Assembly: GCA_016934535.1 (NCBI GenBank)
Contig: JAFGSQ010000011.1
Coordinates: forward strand, 1-43,481
DNA: 43,481 nucleotides
Direction: 5' to 3'
Source: a candidate division WOR-3 bacterium
GTDB taxonomy: Bacteria; SDB-A
Notes under the pieces: model-generated
Databases searched by the model: none
What the model was told of the DNA's origin: nothing
The model's input: the letters and a program-made list of their open reading frames with translations, nothing else
Part shown: positions 1 to 43,481 of the stretch, in pieces
How the letters are laid out: every line of letters begins with the position of its first letter
Position numbering within the stretch: the stretch's first letter is position 1
Position numbers and translations under genes: made by a program

Positions 1-73
1 GAACCCACGAGGGAGCTACTAACCCCCTACACGATTTCCAATCGTGCTCCTTCGGCCTCTCGGACATCTCTCC
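1..73 (-). tRNA. tRNA-Ser(GGA), 3' end cut off by the window edge
   Basis: Reverse complement reads GGAGAGATGTCCGAGAGGCCGAAGGAGCACGA-TTGGAAA-TCGTG...GTGGGTTC. It has an anticodon stem CACGA/TCGTG with GGA, a long variable arm and the start of the T-loop GGTTC. Confidence 0.95.
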
Positions 74-87
74 GTTTTAAAGAAAAC

Positions 88-115
88 ATTCTATCATACA
101 ACTATTGAGTGTCAA
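88..115 (-). promoter_or_regulatory. Sigma70-type promoter for tRNA-Ser
   Basis: Minus strand TTGACA (115-110), 16-nt spacer, TAGAAT (93-88) with an extended -10 TG. Confidence 0.6.
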
Positions 116-136
116 GGTTAATGAAACCGCAACTAC

Positions 137-166
137 TTGACTTTCTATTATTTAGGTTTATATTAT
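137..166 (+). promoter_or_regulatory. Sigma70-type promoter for tmRNA
   Basis: TTGACT (137-142) followed by TATATT/TATTAT (159-166), just upstream of the tmRNA 5' end. Confidence 0.55.
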
Positions 167-175
167 AAGATATAA

Positions 176-521
176 GGGGGCGAAAAGGTTTCGACGGGAC
201 TGAATGTCTCAGAGCTGCACGCCGGGCTGCCGATGCTCGTCAAAAAACGGCAAAAAATCAACTGCCAACAGCAGTTATTCACTAGCCGCTTAATTTAGCG
301 GCTCCTCTGCTTCTCTGTCGCCTGTCGTGGAGAATGTCAGGGGTCGCGCAGACAGGCTACCCACTGAACCTTGCGCGGGGGGACGGGGGAAACAAATAGC
401 GCTGGTCCCGAAAAAATCTTGTCCGGAGGAGGTTTTCGGGATGAGAACAAATTCCGGAATAAGCGTGTAGGTGTTTTGAAGGCTACTATCTCGGACGCGG
501 GTTCAATTCCCGCCGCCTCCA
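176..521 (+). ncRNA. ssrA: tmRNA; tag peptide (A)ANSSYSLAA* encoded at 264-293
   Basis: 5' GGGGGCGAAAAGGTTTCGAC and 3' GGACGCGGGTTCAATTCCCGCCGCCTCCA form the tRNA-Ala-like domain with a T-arm. The internal ORF GCC AAC AGC AGT TAT TCA CTA GCC GCT TAA ends in the typical LAA. CCA is not encoded. Confidence 0.97.
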
Positions 522-526
522 TAAAA

Positions 527-865
527 GTGAAAAATAATAGATTTAAAGAAAAAACCAAAAAACTCGAAAGAGAAATTCTAACTCTTTATTATGCCTTCAA
601 AGATGTTGAAGTACCTTGGTATTCAAAGGTTTTTCTCGGCATGGTAATAGTTTATGCTTTAAATCCCATAGATATAATACCTGACTTTATTCCTGCAATT
701 GGATATCTCGACGATGTCATAATAATCAGCGCTGCTGTCTATGTTTCATACAAGATGATACCAAAAAAAATACTGGACAGATGCCGTATAAAAGCCTCGG
801 AAAATCAGGCGTCCGGGCTGGCGATTTCGAGTATTTCGTCCGCTTCTCTACGAGGTAATTCCTGA
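527..865 (+). CDS. YkvA/DUF1232 family small membrane protein
   Basis: Motif VPWYSK...YALNPIDIIPDFIPAIGYLDD. The start is moved to GTG 527 because the longer ORF call runs through the tmRNA. Confidence 0.8.
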   Translation: MKNNRFKEKTKKLEREILTLYYAFKDVEVPWYSKVFLGMVIVYALNPIDIIPDFIPAIGYLDDVIIISAAVYVSYKMIPKKILDRCRIKASENQASGLAISSISSASLRGNS

Positions 866-1971
866 ACTTCTGTAAGCTTCCTCCCTATCGCTCTCGTCCT
901 TTTTTCGGCTTCGGATACTGAACTGGAAGCCTCGTCCAGTTTTTTCTGAATTTTACTGAGCACGTCGTTGTATTTAGTCCATTCTGTCTTTACTGCGCTG
1001 AGAAGATGCCAGACTTCAGACGATCTTTTCTGTATGGCCAGAGTCCTGAAACCCATCTGCAGACTGCTTAAAATAGCCCAAAGAGTCGTCGGTCCGGCAA
1101 CAACTACATGGTTCTCTCTTTGAATTTTTTCTATGAGCCCCGGTTTTCTTACTATTTCAGCAAAAAGACCCTCGACTGGAAGAAACAAAAGCGCAAAATC
1201 CGTCGTCACGGGGGGAAATATGTATTTATCGTGAATATCTTTTGCCGACTTCATTATGTCGGCGTCGAGTGCTTTCGACAACGTTTCAACTTCCGTTTTG
1301 TCGGCCTTCTCCTGTGCTTCAACCAGTTTCTGATAGTTTGAAAGAGGAAATTTCGCGTCTAATGGCAGTAAAATTTTATCTTCTCCGGTTTCGTCCCTTC
1401 CGGGAAGTAAAACGGCGAATTCGACGGCTTCTCTGCCGTTTTTTGGTGAAAAATTTTTGACGTACTGCTCAGGAGCCATGACCTGCTCCAAAATATTTTC
1501 GAGCTGGACCTCGCCCAAAATACCTCTGGTCTTGACGTTAGACAGGACTTTTTTCAAATCCCCAACTCCTGATGCCAGAGTCTGCATTTCTCCGAGACCT
1601 TTATAGACCTGTTCAAGCCTTTCGCTGACAAGACCGAAAGATTCCGTCAGTTTTGTTTCGAGTGTTCCCTGCAGTTTTTCTTCCACCGTCGTTCTTATCG
1701 TTTCAATGCTTTTAGAGTTGTCCTCCCGCATAACTTTCATAGATTCACCCAGCGAGTTTCTTATGTTTTCGAGTTTGTTGTCATTTTCCTGTCGGGATCT
1801 GCTTAATTCATCAAGAAGTCTTTTTTCGGCGGCCTGGTTCTCGCGTAAAAAAGAATCGAAAAGGGATTTGTTTTCCGCCGAAGTTTTTTTGAATATTTTG
1901 AGCAATACGAACAAAAGCAGTAAAACCGAGACCGCGCTCAGACCGAGTGAACAATATAATAAATTTGGCAA
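805..1971 (-). CDS. rmuC: DNA recombination protein RmuC
   Basis: N-terminal TM and coiled coil, then KTRGILGEVQLE, PLDAKFP, TTDFALLFLPVEGLFAE and GPTTL motifs. Confidence 0.93.
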   Translation of the reverse strand: MPNLLYCSLGLSAVSVLLLLFVLLKIFKKTSAENKSLFDSFLRENQAAEKRLLDELSRSRQENDNKLENIRNSLGESMKVMREDNSKSIETIRTTVEEKLQGTLETKLTESFGLVSERLEQVYKGLGEMQTLASGVGDLKKVLSNVKTRGILGEVQLENILEQVMAPEQYVKNFSPKNGREAVEFAVLLPGRDETGEDKILLPLDAKFPLSNYQKLVEAQEKADKTEVETLSKALDADIMKSAKDIHDKYIFPPVTTDFALLFLPVEGLFAEIVRKPGLIEKIQRENHVVVAGPTTLWAILSSLQMGFRTLAIQKRSSEVWHLLSAVKTEWTKYNDVLSKIQKKLDEASSSVSEAEKRTRAIGRKLTEVQELPRREADEILEIASPDA

Positions 1972-1973
1972 AA

Positions 1974-3671
1974 CTATCTCTTTTTTGCCAAAACAAGAAA
2001 ATACACTATACCGCCCAATAGCACGAAAGCCGTGAAGACGAAAATTATAGCGGCAAGAATGTCTTCGGGAATCGCTCTGTTGATGTTTCCGAGCAGGTCA
2101 TATTTCTTCATGACCCAAATCGCGGAGACAATGACAGCAGTGAATAATATTGCTTTCCAAGGAATTTTTTTAGTCGAAAGGTAATAAGCTCCTATCACTG
2201 CTATCAGAAGGGGCATCCATCCCCCTAAGAAAACCGCGAGAGCGGGATATCCTCCGTAGTTCGAGAATAAAATCGATTTTACAGAGAAAAACAGAAGAAC
2301 GAGAGATATTATTGGAATGAAATACTTCACGGAATATATCCACCATTTGCCAATTTTTATTTCCGACTGGGAATTTATATAATTTCGGATATCTTCGGGG
2401 CAAACTGCGTAACCGATGACAAGAGATTCCAGAAAACCGACAGTAAAAAGACCGAAATTGTTCATGAAATGATCCGTTATATCGAGCCAGTAAAGTCCCG
2501 CTCCAGTAGTGAAAAGGAGTCCTACAATGAACGCGGCGGCGGCGACTCCAAGGTTAGTCTTGGTTCTGCTTGTGTTAAATTTATCCATGAGACCCGCTAC
2601 TATACCTTCGACCAGCGAAAAAGCCGAATCAATGGCGAGAGTGAGAAGCATCAGGAAAAACAACACTCCAAAAACAGGCGCGAGCGGAAGTTTTGATATT
2701 ATTTCAGGATAAGTGACGAATGCCAGATGCGGACCTGACTGCATTACATCGCACACGGAAACTCCGCTCAACTTCGCGTAATATCCGAGAGCTGAAAAAA
2801 CGGCAAATCCTCCCACGAAAGCCGTCGCGGCGTCAGCGAGAGCGATTATTACCGCATTGTTGGCTATGTCTGATTTTGGCGGCAAAAAACTCGCGTATGC
2901 TATCATAATACCGAATCCGATCGACAATGAAAAAAACACCTGCGAGAACGCTGCGTGCCAAATTTCGAAATTCAACAGCATCGAAAAATTCGGAATGAGA
3001 TAATATTTTATTCCCTCCATGGCTCCGGGAAGAAAAACTCCCCTGACGACAAATACTATTAAAAGGAGCCACGGAAGAGTTACTGTGACAAAAACTACTT
3101 TTCCGACAGTTTTCGCTCCTTTCCATATGGAAATAATTATCCACACCCAGCTCAGAATAAGTCCTATGATCACGGGAACCTGTAATCTGCCCAAATTAAA
3201 AACACCGTCAGTCAAATGCAGAACGTTTTCGTAGAAAAATTTTTCTGGGCCGATTTGAGACCACGACATTTTTGCCGAATACCAAAGATAGTCAAATGAC
3301 CATCCCATCACAACTGCGTAGTAACAGGTAATGAAAAAACCAATAAAAAGAGCTATCCAGCCGACCCATTGGAAATTTCCTTTTTTTTCCGCCTGTTCCG
3401 TTTCTTCGGCGCTTCCCCTAAACAGGAATTTCAATTTGGAAAAAGCGAAAGGAGCGGAACCGGCCATTTTGTATCCGAGGGCGAATTCAAGAAGAAGAAG
3501 AGGTATTCCCGCCACAAACAAAGCGACAATGTAAGCTATCAAAAAAGAACCGCCACCGTATTTGTAGCAAATGTACGGGAAGCGCCATATATTTCCCAAA
3601 CCGATCGCTGAGCCTATTGCCGCCAGAATAAAAGCAGTTCTTGAATCCCAAAGACCTTTTTCCCTGCTCAT
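1974..3671 (-). CDS. Sodium-dependent NSS (SNF) family transporter with a C-terminal extension
   Basis: AAIGSAIGLGNIWRFPY...GGGSF and QVFFSLSIGFG signatures; many TM segments. Confidence 0.93.
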   Translation of the reverse strand: MSREKGLWDSRTAFILAAIGSAIGLGNIWRFPYICYKYGGGSFLIAYIVALFVAGIPLLLLEFALGYKMAGSAPFAFSKLKFLFRGSAEETEQAEKKGNFQWVGWIALFIGFFITCYYAVVMGWSFDYLWYSAKMSWSQIGPEKFFYENVLHLTDGVFNLGRLQVPVIIGLILSWVWIIISIWKGAKTVGKVVFVTVTLPWLLLIVFVVRGVFLPGAMEGIKYYLIPNFSMLLNFEIWHAAFSQVFFSLSIGFGIMIAYASFLPPKSDIANNAVIIALADAATAFVGGFAVFSALGYYAKLSGVSVCDVMQSGPHLAFVTYPEIISKLPLAPVFGVLFFLMLLTLAIDSAFSLVEGIVAGLMDKFNTSRTKTNLGVAAAAFIVGLLFTTGAGLYWLDITDHFMNNFGLFTVGFLESLVIGYAVCPEDIRNYINSQSEIKIGKWWIYSVKYFIPIISLVLLFFSVKSILFSNYGGYPALAVFLGGWMPLLIAVIGAYYLSTKKIPWKAILFTAVIVSAIWVMKKYDLLGNINRAIPEDILAAIIFVFTAFVLLGGIVYFLVLAKKR

Positions 3672-3686
3672 TTTTCATCCCTCCGT

Positions 3687-4001
3687 TTAATCTCTGAAAG
3701 GTTTGAAAGAAAATTCCTCAAGATCAATTTTCCCTTCTTTGTCAAACACGATTCCTTCTTTTGAAAGCATTTTTTTCTGCAGGGAGTAAGCTCTTTTTTC
3801 AGTAAAAGAGATCTTGCCCATGGAGTTTATGACTCTGTGCCACGGCAAAGAATACTTTTCACTGCAGGAATGAAGTATTCGGGCCACTTGTCGTGCCGAC
3901 CCCGGTGATCCGGCGCAAAAAGCTATTTGCTTGTATGTCATGACTTTTCCCGCCGGGATCATTTTAATAATTTCGGCGACTACGAGAGTGAATTCTTCCA
4001 T
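3687..4001 (-). CDS. Alkyltransferase-like (ATL) protein of the MGMT family
   Basis: IPAGKVMTYKQIA and ARQV motifs. PWHRV has Trp in place of the catalytic Cys of PCHR, which is typical of ATL proteins. Confidence 0.88.
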   Translation of the reverse strand: MEEFTLVVAEIIKMIPAGKVMTYKQIAFCAGSPGSARQVARILHSCSEKYSLPWHRVINSMGKISFTEKRAYSLQKKMLSKEGIVFDKEGKIDLEEFSFKPFRD

Positions 4002-4101
4002 TTACCGGTCGAAAATCCTTTATGTTTCAGTTGAAACATTATAACCTAAAAGAATTAAATCGCAATAATGTATAGTCTCCTGAAATTCGGGAAAGGTCTT
4101 T

Positions 4102-5463
4102 TTGAAAAACGGCGACACAAATAAATTTGATCCTGAAAGCATATCCTATCTAAATATATGGACGTTATCATGGCCCGTGATGGTCTCTTCTCTCGGATTC
4201 ACATTGCTCAATACGGTCGACATGTTCTGGATAGGAAAATTAGGTCACGTGTCCGTCGCCGCCGTCAGCATAGTCGGTTCACTTTTCTGGCTGTTGATGT
4301 CCTCGATTGCTTTGGTTTCGTCAGGCACCGTGGCTTTTGTATCCAGGGCCGCAGGATCCGGCGACAGTGATTTGCTCAAAAACAGCATATCTTTATCACT
4401 ATTTTCATCTTTGATAATATCGGTCTTGATTGTCGTCCCTTCATTTATATTTGCCAGGCAAATACTCGGTTTTTTCGGAGCCGAAAACAATGTTCTCAGA
4501 GAAGGTGCGGTCTATTTGTATATTATGCTCACAGGTTTTCCCGTTATTTTCATTTTTGAAATTTTCAACAACGCTTTCTTCGGCATTGGCGATTCAAAGA
4601 CTCCAATGAAAATTACTTTCATCGCTCTTGTGATAAACATTATTTTGGACCCGTTTCTCGTGTTCGGCTGGTCTTTTTTCCCGAGACTCGAAACAGCTGG
4701 AGCCGCTATTGCGTCAGTGTTTTCACTTTTCGCAGGTTTCTCCATTTATCTATTGTTTTTCTTCAGAAAATTCGGTTTCATCGTCCCTGCCGTTCACACG
4801 AAAATCTTCTCTCAATTCTTCAAAACAGGAGTGCCCGCTTTTTTTTACGGTATCACGAGACCGATAACCGGAACACTTATGTACAGAATAGTGGCATTAT
4901 ACGGAACATCATCCATTGCGGCTTTCGGCATAGGCAGCAGAGTGATAGGAATAACATTTATATACATGGACGGACTCATGATCGCCGTACAGACCTTTGT
5001 AGGACAATTACTGGGAAAGAAAGACCCGAAAAAGGCTAAAAAAGCCGCCATGAGGTCCCTGAAAATGGGTTATTCAGTTCAGATTTTCACTTGCGCTTTC
5101 ATGTTTCTCTTTTCTGATAAAATTATAGCCTTTTTCAATACAAATCCTGACGTGCTTCTCAGCGGTTCTTCTTATTTGAAAGTGATAGGGATTTCGCTCG
5201 TTTTTTATCCTCTTTCTGCCACTTTCAGCGCCGTACACCGAGGTTCCGGTTACAACATACCGCCGCTGATAGCTTCTGTTGTCTCAAACTGGATAATAAA
5301 ATTGCCGCTCTCATACGCTCTTGCAAAGTATCTGGGACTTGATTATACAGGCGTCTGGATTGGAATTGGATTTTCACTTCTCATTGAATCCACGATATTA
5401 GCCTTCTACTACAAAAAAGGGGATTGGTCTCGACATTCAGTACCCCCGACCCCGTGCATATAA
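4102..5463 (+). CDS. MATE family efflux transporter
   Basis: About 12 TM segments; NTVDMFWIGKLG, GDSKTPM, NIILDP and GAAIAS motifs. Confidence 0.92.
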   Translation: MKNGDTNKFDPESISYLNIWTLSWPVMVSSLGFTLLNTVDMFWIGKLGHVSVAAVSIVGSLFWLLMSSIALVSSGTVAFVSRAAGSGDSDLLKNSISLSLFSSLIISVLIVVPSFIFARQILGFFGAENNVLREGAVYLYIMLTGFPVIFIFEIFNNAFFGIGDSKTPMKITFIALVINIILDPFLVFGWSFFPRLETAGAAIASVFSLFAGFSIYLLFFFRKFGFIVPAVHTKIFSQFFKTGVPAFFYGITRPITGTLMYRIVALYGTSSIAAFGIGSRVIGITFIYMDGLMIAVQTFVGQLLGKKDPKKAKKAAMRSLKMGYSVQIFTCAFMFLFSDKIIAFFNTNPDVLLSGSSYLKVIGISLVFYPLSATFSAVHRGSGYNIPPLIASVVSNWIIKLPLSYALAKYLGLDYTGVWIGIGFSLLIESTILAFYYKKGDWSRHSVPPTPCI

Positions 5464-5468
5464 TATCG

Positions 5469-5497
5469 TTGCGTTTTTTATTAATTGTCTCTAAAAT
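5469..5497 (+). promoter_or_regulatory. Putative sigma70 promoter of selenoprotein candidate 1
   Basis: TTGCGT-N17-TAAAAT, then RBS GGGGAGG (5514-5520) before ATG 5528. Confidence 0.5.
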
Positions 5498-5527
5498 GAA
5501 TAATCTTCAAATAGGGGAGGTTTGTTT

Positions 5528-7411
5528 ATGCTATCAATAATGTTGTCGTTGTTGATCGGTTTCAACACCGCTCAATACGTAGTAAACGGCGACTTCGAGC
5601 AGGATCTCAACACGGGATGGAAACAGGTTTTAAACGGAGCCGGAGCAAGCATAACCCGTTCCACCGCCTTTGATCCTGATCCCAATTACGAAGTTCGAGT
5701 CGGTAAATCCACAGGAGGAGGGTACGCCCTTCTTTCACAGACAATTTCGGTTCCGACAACCGATTTGGTTTTTTCAGCCAACGCAAAAATTTACGCTGTG
5801 GCCACTTCGACTGCCTGGGCTGGATCGGCGCTCATTCTGAAGTACCTGGACCAGAACGGAAATATTCTCGGTGAGACGAGAATTTGCGCAAAGACCGGGT
5901 ATTGTCCTTGGGCAAACTCACCGACAATGCATTTGATAGTAGTTCCGGATTCCCAATGGCACAATCATTCTTTCAACGTCAACACCGAACTTGCAAATCT
6001 CACGGCTGTAAATCCAGACAACGTAAAAAATATAGAAATTGCCCTGTTTGACTCAACGTACGATTGTTGAGGGGGCTCAGAATTGGCGGAGGTCTCCGCC
6101 GACGATGTGACACTGTCTTACACAGGCTCAACCCCTTACATAGTCCTTGTTCAGACAACCATAGACGACGATGCCGGAAACAACAACGGCAGACTCGACC
6201 CAGGAGAAACGATAGATCTCACCGCAACTATAAGGAATGCCGGCGGGGTCAATTTCACCAACGTCTCTTCACATTTGATATCAACAGACCCCTACATCAA
6301 CATAACCGATAACACAGGTGTATTCGGCGCTCTCATGATAGACAGTGTAAAAACTAACAATTCGGATCCCTTCACTTTGACTTGCAACGCTTCAACTCCC
6401 GAAGGGCATGAAGCCTCGTTCGGCCTTGTGATTAACGACGGAAGTTATTATGACACACTTGAATTTATAATAGTTGCGGGACATTATTCTTACCTCGTAC
6501 TCAATCTCGACGCCACCCCTCAGTCCGGAAATAACATCGACAGTATTTTGGACGCTCTCGGATATTCGGGAACCGTCACCGCGTCTCTTCCTTCCGATCT
6601 CTCCATATACAGGACTTTGTTCGTATGCCTCGGAATTTATCCAAACAACACAGTAGTTTCAGCTGGAGGCGAAATAGCGAACTCTATTGTGGCTTTCCTC
6701 AATAACGGCGGAAGCGTTTACATGGAGGGCGGCGACATGTGGTACTACGATATCGGGACCGGAGGTCACGATTTCGGACCGATGTTCGGTATACAACCTG
6801 TCGCTGACGGATCAGGTAATCTCGGACCTGTTGTAGGCATTTCAGGCACCTTCACTGCGACGATGAATTTCAACTACGGCGGTGAAAACAGCTACATAGA
6901 CCAGATAAACGCCACCGGAACCGGTACAGTTATATTCAGTGACGGAAACGACAACTACAACTGCGGAGTGGCTAATCAAACCTCAACATACAGAACCGTC
7001 GGCACGAGTTTCGAGCTCGGAATGCTCACAGATGCAGCTGACGCTTCGACCAGATCCGATTTACTCGACTCTATAATGACCTTCTTCCTGGAAGGATTGA
7101 ACGCCGTCGCCGAACAACCTGTTGTAAATCCATCGCCGACTTCTCTCATGATCACCCCGAACCCGTTCGTAAAACATGTGACTATAAGTTTCACAGCTCC
7201 GTCCGGAGTTACATCCGGAATGGAAATATTTGACATCTCGGGAAGAATAGTCAGAGAGTTTTCCTTCGGACAATCGGAAAACGACCGGATAGTCACGGTA
7301 AATTGGGACGGTAAAGACGGAAACGGAATTGAAGTGCCGGAGGGCGTCTATTTTGTCAATGTCATAGCCGGAGAAAGTTCGGGTTCAGAAAAACTGATTT
7401 TGGTAAAATAA
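5528..7411 (+). CDS. Candidate secreted selenoprotein, paralog 1 (627 aa; TGA at codon 181 read as Sec; C-terminal FlgD/T9SS-type domain)
   Basis: ORFs 5522-6070 and 6083-7411 are in the same frame, separated by a single TGA (6068-6070) in ...YDC-TGA-GGSELAEVSADD. A SECIS-like hairpin follows. Hydrophobic N-terminus; C-terminus PNPF...IFDISGR...WDGKD...GVYFV...KLILVK. Confidence 0.8.
6083..6102 (+). promoter_or_regulatory. Bacterial SECIS-like hairpin, copy 1
   Basis: TTGGCGGA-GGTC-TCCGCCGA: 8-bp stem with one G-U pair and a GGUC loop starting 21 nt after the TGA. Confidence 0.78.
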
Positions 7412-7412
7412 T

Positions 7413-7437
7413 AAAAGGGGGCCACTGCCCCCTTTTT
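7413..7437 (+). terminator. Intrinsic terminator after paralog 1
   Basis: AAAAGGGGGC-CACT-GCCCCCTTTTT hairpin with a U tract. Confidence 0.85.
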
Positions 7438-7526
7438 CTTTTCACTGATTTCTTTTCCGTTTATTTGCGCCGGCAGCAGAAAGCGAATGATATTGCAGTT
7501 TAAAAATCACATAGCGGGAGCCTAGC

Positions 7527-9410
7527 ATGATTGGCATACTTTTTTCTTTACTAATCGGATCCAACTCCGCTCATTATATGATAAACGGGAATTTTGAACA
7601 GGATCTTTCCTTGGGATGGGAACAGTTCATCAATGCCTGGGGCGCTGAAATAATCCGCGGAACAAATTTTGACCCGGATCCCGATTTCGAAGTCAAGGTC
7701 ATCAAACCTACCGGCGGAGGGCACGTAATTCTGGGCCAGATTGCGTTCGTTCCGACAACAGACATCGTTTTTTCAGCTGATATTAAATTATTCGCGAGCG
7801 CCACGTCGACATCCTGGTCGGCAGCGGCTCTGGTGATAGGATATATAGACGCTGAAAACTCCCTGCTCGGTGAGACGAGAATATGCGACAGGACAAGCTA
7901 TTGTCCGTGGATCAGCACTCCGACGATACATCTGATGGAGGCTACAGACTCCATGTGGCATTATTACACTTTCAATTTGAGCGACGAACTAACCAATCTT
8001 TCCGGAATAAATCCTGATAATGTCCAAAAAATCAGAATAGAGCTTCTCGACACTTCTTATAATTGTTGAGGCGCTTCGCAATTGGCGGAGGTCTCCGCCG
8101 ACAATATATCTCTTTCGTATAGCGGTCCGAACCCGTACGTCTCAATCATCAGCAAAACAGTCCTGGATCTGACCGGAAACAATGACGGACATCTCGATCC
8201 GGGAGAAACAGCCGATCTGACAGTCACTCTGAAAAACATAGGCGGGGTGAATTTCTCCACCTTGACGGCAACTCTTGTCTCAGACGATCCGGATGTTTCT
8301 GTAACAGACAACAGCGCAATTTACGGGGTAATAGCAATAGACAGTTCCAAGACGAATTCATCTGATCCGTTCACCGTCGTCTGTTCCTCATCGGCGCAGG
8401 AAGGGAGGGAGGCGCTTCTGAAACTGATTCTCAGAGACGGATCTTACTGCGATACTATGCCTTTGACATTGACAATCGGCATGTACGATTATCTCGTCCT
8501 CAATACAGATCCTACTCCCGTATCCGGATTCATCATAGACAGCGTTCTTTCCACGCTCGGTTATTCAGGCGTTTACACAGTAGAACTGCCTTCCGATCTG
8601 TCCTATTTCAAGTCGCTTTTCATCTGCCTCGGAGTCTGGCCCGACAATACAATCATACAACCGGGCAGCGATTACGAGACGGCTCTTGTAAATTTCATAA
8701 ATTCCGGCGGAAACGTATTTATGGAAGGCGGAGATGTATGGTTTAACGACCCTCTTGCCGGAGGTTGTAATTTCGGTCCGCTGTTCGGCATACAATCTTC
8801 CGGCGAAGCTTCAAACAACCTCGGACCGGTGTACGGTATTTCCGGGGCTTTCACTGCAGGCATGAATTTCGGATACGCGGGAGAAAGCAATTTCATAGAC
8901 TGTTTGAATCCCGTGGGAAACGGATTCAGAATACTTAGAGATCCGAACGACAATTACAACTGCGGAGTCGCAAACCAGACTGCCGATTACAAGACAGTAG
9001 GCATGAGTTGCGAACTGGGTATGCTCACCGACTATTCGGGCGTATCAACCAGATCAGCTTTGCTGGATTCAATAATGAGATTCTTCGGAGAAGAGGCAAA
9101 TTCTGCCGAGGAAATTCCGATCAAGACGGGTCCCGTTAATCCGATTTCTGCTTTCCCCAATCCGTTCACCGAACGAATTCTGATAACTTTCACGGCACCC
9201 ACAAACGTTATTTCAAGAGCCGAAATATTCGACATATCAGGAAGAACAGTCCGCGAATTCACTTTCGGCGCATCCGGCGTTGACAGATTAGTGACTATTG
9301 AATGGAACGGGAAAGATGAACAGGGAAATGGACTTCCCCGTGGCGTTTATTTTGTTAAAGTATCGGCTGGCGAAAATTCGGACCAGGAAAAAATGATCTT
9401 TGTTGAATAA
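7527..9410 (+). CDS. Candidate secreted selenoprotein, paralog 2 (627 aa; TGA at codon 181 read as Sec; C-terminal FlgD/T9SS-type domain)
   Basis: ORFs 7527-8069 and 8082-9410 are in the same frame, separated by a single TGA (8067-8069) in ...YNC-TGA-GASQLAEVSADN. It has the identical hairpin and aligns end to end with paralog 1. Confidence 0.8.
8082..8101 (+). promoter_or_regulatory. Bacterial SECIS-like hairpin, copy 2
   Basis: TTGGCGGA-GGTC-TCCGCCGA, identical to copy 1 and at the same +21 loop spacing. Confidence 0.78.
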
Positions 9411-9436
9411 AAAAGGGGGTGAAAACCCCCTTTTTT
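9411..9436. terminator. Bidirectional intrinsic terminator
   Basis: AAAAGGGGGT-GAAA-ACCCCCTTTTTT between convergent genes. Confidence 0.85.
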
Positions 9437-9637
9437 ACCTTTTTTTATTCAGGTAGTATTTCCTTCTGTCGTCGTTAAATTTTTCAATTGAATATCTGAG
9501 CATAGTTCTGGGCATTTTCGTGCAGTGTTCATCCAGGAATTTTTCGAGGACAGGTTTGTCTTTCCTGCTTTCCCGGAACATGCGTTTTGCCTGAGTTCTT
9601 TTCTGATTCGGTTCAGTGTTATTTTTTCAGAACTCAA
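9435..9637 (-). pseudogene. Internally deleted DNA alkylation repair (AlkD-like) gene remnant
   Basis: N-terminal frame MSSEKITLNRIRKELRQNACSGKA is joined out of frame to RKDKPVLEKFLDEHCTKMPRTMLRYSIEKFNDDRRKYYLNKKR*, which resembles the AlkD-family C-terminus. Confidence 0.72.
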
Positions 9638-11996
9638 AAACGACTCCTCCGACTACCATTCTGCCCATCTGATATACGCTTTCAACATCCCCGTCTTCGG
9701 CGTAATAATAATCCCAAACATTCGGATGATTGAAAAGGTTTTCAACCTCGAAATAATAGACAAGGTTCCATGATTTGAAATACCACCTGTTTGACAGCAT
9801 GATGTCGAACCTCTGATAAGGCGCCACTCTCGCCGAATTATAGAGCTGATTCGGATCTGTTACCCACCTTCTCCATTCAGGATGATAAGTCACGGGGGTG
9901 TATGGTTTGCCGCCAAGATATCTGTATTTCAGAGTGTATCCTGATTCGTCAGCCGGTACGAAAGGTAGGAACGAGATAATTTTATACAAAAGCGTCTTGG
10001 AAAAATTCCGGTACCAGGAATCCTTCATGAAATCTTTTTTATAACCGGCTATAACTGTAAAAACGTTTCCGTAATCAAAATCCCAACTGTATTCCCTGTC
10101 GTTGTCGCGCGGATCGAAAGCTCTCGCAACCGAATATGAATAACTGATCGTGCCCCAGAAATTCTTCATGACTTTTTTCTGAAGAAAAAATTCGATCCCT
10201 TTGGCGTATCCCTCTCCTTCGTTTATAAAAACGCCGTCCCAGTCGTTCGGATCGGAAGTTGTGGAAGACCTGTCAATAGGAACGTCCCGGTAATGTTTGT
10301 AGTAGCCTTCCACAGTGATTTTTATGTCGTCTGCAAAAAGATGTTCGATTCCAACGACTGCCTGTTCAGTGTATTTGCTTTTCAAAAAATGGTTTTGCGG
10401 ATCGAAAGCGAGCTCGTACCATTGCGGGGATTGATAATGAATTCCGTATGCGGCGTTGAGATCTGTTGCGGGAGTCAGGTGAAAAGTCAATGAAAGCCTC
10501 GGTGAAATGCAATCGAATTCCGTGTAATCGAATTTGTCATATCTCAGGCCAAGCCCCAGCGTGAGAAATGAACCGGCATCGTGTCTCAACTGGACATAGC
10601 CTCCGTATTTCCAGGAATCCGCTTCTTCGTCAACGTCTATGACGGTGATATAGTCGGTTGTGTCTACGATGTTGCCCGATGAATCGTATATGAAAAGGGT
10701 GTCCGGTCTCGCCCATGTCTCGTAATGAAATATTACATTTTTAGCGAACGCCCCCACAGCGAGTTTAGTGTGCCTTGCGAAATTGATGTTCAGGTCGAAT
10801 TTTGCTGTATTTTCTCCCTCGTCGGAGTCGTTGAACAGGTATCTCCTGTCGAGAGTGTCTATTATGTCATGGTTCCAAGTGCTGTACGTCCTGGAAAGCG
10901 TTAAATTATAATAACCCAGTGAATACAGTGATTTAAGACTGGCTCCAACAGTGTATTGATCGGATATGGCTTCTATCGTCTTTATATCATCGTATATCTC
11001 TTCGTCCGCTTCATCAGAGCTCTCTATTCTGATCCAGTCTTTTCCGTATATTCCGAGAAACGTAAGCTTCCTCGTGTACGAAAGATCATACACAGCTTTG
11101 AAATGGACATTGTAGTAATGCGGAACGGCTGTCAATCCGAAGCTTGAAGCTATAAGAGACAAAAAACTTCTGTGCGCCGACAAAAGGAAACTTCCGTTTC
11201 CCAAAGGCCCTTCGACTGTTCCTCCAGCACCGGCCATGCTCATGTCAAATTTATAATGCATCTTGTCTCTGGCGCCTTCTCTCAAAGTGATGTCGAGAAC
11301 GCTCGAAGCTTTGTCTCCGTACCTCGCGGGAAAAGCGCCGGCCATGAAATCAATACTTCTTATGAAATCAGTATTTATGACGCTGACAGGACCTCCACCG
11401 GTTCCCTGCCATCCGAAATGATTCGGATTGAGCATTTCCATGTTGTCTATGAGAAATAGGTTCTCGCCGTAGTTGCCGCCTCTGACAATTATCTCATTGT
11501 TCTGATCCGATCCGGAAACGACGGCCGGCAAAGCCTGTACGGCTCTTTGAACATCGTATACCCCTCCTGGTTGAGAAATTATTTCCTCGAAATCCATACT
11601 TCTCGTCGAAACAACTGCGTCTTCTGGTTTTTCAAAAAATTTCGGCCTTACGGTTATTCCTTCCATCTGAATCAGTTCCTCTTCGAGTTCGAAATCGACG
11701 TATGTCGTTATGTTGGGCCTGACGGAGATTCTGCTTTTGAAAAGAGTTTTATATCCCATTCTCATCGCCCTGAGGTTGTAACTGCCGACGGACAATCCTT
11801 CGATAGAATATGAACCGTCAGTTCCGGCTATCACTCCGGTCAATATGTTGCCGTCTATGTCGAACACAGCTACACTGGCTCCAATCACGGGTTGATGTGT
11901 GTGAGTGTCTATTACTTTACCTGAAATGGAAACTGCCGCAGAAACAGCGCCTGCCGCAAAAATTATTAACAAAAATATTAATGCTAATTTCTTCAA
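9627..11996 (-). CDS. TonB-dependent receptor with N-terminal carboxypeptidase-regulatory-like domain
   Basis: Signal peptide, ISGKVID...GASV domain, plug motifs IIVRGG and GAFPARYG, and C-terminal aromatic residue (VVFEF). Confidence 0.9.
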   Translation of the reverse strand: MKKLALIFLLIIFAAGAVSAAVSISGKVIDTHTHQPVIGASVAVFDIDGNILTGVIAGTDGSYSIEGLSVGSYNLRAMRMGYKTLFKSRISVRPNITTYVDFELEEELIQMEGITVRPKFFEKPEDAVVSTRSMDFEEIISQPGGVYDVQRAVQALPAVVSGSDQNNEIIVRGGNYGENLFLIDNMEMLNPNHFGWQGTGGGPVSVINTDFIRSIDFMAGAFPARYGDKASSVLDITLREGARDKMHYKFDMSMAGAGGTVEGPLGNGSFLLSAHRSFLSLIASSFGLTAVPHYYNVHFKAVYDLSYTRKLTFLGIYGKDWIRIESSDEADEEIYDDIKTIEAISDQYTVGASLKSLYSLGYYNLTLSRTYSTWNHDIIDTLDRRYLFNDSDEGENTAKFDLNINFARHTKLAVGAFAKNVIFHYETWARPDTLFIYDSSGNIVDTTDYITVIDVDEEADSWKYGGYVQLRHDAGSFLTLGLGLRYDKFDYTEFDCISPRLSLTFHLTPATDLNAAYGIHYQSPQWYELAFDPQNHFLKSKYTEQAVVGIEHLFADDIKITVEGYYKHYRDVPIDRSSTTSDPNDWDGVFINEGEGYAKGIEFFLQKKVMKNFWGTISYSYSVARAFDPRDNDREYSWDFDYGNVFTVIAGYKKDFMKDSWYRNFSKTLLYKIISFLPFVPADESGYTLKYRYLGGKPYTPVTYHPEWRRWVTDPNQLYNSARVAPYQRFDIMLSNRWYFKSWNLVYYFEVENLFNHPNVWDYYYAEDGDVESVYQMGRMVVGGVVFEF

Positions 11997-12011
11997 TTTC
12001 CCTCCGGATTT

Positions 12012-13730
12012 TTATTTCATTATCAATATTCCGAAAGTCGCCGGATCATATTCAATCGGAGTCTGCCAGTCGGCGTTCGCGCTTCCCGGCTGTTTTCTCC
12101 TGAAATTCAACAACATCACATCTCCTGAATTCAGGACAAGTCCTTCAAACTGAGAAACCGGAATTTTTGCTTCGAAGACCCAGTAATCGTCAAGCACATT
12201 AACGGCGCTCTCGATTTCTCCGTTCCATTCATTGTCCCCTTCATAAGAACCGGATTCATTTTTTACGAGCAAGGCGTCGTACAGCGTGCCCAGCGTATTA
12301 CAGTAAATCTGGTACATGCATTCTTTTCCGGTGTCGGGCATAATAAAATAACCGACGCAGTCCTCCGAAAAAATATTTTCGTCGCGAATCGTTTTTTCGG
12401 CGATTATGGAACTCATGTCTTCTTCATGACACAATGCCAATAGATAAAGGTTTTGCGTGTCGTAAGCAAAATAAAATTTGACATCGTCAGCAGTGGAAGA
12501 AATCTCTCCGCCTGAAAAAAACACTGTCACAGGCTCTTTCCAGCAGTTTTCATCCCCCACTCCGTCTATTGTCATCGGATTGTCCACCCTGACGGCATAA
12601 GCCTTTCTTTGAATTCTCAAATTTTTGGCAAGCGAAAAACTCATATCACTTCTCACGGGATAATTTATACTCAGCGAAGGAAGAGGATAAAGATTTCCTG
12701 AGTTGTTGAAAATAGCTTCAAAAGAGACCGAATCTCCCGGTTCGAGGTATACTGGTTTTTCTGAAAACGAAGCCGCCCAACCCTCGGGAAGATCGATTTT
12801 CAAAGTGTCACTCAAAGGCAAGCCGGGCAAAAGATTTCTCACCGTAATTCTCACGGAGGCGTCGACTACGGAAAGATCGCCGCCAACCTGAACCGGCGAC
12901 ATTATTTCAACACCTTCCGTCACCGCTTTGTCGGCGAGTTGAATGTCAGGAACGGTCACTTGGTCCCAGGAATGAACGCCCTCAAGAGATATTACGGCTA
13001 TCTCAATATTTTTATCGTCCGCACTGACCATAAGAAAATGATAAGCAGGACCGAGAATTCCCAGATGGGTTTCAGCCCCGGAACTGCCTACGCCGGTGTA
13101 TTTTATTCCGTCAATTTCGGCGCTGAAATATATGTGGTAATGGCCCGTAAAAACCGCGTCTACTCCGTATTTGACAAAAAGATCGTGAAGAGGCTCATCT
13201 TGCCCCTGAGAAAGTGTTTCAAACCAGAATGGCTTGTGATAAAAAACAAAAATCTGACTGGCTTCGCTGTTTTTTTTCAGGTCCTCTTCGAGCCATTCAA
13301 TCTGATCGCGGGAGTATTCCGATGAATTTTCAAGGCGCGAATTGTCCAGAACAATAAAATGAAACTTTCCATGGTCAAAACTATAATACGGTTCTCCGAC
13401 CATTGACCTGTAAATCGCATCCTGAACGTCGTTTGTTATGTCATGATTTCCCGGCGTGAAATAGAAAGGGCACGACAGGTTTCTTATGTGAGGGAGCAGT
13501 TCGTTCCATTCTTCCGTAATTTCCTGCTCGTTTTCGCTGTAACCTTCAATGAGGTCGCCGACGTTAATTATTAGGTCCGGATCGAGCATGTCGGCCTGAA
13601 CCAGAGCTTTTTCAAACACGCCTTCAACGTGCCCGCCTGTTCTGTCTCCCATGACGGCAAAGTGAATGTCAGCAGAAAAAACATTCGTTGCCAGGAAAGC
13701 AAAGAAAATAATCGCCAAAAGTTTTTTCAC
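12012..13730 (-). CDS. Secreted calcineurin-like metallophosphoesterase with C-terminal CBM9/DOMON-like domain
   Basis: MGD, VGDLI, PGNHD, HKP and GHYH motifs. The C-terminal domain has TIDG..DE..W, YD..NLY and W..E..IP. Confidence 0.82.
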   Translation of the reverse strand: MKKLLAIIFFAFLATNVFSADIHFAVMGDRTGGHVEGVFEKALVQADMLDPDLIINVGDLIEGYSENEQEITEEWNELLPHIRNLSCPFYFTPGNHDITNDVQDAIYRSMVGEPYYSFDHGKFHFIVLDNSRLENSSEYSRDQIEWLEEDLKKNSEASQIFVFYHKPFWFETLSQGQDEPLHDLFVKYGVDAVFTGHYHIYFSAEIDGIKYTGVGSSGAETHLGILGPAYHFLMVSADDKNIEIAVISLEGVHSWDQVTVPDIQLADKAVTEGVEIMSPVQVGGDLSVVDASVRITVRNLLPGLPLSDTLKIDLPEGWAASFSEKPVYLEPGDSVSFEAIFNNSGNLYPLPSLSINYPVRSDMSFSLAKNLRIQRKAYAVRVDNPMTIDGVGDENCWKEPVTVFFSGGEISSTADDVKFYFAYDTQNLYLLALCHEEDMSSIIAEKTIRDENIFSEDCVGYFIMPDTGKECMYQIYCNTLGTLYDALLVKNESGSYEGDNEWNGEIESAVNVLDDYWVFEAKIPVSQFEGLVLNSGDVMLLNFRRKQPGSANADWQTPIEYDPATFGILIMK

Positions 13731-13747
13731 GTGTCCTCCTAATAAGT

Positions 13748-16700
13748 TCAGTATAGGCTGTAGTAGTTTTTATCCTTTATAACAGCACCTTTCTCAAGAT
13801 TTCTCAATTTGAATTCGTAGTCTTTCCTTTTCTTTTTTTTGTTGATTTCACATATCAATTTCAACGCTTCTTTTCTGTATTTTTCCGTTTTTTCCATTGG
13901 AATTCCGATCGAACCTTGTCCCGTCAAACAAAACTCCCACAATCTGTAAAGCACTTCAGCTCTCGCTTCTCTGTTCGTGTAAGTATCCAGCATTTTCTCC
14001 GTTTCTTTAAAAGAAGTCAATTTCTCCCGGGAGTTTTTTGCCGTCAAAAATTCAATTCTCCTTTTTACTATTTCAGACATGAAAATCCATTCCCGGTTTC
14101 CAATTTCAGACGCCGTTTTTTCTGACTTTTCTATATATTCATGCGCTTCGGTCATTTTTTCCATCTTGAAATATAAGGATGCAAGATTGTAAAACGAATT
14201 TATTTGAAGTATTTTTAAACTTAAATCTGACGCTATTTCAGCGCTCTTATTGTAAGCGACAACCGCCTCGTGGTTTTTTCCAAGAAAACTGTGATAGTTC
14301 CCAAATCCTGCCAAAGCATAAGCCATGCCGATTTTGTCGTGAAGTTCAAAATTGAGAAGTAACTGTTTTCTCAGGCACTCCATGTACTTTATAAAGTCTT
14401 CATTTTTAAGATAAAGAACAGACAAGTTTCCGTAAACAGTCGCAATCATTTTTTTGTCGCCCGTTTCCTTTGCCATTTTCAAACTTCTCTCGTACACTTC
14501 AAATGCTTCATCAATACGATCGAGATTCCTGTAACAGATGCCTAAATTCGGCAATATTCTGGACATCATTAGTTTATCGTTGTCTTTTTCTGACAGCTGA
14601 AAAGCCTTCAAATTATACGTCAGCGATTTCAAGAACCCGTTCATTCTCAAATAAACACGGGCCATGTTGAAATATGCCTTTATCACAGCTTCGTCATTTT
14701 TTAAACTCCTGGCGCTTCTCAGATTTCTGGTGAAGCAATCCAGAGCCTCAACGAAACGGTTTTTCAAAAAAAGCGATTCACCTTTAAGTGACTCCACATT
14801 AACCGTTTTTACATACTTTTTGTTCTTTTTATAAATTTCAAGCGCTTCTTCTATGTAAACATCAGCCTCGTTCGTCTTGTTTAAATTCAGTTTGATTCTC
14901 GCAAGATTTTCAAGAGCCTCGCCTTCGTATTTTTTGTAAGCATTTTCTCTTATAATTTTCAGAGAGATTTCACCGTTTGCTTCAGAGCTTTCCCTTTCTC
15001 CTATAATGCTCTGGACTCCGGACAGATCCAGAAGATTCTTCACATACAAGGGTTTGTAACTGCCATCCTTTATGATTTTGTCTCTGAGAATTTTATCCAG
15101 GTCCCCGAAATATTTCCGTGCCTTGAGGATTTCAAATCTTTTTTTGAAGACCTCCCCGGCTTTTTCAAGATATTCGATTTTTCTTTCGCTTTCGTCTGTT
15201 TTCAAATAGTGGCGGCAAATTTCACCGCAGTATTCTTCATTTTTATTCTGCCGTTTTCTTATCATAGCTTCTGCGTAAGCCTTATGAATTATCTTTCTGT
15301 TTTCTATAAGAAGAGTTTCATAAACAGCGTCTCTGAAAAACATACTGGAAAATCTGAAAACACTTTTTTCAGTCCGGTATATGACGCCCTCATTCTCCAA
15401 ATCAGTCAACAAAGAAGCAGTTTCATCCCGAAATCCAATGGTTTTAACAACTTCATCTATCAAATCATTTTCAAAGTGCTCGCCTGAAACTGAAAGCACC
15501 TGAAGTAATATTCTCTTTTCTTCTTCGAAATTATCCAGCCTCGACAGCATGAGGGACTTCAGGGACGACGGAAAAGTATCATTTTCCATAAAATCATTTC
15601 TTTTGATGCTTTTTGCCAGTTTACACAATTCAACCAGAAAAAGCGGATTTCCCTCAGCTTTCCTGATAATCTCGTTTTTTATGACGTCTTCAAATATATT
15701 TTTACCTGTGGCTGAATCAATCAGTTTCTCAGAATAGGTCTCATTCAGAGGTTCCATTTCGATTTTCTTCACCACTGCGCCAGACAGGCCAAAATTATCA
15801 TGATTTTTATCGCGCGATGTAAATATAAATACATACGAACCCGTGTGTTCGTCTTCCGATCTGAATTTCAAAGCATCCAGCACAGATTTTAAAGCCGAAA
15901 CATCGGATTCATCCGACTCATGGAAATCTTCAACGATGACAATCAATGAGCTCGATTTTATAAAAGCGTGCTGAGCTGTTGCTTTTATAAAATTCACAAG
16001 CGCCTGACGCGACGATATAAAATCGTTTTCCGAATTTCCGTAACTTTGGACATCTCTCTCTTTGGCAAAAAACAGCCCTATCATTTCGTGTTTTATTCGT
16101 TCATCCGCCATACAGGAATGAATCCAATTTGAAATTTTCTTTTCTACCTCTTCTTTTCTGTCTTCTATATTAATACCCAATTTTTCCCGAATCAGACCGT
16201 CGACAAATCCAAATCGCGTTTTTTTCACCATAGAACAAATCCCGAAAAGGATTTCTTCTCCATTCAAATCGGATTTGATGAGTTCATTTACTAGTCTGGA
16301 TTTTCCTATTCCGGAAGGTCCCGATATGAAAATAAAATAGAACCTGTTTTCTTCTGAGAAACCGGACTTCGTTGTCTTCGATTTATTGATTGTTTCTTTT
16401 ATATCCGAAAGCTCTTTTTCTCTGTCGACAAAAGTATTGAAGAATTTATCACCTCTAAAATCACATTTTTTTATGCCTTTTATCAAGCTGGTCTCAATCT
16501 TTTTTGATTTGCCTTTCAGTTTTAAATCGCCGAAAGGTTCAAATTCAAAACAGTCCGTCAAAGAATCCGCAAGCATATTAGGAACAAGTATTCGGTTCAA
16601 AGGAGCTCTTTCTTCAAGTCTAGATGCAATGTTTACTGAATCTCCGTAAACCGTGAAATCACCTTCTCTCTTCTCTCCTATCTTGCCTGTGGTCACCAAT

Positions 16701-17125
16701 CCGTAATTTATTCCGACCCTCAAAGAAATGTTGAAATCTCTGTACTCATCGTCATTTTTTATTATTCTGTTGAACGTCGCTACCTTATCGATCATTTCAA
16801 AACCCGACATGATGGCTCTCTCGGCATCTCTTTCACTCGCCTTTTTTGCGCCGAAAAGAGCCATTATCCTGTCTCCTTCGTATTTATCTACATATCCGCC
16901 GTAATTCTTGACACATGCGGTTAGAACTTGCATCAGTTTGTCGGCCAGCAGTCTGATTTTTTCAGGATCAAGTTTTTCTGATATGGCAGTAAATCCATTC
17001 ACATCAGCAAAGAGTATTCCTACGTCTCTTCTCTCGCCGTCCAGAAGTTTTAAACATGAAGACTGTGATTGATTCCCTCGTAAAAAAGAATCGTTTATCA
17101 GTTTATCTATGTCATCGAAAATCAT
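13748..17125 (-). CDS. Class III adenylate/guanylate cyclase fused to AAA (STAND-like) ATPase and TPR repeats
   Basis: Cyclase motifs ILFADVNGFT, KYEGD and FTVYGDSVNIASRL; Walker A GPSGIGKS; GNPLF; C-terminal TPR-like helices. Confidence 0.9.
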   Translation of the reverse strand: MIFDDIDKLINDSFLRGNQSQSSCLKLLDGERRDVGILFADVNGFTAISEKLDPEKIRLLADKLMQVLTACVKNYGGYVDKYEGDRIMALFGAKKASERDAERAIMSGFEMIDKVATFNRIIKNDDEYRDFNISLRVGINYGLVTTGKIGEKREGDFTVYGDSVNIASRLEERAPLNRILVPNMLADSLTDCFEFEPFGDLKLKGKSKKIETSLIKGIKKCDFRGDKFFNTFVDREKELSDIKETINKSKTTKSGFSEENRFYFIFISGPSGIGKSRLVNELIKSDLNGEEILFGICSMVKKTRFGFVDGLIREKLGINIEDRKEEVEKKISNWIHSCMADERIKHEMIGLFFAKERDVQSYGNSENDFISSRQALVNFIKATAQHAFIKSSSLIVIVEDFHESDESDVSALKSVLDALKFRSEDEHTGSYVFIFTSRDKNHDNFGLSGAVVKKIEMEPLNETYSEKLIDSATGKNIFEDVIKNEIIRKAEGNPLFLVELCKLAKSIKRNDFMENDTFPSSLKSLMLSRLDNFEEEKRILLQVLSVSGEHFENDLIDEVVKTIGFRDETASLLTDLENEGVIYRTEKSVFRFSSMFFRDAVYETLLIENRKIIHKAYAEAMIRKRQNKNEEYCGEICRHYLKTDESERKIEYLEKAGEVFKKRFEILKARKYFGDLDKILRDKIIKDGSYKPLYVKNLLDLSGVQSIIGERESSEANGEISLKIIRENAYKKYEGEALENLARIKLNLNKTNEADVYIEEALEIYKKNKKYVKTVNVESLKGESLFLKNRFVEALDCFTRNLRSARSLKNDEAVIKAYFNMARVYLRMNGFLKSLTYNLKAFQLSEKDNDKLMMSRILPNLGICYRNLDRIDEAFEVYERSLKMAKETGDKKMIATVYGNLSVLYLKNEDFIKYMECLRKQLLLNFELHDKIGMAYALAGFGNYHSFLGKNHEAVVAYNKSAEIASDLSLKILQINSFYNLASLYFKMEKMTEAHEYIEKSEKTASEIGNREWIFMSEIVKRRIEFLTAKNSREKLTSFKETEKMLDTYTNREARAEVLYRLWEFCLTGQGSIGIPMEKTEKYRKEALKLICEINKKKKRKDYEFKLRNLEKGAVIKDKNYYSLY

Positions 17126-17161
17126 ATCAGTAATAATTATATTCTTTTTATTCGATCATTA

Positions 17162-17806
17162 TTATAAGAAATGTCTGATACTTTTACATTCCTTTGAAAA
17201 AATATCTGCGATTCTTACCGGTTCCGGAAGTCTGTATGAAGACAGTTTCAAAACTATGTCAGCCGCCCTGAGAGGAGTCATCATGTGTCCGGGAGACACG
17301 AGAACCGGTTTTACGCCATCTTTTGTCCTCAAGGCATATCCCATTGTCTTTCCGTTTAATATGACCGGGCTTTTACCGCCCCTTTTCGTTTCGGGTTCTT
17401 CGTATTCTCCGCAGAGCCTGCTCTTGGCGCAACCAATCGAAGGTTTATTGAGAATGACACCGAGATGACAGGCGATGCCGAAAAACCTCGGATGTAATAT
17501 ACCCTGTCCGTCGACTATCAAAAGATCGGGTTTTATTTCGAGTTTTCTGAAAGCCGCTATGAGCGCGGGGATCTCTCTGAAAGACAAAAATCCGGGTAAG
17601 TATGGAAATTCCGCTTTACGAATGTCGAATTTCTTTTCAACAGTTACACATTCAGGATATTTCATCAGCACCACCGCTCCGATAATCATATCCTTTTCGA
17701 ACGCACAGTCGAAACCGGCGACAAATTCCATCTTGCCTGTAAAACATTTTAAAGACACACGTGTTCGCAGTTTTTCCTGAATTGATTTAAGTCTCGCGCA
17801 GTCCAA
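17162..17806 (-). CDS. nfi: Endonuclease V (deoxyinosine 3' endonuclease)
   Basis: AGFD, PYLPGFLSFRE wedge motif, VDGQGILHPR, IGCAKS and RLPEP. Confidence 0.93.
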   Translation of the reverse strand: MDCARLKSIQEKLRTRVSLKCFTGKMEFVAGFDCAFEKDMIIGAVVLMKYPECVTVEKKFDIRKAEFPYLPGFLSFREIPALIAAFRKLEIKPDLLIVDGQGILHPRFFGIACHLGVILNKPSIGCAKSRLCGEYEEPETKRGGKSPVILNGKTMGYALRTKDGVKPVLVSPGHMMTPLRAADIVLKLSSYRLPEPVRIADIFSKECKSIRHFL

Positions 17807-18275
17807 AAGAAATATCTCCTGAATTAACCATGGCGTTATAAATTATTTCTTTATAATCTCTTATTATCGTGTTTTTTGCATTCTCTATGTACAGGGCAAG
17901 GCTTTCAGGGATCTTCGCGGGAATTTCATCGGCGTCGAGAATTTCGTGGGAACCGTCGGGGTAGAAAAGTACGTCCAGCTCGAGATCTCTCCACTCTACT
18001 TTCCCTTCCGTTATTATGATCGAGTCGGCCACGTTGAAATAATCGGCTTTAAAACTGCCGTCGTTAGAAAACCATCTGTAGAGAACATACGGTTTCTTCT
18101 GCCAATAATAAGCAATTGTTATGTCGTATGGTTCAAGCTTGACTTTTGAAACTGATATATTTCTGTCAATAACATATTTCAAAACAGAAAAATTTTTCCG
18201 TGCAAGTAATAACTCACAACAGAATTTTTCTTTTTTCCCTGAGAGTTTTGTCTTTATCTCAAGGCTTTTTTTCAC
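17787..18275 (-). CDS. DUF402 family protein
   Basis: YFNVAD...WRDLELDV...EILDADE pattern. Confidence 0.75.
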   Translation of the reverse strand: MKKSLEIKTKLSGKKEKFCCELLLARKNFSVLKYVIDRNISVSKVKLEPYDITIAYYWQKKPYVLYRWFSNDGSFKADYFNVADSIIITEGKVEWRDLELDVLFYPDGSHEILDADEIPAKIPESLALYIENAKNTIIRDYKEIIYNAMVNSGDISFGLRET

Positions 18276-18368
18276 CGTTCTGAATTCACTGTTTTGAAAA
18301 TAATTTTCGTCATATTGAATAATTGTTAAAGTTTGTCGAAAATCCCGAAATCGCGGCGTGAAAAAAAA

Positions 18369-18812
18369 TTATGAAGAGAAAATTCTAATACCATTTTTAC
18401 CGTCTTTTGATGATTTATCCGTATAAAGGATCTGTCTCAAATTACAATCCAGCGTGTCGCGGCATTCAATAATATCAATTTCTAAGGTTCCCCGCAGCTC
18501 CGGTGCCTCTTCATCAATTAGAGTGCCGTTGGTTTCTATCGTGACTCCTAATTTCATTTCTTTCAGTCCCTTTATTACTCCGAGTATTTCCGGGTGAAGA
18601 AAAGGTTCGCCTCCGGTAAGCTTTACAGATGAAAGACCTATTTCCTTTGCGTCCTGGATTATCTTCTTTAATTCGTTCCAAGGAAGACATTTTCCGGCAT
18701 TTTTTTCGAAATGAGGATTTATCCAGCAATGCCTGCATTTTAAGTTACAGCTTCCCGTCAAATACATGTATATGGTTCTCAGAGGCCGGGTGTTACTCGA
18801 AGAATTCGGCAC
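18369..18812 (-). pseudogene. Truncated radical SAM protein (ScmF-like N-terminus)
   Basis: YLTGSCNLKCRHCWI, LTGGEP and ETNGTL are present, but similarity stops after about 100 aa. There is no complete barrel and no SPASM domain. Confidence 0.65.
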
Positions 18813-20205
18813 CGGTTTCTTCCTTAAGTTTCCTGTAGCAGTCCTGCATACTTGGCAATATGAAATTTTCTGCGCTCACACCGGCCAGGGCAGGACAACT
18901 GCCGTTGCAGAACATGTTCCATTCGCAGTCCATACAGGCTTGAACGGCACTCATTGGCACAAGTCTTCTTTCTTTCATCTTTTTCAGGACCGGACTATTC
19001 ATCCATATATCCTTGACGGAATCTCTGTTTATCTTTCCAAGCTCTATGTCCGGAAGCATGTTGCAGGGAACTATCGTCCCGTCATGATGAACCGCAAGCT
19101 TGCTGAACACGCATCCGCAGGCGGTCAGGTAATCCATACCCGGTTCCGGTTTTATTCCGTATTTTTTCATCTTCTCCATTTTTCTGTAAAGGTGCCATTT
19201 GGCGAGAGGACCGGCCTGAGCCACTATTCTACTGTCGTATTTTTCTTCCAGGTGCCCCAGCAATTTTATGGCTTCGACCTGCATAAAAGGATTCAGGGCT
19301 ATGTCTTCCTTGTTCCAGCAACCCGCTCCCATCGGCATGGCGTCGTTGGTGCTGAATGAATGAACGCCAAGGTCTTCGAGAAGAAATTTCGCCGCGTCTT
19401 CGAGATCTTCCAAATTGTGCCTGTTGACTGTAAGCCTTACAGCGATGTTCAGGCCGGCTTCTTTCGCCAGCTTCAAGCCCCCTACAGCTCTTTTGAAGCT
19501 TCCCTGACCTCTCGACAAATCGTGTATCTCTTCGCACGAACCGTCTATCGAAAACTGCATGTAAGATAAACGCGCGGCTCTTTTACCCTTGAAGAATTCT
19601 TCGATGCTTTTTTCGTTTACGAGAGTCCCGTTTGTCAGTATCGAATATCTCATGTTGTTTTCTACAACTGAATCAATGAGCTCCCAGATGTCTTCTCTTA
19701 CAAAAACCTCCCCTCCGCTTAGGCAAATTTCTTCGACGGCGAGGTTTTTCAATTCAGAATAAAAGTCAGACCACTCATTTATGTACAAGTCATCCCGGGT
19801 TTTCATCTCCCGTTCATAAAAACAGTATTTGCATTTCAGGTTGCACTTTTTTGTCACGGACACGTCTATAGATTTCGGTGATTCACCGGAATGGATAAAA
19901 TCTTCTCTTCTTGGAACCTTTTCAGAGGCGTTTTTTGAATGTGCGAATCCTCCGGAAACAAGACTTTCCAGAAATTCGGATATTTCTTTCCCGACGTCTT
20001 CTTTTTCAGAAGTGTCAAATTCATCCTTCAGCGCATTTTCAATGTCTTTTGAAGAGTTGCTTCCGTCGAGCATTCTCCAGATAAATATTCCGGTTGAGTT
20101 GAGATATCTTCTCGCGCCTGTGTCCGGATGAAAAAGGCTCGCCGAATTGTCTCCCAAAAGCCTTACTGAAACTGAATCGTCGGAACAATAGTATTTTTTC
20201 AACAC
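18793..20205 (-). CDS. PqqD/RRE domain fused to a radical SAM/SPASM maturase (ScmD-ScmE-like)
   Basis: N-terminal LNSTGIFIWRMLDG...EFLESL (PqqD-like); CNLKCKYC and LSGGE; SPASM C...DGTIVPC...CMDC.....CNGSC. Confidence 0.85.
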   Translation of the reverse strand: MLKKYYCSDDSVSVRLLGDNSASLFHPDTGARRYLNSTGIFIWRMLDGSNSSKDIENALKDEFDTSEKEDVGKEISEFLESLVSGGFAHSKNASEKVPRREDFIHSGESPKSIDVSVTKKCNLKCKYCFYEREMKTRDDLYINEWSDFYSELKNLAVEEICLSGGEVFVREDIWELIDSVVENNMRYSILTNGTLVNEKSIEEFFKGKRAARLSYMQFSIDGSCEEIHDLSRGQGSFKRAVGGLKLAKEAGLNIAVRLTVNRHNLEDLEDAAKFLLEDLGVHSFSTNDAMPMGAGCWNKEDIALNPFMQVEAIKLLGHLEEKYDSRIVAQAGPLAKWHLYRKMEKMKKYGIKPEPGMDYLTACGCVFSKLAVHHDGTIVPCNMLPDIELGKINRDSVKDIWMNSPVLKKMKERRLVPMSAVQACMDCEWNMFCNGSCPALAGVSAENFILPSMQDCYRKLKEETGAEFFE

Positions 20206-20240
20206 CAGATTATTTTACAGCCTCGACGAAATGATTCAAG

Positions 20241-23129
20241 TTAATTCTTATTCACTTCGCAGAGATTCCTGAAGGAACAGTACGAACAGCTTTTTTTTGA
20301 CGGTGTGGCTAAAAATTCCTCGTTAAAAAAGATGTCTCTCAGAACGCTTTCAAATATCCCGTTGAATTTATTGTAGTATTCCAATACAGTCTTTTTTTCT
20401 TTAAAAACTTTATTTTCGATTTTATCCGAAGATTCTCTGAGAAAATAATACTTCCCGTTTATGTTCCCGATTCCGTTCCCCATTTTAGACCGCATTCTTA
20501 TATAAACAAGCACCTGAAAACATTTACATATTTTATTCAGCTCTCTGAATTTTTTCCTGTAATTATCAGGGTCAAGATCAACAAATTCAGGAGCCTCGTA
20601 TTGTAAAAAGTTTTTATGAAACAATGACTCACTTTTTTTTGACTTGTAATCGCAAATTATAATCTCATTTTCTGATCGTTCTATTCTGTCTATTTTTCCC
20701 CGAAAACCGACTTTCAGACTTTCGCAATGAAATTCTTCCGATATTTCTTCTTCCAAGGCGATTATTTCAATTTTGTTTTCCTCGATGTTTTTTCTGTCCC
20801 ACTCGAGAAAATTCGTTACAATTCTATTCATCGCCCAGAATCTTATTTTTCCGAGTCCTTCATCGGAAATAATTCCCTTTTTATGGAAAATATTTGTCAG
20901 AATTTTTTTCATCTCAGAGATGTCATACGTTTTTTTACCGTAATATTCCTTCAGAGCCTCGTGGACAACCGTTCCGATCTCAGCGGCGTCAGGATTTTCT
21001 TCCAGGGACTCCCTTTCTTCGAGTTTGAGAATCCTCTTGAAATAAAATTTAAGCGGGCAGGAAATATAATCTTCGAAAGAGCTCGGAGACAGACCTTTTT
21101 CAAGCATCATTTCTTTTATCTCGTCTGTTTTTTTCACACTACGGGTTTTTTCAACCGGTGTCAGCGAGAACCGGAGCTTTTTTTTCGTTATAATATTCTC
21201 CCTGGAATCATTGTCTGATTCATAAAAAAGCGTCTCGATAAATCTGCTTCGCTTTTTTACCTGTCCACCGAGTTTTTCCGGATAGAATATTTTTACTGAT
21301 CCTGCTGAAGCAAGCACGGAAAAGAAATTCGACGCGTATATACTTTCCCAGTCGCCGTAATGTCTCATCGAGAATAATTCCTTAATATCGCCCGGCAGAA
21401 GAGGATCGTATTTAGAAACATCGGGCATTACGCCTTCGATGCAATCGGCAATGAAAACCGCGTCAAAGTTAATGTTCCTGAATTCGAGAGCTCCCATCAC
21501 CTGAATTCCCGCCAGGGGTGTCCCTTTGAACCTTACGGGGACAAGAGAAAGTTTGTGCCTTATGAGATTAGCGCTGTTTTTTGCACAGCCGCTGTCCGCC
21601 GCTTCAGGGTATTCTGCGAAAAAACCGCTTGTTTCAATCAAAGCTTCCCGCGCAGACAAGATAAAATCTCCGAAAAACAAATAAGAATACTTTTCAGAGG
21701 AAATTATATCTAGACATTCTATCAGTCTGCCGCACAGTTCCGTGAGATTTTCATCTTTTCGCGGCATATAAATCCTGTTGATCTTTCTGAAAAGTTCCGA
21801 AGGTTCGTTCCATTTCTCAATGTTTTTAAATCCGCCTTTTCCGTCAACTTCCAGCTCAAGTATGTTTTTTTCCACCAACAACTCTTCGAATCTGTGCAAT
21901 TCCACCCTCAAAAGGTTTTTGTCTTCACCATGTCCGGAAAGCTTTACGTATGGATGCCTTATCATATCCAGATAAAGACAAGATGGCACCATACCGTTTT
22001 TTATATTTTCGGTTATCTTCAACAAGGTGTCCAATAGCTGGAACAGAGGTGTTCTCTGGAACGGGTAATTTAATGTTATATTGAACAGTATTTTTTCTTT
22101 TTCGAGGTCGAACCTCGCGACTACGTTATTGACAAAAGACATCAGGTTCGAAGGTTCCGGGAGTAAAACTCCTATTTTTGTCAAATCTCCATTTTTATTT
22201 TCTCTCAAATATTCAGCCAAAGCGTCAAAAATCTGTATCATTTCGTGTTCGACATTCGAGCACGGATATATTTTTATTTTTTTCAGGATTTTCGAATAAT
22301 CGAACTTACCGGCTTCTTTCAAATTGCTGTCGCAGATGTCTTTCAATCCTTCCACCGTTTCATAAGCTGTTCTGAAAGGAGACAGGGCTGTCGTTTTTTT
22401 CGATCTTTCAGTTCTCAAAACAAAAAGTGAATTTTCGTATCTGTCCAGAACATTCCTGATTAACAGCTTTTCGCTCGAGTTCAAGGCGTTGAAACCCGCA
22501 AAGACAAAGGATTCGGCGCCGAGTAATTCAAATTTATTCATTATGCTTTTCGACCTTATTTTTCTGTAAGTCATTCCTCTCGTAAATTTCATTCTGTCTT
22601 CGTGAGACTTTACAAAACCGGAAATTATTTTCGGCATGTTTTCGATAAAACTTCTGTATTCGATGCTGTATTCGCCGAGTGAAGAGAATTTTTCGTAAAG
22701 ACTGTTTTGCTCCGGGATCTTTTCGGACTCGACGAGTATCTCTTCGACACACGCCATAATCTTAAGCGCCCAGGGATAGAACGAGGAAAAGCTTTCAGTG
22801 TCTTCTTTTCCTGCGTAAATTTTATTATCTATGAATATTTCTTTAACTGTTTTATATAGAATGTAAGAGGATTCCATCTCACTCGCCGCTGTAAAAGCCG
22901 GCGCCGAGAGTTGATACAGTTTTACGGCAAACTCGTCTATGGTCTTCATTTGAGGCAAAAAACAGGTTTTCTTTATCCTCTTTGCAAATTCATCTTTGAG
23001 AAAGAACTCGAATCTTTTGGATGGAAAAACAACATAAACCCTGGAGGATTCTTTACCCAGGTTCAATATTTCCTCGGCCGTTCTTTTTACAAGGTCTTCG
23101 GAAAAATCAATGATTTCAATTCTTGACAA
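20241..23129 (-). CDS. addB: AddB-like PD-(D/E)XK nuclease with Fe-S cluster
   Basis: VVFPSKR, LSPSSFEDYISCP, GKIDRIE, DYK and C-terminal CSYCSFRNLC. Confidence 0.82.
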   Translation of the reverse strand: MSRIEIIDFSEDLVKRTAEEILNLGKESSRVYVVFPSKRFEFFLKDEFAKRIKKTCFLPQMKTIDEFAVKLYQLSAPAFTAASEMESSYILYKTVKEIFIDNKIYAGKEDTESFSSFYPWALKIMACVEEILVESEKIPEQNSLYEKFSSLGEYSIEYRSFIENMPKIISGFVKSHEDRMKFTRGMTYRKIRSKSIMNKFELLGAESFVFAGFNALNSSEKLLIRNVLDRYENSLFVLRTERSKKTTALSPFRTAYETVEGLKDICDSNLKEAGKFDYSKILKKIKIYPCSNVEHEMIQIFDALAEYLRENKNGDLTKIGVLLPEPSNLMSFVNNVVARFDLEKEKILFNITLNYPFQRTPLFQLLDTLLKITENIKNGMVPSCLYLDMIRHPYVKLSGHGEDKNLLRVELHRFEELLVEKNILELEVDGKGGFKNIEKWNEPSELFRKINRIYMPRKDENLTELCGRLIECLDIISSEKYSYLFFGDFILSAREALIETSGFFAEYPEAADSGCAKNSANLIRHKLSLVPVRFKGTPLAGIQVMGALEFRNINFDAVFIADCIEGVMPDVSKYDPLLPGDIKELFSMRHYGDWESIYASNFFSVLASAGSVKIFYPEKLGGQVKKRSRFIETLFYESDNDSRENIITKKKLRFSLTPVEKTRSVKKTDEIKEMMLEKGLSPSSFEDYISCPLKFYFKRILKLEERESLEENPDAAEIGTVVHEALKEYYGKKTYDISEMKKILTNIFHKKGIISDEGLGKIRFWAMNRIVTNFLEWDRKNIEENKIEIIALEEEISEEFHCESLKVGFRGKIDRIERSENEIIICDYKSKKSESLFHKNFLQYEAPEFVDLDPDNYRKKFRELNKICKCFQVLVYIRMRSKMGNGIGNINGKYYFLRESSDKIENKVFKEKKTVLEYYNKFNGIFESVLRDIFFNEEFLATPSKKSCSYCSFRNLCEVNKN

Positions 23130-26100
23130 AGACGCCCTTCTTTTCGTCGAGATATATCAATACGCATTCAATTTTTCGTCCCGTATATATTTCTTCGAGC
23201 TTTTTTTTATACTTTTTTATCTGTTCGGAATGCTCTTTTTCATTCTCGCTTCCCGTCTTGAAATCAACAACCGCCATTGCGTCTTTTCCAACTACAATTC
23301 TGTCGGGCCTGTAAATTTCACCCGAATCAGACAAGATTTCCCGTTCATTAAAGAGTTCAATATCACCTACGAAATATTTTGAAATTTCAGGTTTTAAAAG
23401 ATAAGAGATCATCTCTTTTCTTTCATTTTTGTTCAGCAATTTCAGCCCGAGTCTTTCTTTCAAGTCTTCCTCGAATTTTTCACCGCTTTTATAAACTCCG
23501 AGAAACGAAAGAGTTTCATGTATCGTTTCTCCTCTTTTCTGTCTGTCAGATTTGATTTCACCGGTTTTGTAAACCAGATACTCCTTGTTCATGCTGAAAA
23601 CCGGCGTTTTTTTTGAAGGAATCCCAAGGAATTCTGAGTCAATTTCCGTTTTTATTTTTTTTTCATTGAGTGTTCCGAATGACAATAAATTATTTCCGTC
23701 AATTTTTTCCTTGATATGCCTGTTCTCTAAAACAATGTCCTGAAAACAGTTGATTCTGTTGATGCCCGTTTTATTTTCTCCGCTCTTTTTTCTTTTCCCT
23801 ATCATAAACAAACCGTGTTTTGCTCTTGTCATCGCTACGTAAAGCAGGTTAAATTCGCCCGAGTTGTCTTTGACGATACTTTTCCGGTAAACGTTTCCCA
23901 GTCTTTCGTCCAGACCCGCCCACTCCTTTTTAATATATTTAATTCCGGTTTCATCAGTGTATATGCTGTCGGTATTACCTTTTAATTCTTCGGAAATATC
24001 CAGTATTACATTGCTGAATTCGAGTCCTTTTGATTTGTGCAGCGTCAATAGTTTGATTTTATCCTCTCCCTGAGGTATGTCGATGTAAAAGGTCCGGTTC
24101 TTTTCTGACAAGATGTCTTCTATGAAAGAGAGAAAAGATGAAATTGATGTTCGTTGTGAAACCTCCAAATCGTGAAGTGTCTCTCCTAACTTGATTATGA
24201 AGAAGGATGACTCGGGAAAATTTTCATAAATCCTGAATCTGTAAATCATGTCCTGAAAAATGTCGTAAGCTGTCATGAAACCCACAGACTTGAAAAAAGG
24301 ATCTACAAATCTGTTCCACACTTCGCCGTGTTCGTCTCTGAAAACCGAATAAAACCGTCTCTGGGCTTTATAATACAAATCGTCGCGATGACGGTATTTA
24401 ATTCCTAAAGATTCGGCGGCTTTTCCGAGTAATCTGCTGCCGGCGAATTCGAAAAAACTGAGATCGTCCGGAGGAAAATCTAGAAATCTGATGAATGAAA
24501 TGATCTCCCTGATCAAGGCATCGTTTGTCAAATACATTGCCTCGTCAGTTATGCATTCGTGCCCTTTTTCAGAGAGATATTCAAACAGCTCCTTAATATG
24601 GTCGTTTTTCCTCAAAAGTACTGCAATGTCGCCGTTTTTCCATCCGGATTCTTTTAATTTAACTATCGTCTCATGAATTCTCGAATAAGCGGGATTTTCT
24701 AAATCGTCATTTTTTTCGACAACAGAGATTTCGACATAACCTGCGTCAAAATTTTTAAAAGCCGGAAGTTTTTGTTCCGTGTTTGAATAATTCCCGTCGA
24801 ACTCGTTTTCCAATCCGAAAACACCCAACATATCAAGATTCTCTTTTTTCCAGAAGGAATTGTTGAAACCGACGATTTCCCTGTCGCTCCTGAAGTTGTA
24901 ATCCAGATTTTCTCTGTAGGTGCCGGCAGTTCCCGCGCTTTCCTTTAGTTCGAAAAGTTCCAGCACTTTCTCCTGATCGAGCATCCCGCTTTCTATGCCG
25001 CGCCATTGATATATGGCCTGTTTTCTGTCGCCGACAATAAAAAGCGAGCTGTTCTCTTTTTCCGAAACGACGGCGTTGCTCGCCAGAGGAGCCAGCATTT
25101 TTATCTGAGCCGTGCTCGTGTCCTGAAATTCGTCTATGAGGTAATGAGAAAACCTTTCAGACAGTTTAAGATAAAGATAAGGAAGAGATTCTTCAGTGAG
25201 GCAGTTTTTAATAAGGGAGAATATCTCCTGCAGGTATACTGTGTTTTTATTCCTTCCGGAAAAATGAACCGTGAACTCTTCCGTCAGATTAGAAATCGCA
25301 GCCACTTTCAGGGAGGAATATATGTATACGAATTCTTTGAGCGACTTTGAAAACGGATCGAATACATCTTTTATTTCTTTTTTTACATCATCTCCCGTTT
25401 TGACCCTGATAATGTAGTCGTAACTTTTTGAAACAAAGGATTTTTCGGCTATTTTAATAAGTTGTTCAAATGTTTTTCGGTCATCATGAATTATAGATCT
25501 GAGAGACTGCCCTGCAGATTCTGAAAATGTATTGTGATTAATTTTACCGTAGTGCTTTTCAATGACCTCCAAATACTTTTTGCACAGCGAAACACTGCCG
25601 TAAAATGCTTTCCAAAGCTTATTTTCAAGGTTCTTAATTTCAATTATTTTTGAGCTCTCATTTTTTAAACTAAATATGCCGGCAATTTTTTTTATTAATG
25701 CTTTGTCTAAATTGAAATTTCCTCGGGGGTCTAATTGCACGATTTCTTCAATAGAAGTTTCCACTTCCCGCCAGTTGTTTTCGACTTTTGTTATGAGAAA
25801 ATCGCGCACCAAATCTTCCAAATCTTCTTTGATATTATCTTTGAGTTTAAAATCCGCCTTTATCCCTTGAATCTCCGGAGAGACCACTTTCAGTATTTTA
25901 GCTGACAGGGAATCTATCGTTCCCGTGTTGTAGTCTGAATAGCATGTCGTTATGAGCTCGAGAAAAAATTTCGACCAGGTTGCGACTATTTTTCTGCTTT
26001 CGTCTGCTTTAAAACCGCATCTTTCAGAAACTTCATCGAAAACTGTCATAATCGCGCCGTCGTAATTGCTATCAATATCCGAAAACTTCCAAAGATAGCC

Positions 26101-26364
26101 GAGTATCCTTTCACCCATCTCGTTCGCAGCGGGATTCGTGAAAGTCACTGCGATTACGGAATTGAGTGTTTTTCTGAATTCCTCGATATTTTCAGAAGTA
26201 AAATCATCGCCGGGATTTCTTTTAAGGATGAGGTTCCTGAAAGACAGGAACAATTTTGATAGGTATTCGGAGGCGAGCTTTGTCGTCTTTCCCGAACCGG
26301 CCGAAGCCTCAACTATTTTAAGATTGAGTTTGTTTTTTTCTTCCCGCACTACGGAGTTTTCCAC
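23116..26364 (-). CDS. addA: AddA-like UvrD helicase-nuclease
   Basis: ASAGSGKT, DEFQDTS, VGDRKQAIY, HKSKGLEF and YVAMTRA; C-terminal RPDR...DFKTG nuclease. Confidence 0.88.
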   Translation of the reverse strand: MENSVVREEKNKLNLKIVEASAGSGKTTKLASEYLSKLFLSFRNLILKRNPGDDFTSENIEEFRKTLNSVIAVTFTNPAANEMGERILGYLWKFSDIDSNYDGAIMTVFDEVSERCGFKADESRKIVATWSKFFLELITTCYSDYNTGTIDSLSAKILKVVSPEIQGIKADFKLKDNIKEDLEDLVRDFLITKVENNWREVETSIEEIVQLDPRGNFNLDKALIKKIAGIFSLKNESSKIIEIKNLENKLWKAFYGSVSLCKKYLEVIEKHYGKINHNTFSESAGQSLRSIIHDDRKTFEQLIKIAEKSFVSKSYDYIIRVKTGDDVKKEIKDVFDPFSKSLKEFVYIYSSLKVAAISNLTEEFTVHFSGRNKNTVYLQEIFSLIKNCLTEESLPYLYLKLSERFSHYLIDEFQDTSTAQIKMLAPLASNAVVSEKENSSLFIVGDRKQAIYQWRGIESGMLDQEKVLELFELKESAGTAGTYRENLDYNFRSDREIVGFNNSFWKKENLDMLGVFGLENEFDGNYSNTEQKLPAFKNFDAGYVEISVVEKNDDLENPAYSRIHETIVKLKESGWKNGDIAVLLRKNDHIKELFEYLSEKGHECITDEAMYLTNDALIREIISFIRFLDFPPDDLSFFEFAGSRLLGKAAESLGIKYRHRDDLYYKAQRRFYSVFRDEHGEVWNRFVDPFFKSVGFMTAYDIFQDMIYRFRIYENFPESSFFIIKLGETLHDLEVSQRTSISSFLSFIEDILSEKNRTFYIDIPQGEDKIKLLTLHKSKGLEFSNVILDISEELKGNTDSIYTDETGIKYIKKEWAGLDERLGNVYRKSIVKDNSGEFNLLYVAMTRAKHGLFMIGKRKKSGENKTGINRINCFQDIVLENRHIKEKIDGNNLLSFGTLNEKKIKTEIDSEFLGIPSKKTPVFSMNKEYLVYKTGEIKSDRQKRGETIHETLSFLGVYKSGEKFEEDLKERLGLKLLNKNERKEMISYLLKPEISKYFVGDIELFNEREILSDSGEIYRPDRIVVGKDAMAVVDFKTGSENEKEHSEQIKKYKKKLEEIYTGRKIECVLIYLDEKKGVFVKN

Positions 26365-27272
26365 CTGAACCCGAGACCTTCCACTCCTTTTACTGTGGCA
26401 GTCCCGGAAAATCTGAAAATGTGCTCAGCTGTTTCTGCGGCTTCTCTCGGTGTATAGCCGTTCTCTAATATAAGATTCAGGTAGTAAAATTCAAAAACCG
26501 CGCTTCCGGCCCAATCGACGGGCTGGACATAGCCGGACACGACAAGTCCGTCATTCCAGTCTCTTCGCGAACGCAGTATCCTGTCCGGTATATCCCCCGA
26601 CATAATGTTGCACGAGCTGAAATGAATGAGCAAAAGATTTTCACAGGGCTTAAGGGCGTCGACAATTTCATCTGCTCCGGCGATACCGTCTCTGAGAACC
26701 AAACCTTCTTTCTCTCCGTGCGTTGCGAAAAGGATGCACACTCTCCCGGGAAGAATCGCGGTTTCAGCGCAGAAATTTATGAGATCTCTCTTGTCGTGGA
26801 CGAATCTCTGCCTGACCTCGACTTCACTGAGGCGTGCGAAAAAGGCTTCCAGCATGTCTCCGAACGAGTATTCATCCTCGTTCATGGATTCCTGCCACTC
26901 GGATTCGAGAACTACGAGCCAGATTTTTGAAGTGTCTTCAGGCAAAGATCTCGTACCGGTCCAGTCGTACCAAACAACCGTTCCGTCCTGCCTCCATTTC
27001 CCCGTAAATGCTCCGCCGCCGGATGAAAGTTCGAACCATCCTTCGCCGACCGCCGAAGGTTCGACGTATCTGAAATTAAACCTTCCGTTCTCGTCTATTT
27101 TACCTGAAATTTCACAGTATCCGCTGAAAAAATACCCCCCTTTGACTTCATCGCCGCTCTGTTCAAGTATCATTCTTCCGTATGTAGTCTGCCAGTTTCC
27201 TGAAAAGTCCGCAGAAAAACAACATGCCGCTGAAATCAAGACGGCCAGGATTATGTAGATTTTTTTATTCAT
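26349..27272 (-). CDS. Secreted two-domain protein: beta-barrel N-domain plus caspase/CHAT-like C-domain
   Basis: Signal peptide; FSGNWQTTYG beta-rich domain; C-terminal ILFATHG and IHFSSC motifs. Confidence 0.6.
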   Translation of the reverse strand: MNKKIYIILAVLISAACCFSADFSGNWQTTYGRMILEQSGDEVKGGYFFSGYCEISGKIDENGRFNFRYVEPSAVGEGWFELSSGGGAFTGKWRQDGTVVWYDWTGTRSLPEDTSKIWLVVLESEWQESMNEDEYSFGDMLEAFFARLSEVEVRQRFVHDKRDLINFCAETAILPGRVCILFATHGEKEGLVLRDGIAGADEIVDALKPCENLLLIHFSSCNIMSGDIPDRILRSRRDWNDGLVVSGYVQPVDWAGSAVFEFYYLNLILENGYTPREAAETAEHIFRFSGTATVKGVEGLGFRWKTP

Positions 27273-27763
27273 TTGCCTTCTGCCTTTTCAGCCATGCTGA
27301 CTGCCCATTCTTTGGCTCTTGTCGACTCCAGATCCGTGTTTTCAGCGAGAGGATTTTCAAAATCCGCACTGCCCAAAATCTCATTGCCTGTGAGTGCTTT
27401 TTCCATGTTTTGGAATATCTTGCCTTTCCCTCCTCTGTGACAGCAAAAAAGAGCCGTCTTTTTTCCGCTCAAATAATCTTTTGAAAAGAAAGTCCTGAGA
27501 GGCGGTGCAAAAGATCCGGCCCAAACCGGAGATCCAATGATTATCAGGTCATATTCTCCGGGATTAATGGATATGGTCTCAAGGGGCGGTTTTTTTTTGA
27601 ACAGCACTGAAGTCCCGCCTGTGAAATATTTTCCAGCCCCCGAGGGTTTGTAGTCATTCACAGGTTTAATTCTCAAAAGATCGGCGTTTATCTTTTCAGC
27701 CATCGCTTTGGCAATCATATCGGTGTTGCCTTCGAGCGAATAGTACACTATCAAAGTTTTCAT
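27269..27763 (-). CDS. Flavodoxin family protein
   Basis: IVYYSLEGNT FMN-phosphate loop and IGSPVWAG. Confidence 0.9.
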   Translation of the reverse strand: MKTLIVYYSLEGNTDMIAKAMAEKINADLLRIKPVNDYKPSGAGKYFTGGTSVLFKKKPPLETISINPGEYDLIIIGSPVWAGSFAPPLRTFFSKDYLSGKKTALFCCHRGGKGKIFQNMEKALTGNEILGSADFENPLAENTDLESTRAKEWAVSMAEKAEGK

Positions 27764-28461
27764 CTTTCTCCTCTTTTTACAAATTCATCTATAAAGTTTT
27801 TAAAGATCAATTCCGCACCAAATCTATCGTCCGGCATTTCTGAGATAACCTTTTCCAGATCTATTCCGTATCCCTTCATTTTCAGTATTTCGTCGGTAAA
27901 CAGCTTTTTTGCAGTCGAGCCTTTCATTTCAGGGTGGAACTGAATCCCCATAACTGCTTTGGATGCGTTCAACATGGACTGGACCCTGCATTTATCGCTT
28001 TCAGCCGTCCTTTTAAAGTCATCAGGAACGATTTTGACTTCATCGTAATGTGCTCCGATGACCTTGAAGCGGCCAGGCAATCCCGAATAAATCGGTCCGT
28101 CTTCGAGAACTTTGACTTCAATAAAGCCCATCTCAGGTGATTCGGCTTTTCCAACGGCTTCTTTGCCTCCGTGAGCCCTGGCAATGAGTTGATGCCCGTA
28201 GCAGATGCCTATCACGGGAATCGATTTTTCAAAACACCGGAGATAATATTCCACGGCGTAATCGAGCCATTCGTAATCGTCGTTTATGGAATACTGCGAG
28301 CCTGAGATAACGACGAGAGAAGCTTCACAGAGATCAGGATATTTCATTTCGAATCCGTTTACGTATACGGTTTTCAAATAACCGCCTATGTCTTTGTTGA
28401 AATAATCGAAAAAATCCTGCCCGAGACTTAGATCCACTACGTAAGCTTTTTTCAACATCAT
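27760..28461 (-). CDS. Class I glutamine amidotransferase
   Basis: ISGS, GICYGHQ nucleophile elbow and QFHPE triad. Confidence 0.9.
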   Translation of the reverse strand: MMLKKAYVVDLSLGQDFFDYFNKDIGGYLKTVYVNGFEMKYPDLCEASLVVISGSQYSINDDYEWLDYAVEYYLRCFEKSIPVIGICYGHQLIARAHGGKEAVGKAESPEMGFIEVKVLEDGPIYSGLPGRFKVIGAHYDEVKIVPDDFKRTAESDKCRVQSMLNASKAVMGIQFHPEMKGSTAKKLFTDEILKMKGYGIDLEKVISEMPDDRFGAELIFKNFIDEFVKRGER

Positions 28462-30062
28462 TTGATCCTGATTCTTCCGTCTGTCAGCGCTTCTACTGAC
28501 CGGTTTTTAATGAAAAAATCGAGGAACGGATCCGGAGCATAAACAGAAGTCGGCTGTTTTTCAATGGAATCGCCGAGAAAAACAAAGTGTCCGTCTCCTC
28601 CTCCTGCCAACCAGTCGCTGACTATTACTGTATAGATTTTTTCGGGTTCCAGAGGGTTCCATTTTCCTTCCTGAAATATTTCGACACTGTCAATCCTGGC
28701 TCCAGGTTCGAGTACGCGCAAAACTTCCCTGCCGGAATAGACAGCGCAGAAAGAAGGTTTAAGCGTGTCTATTTCAAATCTGACTCCTCCGACCTGAAGA
28801 AATCCTCCGTATGAAGCGCGCATAGAATCCGGGCAGTCAAACTGAGCACCGAGTTGTCCGGAAGCCGAGACTTCGAGAGTCTGTTTGATTTCAGCGCCAG
28901 TCATTGCGACTTTTATCAGTTCATTCCTGAAAGGGAGTATTTCCAGCACAGTCCCGTATGTGATCTCTCCGGCAGGATATATCATGTCTCCTCTTATGGA
29001 ACCTCCGTTCAGGAAGGCGACGTCAGCATCCTGAAACCACCTCAACCACGAATCACAAATCAGATTCCCGATGTTGGACTCTCTGCCTCTTACAACTGCT
29101 CTCGTCGCGTCAAACGGAACCATTGAGACCCCTAATGGTGTAGACAAACCGCTTTTGTACTTTTCTTGAAATTCCAGCATGATCTCTCTCACTTCTTCGT
29201 CAGATCCGGCAGTAGAATCAAGTAATTGAGATCTAAAATCTATCGAGAATAGATTTGAATCCTCGAAACTCAGCACGAGAGTGCCTATCGTCTGTGCTCG
29301 TGCACCGTTTTGGACAAGGACAACACCGTTGACTTCAACGCAGTACTCTGTGTGGTCGTGCCCGCCTATGACAGCGTCTATTCCTTCGACATTCATTGCC
29401 AAGATACTGTCGTAAGTAAAACCCGTATGCGTCAAGCCTATTATGCAGCAACATCCGGCAATCTCTAACTCACAGACAGCTTTTTCGGCTGCATCAAGCA
29501 GGTCAAACGGCATAAAAACCTGTGAATCGCCGGGGTTTGTCAGTTTGAAAAAATCCGGTGTCATCAGTCCGAAAAATCCTATTTTTATTCCTCCGATTTC
29601 TTTTATCGTGTAAGGTTTTATTCTCGATTGAAGACTTGTGTCTGAAAAAGTCATATTGGCGCAAATCAGATCGAAATCAGCCTTTCTCATCGCTTCTGCG
29701 AAGACCTCCGCTCCGTTGTCAAACTCATGATTCCCCGGGCAATATACGTCGTAACGCGACATATTCATGCCGGTAACTTCGGGTTCTCCATTGAACATGG
29801 AAAAAAGAGGATTTATAAAATCGTCTCCTGAAGACACCAAAAGAACTCCGTGAAAACAAGTGTCGGATTCGAGGTTACTTTTGAAAGCCGATATCCTCTC
29901 AAAACCTCCCACAGTGAATTTTTGTCCATCTTTGGTCATTTCATAAGGCAAAATTACGCTCTGGAGATCCGAAGTCGCCGCAATGGCAATTTTTACAGTT
30001 TCTGAAGCAGCTGCGCTTGTCAGTAAAACCCAAAGCGCGAGGGCCGCAATAAATCTCTTCAT
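28458..30062 (-). CDS. Secreted 5'-nucleotidase / UshA family metallophosphoesterase
   Basis: Signal peptide, GNHEFD, GGHDH, ESNIGNL, NGGSIR, LPF.N and GGDG motifs. Confidence 0.9.
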   Translation of the reverse strand: MKRFIAALALWVLLTSAAASETVKIAIAATSDLQSVILPYEMTKDGQKFTVGGFERISAFKSNLESDTCFHGVLLVSSGDDFINPLFSMFNGEPEVTGMNMSRYDVYCPGNHEFDNGAEVFAEAMRKADFDLICANMTFSDTSLQSRIKPYTIKEIGGIKIGFFGLMTPDFFKLTNPGDSQVFMPFDLLDAAEKAVCELEIAGCCCIIGLTHTGFTYDSILAMNVEGIDAVIGGHDHTEYCVEVNGVVLVQNGARAQTIGTLVLSFEDSNLFSIDFRSQLLDSTAGSDEEVREIMLEFQEKYKSGLSTPLGVSMVPFDATRAVVRGRESNIGNLICDSWLRWFQDADVAFLNGGSIRGDMIYPAGEITYGTVLEILPFRNELIKVAMTGAEIKQTLEVSASGQLGAQFDCPDSMRASYGGFLQVGGVRFEIDTLKPSFCAVYSGREVLRVLEPGARIDSVEIFQEGKWNPLEPEKIYTVIVSDWLAGGGDGHFVFLGDSIEKQPTSVYAPDPFLDFFIKNRSVEALTDGRIRIK

Positions 30063-30091
30063 ATATCAGCCTCCGTTATAGACCGTTTATT

Positions 30092-32305
30092 TCATCGAGT
30101 TATATAAATCCAATCAGGTCTTTCCACTGCTTTATCGCCTGTCAATTCCCTCCACTTCTCGTCAGTCAGTCTGTCTCCCATCGGCCACGTGAATTCCCAG
30201 TAACTGAGTACCGGACCCAGGGCAGCTTCAATGTGTCCGTCGGGCCTTGCGTACACTATTATTGCGAGGTCGAGATCGCCTGAAGCGACTTCGAGGACGG
30301 ACGAACTGTTCTGATCCGTGTGAACATCTGCTATCAGGCTTGTTTCCACTCCTTCTGTTACGTCCCCTCCGTCGGACAGGGCGTTTTGAAGGCTCGAAGA
30401 AAAATATTTCAGGAAATCGGCGTCTTCAGCGCTTAAAGGTTTTCCTGCGAGTTCTTTCTCGGATATTTCTTTTATTCTTTCCATAACTGACCGAGCCCTG
30501 CTGAATTTCCACGTCAAAGCCTCGTCAAAATAGCCGTACGATTTTAAAGCTTTTTCGAGCATAGTCAGCACAGCGATGACTTCGGCATAGACTTCCGGAA
30601 CAGGCTCGACAAATCCAGCCGAAGGCGGCAGCGGCGGTTCATGCCCGTTGTTCGGTGCGCATCCGGCTTCCATTGTGTAACTCTGCTTGACGTACAAAAT
30701 ATTGTCGTGCCTGAGCATCGCCCATGAAGCCAGAAAATTCGACAGAGAATGTTTCTGCCAGAATTCAGTGGTCATGAAATCCGCGTATCCTTCCCCTCTC
30801 TCTTTCATCAGCAGATAAATACACAAAAGCCAGTTATTGTATAGCGTTTCATGCCAGACCTTCTGTTCGAATCCGAGAATTCTGTCCTTCAGATCATTCA
30901 GGTTCTTATTGTAATTTGAATAGAAAGTGTCTCCGTTCTCGCACAGTATTTTGTAAGCCGCCTGACTTCCGAATACGGCGGCCACATCCAGCCCTGACGG
31001 CATAAACCTTCTCTCACCTGATCTGTTCGGTCCTATTGTCGGAAACACCATTCTGCCGAGCACTTCGCTGTCGAAAGCGTATCTTTGACCGAAAAGCCTG
31101 AAGCCGGCTGTTATCTCCTGTGTTTTCATCAGTTCATTCGTGTCGAATTCTCCGGTTTCATCAGGCATGGCGACAAGAGCCCCGGTTCCGCTGTAAATTT
31201 TTGAATCAAGATAATTTTTAATCAAAATACCCGAAAATCTTCCGTAAAAATCACGGTTGTATAAATCTCCCGCTGTCAATTCGCCGCTTTCAGTCTCCTT
31301 GACCGCTCCGAGATACTCTGGAACAGACATGTCATCGGCAAAACCGGCGAAAAAAGCCGTAACAGAATATATTTTACACCATTTGTCTATATACTTTTCG
31401 CCGTCCGGCGCCGTCCCCGAACAGAGGTCCGAAACCATCTGAAGCGCGGTGCCCGTCATGTAAATCGCTTTTTCTTCGCTGACGAGATACATCTCCTGTC
31501 CGCTCTGATTTCCTTTTAGAGGGAAAGTCATTCTTCCGAGCCACATCATCGCCTTAAAATATCTTTTTAGGGAATCGCTCGACGGATAATGCCCTCTGGG
31601 GACGTACTGAGAAAAATCCTCTTTGTAACCGAAAACATTGCTCTCGGCAAAACCTTCATGAGCTTCAATCAGCTGTACTTCCTTTTCCACTATCTCTGCG
31701 ATGATCGGGTCCAGTTCATGCGACGGTTCGAGAAGTTTCAGAGCCACTCCTGAATAAGCGGCCGCTAAAAAGTTCTCCCTGCGCAAGTTTGTTTCGTAGA
31801 GATAAATCAATATCTTTACGAGGTCAGCGTAAAGAAAATTTTCTTCGACGTGTTTCAATGAATTGTCAAAAAATATGTGCATCAGGTGAAGTGCAATTCC
31901 CGATGAAACGAAAACAGGCTGATTCGAGCTTTCGATAACCTCGAAAGCACTGACCGGATTGTCCGTCAGATACAGGGAAGAAGTAACAATGAATCCGTTT
32001 TCAAGAAGTTCAGCCGGTACACCGGACAGCCCTGAAAATAACAGCACTTCGTTCAAGTTGATAATCGCGTTTTCATCGAAAGGAAGTCCGGCTCCCATCA
32101 TGCGCGGGTTCACGTCGCTGGAAACTTTTTCGTAAAACGTTTCTCCGAAATCCGAAGATATACCTATTTCGGTGAAATCGGTTTTTTCAGAGACGTCTTT
32201 CACAGGTTTGAGATCGAGAGCGTGGAGATTGGTTTCGGGAATGTTATTACTGCAAGAAAAGAAGAAAATGACTGCGGCGGAAAATACGAATCCTCGTTTG
32301 AGCAT
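30092..32305 (-). CDS. DUF3160 family lipoprotein
   Basis: Lipobox-like FFSC; EDFSQYVPRGHY, YFKAMMWLGR, GQRY, LASWAMLRHDNILYVKQSY and IADVHT. Confidence 0.85.
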   Translation of the reverse strand: MLKRGFVFSAAVIFFFSCSNNIPETNLHALDLKPVKDVSEKTDFTEIGISSDFGETFYEKVSSDVNPRMMGAGLPFDENAIINLNEVLLFSGLSGVPAELLENGFIVTSSLYLTDNPVSAFEVIESSNQPVFVSSGIALHLMHIFFDNSLKHVEENFLYADLVKILIYLYETNLRRENFLAAAYSGVALKLLEPSHELDPIIAEIVEKEVQLIEAHEGFAESNVFGYKEDFSQYVPRGHYPSSDSLKRYFKAMMWLGRMTFPLKGNQSGQEMYLVSEEKAIYMTGTALQMVSDLCSGTAPDGEKYIDKWCKIYSVTAFFAGFADDMSVPEYLGAVKETESGELTAGDLYNRDFYGRFSGILIKNYLDSKIYSGTGALVAMPDETGEFDTNELMKTQEITAGFRLFGQRYAFDSEVLGRMVFPTIGPNRSGERRFMPSGLDVAAVFGSQAAYKILCENGDTFYSNYNKNLNDLKDRILGFEQKVWHETLYNNWLLCIYLLMKERGEGYADFMTTEFWQKHSLSNFLASWAMLRHDNILYVKQSYTMEAGCAPNNGHEPPLPPSAGFVEPVPEVYAEVIAVLTMLEKALKSYGYFDEALTWKFSRARSVMERIKEISEKELAGKPLSAEDADFLKYFSSSLQNALSDGGDVTEGVETSLIADVHTDQNSSSVLEVASGDLDLAIIVYARPDGHIEAALGPVLSYWEFTWPMGDRLTDEKWRELTGDKAVERPDWIYITR

Positions 32306-32461
32306 ACATTCTCCTTTATTTTAACTATTTTCATATAACTCCGGTTAAGATTATAAATCATAGGTTTTCAAATTACAGCCGCTTTTTATGAAACCGAGTT
32401 TTAATTTTTTTTTAGCAGGTTTGTTATATAATCATTTGGTACTTTCACAAACGAGGATCAA

Positions 32462-34450
32462 ATGTGGAGCTCAAAGGTAAAAATATTCGGAATGCCTCTT
32501 GTTTCGGCGGGCTTTTTCGCCAGGGGCTTTTTTTCAATAGGTTTTGCCGGCACCGGCGTCATAACCATAGCGCAATTCGGCACCGGCGTCATTTTCATAG
32601 GCCAATTCGGCATAGGATTATTCACCTTGGCGCAGTTTTCCGCGGGTTTTTTTTCAATGGGACAATTCGCCGCGGCGCTTTGCGTCGCCATCGGGCAGGG
32701 CGCAATAGGTTTTGCAGTTATGGCTCTGGGGGGATTAGGTTATTACAGCGTCATCAGACCCGCATCGTTCATGTCGGGTTTGGAAACTCTGTTTTCAAAG
32801 ATTTCAGCTGACCCCCTGCCCTTTCTGGCATGGACAACTTCGTGGCTGTTAATCTTTCTTTTCTTCTACATGCAGAAAAGCAAATTCACGGGCAACTGGA
32901 AGCTCAGGGATTTTTTCAGGCCGAAGTGGAAACACAGCTCTTTAAAATACAGAATAAAAAATATATCAAAAATCGGCAATTTGAAGATTCTTGAAGAAAT
33001 TGTCCTGAACGACCCGGTAACGGATGCTAAAATAGCGGCCATAGCAAACATTTCGGACCCGGCTACTCTCCGCTCTTTCGCGCTCGACAACTCCCTCAGC
33101 TCCATTCACAGTCACTCCGTCAGGAAAATCGAAGACGAAAACGTCCTGCTCGAAATAGCTCTCAATACCGACAACCACTCTATTGCAGGGGACATTTTTT
33201 CAAAAAAACCCCTGCAAACACACCTTAAAAAAATTGCCCGCGAAGCGAAAAACGATGAAATCAGAGCCAAAGCCATCCTTAAAACCGAACCGGACGAAAA
33301 TTTCCTGTCAGAACGGGCCGACAGGGAAACAAACGACTCGATTCTCATGTCAATAGCCGAAAAAACCGCGCGCCAGGAAACTTTGTTTGACATAATAAAG
33401 AAATCTGCGAATGAAAACGTCAAAACCTTTGCCGCGAAAAAACTTAAAAAGGAAAACATTCCGGTCATATCGCGGCTTTTGGCCGAAGAAGTTTTTCTTT
33501 CCTCCGCCCGCAGTCTGGCTTCACTGATAGACGACCAGGACACTCTAAAGTACTTGTCGAGAACGGCGGCACATCCCTCGGGACGCATAGCCTCTGTCGA
33601 AACCTTGACGTCTCCCGGAGATGATTTTTTGACCGATCTTGTCAGGGAAGAAAATGACATTTACGTATGTAAAGCCGCAATAATGAAGATTGCCGATACG
33701 GACCAGCTGAAAAACCTCGCCATGAACTACCCGAAGAAATCCATTTCCGTCCTCGCCGTGGGAGCAATAACTCAAAGACACGTTTTGTGGGACATATTCC
33801 GGAACGCGACAGACCCTAAAGTCAAAGAGGAGGCGAGATCGAGGTTTGAAGATTTGAAACCCGGATATTTCGGTTTTAAAATAGAAATGAAATGCCCTTA
33901 CTGCAGTCAGCCGGTATTCGTCAACGGATTGTTCAGTTCTATAAAATGCGGATCATGTCTTTCAAACATAGATCTCGACGTTCATTTCTGGAAAACTGTT
34001 ATTACGTCATCCACCGGTATAACAAGACAGCTGACGTATAACGATCTGACTGTCGAGAAAACAGCGTCTTTGCCGAAATGCCTGAAATGCGGAACAGAAC
34101 TCGACGTCGAATTGTATCCTGCCGGAAAAGACTCGTTCGTCGAATGTCCGTCCTGCAGGGAGCACAATCCTTCATTCCCTCTCCCCGAACAATTCAACTG
34201 GATACAAGACGCCAATCAGCTGTTTTGCGCTGAAAAACAGAGCGACGAAACAAAAATACTTGGTCAGACAAAACCTGTTTCAATTACGTGCGTAAAGTGC
34301 GGCGCTCCTCTTACCATAACTGTTGAAACGCCGAGAAATGCCGTCTGCGGTTACTGTGAAACGGTTCAGTATCTTCCGGACGTTCTTTGGACTTCACTCC
34401 ACCCTGCACGCAAAAAACGCCAGTGGTTCGTCTCTTTTACAAAATCATGA
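32462..34450 (+). CDS. Membrane protein with Gly-rich repeats, HEAT-like repeats and C-terminal zinc ribbons
   Basis: N-terminal ~10-aa G-rich repeats and a TM helix, then helical repeats (A+..I.D...L) and six CxxC motifs. Confidence 0.7.
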   Translation: MWSSKVKIFGMPLVSAGFFARGFFSIGFAGTGVITIAQFGTGVIFIGQFGIGLFTLAQFSAGFFSMGQFAAALCVAIGQGAIGFAVMALGGLGYYSVIRPASFMSGLETLFSKISADPLPFLAWTTSWLLIFLFFYMQKSKFTGNWKLRDFFRPKWKHSSLKYRIKNISKIGNLKILEEIVLNDPVTDAKIAAIANISDPATLRSFALDNSLSSIHSHSVRKIEDENVLLEIALNTDNHSIAGDIFSKKPLQTHLKKIAREAKNDEIRAKAILKTEPDENFLSERADRETNDSILMSIAEKTARQETLFDIIKKSANENVKTFAAKKLKKENIPVISRLLAEEVFLSSARSLASLIDDQDTLKYLSRTAAHPSGRIASVETLTSPGDDFLTDLVREENDIYVCKAAIMKIADTDQLKNLAMNYPKKSISVLAVGAITQRHVLWDIFRNATDPKVKEEARSRFEDLKPGYFGFKIEMKCPYCSQPVFVNGLFSSIKCGSCLSNIDLDVHFWKTVITSSTGITRQLTYNDLTVEKTASLPKCLKCGTELDVELYPAGKDSFVECPSCREHNPSFPLPEQFNWIQDANQLFCAEKQSDETKILGQTKPVSITCVKCGAPLTITVETPRNAVCGYCETVQYLPDVLWTSLHPARKKRQWFVSFTKS

Positions 34451-34471
34451 AATAGTCAAAACGGAAAACAA

Positions 34472-36259
34472 TCAGAAGTTTTTTTTGAAAAGAGATCTTT
34501 TTTTTTCTCTGTAAGCTGAAAATATGTCGGATCGCGTCAAAATTCCCTCGAATTTCGCGCCTTCATCTCTGCTCACTACTATGTAGAGAGGAGACGCCCT
34601 GAATTCGTTTTTAGTAAGTACGTCCTCAAGGGTGTCATCCGGATAGATTTCAATTATTTCCCTTCTCATAATATCTGATACTTTTAAAGATTTGTTTTCT
34701 TTTACGGACGCCATCTCTTTTTCTGTGATGATTCCCGTAACCCGATTATCTTTGACAACCGGAAATTTTCCGTAACCTGTTTCAATTATCAATTTTTCCA
34801 CATCTTCGATCGAGGAGTCTTCATTAACGGTGACGACATCAATTTTCATCACCTCTTCCACCGTTACGGTCTCAAGAGCGTTGACTTCCATGTCGTGTTC
34901 GATGTTCACTCCCCGTCTTTTGAGCTTTATTGTGTATATACTGCCTTTAAGAGTCACGATGGCGACAATATCACTTATGACACAAGACAGCATCAGCGGC
35001 ATTATTATGTTGTAGTTGCCCGTCATTTCAAAGACCATGATTATCGCCGTCATCGTCGCTCTGCTCATTCCGGCGAAAACGGCCGCCATTCCGACAATCG
35101 CGTAAGCCTGGAAACTTGCTGTAATCGAAGGGAACACCTGATTAAGAACGATTCCCAAACTGCCTCCGGCCATGGCTCCAATTACAAGAGAAGGGGCAAA
35201 AACGCCGCCGGATCCCCCTGAACCTATCGTAAAAGAAGTGGCTGCAATTTTAAGGAAAACAAGCGATGCTACTACAAAAAGCGACAAACGCGCATTCATT
35301 AAAAGATTTATAGTGTCGTATCCGTTGCCAAAAACCAGAAGATGTCCTGTTTTCACGAGTAAAATGGCGCCAATTATTCCTGTAAATAATCCGCCTACAG
35401 CCGGTTTCAGGAATTCTGAGAAATTCATTTTTCCGAAAACGTCTTCAGACAGGTAAACGGACTTCACGTATAAAAAAGCTATTCCTCCGCATATTAGACC
35501 CAAAATTATATAGAATAAAAATTCCCAATTGCTGACGATGTTGTATGGAGGAAGAGTAAAAATCAATTCAGGTTTTTGACCTATAAGAGAAAGGAATAAT
35601 TTGGACGTAAGGCTCGCGAAGACAGATGAGATAACTATCGGGACGAAAGATTTTGTTTTAAATTCCCTTATTATCAGCTCAATGGCAAACAGCACGCCTC
35701 CGACAGGAGTGTCAAACGTCGCGGATACGGCACCGGCAACACCGCACGAGAGGAGAATGCGGGTCTGATATACGTTGAGCTTAAAAAATTGGCCGAAAGC
35801 CGATCCTATTCCTGCTCCCATCTGGACTATGGGTCCCTCTCTTCCAGCCGACCCACCTGATCCGATAGTCACGGCAGAAGACAGAGCTTTTACAGCGACA
35901 ATCCTTTTTCTTATCTTTCCGCCGAACATTTCAAAAGCTTCCATAACCTGCGGGATACCATGCCCTTTTGCTTCTTTCGCAAAAAAATAAACCAGTAAAC
36001 CCGACAAAATTCCTCCCAGAGCCGGAAGAAAAATTATGTGAAAGGGATAGAAGGAATTCAGAGAGGCATTTATTTTAACCTGAAACAGATCGGTAAAAAC
36101 ATTGACTAGAAAACGGAAACAGACGGCAATGATTCCGCATACAATACCGGTTATAGCCGCCATAATATTCATACCGACGTATTTTGAGGTTTTTGAGCGG
36201 CTCTTTTTTCCGGTGAGTTTTCTTTTTATCAATTTAAGGTTAACTGTAATTTTCTTCAA
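34472..36259 (-). CDS. ClC chloride channel/antiporter with CBS pair
   Basis: GHGIP, GSAGREGP and GGVFAP signatures; C-terminal CBS domains. Confidence 0.93.
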   Translation of the reverse strand: MKKITVNLKLIKRKLTGKKSRSKTSKYVGMNIMAAITGIVCGIIAVCFRFLVNVFTDLFQVKINASLNSFYPFHIIFLPALGGILSGLLVYFFAKEAKGHGIPQVMEAFEMFGGKIRKRIVAVKALSSAVTIGSGGSAGREGPIVQMGAGIGSAFGQFFKLNVYQTRILLSCGVAGAVSATFDTPVGGVLFAIELIIREFKTKSFVPIVISSVFASLTSKLFLSLIGQKPELIFTLPPYNIVSNWEFLFYIILGLICGGIAFLYVKSVYLSEDVFGKMNFSEFLKPAVGGLFTGIIGAILLVKTGHLLVFGNGYDTINLLMNARLSLFVVASLVFLKIAATSFTIGSGGSGGVFAPSLVIGAMAGGSLGIVLNQVFPSITASFQAYAIVGMAAVFAGMSRATMTAIIMVFEMTGNYNIIMPLMLSCVISDIVAIVTLKGSIYTIKLKRRGVNIEHDMEVNALETVTVEEVMKIDVVTVNEDSSIEDVEKLIIETGYGKFPVVKDNRVTGIITEKEMASVKENKSLKVSDIMRREIIEIYPDDTLEDVLTKNEFRASPLYIVVSRDEGAKFEGILTRSDIFSAYREKKRSLFKKNF

Positions 36260-36686
36260 TTACTATTTTCCCGCAATAAAATTTAAAACCTCATCTTTCA
36301 GACATTACGTTAATTAACCTATTCTTTTCGTTTCTGCCTGCTTTTTAAAGTCATTTTCCAAGCAACACGATAATTTACAGGATAACACATGAAATCCGCC
36401 AAACAAACATAAAAGCGAGCTGGGAATCTTCATTATTTTCAAAAATATTTATGTCTCATCCGCACACGAAGGCGGAAACCGGGAAAAGGCTTCAGATGTT
36501 TGATGAAATGGAATTTTTGAAAATTCTTCGGGGGTCTTAAAAATACAGTTAGACAAACATTTCATTAAATGGTAGAAATTACATATTGTAGGCAAGTTTA
36601 ATTATGTTTTTAAGTCAGGTAATCTCCAATATTCTCCCTTGAAAACATTTTAAACAGGTTATGTTGTTTTGCATACGGAGGTTTTG

Positions 36687-36971
36687 ATGCAAGAATGCAG
36701 GTTGTATGTTGGTAATCTGGCTTATTCGGCTACTAAAGAAGAACTGCAGGAGCTTTTCCAGCAATTCGGAGAAGTCAAGCAGGTCAGTATAATCGAAGGC
36801 AAAGGATTCGGTTTTGTGGAAATGGCTAATCCGGATTCAGCCAGGAACGCCAAGGATTCTCTTGATGGAAGAGAATTCAAAAGCAGAGTCATAAAGGTCA
36901 ATGAAGCCAGGCCGATGAAAAAAGAAAGGCCGACGAGAGATAATTACAGGAGGAATTACAACAGAAACTGA
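36687..36971 (+). CDS. RRM RNA-binding protein
   Basis: RNP2 LYVGNL, RNP1 KGFGFVEM and VNEARP; RBS GGAGG before ATG 36687. Confidence 0.93.
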   Translation: MQECRLYVGNLAYSATKEELQELFQQFGEVKQVSIIEGKGFGFVEMANPDSARNAKDSLDGREFKSRVIKVNEARPMKKERPTRDNYRRNYNRN

Positions 36972-36991
36972 TTCCGGTATTTAAATATATC

Positions 36992-37028
36992 AAAGAGAAC
37001 TCAAAAAAATTGAGTTCTCTTTTTTTTT
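36992..37028 (+). terminator. Intrinsic terminator after the RRM gene
   Basis: AAAGAGAACTCAA...TTGAGTTCTCTTT followed by a T tract. Confidence 0.8.
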
Positions 37029-37069
37029 GTGTATAATTAAAAATCAGCTCAACCAATACGGAGGAAATA

Positions 37070-37645
37070 ATGACACTGGCAGGAATTATTAAAGAAAAGA
37101 CTAACGTCAGGGCAATATTTTTTGAAACAGCACTTTTGATCGCAGGAACACTGTTACTGACAGCCAGCGCTCAGTTTTTCGTTTTTGTCCCTTTCAGCCC
37201 CGTACCATTCACGTTCCAGACTTTCGCGGTCCTCCTGCTTGGCGCCGCTCTTGGTTCCAAAAGAGGCGCATCTTGCGTCATCTTATATATAACTCAGGGA
37301 GTCCTCGGCCTGCCTGTTTTTTCCGGCGGGACGGCCGGATTTATTCATTTGGCGGGTCCTACCGGCGGATATCTGGCGGGTTTTGCTTTCGCCGCTTACG
37401 CAGCAGGATATCTCGCCGAGAAAAAATTCGACAGGAACATCCTCAAAACCGCCGCCCTGATGATAACAGGAAACGCGGTTATTTACGCTTTCGGCTTTGC
37501 TTGGCTTGGAATTTACACCGGATACTCCAGGGCTTTGCAAATCGGAGTCCTTCCATTTGTCGTTTCCGACCTTCTTAAAATAGCTTTGGCGTCTTTGATC
37601 CTGCCTTCAGCGTGGAAACTTGTCGGCAGAGGAGAACGTATATAA
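37070..37645 (+). CDS. bioY: Biotin transporter BioY (ECF S-component)
   Basis: PVPFTFQT, GLPVFSGG and GPTGGYL motifs. Confidence 0.93.
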   Translation: MTLAGIIKEKTNVRAIFFETALLIAGTLLLTASAQFFVFVPFSPVPFTFQTFAVLLLGAALGSKRGASCVILYITQGVLGLPVFSGGTAGFIHLAGPTGGYLAGFAFAAYAAGYLAEKKFDRNILKTAALMITGNAVIYAFGFAWLGIYTGYSRALQIGVLPFVVSDLLKIALASLILPSAWKLVGRGERI

Positions 37646-37649
37646 CAAA

Positions 37650-37865
37650 ATGCCGGCGATAATAAGCTGTACTACAGTCATTGCGATCATTCTATTTATC
37701 ATCGGTTTTTTGTTCTTGTATTTTCTCTTTTCATCGAGAATAAAACAAGACGCTTCCGGAAAAATTAAACGCCGGAACAATGACGATGAAACTTTGAGCA
37801 TATTTAAAAATCTTGATAAAAAAGCCGAGGAAGGCAAATTCGAAGACATTAAAAAGGACAAATAA
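37650..37865 (+). CDS. Small single-TM hypothetical protein
   Basis: ATG 37650 follows the bioY stop; hydrophobic N-terminal helix and charged tail. Confidence 0.5.
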   Translation: MPAIISCTTVIAIILFIIGFLFLYFLFSSRIKQDASGKIKRRNNDDETLSIFKNLDKKAEEGKFEDIKKDK

Positions 37866-37946
37866 AATTAATTGCGATCAATTTGTAACGAGGTATTTTA
37901 TCCTTTGCCCGTAAATCGAATCAGTTGGGTCGCATTTCCTTTATAT

Positions 37947-38627
37947 TCACTCCAGCGGGGCGATGCATTCGGGTGAATCGAATGAAGGTGAATTGACTTT
38001 TTTCGACACTTCATGGAAAACCAGGCTTTTTCCTTCTTCATTATTCAACACACTGTCCAGCTTCCCCCTGTCGAAAATTCCGTTGTCTATCCAGACGTCC
38101 AGGTCTTTTCTGCCGAGAATTGCCGGCGCTCTTTCATGAATGAATCTTATCCCGGCACCTGCTTCGACTGTTACAATTGAAACAGTCTGCAAAAAAACAC
38201 CTTTCCCGTCTGTCCAGACGTCAAATATACCCGCGAAAGCCATGGTTTCACCGTTTTTATTAAACAAATAGAACGGCGTTTTTTCTTTTCCCGTTTTTTT
38301 CCATTCGTAATATCCGTCAGCCATCACTATGCATCTTTTGTTTCTGAAAGCTCCGGAAAAAGAAGGTTTTACGGCCAGAGATTCCGCTCTGGCATTTATC
38401 ATACTGTAAGACGTTTTCGGTTCCTTCGACCAGGAAGGAACAAGCCCCCACTTCGCAGACTTTATTTTCCGGTTTCCCTCAAAAACCAAAATCAGAACAT
38501 TTTGTCCGGGAGCCACGTTGTAAGACGGTGTTTTGACGGATTGGGCGTCAAAACTTTCAGCCATCGCGGCATCAAAATCCTTTTTCAGTTGAGCCAGCGA
38601 GCTTTTTACAGCAAATCTTCCGCACAT
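37947..38627 (-). CDS. SOS response-associated peptidase (SRAP; YedK/HMCES family)
   Basis: N-terminal MCGRF, plus YNVAP, WGL, INARAE, GYYEW and HER motifs. Confidence 0.93.
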   Translation of the reverse strand: MCGRFAVKSSLAQLKKDFDAAMAESFDAQSVKTPSYNVAPGQNVLILVFEGNRKIKSAKWGLVPSWSKEPKTSYSMINARAESLAVKPSFSGAFRNKRCIVMADGYYEWKKTGKEKTPFYLFNKNGETMAFAGIFDVWTDGKGVFLQTVSIVTVEAGAGIRFIHERAPAILGRKDLDVWIDNGIFDRGKLDSVLNNEEGKSLVFHEVSKKVNSPSFDSPECIAPLE

Positions 38628-38721
38628 TTTCATCTCCGGTTTAAGTCATTGAATTGTATCAGAAAGCGTATTAGAATTTTAACCGAAATGTAGGGTTATT
38701 TTCAAAATAAAAGGAGGCCGC

Positions 38722-39774
38722 ATGATTGAAAAAATAATTCGATGTCTCGGCGGCGAAGCGGAAAACCTCCTGAACTACCGCTGTTCAGGCATCCCAAAAG
38801 AGAACCTTCATCTTCCAGGAAACGATTACATAGACAGAGTGTTTTCTGCAAGCGACAGACCAACGACCGTAATGAGAAATCTTCAGCAGATTTTCAACAC
38901 AGGAAGATTGGCCGGAACGGGATACCTTTCCATACTGCCCGTAGATCAGGGTATAGAGCATTCTGCCGGCGCTTCTTTCGCTCCGAATCCCGAATACTTC
39001 GATCCTGAAAACATTGTCCGACTCGCGATAGCCGGAGGATGTAACGCCGTCGCTTCCACTCTCGGAGTCCTCGGTTCCGTGGCGAGAAAGTACGCTCACA
39101 AGATTCCATTCATAGTAAAGATTAACCACAACGAACTTTTGACATATCCAAACATCCACGATCAGACGCTTTTTGCCTCCGTCGAACAGGCTTTCGATAT
39201 GGGAGCAATCGCTGTCGGAGCAACTGTTTATTACGGATCCGCGGAATCGAGAAGACAGATAACCGAGATTTCCGAGGCGTTCGAACACGCCCACGGACTT
39301 GGCCTTGTCACTATTTTGTGGGCTTATCTCAGGAATGAGAGCTTTAAAACCCAGTCAACAGATTATCACGTTTCCGCAGACCTTACAGGACAAGCCAACC
39401 ATCTCGCCGTAACCATTGAGGCGGACATAGTCAAACAGAAACAACCTGAGAACAACGGCGGATTCAGAGACTTAAAATTCGGAAAAACCCACAAAGATGT
39501 TTATTCCACTCTCGCAAAAATACATCCAATAGATTTGACGAGATATCAGGTCGCCAACTGCTACATGGGCAGAATCGGGCTTATCAACTCGGGCGGAGCA
39601 TCAGGCGAGAATGATCTGTCTCAAGCAGTTAAAACTGCCGTAATAAACAAAAGAGCGGGAGGTATGGGGCTGATTTCAGGCAGAAAAGCTTTTCAAAAAC
39701 CTTCGGAAGAAGGAGTCAGTCTGCTGAACGCCATACAGGACGTCTATCTGTGCGAAGACGTCTCCATAGCGTGA
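38722..39774 (+). CDS. fbaB: Class I fructose-bisphosphate aldolase (FbaB/DhnA type)
   Basis: [20 protein letters not shown] Schiff-base lysine, GLINSGG and [10 protein letters not shown]. Confidence 0.95.
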
Positions 39775-39790
39775 TGAGATTTTCTCCCTT

Positions 39791-40780
39791 TCATCTCTGC
39801 CCGTAGTTTTTGTAAAAATCTTCTTTTTTTCTGTACATTTGAAGGTCGGCGAACGAGATAAGCTCTTCAATGCTCCTTGGGTTCTGAGGATCGAACACTG
39901 CGAATCCGTAACTGACTGTTATGTTGTATTTCGTTTCTTCTTTTGCGTTGTGAGTGTCTAAATTTTTTCTAATCCTTTTCCAGATAAGATCGGTTTTTTC
40001 AAGCGCCAGGGACTGAAAAATTATTATGAATTCGTCTCCTCCGAGCCTGAACACGACGTCAGATTCCCTTATCGAAGCATTGAGAATCTCTGTGAGTTTG
40101 ACAAGCAGATTGTCTCCCTCGTTGTGTCCAAAATCATCGTTGATGTTTTTCAGTCCGTTGACGTCGACAAAACATATCAAAAATGGAAGGTTTTCCTTAA
40201 AAGATTCCTTTATCCTGTGCTCGAGAAATAAAAGACCCGCGCGTCTGTTATAAATGCCTGTCAGGTCGTCCGTAGAGGCGAAAAATCTAAGTTCTTCTTC
40301 TATTTCCATTTTTCTGTTCAGTTCTTCCTGCAGTTTTTGATTGGTCTTGGCGAGATTTGATGCCCTTCTTTCCACTCTTTCATTCAATGTGCTTTTAAGT
40401 TCTTCTAAATTTTTAGTCCACATTCTGTTTATCGAAGTGGCGTCAATAATAAAGCATACTGAGCCTGAAAAACCTGCTTCAATTTTAAAAGGAATAATCT
40501 TCATGATCGCGGTCATTTCGCGGTTGTCTTTTTCATATTTTATTTCGATTTGGGATTCTTTGCCATCCGCCATGATTTTTTCAAGAGCTGTCTCAATATA
40601 TTCTTTGTTCTTGGGTCCGAACAAATCCGAAATTTTTACATTTTTGCCGCTTTCAGACTTTCCTTCGGCTATCTTTAGAAAGTCTTTGCCGCAATTCAGT
40701 ACTGTCAACTCCGAATCTGTCAGAAGGACAGAAAAGTTTCTGAATTCGAATATATCTTTTTCTATGCCCATCGTATCCAA
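39791..40780 (-). CDS. Diguanylate cyclase (PAS-like domain, coiled coil, GGDEF)
   Basis: DDLTGIYNRR, INDDFGHNEGD, RESD I-site and intact GGDEF. Confidence 0.92.
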   Translation of the reverse strand: MDTMGIEKDIFEFRNFSVLLTDSELTVLNCGKDFLKIAEGKSESGKNVKISDLFGPKNKEYIETALEKIMADGKESQIEIKYEKDNREMTAIMKIIPFKIEAGFSGSVCFIIDATSINRMWTKNLEELKSTLNERVERRASNLAKTNQKLQEELNRKMEIEEELRFFASTDDLTGIYNRRAGLLFLEHRIKESFKENLPFLICFVDVNGLKNINDDFGHNEGDNLLVKLTEILNASIRESDVVFRLGGDEFIIIFQSLALEKTDLIWKRIRKNLDTHNAKEETKYNITVSYGFAVFDPQNPRSIEELISFADLQMYRKKEDFYKNYGQR

Positions 40781-40975
40781 TCAATAATTATATTTGACCG
40801 GCGTGAGTCGTAAAAATTGACTTCACATTATTTTGTAAATTTTATCTTTTTTATCGTCAATTGGGAAACAGTCTCTTCAAAAATATTTTATTTTCCGTTT
40901 CAGCAGTTTATGTTAAACATGAAATAGACCTGACTGTGTGATAGAATAACGAAAACTTTTCCATTGGAGGGTGCA

Positions 40976-41794
40976 ATGAAGAAAGTATTTTGTTTTTTCC
41001 CTGTTTTGATGATTTTCGCCACTGTTTCGCAGGCAGAATCGGGCATGCCGACATCGCTCGATATTTCTGAAAATTTGCATCCATATTACATTCAGGACAA
41101 CCTTGACCTCACAAGGCTCCCGGAGGGTACTATCAGAGTCTTGACCGAAAATGAATGGATCGAATTAACTGTAAATAACCTGTCTGAAAAATTTATGGAG
41201 TGGAACATCGCGAGCAGGAGAGAAGCCCTTCAAATGTGGAAAAACGGGGAGATGCCGCCTCTTTCGGGCCCTCATTCAGGTATGATCGCTTCATACGGCG
41301 GAAAAAGGGAAGACACCAGAATCAGCATTAACAACGCCGTAAAAGGTCTCGGGTTCCTTCCGAAAGAGGAATTCATTGAAGAAGTGTCAGAACTTCTGAC
41401 AGATAATTTCGATTCTTCTTTCATCCGTAAACTCGACATCCTCGATTCACTTTACAGCAATCCGGACATCTTCGACAAAACTAAACAGGTCAGTCTCGAA
41501 CTTTACACCACTGAAGAATTCAGGACCCACACTTTCCTTAACATAATTGCATGCCCGTTGGTTTCAATCGTCTTTCTCGACATACCGTCTTATGAGATAA
41601 AAGCCGTCGCTCAGATCATACATCCGGAAGATCCCAACCTTTCCGAATACGAAAGAAATACGGTCGAATACATAAACACCGTCCACGACTTCATACACGG
41701 TATTTCACCTGAAAAATCAATGGCTCTCGTCTTTCATGTGATAGAAGTCTTTGACAATTCACCGAGATCAAGGGGAATCAGGATAGTTCCTTGA
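40976..41794 (+). CDS. Secreted hypothetical protein, possible split-barrel (PNPOx-like) C-terminal domain
   Basis: RBS GGAGG, signal peptide ending SQA; HTFLNI...P.VSIVF pattern. Confidence 0.55.
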   Translation: MKKVFCFFPVLMIFATVSQAESGMPTSLDISENLHPYYIQDNLDLTRLPEGTIRVLTENEWIELTVNNLSEKFMEWNIASRREALQMWKNGEMPPLSGPHSGMIASYGGKREDTRISINNAVKGLGFLPKEEFIEEVSELLTDNFDSSFIRKLDILDSLYSNPDIFDKTKQVSLELYTTEEFRTHTFLNIIACPLVSIVFLDIPSYEIKAVAQIIHPEDPNLSEYERNTVEYINTVHDFIHGISPEKSMALVFHVIEVFDNSPRSRGIRIVP

Positions 41795-41811
41795 AATATC
41801 TCTTGGAATAA

Positions 41812-41958
41812 CTATAAAATTACAAACTTTCCCTCATGTAATTTTCTTTCACCCTCTATCCTGAAAAAGTAAACACCGGGATTCAGATTTCTGACGACAA
41901 TGCTTGTTCTGTTGTTTTCTGTTTGGACTCTGTAAGAGGATTCAATTTCTCTTCCTGA
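41812..41958 (-). pseudogene. Orphan 3' remnant of a T9SS-type C-terminal sorting domain gene
   Basis: Reads SGREIESSY...VRNLNPGVYFFRIEGERKLHEGKFVIL*. The frame is closed by a TGA nine codons upstream. Confidence 0.65.
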
Positions 41959-41994
41959 CCCCAAATTTCTGCGACGGTAAACTCATACCGGATT

Positions 41995-42663
41995 TTAGCG
42001 GTTCGGGCGTATATTTTTCCTTAGTTGCTTCCAGGATTTATAGCTCTTTTCGGCGTTCAATTTTTTTAGTTTTTTCCATTCGTCAATAGCCTGTTGTCTT
42101 GTCGCACGTTTTTCGTTTGCCAAATAGTCAGAAATAAAATTTATATATCTTCCGACATCAACCTTTTCAAATTTCCCCTCTGTCTGATTGAGTATAATAA
42201 ATTGGTTGATCAGGTCTCCATAAGTTATTCTTTTTCCATTTGTAATTTGTCGATCACGCCAACGGTTTAGACGATACCAGACTCCTGATTTTATTTTTAG
42301 TCCTCTTACAAGTTTGTCTGCTTCTGTTTTTATAAAATCCGTTGTCTGTTTGTTACTCGTATAATTGATAACCGGCAATGAAGCTGTCAGTCCGATTTCA
42401 ATGTCTTTTTTCCCACGTTTTACAACGTTCTTTCTGTCTGATTTTTTTACCCGTCCATTCCTGATGTAATATTTTATTAGTTGTTCTAATTCGTCTTTGC
42501 GAAGTTTGCCGATATATTTTATGCCGATTTCTCTGGCAAAGGCTTTTATCTCGTCAGAATACCAATATCCATTATCAAATTCAGTTTCGGTTATTTTCTT
42601 TGTGAGTTTAATCTTTTTTTCTTTCGGTTTAGTTGATCTTAATGTTGTATCACGGCTGCTTTT
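41995..42663 (-). CDS. SAP/DUF6434-like protein lacking a canonical start codon
   Basis: The frame of ORF 41995-42378 stays open to 42663 (KLTKKITETEFDNGYWYSDEIKAFAREIGI...LRKDELEQ). No ATG, GTG or TTG occurs in the extension. Confidence 0.55.
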   Translation of the reverse strand, partial: KSSRDTTLRSTKPKEKKIKLTKKITETEFDNGYWYSDEIKAFAREIGIKYIGKLRKDELEQLIKYYIRNGRVKKSDRKNVVKRGKKDIEIGLTASLPVINYTSNKQTTDFIKTEADKLVRGLKIKSGVWYRLNRWRDRQITNGKRITYGDLINQFIILNQTEGKFEKVDVGRYINFISDYLANEKRATRQQAIDEWKKLKKLNAEKSYKSWKQLRKNIRPNR

Positions 42664-42685
42664 TTATATCTAGTTCACCCGCTTC

Positions 42686-42967
42686 TTAAATTTTTAATTT
42701 AATTTTATTTTCAGTATATTGATGAATTAATGCTCCTATTAATGTTTGATATGGAATTCCTGTTTCAATTGATTTTATTTTTAATTTTTGTATATCTTTT
42801 TCGGATAGTCTTATACTAATATGCTTAGATTTTGAAATAGTATTTTTAGCATATTCTTTTGCTGTTTTTATATCTTCTTTAAATGATTTTGATTGTTTTA
42901 ATTTTCCATTTTCATAGTTATTTAATATTTTTAATTCTTCATTATCATATTTTAATTTACTATTCAT
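42686..42967 (-). CDS. CopG/RHH-type antitoxin (BrnA-like)
   Basis: ISIRLS..DI..LK.K....GIPYQTLI; overlaps the 3' end of the toxin gene. Confidence 0.85.
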   Translation of the reverse strand: MNSKLKYDNEELKILNNYENGKLKQSKSFKEDIKTAKEYAKNTISKSKHISIRLSEKDIQKLKIKSIETGIPYQTLIGALIHQYTENKIKLKI

Positions 42968-43241
42968 GTTTACCTCCTAAAATAATCTTAGTTGCTTTTC
43001 TACTTGGTATTATAGTTTTAAGAAATATTTCATTATCATTTTTAACAAATGGCACTAAATATATAAAATTATTAACATTCACTGCATAAATTTTTTGATT
43101 TATGTAATCCTTCTGGTTTGGATGTTCATATACATCAACTAAATTTCCCTCATTAATTGCCAATATAATTTCCTCAAAGCTTATATTTCTTTCAAATTTA
43201 AGTTTTTCATTTTTTTCTTGATTCCAATTATAAACATTCAT
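42960..43241 (-). CDS. BrnT-like ribonuclease toxin
   Basis: WNQEKNEKLK.ER.ISFEEI, HPNQ, YLVPFV and LKTIIPSRKAT; toxin-first gene order. Confidence 0.85.
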   Translation of the reverse strand: MNVYNWNQEKNEKLKFERNISFEEIILAINEGNLVDVYEHPNQKDYINQKIYAVNVNNFIYLVPFVKNDNEIFLKTIIPSRKATKIILGGKHE

Positions 43242-43246
43242 ATATT

Positions 43247-43278
43247 ATTTTATTACTATGTATATACATTGTCAATGT
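43247..43278 (-). promoter_or_regulatory. TA promoter with overlapping operator palindromes
   Basis: TTGACA (43275-43270)-N17-TAAAAT (43252-43247). Palindromes ATGTATATACAT (43258-43269) and ACATTG-T-CAATGT (43266-43278). Confidence 0.75.
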
Positions 43279-43325
43279 TATTAAATTCAATATACATTAA
43301 TCTTAAGGTTTATTCTTTCGAAAAG

Positions 43326-43435
43326 GGGGACGTTGGTTCCAAAACGATTTGACAAAACAGTATAAAAGGGACAGGTTTAATAAGTAGAATAACAGGGGCT
43401 GTTGGTTCAAAATTAGTTTTAATGGACAGTATAAA
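43326..43435 (+). repeat. Degenerate direct repeat with 69-nt offset
   Basis: GGGG..GTTGGTTC.AAA...ACAGTATAAA at 43326-43366 and 43395-43435. Confidence 0.55.
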
Positions 43436-43481
43436 TGGATTGGTCTATTGTTATCCCAAAAAAAGGTTGGATGAAAGCGGC

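What the first reader, a model, noticed from the sequence alone, without database searches (positions are those of the whole stretch)
5528..9410. Tandem pair of candidate novel secreted selenoproteins hidden as four split ORFs
Seen: each ORF pair (5522-6070 with 6083-7411; 7527-8069 with 8082-9410) is one reading frame broken by a single TGA. From the RBS-supported ATGs (5528, 7527) both genes are exactly 1884 nt, and the TGA is codon 181 in both, in the context TGT-TGA-GGN (Cys-X-Gly). The paralogs are otherwise visibly diverged, so two independent nonsense mutations are implausible, and neither downstream half shows decay. The downstream TTG 'starts' lie inside a hairpin with no convincing RBS, and each gene has one terminator, after the second half. 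Established: bacterial Sec insertion uses UGA plus a hairpin immediately 3' of it. Inference: two 627-aa selenoproteins made of a leader, an NGDFE (CBM-like) domain, Cys-Sec-Gly, an Ig-like domain (NNGRLDPGET), an alpha/beta domain and a FlgD/T9SS-type CTD. I do not recognise this architecture among known bacterial selenoprotein families, which are mostly oxidoreductases and thioredoxin-like proteins.
Basis: partly seen in the sequence, partly recalled or inferred. Interest (0 to 1): 0.95.

Follow-up and report, generated by a model that had tools for sequence, protein, structure and literature searches.

The report
Secreted lectin-fold selenoprotein gene pair
The four "split" reading frames are two whole genes for exported surface proteins. 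Each carries one selenocysteine encoded by UGA, and they belong to a large, multi-phylum selenoprotein family that the catalogues I checked do not list and that gene callers cut in two.

Summary
Window 5528-7411 and 7527-9410 are two 1884-nt paralogs, 55% identical with no gaps. Each has a single TGA at codon 181 in TGT-TGA-GGN, its own ribosome-binding site and one terminator.

The selenoprotein reading is strongly supported:
- The genome has tRNA-Sec, selA, selB and selD.
- TGA is otherwise its commonest stop codon.
- All 9 full-length homologs in 41 related genomes keep one TGA at that column. So do 12 of 12 domain matches in five distant genomes.
- A 6-bp hairpin with a GGUC loop starts 17 nt from the U of UGA. 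It meets the published bacterial SECIS model and pairs in 384 of 384 cells across 70 genes, with compensatory changes at 3 of 6 pairs.

Domain order: leader, CBM-like jelly roll carrying Sec in its last loop, Ig-like domain, class I glutamine-amidotransferase-like domain, T9SS sorting domain.

Nothing matched in Pfam, NCBIfam, a 2026 table of 119 prokaryotic selenoprotein families, or four literature searches. The biochemical role is inferred only. Sec always has a nearby Cys, either vicinal or at position 96, which suggests a surface selenolate/thiolate redox or soft-metal site. This scan has noted similar secreted lectin-like selenoproteins on other DNA.

The parts
5514..5520 (+). Ribosome-binding site GGGGAGG of gene 1
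   Evidence: Read directly; lies 7 nt before ATG 5528.
5528..7411 (+). Selenoprotein gene 1: 627 codons plus TAA, Sec at codon 181
5567..6121 (+). CBM-like beta-jelly-roll domain (aa 14-198) with Sec181 in the loop between its last two strands
   Evidence: AF2 models: pLDDT 84.8 for the whole protein and 94.9 for the domain. VIA Z 12-15 to carbohydrate-binding modules. Foldseek gives similar hits.
6068..6070 (+). UGA selenocysteine codon of gene 1 (C180-U181-G182)
6085..6100 (+). bSECIS hairpin GGCGGA-GGUC-UCCGCC, which also encodes A-E-V-S-A
6137..6478 (+). Ig-like beta-sandwich domain (aa 204-317, motif NNGRLDPGET)
   Evidence: Secondary structure of the AF2 model. The same module occurs in homologs that carry Peptidase_C25.
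6479..7099 (+). Class I glutamine-amidotransferase-like / ThuA-like alpha/beta domain (aa 318-524) with nearly invariant C367 in a V-C-L-G elbow
   Evidence: VIA Z 14-17: 5xb7_A 17.0, 2gk3_A 16.1, 3rht_A 15.0. Conservation of C367.
7148..7402 (+). T9SS C-terminal sorting domain (aa 541-625)
   Evidence: PF18962 29.6 bits and PF13860 31.6 bits, both above the cut-off of 27. TIGR04183 36.7 bits, above its cut-off of 23.
7413..7436 (+). Intrinsic terminator of gene 1 (10-bp stem plus T run)
7516..7520 (+). Ribosome-binding site GGGAG of gene 2
7527..9410 (+). Selenoprotein gene 2: 627 codons plus TAA, Sec at codon 181, with the same four domains
8067..8069 (+). UGA selenocysteine codon of gene 2
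8084..8099 (+). bSECIS hairpin of gene 2, identical 16 nt
9408..9437 (+). Intrinsic terminator of gene 2

Best explanation
Each gene is translated as one 627-residue precursor. At UGA181, SelB with Sec-tRNA(Sec) is recruited by a minimal bacterial SECIS: a 6-bp stem with a GGUC loop, starting 17 nt from the U of UGA, inside the coding sequence. This inserts selenocysteine instead of terminating (decoding is shown by comparative evidence; it has not been tested biochemically). The N-terminal leader takes the protein across the inner membrane. The C-terminal Por_Secre_tail domain then hands it to the type IX secretion system, which the genome encodes, so the protein ends up on the cell surface or outside (inferred from the domains). 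The working head is a carbohydrate-binding-module-like jelly roll. Its last loop carries Sec next to a Cys: the vicinal C180 as here, or in other subfamilies a Cys at position 96. My best guess for the chemistry is that this selenolate/thiolate pair is a surface-exposed redox-active selenenylsulfide or soft-metal(loid)-binding site that acts on whatever the lectin-like domain binds. This part is inference, at roughly 35-40% for redox, 25% for metal(loid) binding and 20% for a structural Se-S link. The Ig-like and GATase-like domains form a stalk module that other proteins of these bacteria use to display C25 peptidase heads. The confidence given (0.9) is for the claim that these are genuine, single-polypeptide selenoprotein genes, not for the chemistry.
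For: Sec machinery: tRNA-Sec(TCA) spans the overlapping ends of C11 and C67 (50.7 bits, cut-off 47) and is followed by selA (421.7 bits) and selB (308.7 bits). selD (361 bits) itself has one in-frame TGA.

TGA is a normal stop in this genome: it ends 573 of 1066 stop-to-stop open frames of >=300 codons (all six frames).

Conservation of the codon:
- 9 of 9 full-length homologs in the 41 genomes searched have exactly one TGA, aligned in an invariant C-U-G column, down to 34% identity.
- A profile of the N-domain alone finds 12 matches in five distant genomes, and 12 of 12 have one TGA.
- Against 1.84 billion representative proteins, the same profile finds 288 proteins at E<=1e-3. Of the best 150, 81 end in Cys exactly at the Sec position. 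By my reading of the list, about 35 more end within a few residues in G, T or S. These are gene calls cut at the TGA.
- A JGI call of 628 aa has W at the site, which means TGA read by another code.

Hairpin:
- In 70 genes it pairs in 384 of 384 cells, 3 of 6 pairs have changes on both sides, and 0 of 500 shuffles reach the observed values. Slid controls pair in 17-64% of cells.
- The changes are non-synonymous on both arms: E(GAG/GAA) with S in 30 genes, K(AAG) with F in 33, E with F (G.U) in 5, K with L in 2. The mismatching K with S is seen in 0, although the scan pattern allowed it.
- It satisfies the four published bSECIS constraints: loop 3-9 nt, stem 4-16 bp, G[G/U] at the loop start, loop 16-37 nt from UGA (here 23 nt from the U), and MFE <= -7.5 kcal/mol (here -19.1 and -15.2).

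One polypeptide: each pair of halves has one RBS and one terminator. The TTG restart is not conserved. The C-half has a T9SS CTD but no leader of its own (sequence).

Other support: selA is present in 5 of 5 distant genomes that carry the family. T9SS PorU (479 bits) and SprA (427.8 bits) are present. At least one Cys-form relative exists: P0129 has S-C-G aligned to C-U-G.

Partner Cys: of 40 genes with C before U, 0 have Cys96. Of 30 without it, 20 have Cys96 and 4 have CxxU or UxxC.
Against: - There is no direct evidence of selenium incorporation, and no RNA or protein data. No RNA run holding the stretch was listed.
- The 53-nt folds are not exceptional against shuffles (z -1.47 and -1.21). 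For gene 2 the MFE structure is a competing fold, not the conserved hairpin.
- The hairpin lies in a conserved peptide (A-E/K-V-S/F/L-A-D), so part of its conservation is protein-level.
- The 67 loci were found by that very peptide, so they are a biased sample. Searches are not.
- Cys-form homologs are few. Only 1 of the 14 non-Sec relatives I aligned has Cys cleanly at the Sec column. The others have a divergent loop.
- The leaders of the two window copies are short and lack a basic n-region. No signal-peptide predictor was available.
- The function is wholly inferred. I could not measure distances between residues 96, 126, 180 and 181 in the models. Related genes are not independent, so the Cys96/Cys180 complementarity may reflect only two or three subfamilies.
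Confidence: 0.9

Rival explanations
1. The UGA is a real stop. Each locus makes two proteins: a 180-residue exported jelly-roll domain, and a 442-residue protein started at TTG 6083/8082.
For: This is how public gene callers annotate the family: C-halves of about 420-445 aa and N-halves of about 185-190 aa. Some termination at Sec codons is normal for selenoproteins (established knowledge).
Against: The TTG is not conserved in homologs and has no RBS; it abuts the hairpin. The C-half has a T9SS sorting domain but no leader, so alone it could not reach the periplasm. There is no terminator or promoter signal between the halves beyond chance. The two frames stay in phase in all 21 homologs checked.
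Confidence: 0.03
2. The UGA is read through without selenium, for instance as Trp, Cys or Gly by near-cognate or recoded decoding.
For: One public call translates the site as W. The frame is open under code 4 or 25.
Against: TGA is the commonest stop in this genome, and two homologs themselves end in TGA. Each gene has exactly one internal TGA, always followed by a SECIS-type hairpin. Full Sec machinery is present. selA is present in 5 of 5 other carriers.
Confidence: 0.03
3. These are decaying pseudogenes with independent nonsense mutations.
For: None beyond the presence of a stop codon.
Against: The stop lies at the same column in paralogs that are 55%, 40% and 34% identical and across several phyla. 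There are no gaps or frameshifts. Both halves are conserved.
Confidence: 0.01
4. Function rival: Sec forms a structural selenenylsulfide cross-link that resists the reducing, sulfidic surroundings of these anaerobes better than a disulfide. On this view it is not a catalytic or metal-binding site.
For: Non-Sec relatives have Cys residues in the same loop, and in some of them (P0099, P0107, P0113) also the CPW Cys. Sec genes without a vicinal Cys mostly have Cys96 on a neighbouring strand (20 of 30). A lower redox potential for Se-S than for S-S is established chemistry (recalled).
Against: In 40 of 70 genes the nearest Cys is the adjacent residue. A vicinal Cys-Sec ring cross-links nothing, and in thioredoxin reductase it is a redox centre (recalled). 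No distances were measured in the models.
Confidence: 0.2
5. Function rival: the protein is a surface capture protein for a soft metal or metalloid (Hg, As, Cu, Se) that feeds the adjacent TonB-dependent receptor.
For: Several catalogued families with a C-U motif are metal-related: SaoL, HgcA, MbdU and a 2Fe-2S protein (Table 1 of PMC13188914). A TonB-dependent receptor gene lies at 9627-11996 on the minus strand, just downstream.
Against: The receptor neighbourhood is not conserved. In five distant genomes, none of 12 family genes lies near a Plug-domain gene; the closest pair is 67 kb apart on G040:C3. The residue before Sec varies.
Confidence: 0.2

Closest known systems
SelB/bSECIS-decoded bacterial selenoprotein genes (archetype E. 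coli fdhF; consensus model in PMC13188914, Fig. 2 legend)
   Same: In-frame UGA, with a coding-region stem-loop whose apical loop starts with GG/GU and lies 16-37 nt downstream. tRNA-Sec, selA, selB and selD are in the genome. As I recall it, the GGUC loop is the same tetranucleotide as in the fdhF apical loop; this was not checked here.
   Different: The protein is not an oxidoreductase of any listed family. The hairpin is very short (6 bp) and is nearly sequence-invariant across phyla.
Carbohydrate-binding modules of the beta-jelly-roll superfamily (CBM4/16/61-like; e.g. 8xmz porphyran-binding CBM, 4d0q hyaluronan-binding module, 2zew CBM16)
   Same: Same fold: VIA Z 13.6 (rmsd 2.4, 134 aligned), 12.9 and 12.3. 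The N-terminal NGDFE start is typical of such modules (recalled).
   Different: Sequence identity is only 16-19% and there is no Pfam hit. None of these modules is known to me to contain Sec. Ligand-binding residues were not examined.
Thioredoxin reductase C-terminal Gly-Cys-Sec-Gly redox centre (recalled)
   Same: A vicinal Cys-Sec-Gly triplet, present in 30 of the 68 loci scored and in all three copies in this genome.
   Different: Here the triplet sits in an internal loop of a lectin-like domain of an exported protein, not on a flexible C-terminal tail of a flavoenzyme. The Cys is replaced by G, T, S or Y in 30 of 70 genes.
T9SS cargo proteins with a Peptidase_C25 head in the same bacteria (P0035, P0043)
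   Same: The 420-residue Ig + GATase-like + CTD module is shared at 42-45% identity.
   Different: The head is a Sec-bearing jelly roll instead of a gingipain-type peptidase.
Catalogued selenoprotein families with a C-U motif (SaoL, SaoC, HgcA, MbdU, KCU-star, Csac_0668 2Fe-2S; Table 1 of PMC13188914)
   Same: Adjacent Cys-Sec.
   Different: None of their NCBIfam models hits these proteins at E<=0.1. Their folds and cellular locations differ.

Membership tests
Bacterial selenoprotein (SelB/SECIS-dependent) | In-frame UGA conserved at the same column in homologs | tested here: met
   9 of 9 full-length homologs. 12 of 12 N-domain matches in five distant genomes. 67 of 69 genome-contig loci.
Bacterial selenoprotein (SelB/SECIS-dependent) | bSECIS: 3-9 nt loop, 4-16 bp stem, G in the first two loop positions, loop 16-37 nt from UGA, MFE <= -7.5 kcal/mol | tested here: met
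   4-nt GGUC loop, 6-bp stem, loop 23 nt from the U of UGA, MFE -19.1 and -15.2 kcal/mol. Criteria taken from PMC13188914 section 5. Covariation shown.
Bacterial selenoprotein (SelB/SECIS-dependent) | tRNA-Sec, SelA, SelB and SelD encoded in the genome | tested here: met
   All are above the curated cut-offs.
Bacterial selenoprotein (SelB/SECIS-dependent) | Cys-containing homologs at the Sec position | tested here: inconclusive
   P0129 has S-C-G aligned to C-U-G. The 13 other non-Sec relatives aligned have a divergent loop. 3 of the 17 read-through hits were not aligned.
Bacterial selenoprotein (SelB/SECIS-dependent) | Selenium demonstrated in the protein | not testable with these tools
   Needs 75Se labelling or mass spectrometry.
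Any catalogued prokaryotic selenoprotein family | Match to a family model or an entry of the catalogue | tested here: not met
   NCBIfam 20.0 and Pfam give only CTD/FlgD hits. No entry among the 119 rows of Table 1 of PMC13188914 fits.
T9SS type A cargo | C-terminal Por_Secre_tail domain above the cut-off | tested here: met
   PF18962 29.6 and 31.6 bits (cut-off 27). TIGR04183 36.7 and 41.5 bits (cut-off 23).
T9SS type A cargo | T9SS translocon and sortase in the genome | tested here: met
   PorU 479 bits (cut-off 420). SprA 427.8 bits (cut-off 200).
T9SS type A cargo | N-terminal Sec-type signal peptide | tested here: inconclusive
   A hydrophobic 16-residue leader ending A-Q is visible. The paralog on C18 and the G040 homologs have classical leaders. 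No predictor was run.
Carbohydrate-binding module (beta-jelly-roll CBM superfamily) | Jelly-roll fold similar to solved CBMs | tested here: met
   Z 12-15 to 5w6h, 8xmz, 4d0q and 2zew. Foldseek E 4e-7 to 2e-5.
Carbohydrate-binding module (beta-jelly-roll CBM superfamily) | Binds a glycan | not testable with these tools
   Needs glycan arrays or binding assays.
Class I glutamine amidotransferase | Cys-His-Glu triad | tested here: inconclusive
   The fold is met (Z 14-17) and C367 in V-C-L-G is nearly invariant. I saw no conserved His in the expected H-P-E position: the sequence reads S-F-E-L. The positional equivalence is judged by eye.

The most novel reading that the evidence does not exclude
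This is a founding example of a large, so far unrecognised extracellular selenium biology. Anaerobic uncultured bacteria (WOR-3, Cloacimonadota, Eisenbacteria, Stahlbacteria, Thermoanaerobaculia) display selenocysteine on lectin-like heads at the cell surface through T9SS. There a selenolate/thiolate pair carries out chemistry that Cys cannot sustain outside the cell. Candidates are reduction or capture of sulfur, selenium or soft-metal species, or opening disulfides of bound glycoprotein substrates ahead of the sister C25 peptidases. Sec would then be a catalytic residue in a non-thioredoxin, non-oxidoreductase fold.
Probability: 0.3. Interest if true: 0.85.

Novelty: new member of a known kind. 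Interest (0 to 1): 0.62.

Why it matters
Almost all catalogued bacterial selenoproteins are cytoplasmic or periplasmic redox enzymes, most with thioredoxin-like folds (PMC13188914, section 7). This family puts Sec on a carbohydrate-binding-module fold of a protein exported by type IX secretion. It is large: 288 clusters at 50% identity reach E<=1e-3. It occurs in several phyla and often in several copies per genome, with 3 here and 6 in G045. Every public annotation I saw splits or truncates it. Selenoproteomes of these uncultured lineages are therefore under-counted, and hundreds of "hypothetical" half-proteins can be repaired. The nearly invariant 16-nt hairpin gives a simple search handle. 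It also offers a compact, portable SECIS that fits in five codons. If the Sec site proves catalytic or metal-binding, it would open a testable question: what does selenium do outside the bacterial cell?

Tried and rejected
- Foldseek on the whole 627-residue model gave only multi-domain GH2-type hits with TM about 0.2. This was uninformative, so I searched the domains separately.
- A profile of the C-terminal part against PDB sequences found only the CTD/FlgD region: PorU 6za2 at 9e-6 and FlgD.
- A functional link to the neighbouring TonB-dependent receptor is rejected as a conserved feature. None of 12 family genes in five distant genomes lies near a Plug-domain gene.
- A phylum-wide count was uninformative because the phylum holds only 6 genomes.
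- No RNA holder was listed for the stretch.
- An ESM Atlas look-up of the N-domain was not obtained. Whether language-model neighbours suggest a function stays open.
- A genome-wide scan for in-frame TGA followed by a GGTY-loop hairpin gave 8 hits. Three are this family, one is a peroxiredoxin, one is another CTD protein, and three look like wrong-frame noise.
- Literature: 'selenoprotein' with 'WOR-3' gave 0 papers, with 'type IX secretion' 1 irrelevant paper, and with 'Cloacimonadota' 0. 'Selenocysteine' with 'T9SS' gave 2 papers with no title or abstract hit; I judged them from their titles only.
- The deep-Sep paper has no passage on sorting, secretion or carbohydrate.
- Supplementary tables of these papers were not available and might list further predicted families.


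Full report
**Observation.** Table-11 ORF listing shows the four pieces 5522-6070, 6083-7411, 7527-8069 and 8082-9410 on the + strand. With TGA read through, 5528-7411 and 7527-9410 are each one 1884-nt frame with a single TGA at codon 181. The context is TGT TGA GGG and TGT TGA GGC. The two products are 343/627 identical (55%) without a single gap, and conservation is even on both sides of the TGA. GGGGAGG (5514-5520) and GGGAG (7516-7520) precede the ATGs. Strong terminator hairpins with T tails follow only the second halves, at 7413-7436 and 9408-9437.

**Is the UGA a selenocysteine codon?**

*Genome.* The window is the whole contig C19 of a 2.23-Mb, 76-contig genome scored 100% complete.
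- ARAGORN finds one tRNA-SeC(tca).
- Rfam's tRNA-Sec model scores 50.7 bits (cut-off 47) at the start of C11. The same gene continues at the start of C67, because the two contig ends overlap within the tRNA.
- Directly downstream on C67 lie selA (421.7 bits) and selB (308.7 bits, cut-off 242).
- selD on C56 scores 361 bits and itself contains one in-frame TGA in the usual G-U-x-x-K context.
- TGA is not generally a sense codon here. It ends 573 of 1066 stop-to-stop open frames of at least 300 codons (all six frames), against 361 for TAA and 132 for TAG. Two family members themselves end in TGA.

*Homologs.* A six-frame search of 41 genomes (this one, its 5 closest relatives and 35 others) found nine full-length homologs. 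Three are in this genome: the two here and one on C18 at 40% identity. One each is in G001, G003, G004 and G005, and a tandem pair is in G040, which belongs to another family-level group, at 34-35% identity.
- All nine have exactly one TGA inside the match.
- A tenth hit, in G002, is cut by a contig end before the site.
- In the alignment the TGA falls in one invariant column flanked by invariant Cys and Gly.
- A profile of the N-terminal domain alone, run on five further genomes reached through distant loci, found 12 matches, and 12 of 12 contain one TGA. selA is present in 5 of 5 genomes tested (G041-G045), four of them among the five searched; G040 was not tested for selA.

*Public gene calls* show the same thing from the other side.
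- The word-indexed search returns mostly C-terminal halves of 420-445 residues.
- The exhaustive profile search of 1.84 billion representatives returns 288 proteins at E<=1e-3 (74 at E<=1e-30).
- Among the best 150, 81 end in Cys exactly where the profile reaches the Sec column. By my reading of the list, about 35 more stop within a few residues of it in Gly, Thr or Ser.
- One 628-residue JGI call carries Trp at the site, which is TGA translated by another table.

**The hairpin.**
- Seventeen nucleotides from the U of UGA begins GGCGGA-GGUC-UCCGCC (6085-6100 and 8084-8099).
- In the nine close homologs the stem changes in a compensatory way (GGCGAA/UUCGCC, AGCCAA/UUGGCU, GGCUAA/UUAGCC) while the GGUC loop stays fixed.
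- A scan of one genome per species for the peptide this hairpin encodes gave 69 loci. Of these, 67 have an in-frame TGA five to eight codons upstream of the hairpin's Ala codon (19, 45, 5 and 1 genes at 5, 6, 7 and 8 codons, counting the three copies of this genome). In L084 my pattern did not re-find the peptide. L121 has its TGA further upstream.
- On the 70 hairpins (64 distinct rows), all 384 cells form standard pairs. Three of six pairs show changes on both sides, and none of 500 shuffles reaches the observed pairing, covariation score or pair-type count. Sliding the 3' arm drops pairing to 17-64%.
- The covariation crosses the genetic code. Glu (GAG/GAA) goes with Ser (UCC/UCU) in 30 genes, Lys (AAG) with Phe in 33 and with Leu in 2, and Glu with Phe (a G.U pair) in 5. 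Lys with Ser would give an A.C mismatch and was allowed by the scan pattern, yet it never occurs. Protein-level selection does not explain this, so the RNA structure is under selection.
- The element meets all four constraints of the consensus bSECIS model as given in the 2026 review (section 5 read): a 4-nt loop, a 6-bp stem, GG at the loop start, the loop 23 nt from the U of UGA, and MFE of -19.1 and -15.2 kcal/mol for the 53-nt stretches.
- Against this, the z-scores of those stretches versus shuffles are only -1.47 and -1.21. For gene 2 the MFE fold is a competitor of the conserved hairpin. The 67 loci are also a sample chosen by the hairpin peptide. Searches are free of that bias.

**One protein or two?** The TTG at 6083/8082 is the Leu of S-E-L-A-E-V. 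Homologs have Thr, Ser or other residues there, so no conserved restart exists. No RBS precedes it. The C-terminal half carries a T9SS sorting domain but no leader, so by itself it could not reach the secretion system. I take the single read-through polypeptide as established to the extent that sequence comparison can establish it.

**What the protein is.**
- Pfam and NCBIfam recognise only the C-terminal FlgD_ig/Por_Secre_tail domain.
- AlphaFold2 on a 35-row alignment gives mean pLDDT 84.8 and four domains.
- The N-domain alone, on a 77-row alignment, gives pLDDT 94.9 and pTM 0.88.
- The N-domain (aa 14-198) is a beta-jelly roll closest to carbohydrate-binding modules and phage tailspike lectin domains. 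By VIA-align: 5w6h_A Z 14.8 (rmsd 2.6, 144 aligned), 8xmz_B Z 13.6, 4d0q_A Z 12.9, 2zew_A Z 12.3. Foldseek agrees.
- Sec181 lies in the loop between the last two strands.
- Residues 204-317 form an Ig-like sandwich.
- Residues 318-524 have the class I glutamine-amidotransferase/ThuA/GH42-domain-B fold (5xb7_A Z 17.0, 2gk3_A 16.1, 3rht_A 15.0). They include a nearly invariant Cys367 in a V-C-L-G elbow, but I could not recognise a conserved His of a triad.
- This 420-residue Ig + alpha/beta + CTD module recurs at 42-45% identity behind Peptidase_C25 domains in other proteins of these bacteria. Some family members consist of just the Sec domain plus a short C-terminal tail, with frames of about 300-340 codons. 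The Sec jelly roll is therefore the variable 'head' and the rest a display stalk.
- The genome encodes the T9SS sortase PorU (479 bits) and translocon SprA (427.8 bits).

**Clues to chemistry.**
- The residue before Sec is Cys in 40 of 70 genes, as here. Otherwise it is Gly, Thr, Ser or Tyr.
- None of the 40 C-U genes has Cys at position 96 (numbering of gene 1). Of the 30 others, 20 have Cys96 in an S-T-C-W-P motif, and 4 have C-x-x-U or U-x-x-C.
- A further Cys, C126 in C-P-W, is present in 49 of 77 aligned rows, including non-Sec relatives.
- Sec thus nearly always has a Cys partner, but the partner's position switches between subfamilies. That fits a selenenylsulfide or selenolate/thiolate pair, either redox-active or binding a soft metal(loid). 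These genes are related to one another, so the counts overstate independence. I could not measure distances in the models.
- Non-Sec relatives exist: 17 of the best 150 hits read through the site, and I aligned 14 of them. Most have a different loop, often with one or two Cys. P0129 has S-C-G aligned with C-U-G.

**Neighbourhood.** Flanking genes are a MatE exporter (4102-5463), a TonB-dependent receptor (9627-11996, minus strand), a metallophosphoesterase with CBM9 (12012-13730, minus strand) and a cyclase/TPR protein. The receptor association is not conserved in five distant genomes, so I draw nothing from it. Tandem pairs recur, in G040, G042 and G045.

**Comparison with what is known.** Decoding is the textbook SelB/bSECIS mechanism. 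The family itself matched nothing:
- No NCBIfam selenoprotein model hits it.
- None of the 119 families and subfamilies in Table 1 of the 2026 review resembles it (section 7, parts 1-2 read).
- The deep-Sep paper has no relevant passage.
- Four literature searches found nothing on selenoproteins in WOR-3 or Cloacimonadota or among T9SS cargo.
- Supplementary files could not be consulted.
- Record titles place carriers in candidate division WOR-3, Cloacimonadota, Eisenbacteria, Stahlbacteria and Thermoanaerobaculales.

Within this scan, a sequence look-up found no look-alike of this protein. Earlier notes do describe similar secreted, lectin-like or T9SS selenoprotein families on other DNA (e1-889992, e1-1108389, e1-4632340) and a Sec formate dehydrogenase in this same genome (e1-904103). 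I did not test those notes.

**Verdict.** These are genuine selenoprotein genes with about 0.9 confidence. They belong to a large family that I found in no catalogue, with an unusual fold and location for Sec. Decoding is canonical and function is unknown, hence 'new member of a known kind' and interest 0.62.

Noticed in passing
G000:C43:8186-9169 (+), TGA at C43:8441: Another candidate exported selenoprotein in this genome. It has a leader, then G-A-F-U-S-G-C (a U-x-x-C motif) followed by a CUGCAG-GUCUGCAG-type hairpin, and a C-terminus that starts a YPNPF sorting-domain motif. It is not related to the family studied here.
   Followed up: partly
G000:C2:21591-22325 (-), TGA at position 23507 of the reverse-complemented contig C2 (the scan's own coordinate): A peroxiredoxin with Sec in the F-Y-P-G-D-F-T-F-V-U-A-T-E active-site motif and a GGUC-loop hairpin. 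This is a known selenoprotein family (TxxU Prx).
   Followed up: partly
G000:C11 start (-) and C67 start (+): The tRNA-Sec gene is split across two contig ends that overlap by about 75 nt, so C11 and C67 are adjacent in the genome. The order is tRNA-Sec, selA, selB.
   Followed up: yes
window 176-524 (+): A tmRNA gene (RF00023, 185.9 bits) at the start of the contig.
   Followed up: no
window 3687-4001 (-): A small 104-aa ORF matching only the DNA-binding domain of O6-methylguanine-DNA methyltransferase (PF01035, 76.8 bits). Methylated-DNA-protein-cysteine methyltransferase is listed as a selenoprotein family in the review's Table 1. I did not check whether an upstream TGA-containing part exists here.
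   Followed up: no
G045 (C44:22811-24368, C6, C58, C13, C87) and G042:C246:716-3618: The family is multi-copy and often tandem in distant genomes. G045 has six copies, each with one TGA, and G042 and G040 each have a tandem pair.
   Followed up: partly
L115, L117, L123, L126 (hairpin region): Four distant members have the loop AGUU (GGCGGA-AGUU-UCCGCC) instead of GGUC, through Glu GAA and Val GUU codons. The G-U in the loop is kept.
   Followed up: partly

Follow-up and report, generated by a model that had tools for sequence, protein, structure and literature searches.

A probable SECIS hairpin in two tandem genes for putatively exported proteins of a candidate division WOR-3 bacterium

A known point of reference for bacterial selenocysteine (Sec) insertion is the fdhF SECIS, whose GU is recognized by SelB. 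At the protein level, thioredoxin reductase offers another, with its vicinal Cys-Sec redox centre in the motif GCUG. The Salmonella fdhF element contains GCAGGUCUGC, and both its GGUC hairpin and its bulged U18 are described as important (PMC4489274). More generally, the apical loop of bacterial SECIS elements is placed 16-37 nt from the UGA (PMC10778597) and described as small, with a conserved G (PMC1088965). Most selenoprotein families have many Cys homologs (PMC12013277).

Here, we analyse a hairpin that occurs twice in the window, by which we mean the whole 43,481-nucleotide stretch of contig JAFGSQ010000011.1 (assembly GCA_016934535.1) from a candidate division WOR-3 bacterium. Both copies of the hairpin, at 6083-6102 and 8082-8101, are very probably bacterial SECIS elements directing Sec at UGA. 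Like the enterobacterial fdhF SECIS, they lie inside an ORF right after the UGA and carry a GGUC apex closed by an A-U pair; GGUC sets in 20 nt after the UGA in the window genes and 18 nt after it in Salmonella fdhF (PMC4489274). The first-pass annotation had called the loop fdhF-type, and this holds for the GGUC apex; in place of the bulged U of the upper stem, however, there is a perfect 7-8 bp helix, so in that respect the element is not of the fdhF type. It also differs from the fdhF SECIS in lacking a conserved long lower helix down to the UGA, in its unrelated stem sequence, and in its host gene, which is not a molybdoenzyme. The spacing in the window copies (20 nt) and in their homologs (17, 20 and 26 nt) falls within the 16-37 nt range stated in PMC10778597. 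Similarly, the 4-nt loop and its conserved G agree with the bSECISearch consensus of Zhang and Gladyshev (PMC1088965). That consensus is loose, whereas the apex here is far more constrained, with an invariant GU whose flanking bases covary as G-C or A-U.

Two tandem genes and their hairpins

The two hairpins sit in tandem paralogs on the + strand, 5528-7411 and 7527-9410. Each frame has 627 codons, with a TGA at residue 181 as its sole stop, and would encode a protein of 627 aa. The features are as follows.

5528-7411, + strand: putative selenoprotein gene, copy 1, with Sec181 and one in-frame TGA (Pfam, NCBIfam, AF2, Foldseek)
6068-6070, + strand: UGA proposed to be read as Sec, copy 1, context D-C-U-G; same column in homologs, TGC in Cys homologs
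6083-6102, + strand: probable SECIS hairpin, copy 1, within the codons for L-A-E-V-S-A-D (folding, covariation)
7157-7399, + strand: T9SS type A C-terminal sorting domain, copy 1, residues 544-624 (PF18962 29.6 bits, TIGR04183 36.7 bits)
7527-9410, + strand: putative selenoprotein gene, copy 2, 627 aa with Sec181, 55% identical to copy 1
8067-8069, + strand: UGA proposed to be read as Sec, copy 2, context N-C-U-G
8082-8101, + strand: probable SECIS hairpin, copy 2, sequence identical to the copy 1 hairpin (folding, run simulation)
9153-9398, + strand: T9SS type A C-terminal sorting domain, copy 2, residues 543-624 (PF18962 31.6 bits, TIGR04183 41.5 bits)

The paralogs give a gap-free alignment with 60.7% nucleotide identity (41% at third positions) and share the Sec context Y-D/N-C-U-G, and a third paralog with the same single TGA at the same column lies on a separate contig of the genome. 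Neighbouring genes encode a MatE transporter (upstream) and, on the opposite strand, a TonB-dependent receptor (downstream), a neighbourhood that gives no functional lead. Weak Rfam matches at 7343-7493 and 9321-9470 coincide with terminator-like hairpins 3' of each gene.

In copy 1, the 5' arm (6083-6090), the GGUC loop (6091-6094) and the 3' arm (6095-6102) form 8 bp, including one G.U; in both copies the loop begins 21 nt after the UGA, with 20 nt in between. The first-pass annotation had reported a 23-nt string, AATTGGCGGAGGTCTCCGCCGAC, at 6081-6103 and again at 8080-8102, preceded in both copies by spacers of equal length and different sequence, and we find exactly this: the spacers are 12 nt long and unlike (GGGGGCTCAGAA, GGCGCTTCGCAA). 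The string is the longest identical run between the paralogs (the runner-up is 17 nt) and is beyond chance, since a run of at least 23 nt arose in only 0.44% of 20,000 simulated trials with codon-position-specific identities. Single-sequence folding energies were no better than those of shuffles (z from -0.65 to -1.2) and are therefore left out as evidence. In copy 2, the MFE fold is a competing structure; it takes the centroid of the 48-nt fold to recover the hairpin, there with seven of the eight pairs. A scan of 5400-9500 with E values up to 10 gave no Rfam match at 6068-6103 or 8067-8102, which says little because the library may have no general bacterial SECIS model. The support for a SECIS comes from the comparison of homologs, not from thermodynamics.

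Conservation of the hairpin among homologs

The hairpin is kept, with covariation, in all 47 distinct TGA-bearing homologs, many of which are related to one another, so that the counts below overstate the number of independent events. Stem pairs 31-44 and 32-43 are invariant in this set. Pair 33-42 is GC in 40 sequences, AU in five, CG in one and UA in one, and pair 30-45 is GC in 43, AU in two, CG in one and GU in one; both link synonymous third codon positions. Pair 34-41, which ties Glu to Ser and Lys to Phe or Leu, is GC in 23, AU in 18 and GU in six, and never A.C. Double changes occur at four pairs in all. Paired cells amount to 96.3%, against 25-65% after the partner column is shifted by 1-3 positions, the covariation score was reached in none of 500 shuffles, and RNAalifold recovered the same helix unaided. 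The fold first proposed thus stands for the window copies, but not its eight pairs as a conserved set: only 6-7 are kept, the outermost U-A pair being present in just 7 of 38 sequences.

The apical GU is invariant (47/47), and it is the only constant part of the loop. GGUC is not fixed, as AGUU occurs in 9/47 and GGUU in 1/47. Loop positions 1 and 4 covary, since one clade has AGUU instead of GGUC; the A-U class is one clade and probably one event. This G-C to A-U change suggests that SelB may read an apex of two bases, GU, set on a closing pair. The Glu or Lys codon ends in G in 38 of the 47 sequences, while genome usage is 23% for GAG and 21% for AAG; in the remaining nine, GAA is paired with GTT and loop positions 1 and 4 stay complementary. 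The region also encodes a conserved beta-strand, A-x-V-x-A-D-D/N, and part of the sequence conservation acts at the protein level, because non-Sec homologs retain this strand. The covariation at synonymous sites, however, points to selection on RNA structure.

Homologs without TGA serve as controls. The hairpin is absent from all three Cys-codon homologs (L087, L088 and L089), which carry TGC at the Sec column and read GCC GAA GTC TGC GYS GAC, whereas their nearest TGA relatives have it at -11.3 to -13.5 kcal/mol. It is also absent from both distant TGA-less homologs (L077 and L079), which have neither Sec nor Cys at the site. Presence with TGA (47/47) and loss with the Cys codon (3/3) is the pattern under which the first-pass annotation had said its proposal would survive. 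Cys also occupies the aligned column in proteins P0094, P0125, P0146 and P0191, so that Sec and Cys alternate at this site.

The TGA itself is also conserved. Exactly one TGA lies at this column in 7/7 site-covering homologs from six genomes of the phylum, and TGA is found at the site in 34 of 36 genome-contig loci covering it and in 11 of 14 metagenome loci examined; the same TGA column appears in every site-covering homolog close enough to compare. The distance from UGA to loop is 20 nt in 30 sequences, 17 nt in 16 and 26 nt in one.

Selenocysteine machinery and the decoding of UGA

The host genome has a complete Sec machinery. The selA (505.5 bits) and selB (308.7 bits) genes adjoin one another on one contig (C67), and the SECIS-binding wing domain of SelB (PF09107) scores 45.2 bits. 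The selD gene (361 bits) itself carries an in-frame TGA, at the GUAAKI site, and the tRNA-Sec (50.7 bits, above the Rfam cut-off) is called tRNA-SeC(tca) by ARAGORN. SelB was found above cut-off in 6/6 genomes of the phylum and in 4/5 other sampled genomes with TGA homologs; there was no such match in G008 (1.7 Mb), a genome with a TGA homolog.

It had further been proposed that the hairpin provides a search pattern for the rest of the selenoproteome, and this was borne out in part: the pattern marks both formate dehydrogenase (FDH) genes, a peroxiredoxin gene and the gene of a UxxC protein, but neither selD, whose CGUGC loop lies outside it, nor a candidate 'LCU' family. After the UGA, the loop is GGUC in the peroxiredoxin gene and GGUCU in the FDH genes; the GGUCU fold kept both FDH elements out of the strict tetraloop scan, which also gave two ambiguous GGTC matches, at C26:43826 and C45:4749. 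GGTC hairpins are rare among the tetraloop hairpins of the genome (34/15,334), and an ORF-embedded TGA precedes 7 of these 34, compared with 212 of all 15,334. Genome-wide, a scan by central dinucleotide gave no enrichment of GU as such (GU 14, TC 27, TT 22), and the signal is the full GGUC, not any xGUx. The window hairpins share the GGUC(U) apex with the FDH and peroxiredoxin elements, where it tops a 7-bp stem 17-18 nt past the UGA, and differ from them in their stems and host proteins. Presumably, the same SelB reads them all.

The claim that the hairpin is a functional SECIS is thus supported by the complete Sec machinery, by the covariation in 47/47 TGA homologs and by the absence of the hairpin from 3/3 Cys-codon and 2/2 TGA-less homologs. 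We infer the following course of events. Once a ribosome stands at either UGA (6068 or 8067), the hairpin would lie 12-13 nt downstream and present its apical GU on the closing G-C pair. SelB of the organism would bind this apex through its C-terminal winged-helix domains, and SelB-GTP would bring Sec-tRNASec (anticodon UCA) to the A site. The UGA would then be decoded as Sec and not as a stop, giving one 627-aa protein that contains selenium.

Could the TGA instead be a true stop between two genes, one for a 180-aa secreted domain and one for a 442-aa protein, with the hairpin an intercistronic or coding coincidence? In favour of this, public gene callers split the locus (113 of the best 150 cluster representatives end at the Sec codon), the full-length query mostly matches pieces of about 420-446 aa, and there is an in-frame TTG at 6083. 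Yet the frame runs through the TGA in every TGA homolog, and the TGC homologs are single unbroken ORFs across the site. In the AF2 model, the residues after the TGA form the last strand of the same beta-sandwich (pLDDT 92-95), and the downstream piece would have a T9SS export tail without a signal peptide. With the synonymous-site covariation added, two separate genes are highly improbable. It is very unlikely as well that the hairpin merely stimulates read-through of the UGA by a near-cognate or suppressor tRNA for Trp or Cys. Downstream structures can promote stop-codon read-through in other systems, and one database protein, P0004, has W at the site, the simplest account of which is gene calling under a code with TGA as Trp. 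Against this reading stand the Sec machinery, with a SelB that carries the SECIS-binding wing domain, the same loop and spacing after the UGA at known Sec positions of the FDH and peroxiredoxin genes, the alternation of Sec and Cys, which is a selenoprotein signature, and the invariance of the apical GU.

Two other readings are scarcely credible. If TGA were a regular sense codon of the organism (code 4 or 25), the frame would be open, but TGA is the commonest stop in this genome, ending 573 of 1066 stop-to-stop frames of at least 300 codons. Moreover, the window is filled with long table 11 ORFs, uninterrupted up to 1125 aa, and the real frame has exactly one TGA where a wrong frame gives many. 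Pseudogenes or sequencing errors have nothing to recommend them beyond the stop codon itself, and can hardly account for the same TGA column in tandem copies, a third paralog and dozens of independent assemblies, in genes without other stops or frameshifts. Sec insertion directed by the hairpin is the reading that we follow below.

A candidate family of exported selenoproteins

The protein is predicted to comprise a signal peptide, a CBM-like beta-sandwich with the Sec, an Ig-like domain, a GATase1-like alpha/beta domain and a T9SS C-terminal sorting domain. The inner domains are assigned from AF2 models and Foldseek; residues 1-540 match no Pfam or NCBIfam family above cut-off, and only the C-terminal tail was matched. 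This tail exceeds the curated cut-offs of PF18962 (27 bits) and TIGR04183 (23 bits) in both copies. Because they combine a signal peptide with a T9SS sorting domain, the proteins are predicted to end up, after export, at the cell surface or in the medium. The sorting domain is that of T9SS type A cargo, and the central region (residues about 200-540) also occurs in Peptidase_C25-carrying proteins; in the literature searched, we found no T9SS cargo reported with Sec.

In the AF2 model, the Sec lies in a tight C-U-G turn between the last two strands of the N-terminal CBM-like beta-sandwich. As in thioredoxin reductase, C and U are adjacent, followed by G, and the position is exposed, here in a turn. 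However, the residue before the Sec varies within the family, with G, S or T as alternatives to Cys, and the Sec is housed in a CBM-like beta-sandwich of a probably exported protein. In this exposed turn, the Sec might engage in a vicinal selenenylsulfide, trap a metal or metalloid, or have a surface substrate outside the cell.

The family is widespread and predominantly in the Sec form. It was not found in the literature searched, and the supplementary family tables of BSepDB and deep-Sep could name it; a family of exported, selenium-containing surface proteins is apparently undescribed. A T9SS tail is carried or adjoined by 7 of the 11 listed selenoprotein candidates of the genome, and two more T9SS-tailed candidate families are present in it. 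We tentatively propose, with somewhat more doubt than conviction, that the two genes belong to an undescribed, Sec-dominated family that is part of an exported, T9SS-dependent extracellular selenoproteome of WOR-3/Stahlbacteria-like bacteria.

The RNA element is textbook, and the worth of the finding lies in the covariation-backed rescue of two genes that annotation pipelines cut in half. The rescued protein would be unusual for a selenoprotein in having an export signal and a T9SS tail, in placing Sec in a carbohydrate-binding-type beta-sandwich and not in a thioredoxin-like redox fold, and in belonging to a family where Cys forms are far fewer than Sec forms. Together with the two further candidate families, these genes would bring the extracellular selenium biochemistry of uncultured candidate phyla within direct reach of experiment.

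Hairpin and UGA in the tandem copies

The two window copies share an in-frame TGA and, shortly behind it, the longest identical run between them (AATTGGCGGAGGTCTCCGCCGAC, 23 nt). The elements concerned are:

5528-7411, +: copy 1 of the host gene
7527-9410, +: copy 2, its tandem paralog
6068-6070 and 8067-8069, +: TGA of copies 1 and 2
6081-6103 and 8080-8102, +: the identical 23-nt run
6083-6102 and 8082-8101, +: the hairpin, read as a SECIS
7417-7437: GGGGGC-CACT-GCCCCC and then a T run, directly 3' of the copy 1 stop
about 9416-9440: probably a similar element, 3' of copy 2

With TGA read as U, each locus gives a single 627-codon frame containing one such codon, at residue 181, in the context Y-D/N-C-U-G-(G/A)-S-(E/Q)-L-A-E-V-S-A-D; the wrong frame gives 13 such codons and ordinary stops. 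As the first-pass annotation had noticed in both copies, the identical run, which starts 10 nt after the TGA, contains a hairpin (TTGGCGGA / GGTC / TCCGCCGA; 8 pairs including one U.G) behind a 12-nt spacer of different sequence, and the GGUC loop starts at nt 21 past the UGA. Aligned without gaps, the copies are 60.7% identical in nucleotides and 41% at third positions; their second longest identical run is 17 nt, and a simulation using codon-position-specific identities gave a run of at least 23 nt in 0.44% of 20,000 trials. Folding of either copy alone, the check first proposed, is not persuasive support: the hairpin lies in the minimum free energy structure of copy 1, but a competing structure takes that place in copy 2, and z is only -0.65 to -1.2 against shuffles.

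Weak Rfam noise matches fall on both places 3' of the genes (7417-7437 and about 9416-9440); should these elements act as terminators, each paralog would be transcribed on its own. The window also carries a tmRNA gene (176-521, +; tag peptide AKNQLPTAVIH, ARAGORN) and, at 18793-20205 (-), a radical SAM protein of peptide-maturase type with PqqD and SPASM domains.

The genome (2.23 Mb in 76 contigs, of which the window is C19) falls in candidate division WOR-3, judging by the source names of homologs, and encodes the machinery for selenocysteine. Adjacent genes on contig C67 encode SelA (505.5 bits) and SelB (308.7 bits, with a SelB-wing_3 domain), selD (361 bits) has its own in-frame TGA at the GUAAKI position, and a tRNA-Sec is found over the Rfam cut-off (50.7 bits) and by ARAGORN, with anticodon tca. 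A code in which TGA is simply a sense codon is excluded, since TGA terminates 573 of the 1066 long frames. SelB also exceeds the cut-off in all six species genomes of the GTDB phylum, and in four of the five sampled genomes outside it that have TGA homologs, the fifth being a 1.7-Mb assembly.

Covariation and the comparison with cysteine homologs

The alignment of TGA-bearing homologs (38 distinct sequences, then 47 with nine added from metagenomes) bears out the expectation of covariation. In the helix joining columns 29-35 with 40-46, 95.7% of cells are paired; none of 500 shuffles reached the covariation score, sliding the partner by one to three columns lowers pairing to 25-65%, and RNAalifold returns the identical seven-pair helix unaided. 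The outermost U-A pair, counted as an eighth by the first-pass annotation, can be formed in only 7 of the 38 sequences and is not part of the conserved stem. Two pairs, 31-44 and 32-43, are invariant; being the GC of two Ala codons, they are uninformative. Pairs 33-42 (GC 40, AU 5, CG 1, UA 1) and 30-45 (GC 43, AU 2, CG 1, GU 1) link synonymous third positions; constraint on the protein cannot explain their covariation. Pair 34-41 (GC 23, AU 18, GU 6, never A.C) joins the first base of a Glu/Lys codon to the second base of a Ser/Phe/Leu codon; the peptide reads AEVSAD or AKV(F/L)AD, never AKVSAD, with AEVFAD as the G.U intermediate. All three paralogs of this genome use a G-ending Glu/Lys codon, although GAG makes up 23% of its Glu codons and AAG 21% of its Lys codons. 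Of the 47 loops, 37 are GGUC, nine AGUU and one GGUU; the central GU is constant, and the first and fourth bases (GC 37, AU 9, GU 1) are thus able to pair in every sequence. The nine AGUU loops probably reflect a single event, since all fall in one clade.

Equal conservation in cysteine homologs was not seen. A metagenome scan with a Cys-form protein (P0125) gave 23 loci, 14 of them covering the N-domain. Of these, L087 and L088 (90-100% identical to P0125) and L089 (61%) carry TGC in the Sec column, read GCC GAA GTC TGC GTG/GCC GAC and cannot form the hairpin; the other 11 have TGA, and all carry GGCGGA-AGUU-UCCGCC (-11.3 to -13.5 kcal/mol). Nor is a hairpin found in two distant homologs, L077 (33% identity) and L079 (25%), with neither TGA nor Cys at the Sec column. 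The hairpin thus tracks the UGA and not the protein strand, which non-Sec homologs retain as A-x-V/L-x-A/V-D-D/N. In the three Cys forms a second Cys follows eight residues on (C-x8-C; AEVCVD or AEVCAD) and takes the place of the hairpin-pairing Ser codon in the Sec forms compared (L090-L100); it may be a disulfide partner missing from the Sec forms.

Relation to fdhF and use as a search pattern

Bacterial SECIS elements are described with a UGA-to-apical-loop distance of 16-37 nt (PMC10778597) and with a conserved G in a small apical loop (PMC1088965). The window element agrees with both, so that by sequence and predicted fold it is a canonical bacterial SECIS and no new kind of RNA. Its description as fdhF-type holds for the A-GGUC-U apex, but not throughout: for the fdhF element of Salmonella (UGACACGGCCCAUCGGUUGCAGGUCUGCACC...), PMC4489274 names the identity of the GGUC hairpin and a bulged U18 as functionally important, whereas the window element has no bulged U and lies 2 nt farther from the UGA.

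We scanned the genome for TGA codons flanked on either side by 50 open codons, using codon-usage score, folding and Pfam, and obtained eleven selenoprotein candidates, seven of them T9SS-linked.

Selenoprotein candidates of the window genome
C61:56417-59104, -: formate dehydrogenase (HCARxUH); loop GGUCU, 18 nt past UGA
C60:19687-21738, -: formate dehydrogenase (HCARxUH); loop GGUCU, 18 nt past UGA
C2:21588-22307, -: AhpC/Prx (FTFVUATE), Sec at the peroxidatic position; loop GGUC, 17 nt past UGA
C56:23941-24861, -: SelD with Sec; loop CGUGC, 16 nt past UGA
C19 (two) and C18: window family, three paralogs; loop GGUC
C43:8213-9171, +: UxxC protein (L080/L081 pair); strong GGUC hairpin after UGA
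C51:9594-10691, -: UxxC protein (same pair); GGUC hairpin after UGA, stem of only 4 bp
C11:208-1395, +: 'LCU' protein (L082/L083 pair); downstream folds depart from the GGUC pattern
C51:7622-8854, -: 'LCU' protein (same pair); downstream folds depart from the GGUC pattern

The UxxC paralogs start with a signal-peptide-like stretch and carry RRPLLEIH-x4-U-x2-C, a motif with UxxC in place of the CxxC of thioredoxin-like proteins; Pfam places a T9SS sorting domain in one, and the other ends at a contig edge. The 'LCU' paralogs, with a signal peptide and an in-frame TGA in L-C-U, match no Pfam family besides the T9SS sorting domain; the C11 copy is a neighbour of the tRNA-Sec gene, and the one on C51 adjoins the UxxC gene.

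As a genome-wide search pattern, the GGUC loop is enriched and useful, but incomplete and not fully specific. GGTC tetraloop hairpins with at least six pairs are rare (34 of 15,334), and seven of the 34 sit 12-30 nt past an ORF-embedded TGA, against 212 of 15,334 overall. The pattern marks both formate dehydrogenases, the peroxiredoxin and a UxxC protein, but misses selD and the 'LCU' pair, and two of the seven hits are doubtful: C26:43826 (-) and C45:4749 (-), 17 and 24 nt past TGA in the contexts SLCUPW and CRSRUCRE, are candidates only, in frames that look poor.

The host family

The third paralog, on C18, is 40% identical and likewise has a single TGA, as do all seven phylum copies covering the site (a further copy, in G003, stops at a contig end before it). 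An N-domain alignment scan of 185,579 species genomes gave 38 loci; two end short of the site, and of the 36 that reach it 34 have TGA there, three of these being duplicates of phylum-genome sequences, while the remaining two are L077 and L079. Searched exhaustively with an HMM, 1.84 billion cluster representatives yielded 266 matches at E <= 0.001. Among the best 150 of these, 113 are about 185 aa long and end at the Sec site (last residue C in 78, G in 26), 16 read through it, 14 are fragments ending earlier and seven are otherwise; from their end point we infer a TGA at the site of the 113. One full-length homolog (P0004, JGI, 628 aa) has been deposited with W in place of Sec (CWG); the simplest reading is a gene call on a short contig under a code with TGA as Trp, and entries of this kind can pass for non-Sec homologs.

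Pfam and NCBIfam recognize only the T9SS C-terminal sorting domain in the window protein, and all full N-termini examined start with a signal-peptide-like hydrophobic stretch. AlphaFold2 models residues 1-210 as a beta-sandwich (46-row alignment, pLDDT 91.8), with residue 181 in the short turn that joins strand 168-178 to strand 185-198, the final two; Foldseek matches this model to CBM16, CBM61, CBM11 and the Fbs1 sugar-binding domain (TM about 0.42-0.53, E about 1e-6). Residues 196-545 are modelled as an Ig-like sandwich and then an alpha/beta domain (pLDDT 90.1) resembling the GATase1-like domains of GH42 and GH164 enzymes and STM3548, and in other proteins this region also follows Peptidase_C25 domains on their C-terminal side. 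The window copies could form a vicinal C-U selenenylsulfide, but such a bond cannot be general in the family, since the Cys preceding Sec in most homologs is replaced by G, S or T in certain subfamilies.

Literature searches found nothing linking selenoproteins to WOR-3 or selenocysteine to Por_Secre_tail; for selenocysteine or selenoprotein with type IX secretion or T9SS, the papers listed have unrelated titles and use the terms once or twice each. 'T9SS', 'secretion' and 'sorting domain' are absent from the main texts of a 2026 review (PMC13188914), deep-Sep (PMC12013277) and BSepDB (PMC13326102). The RNA element belongs to an already known class, the bacterial SECIS; its host is, on a check of main texts, probably an undescribed selenoprotein family.
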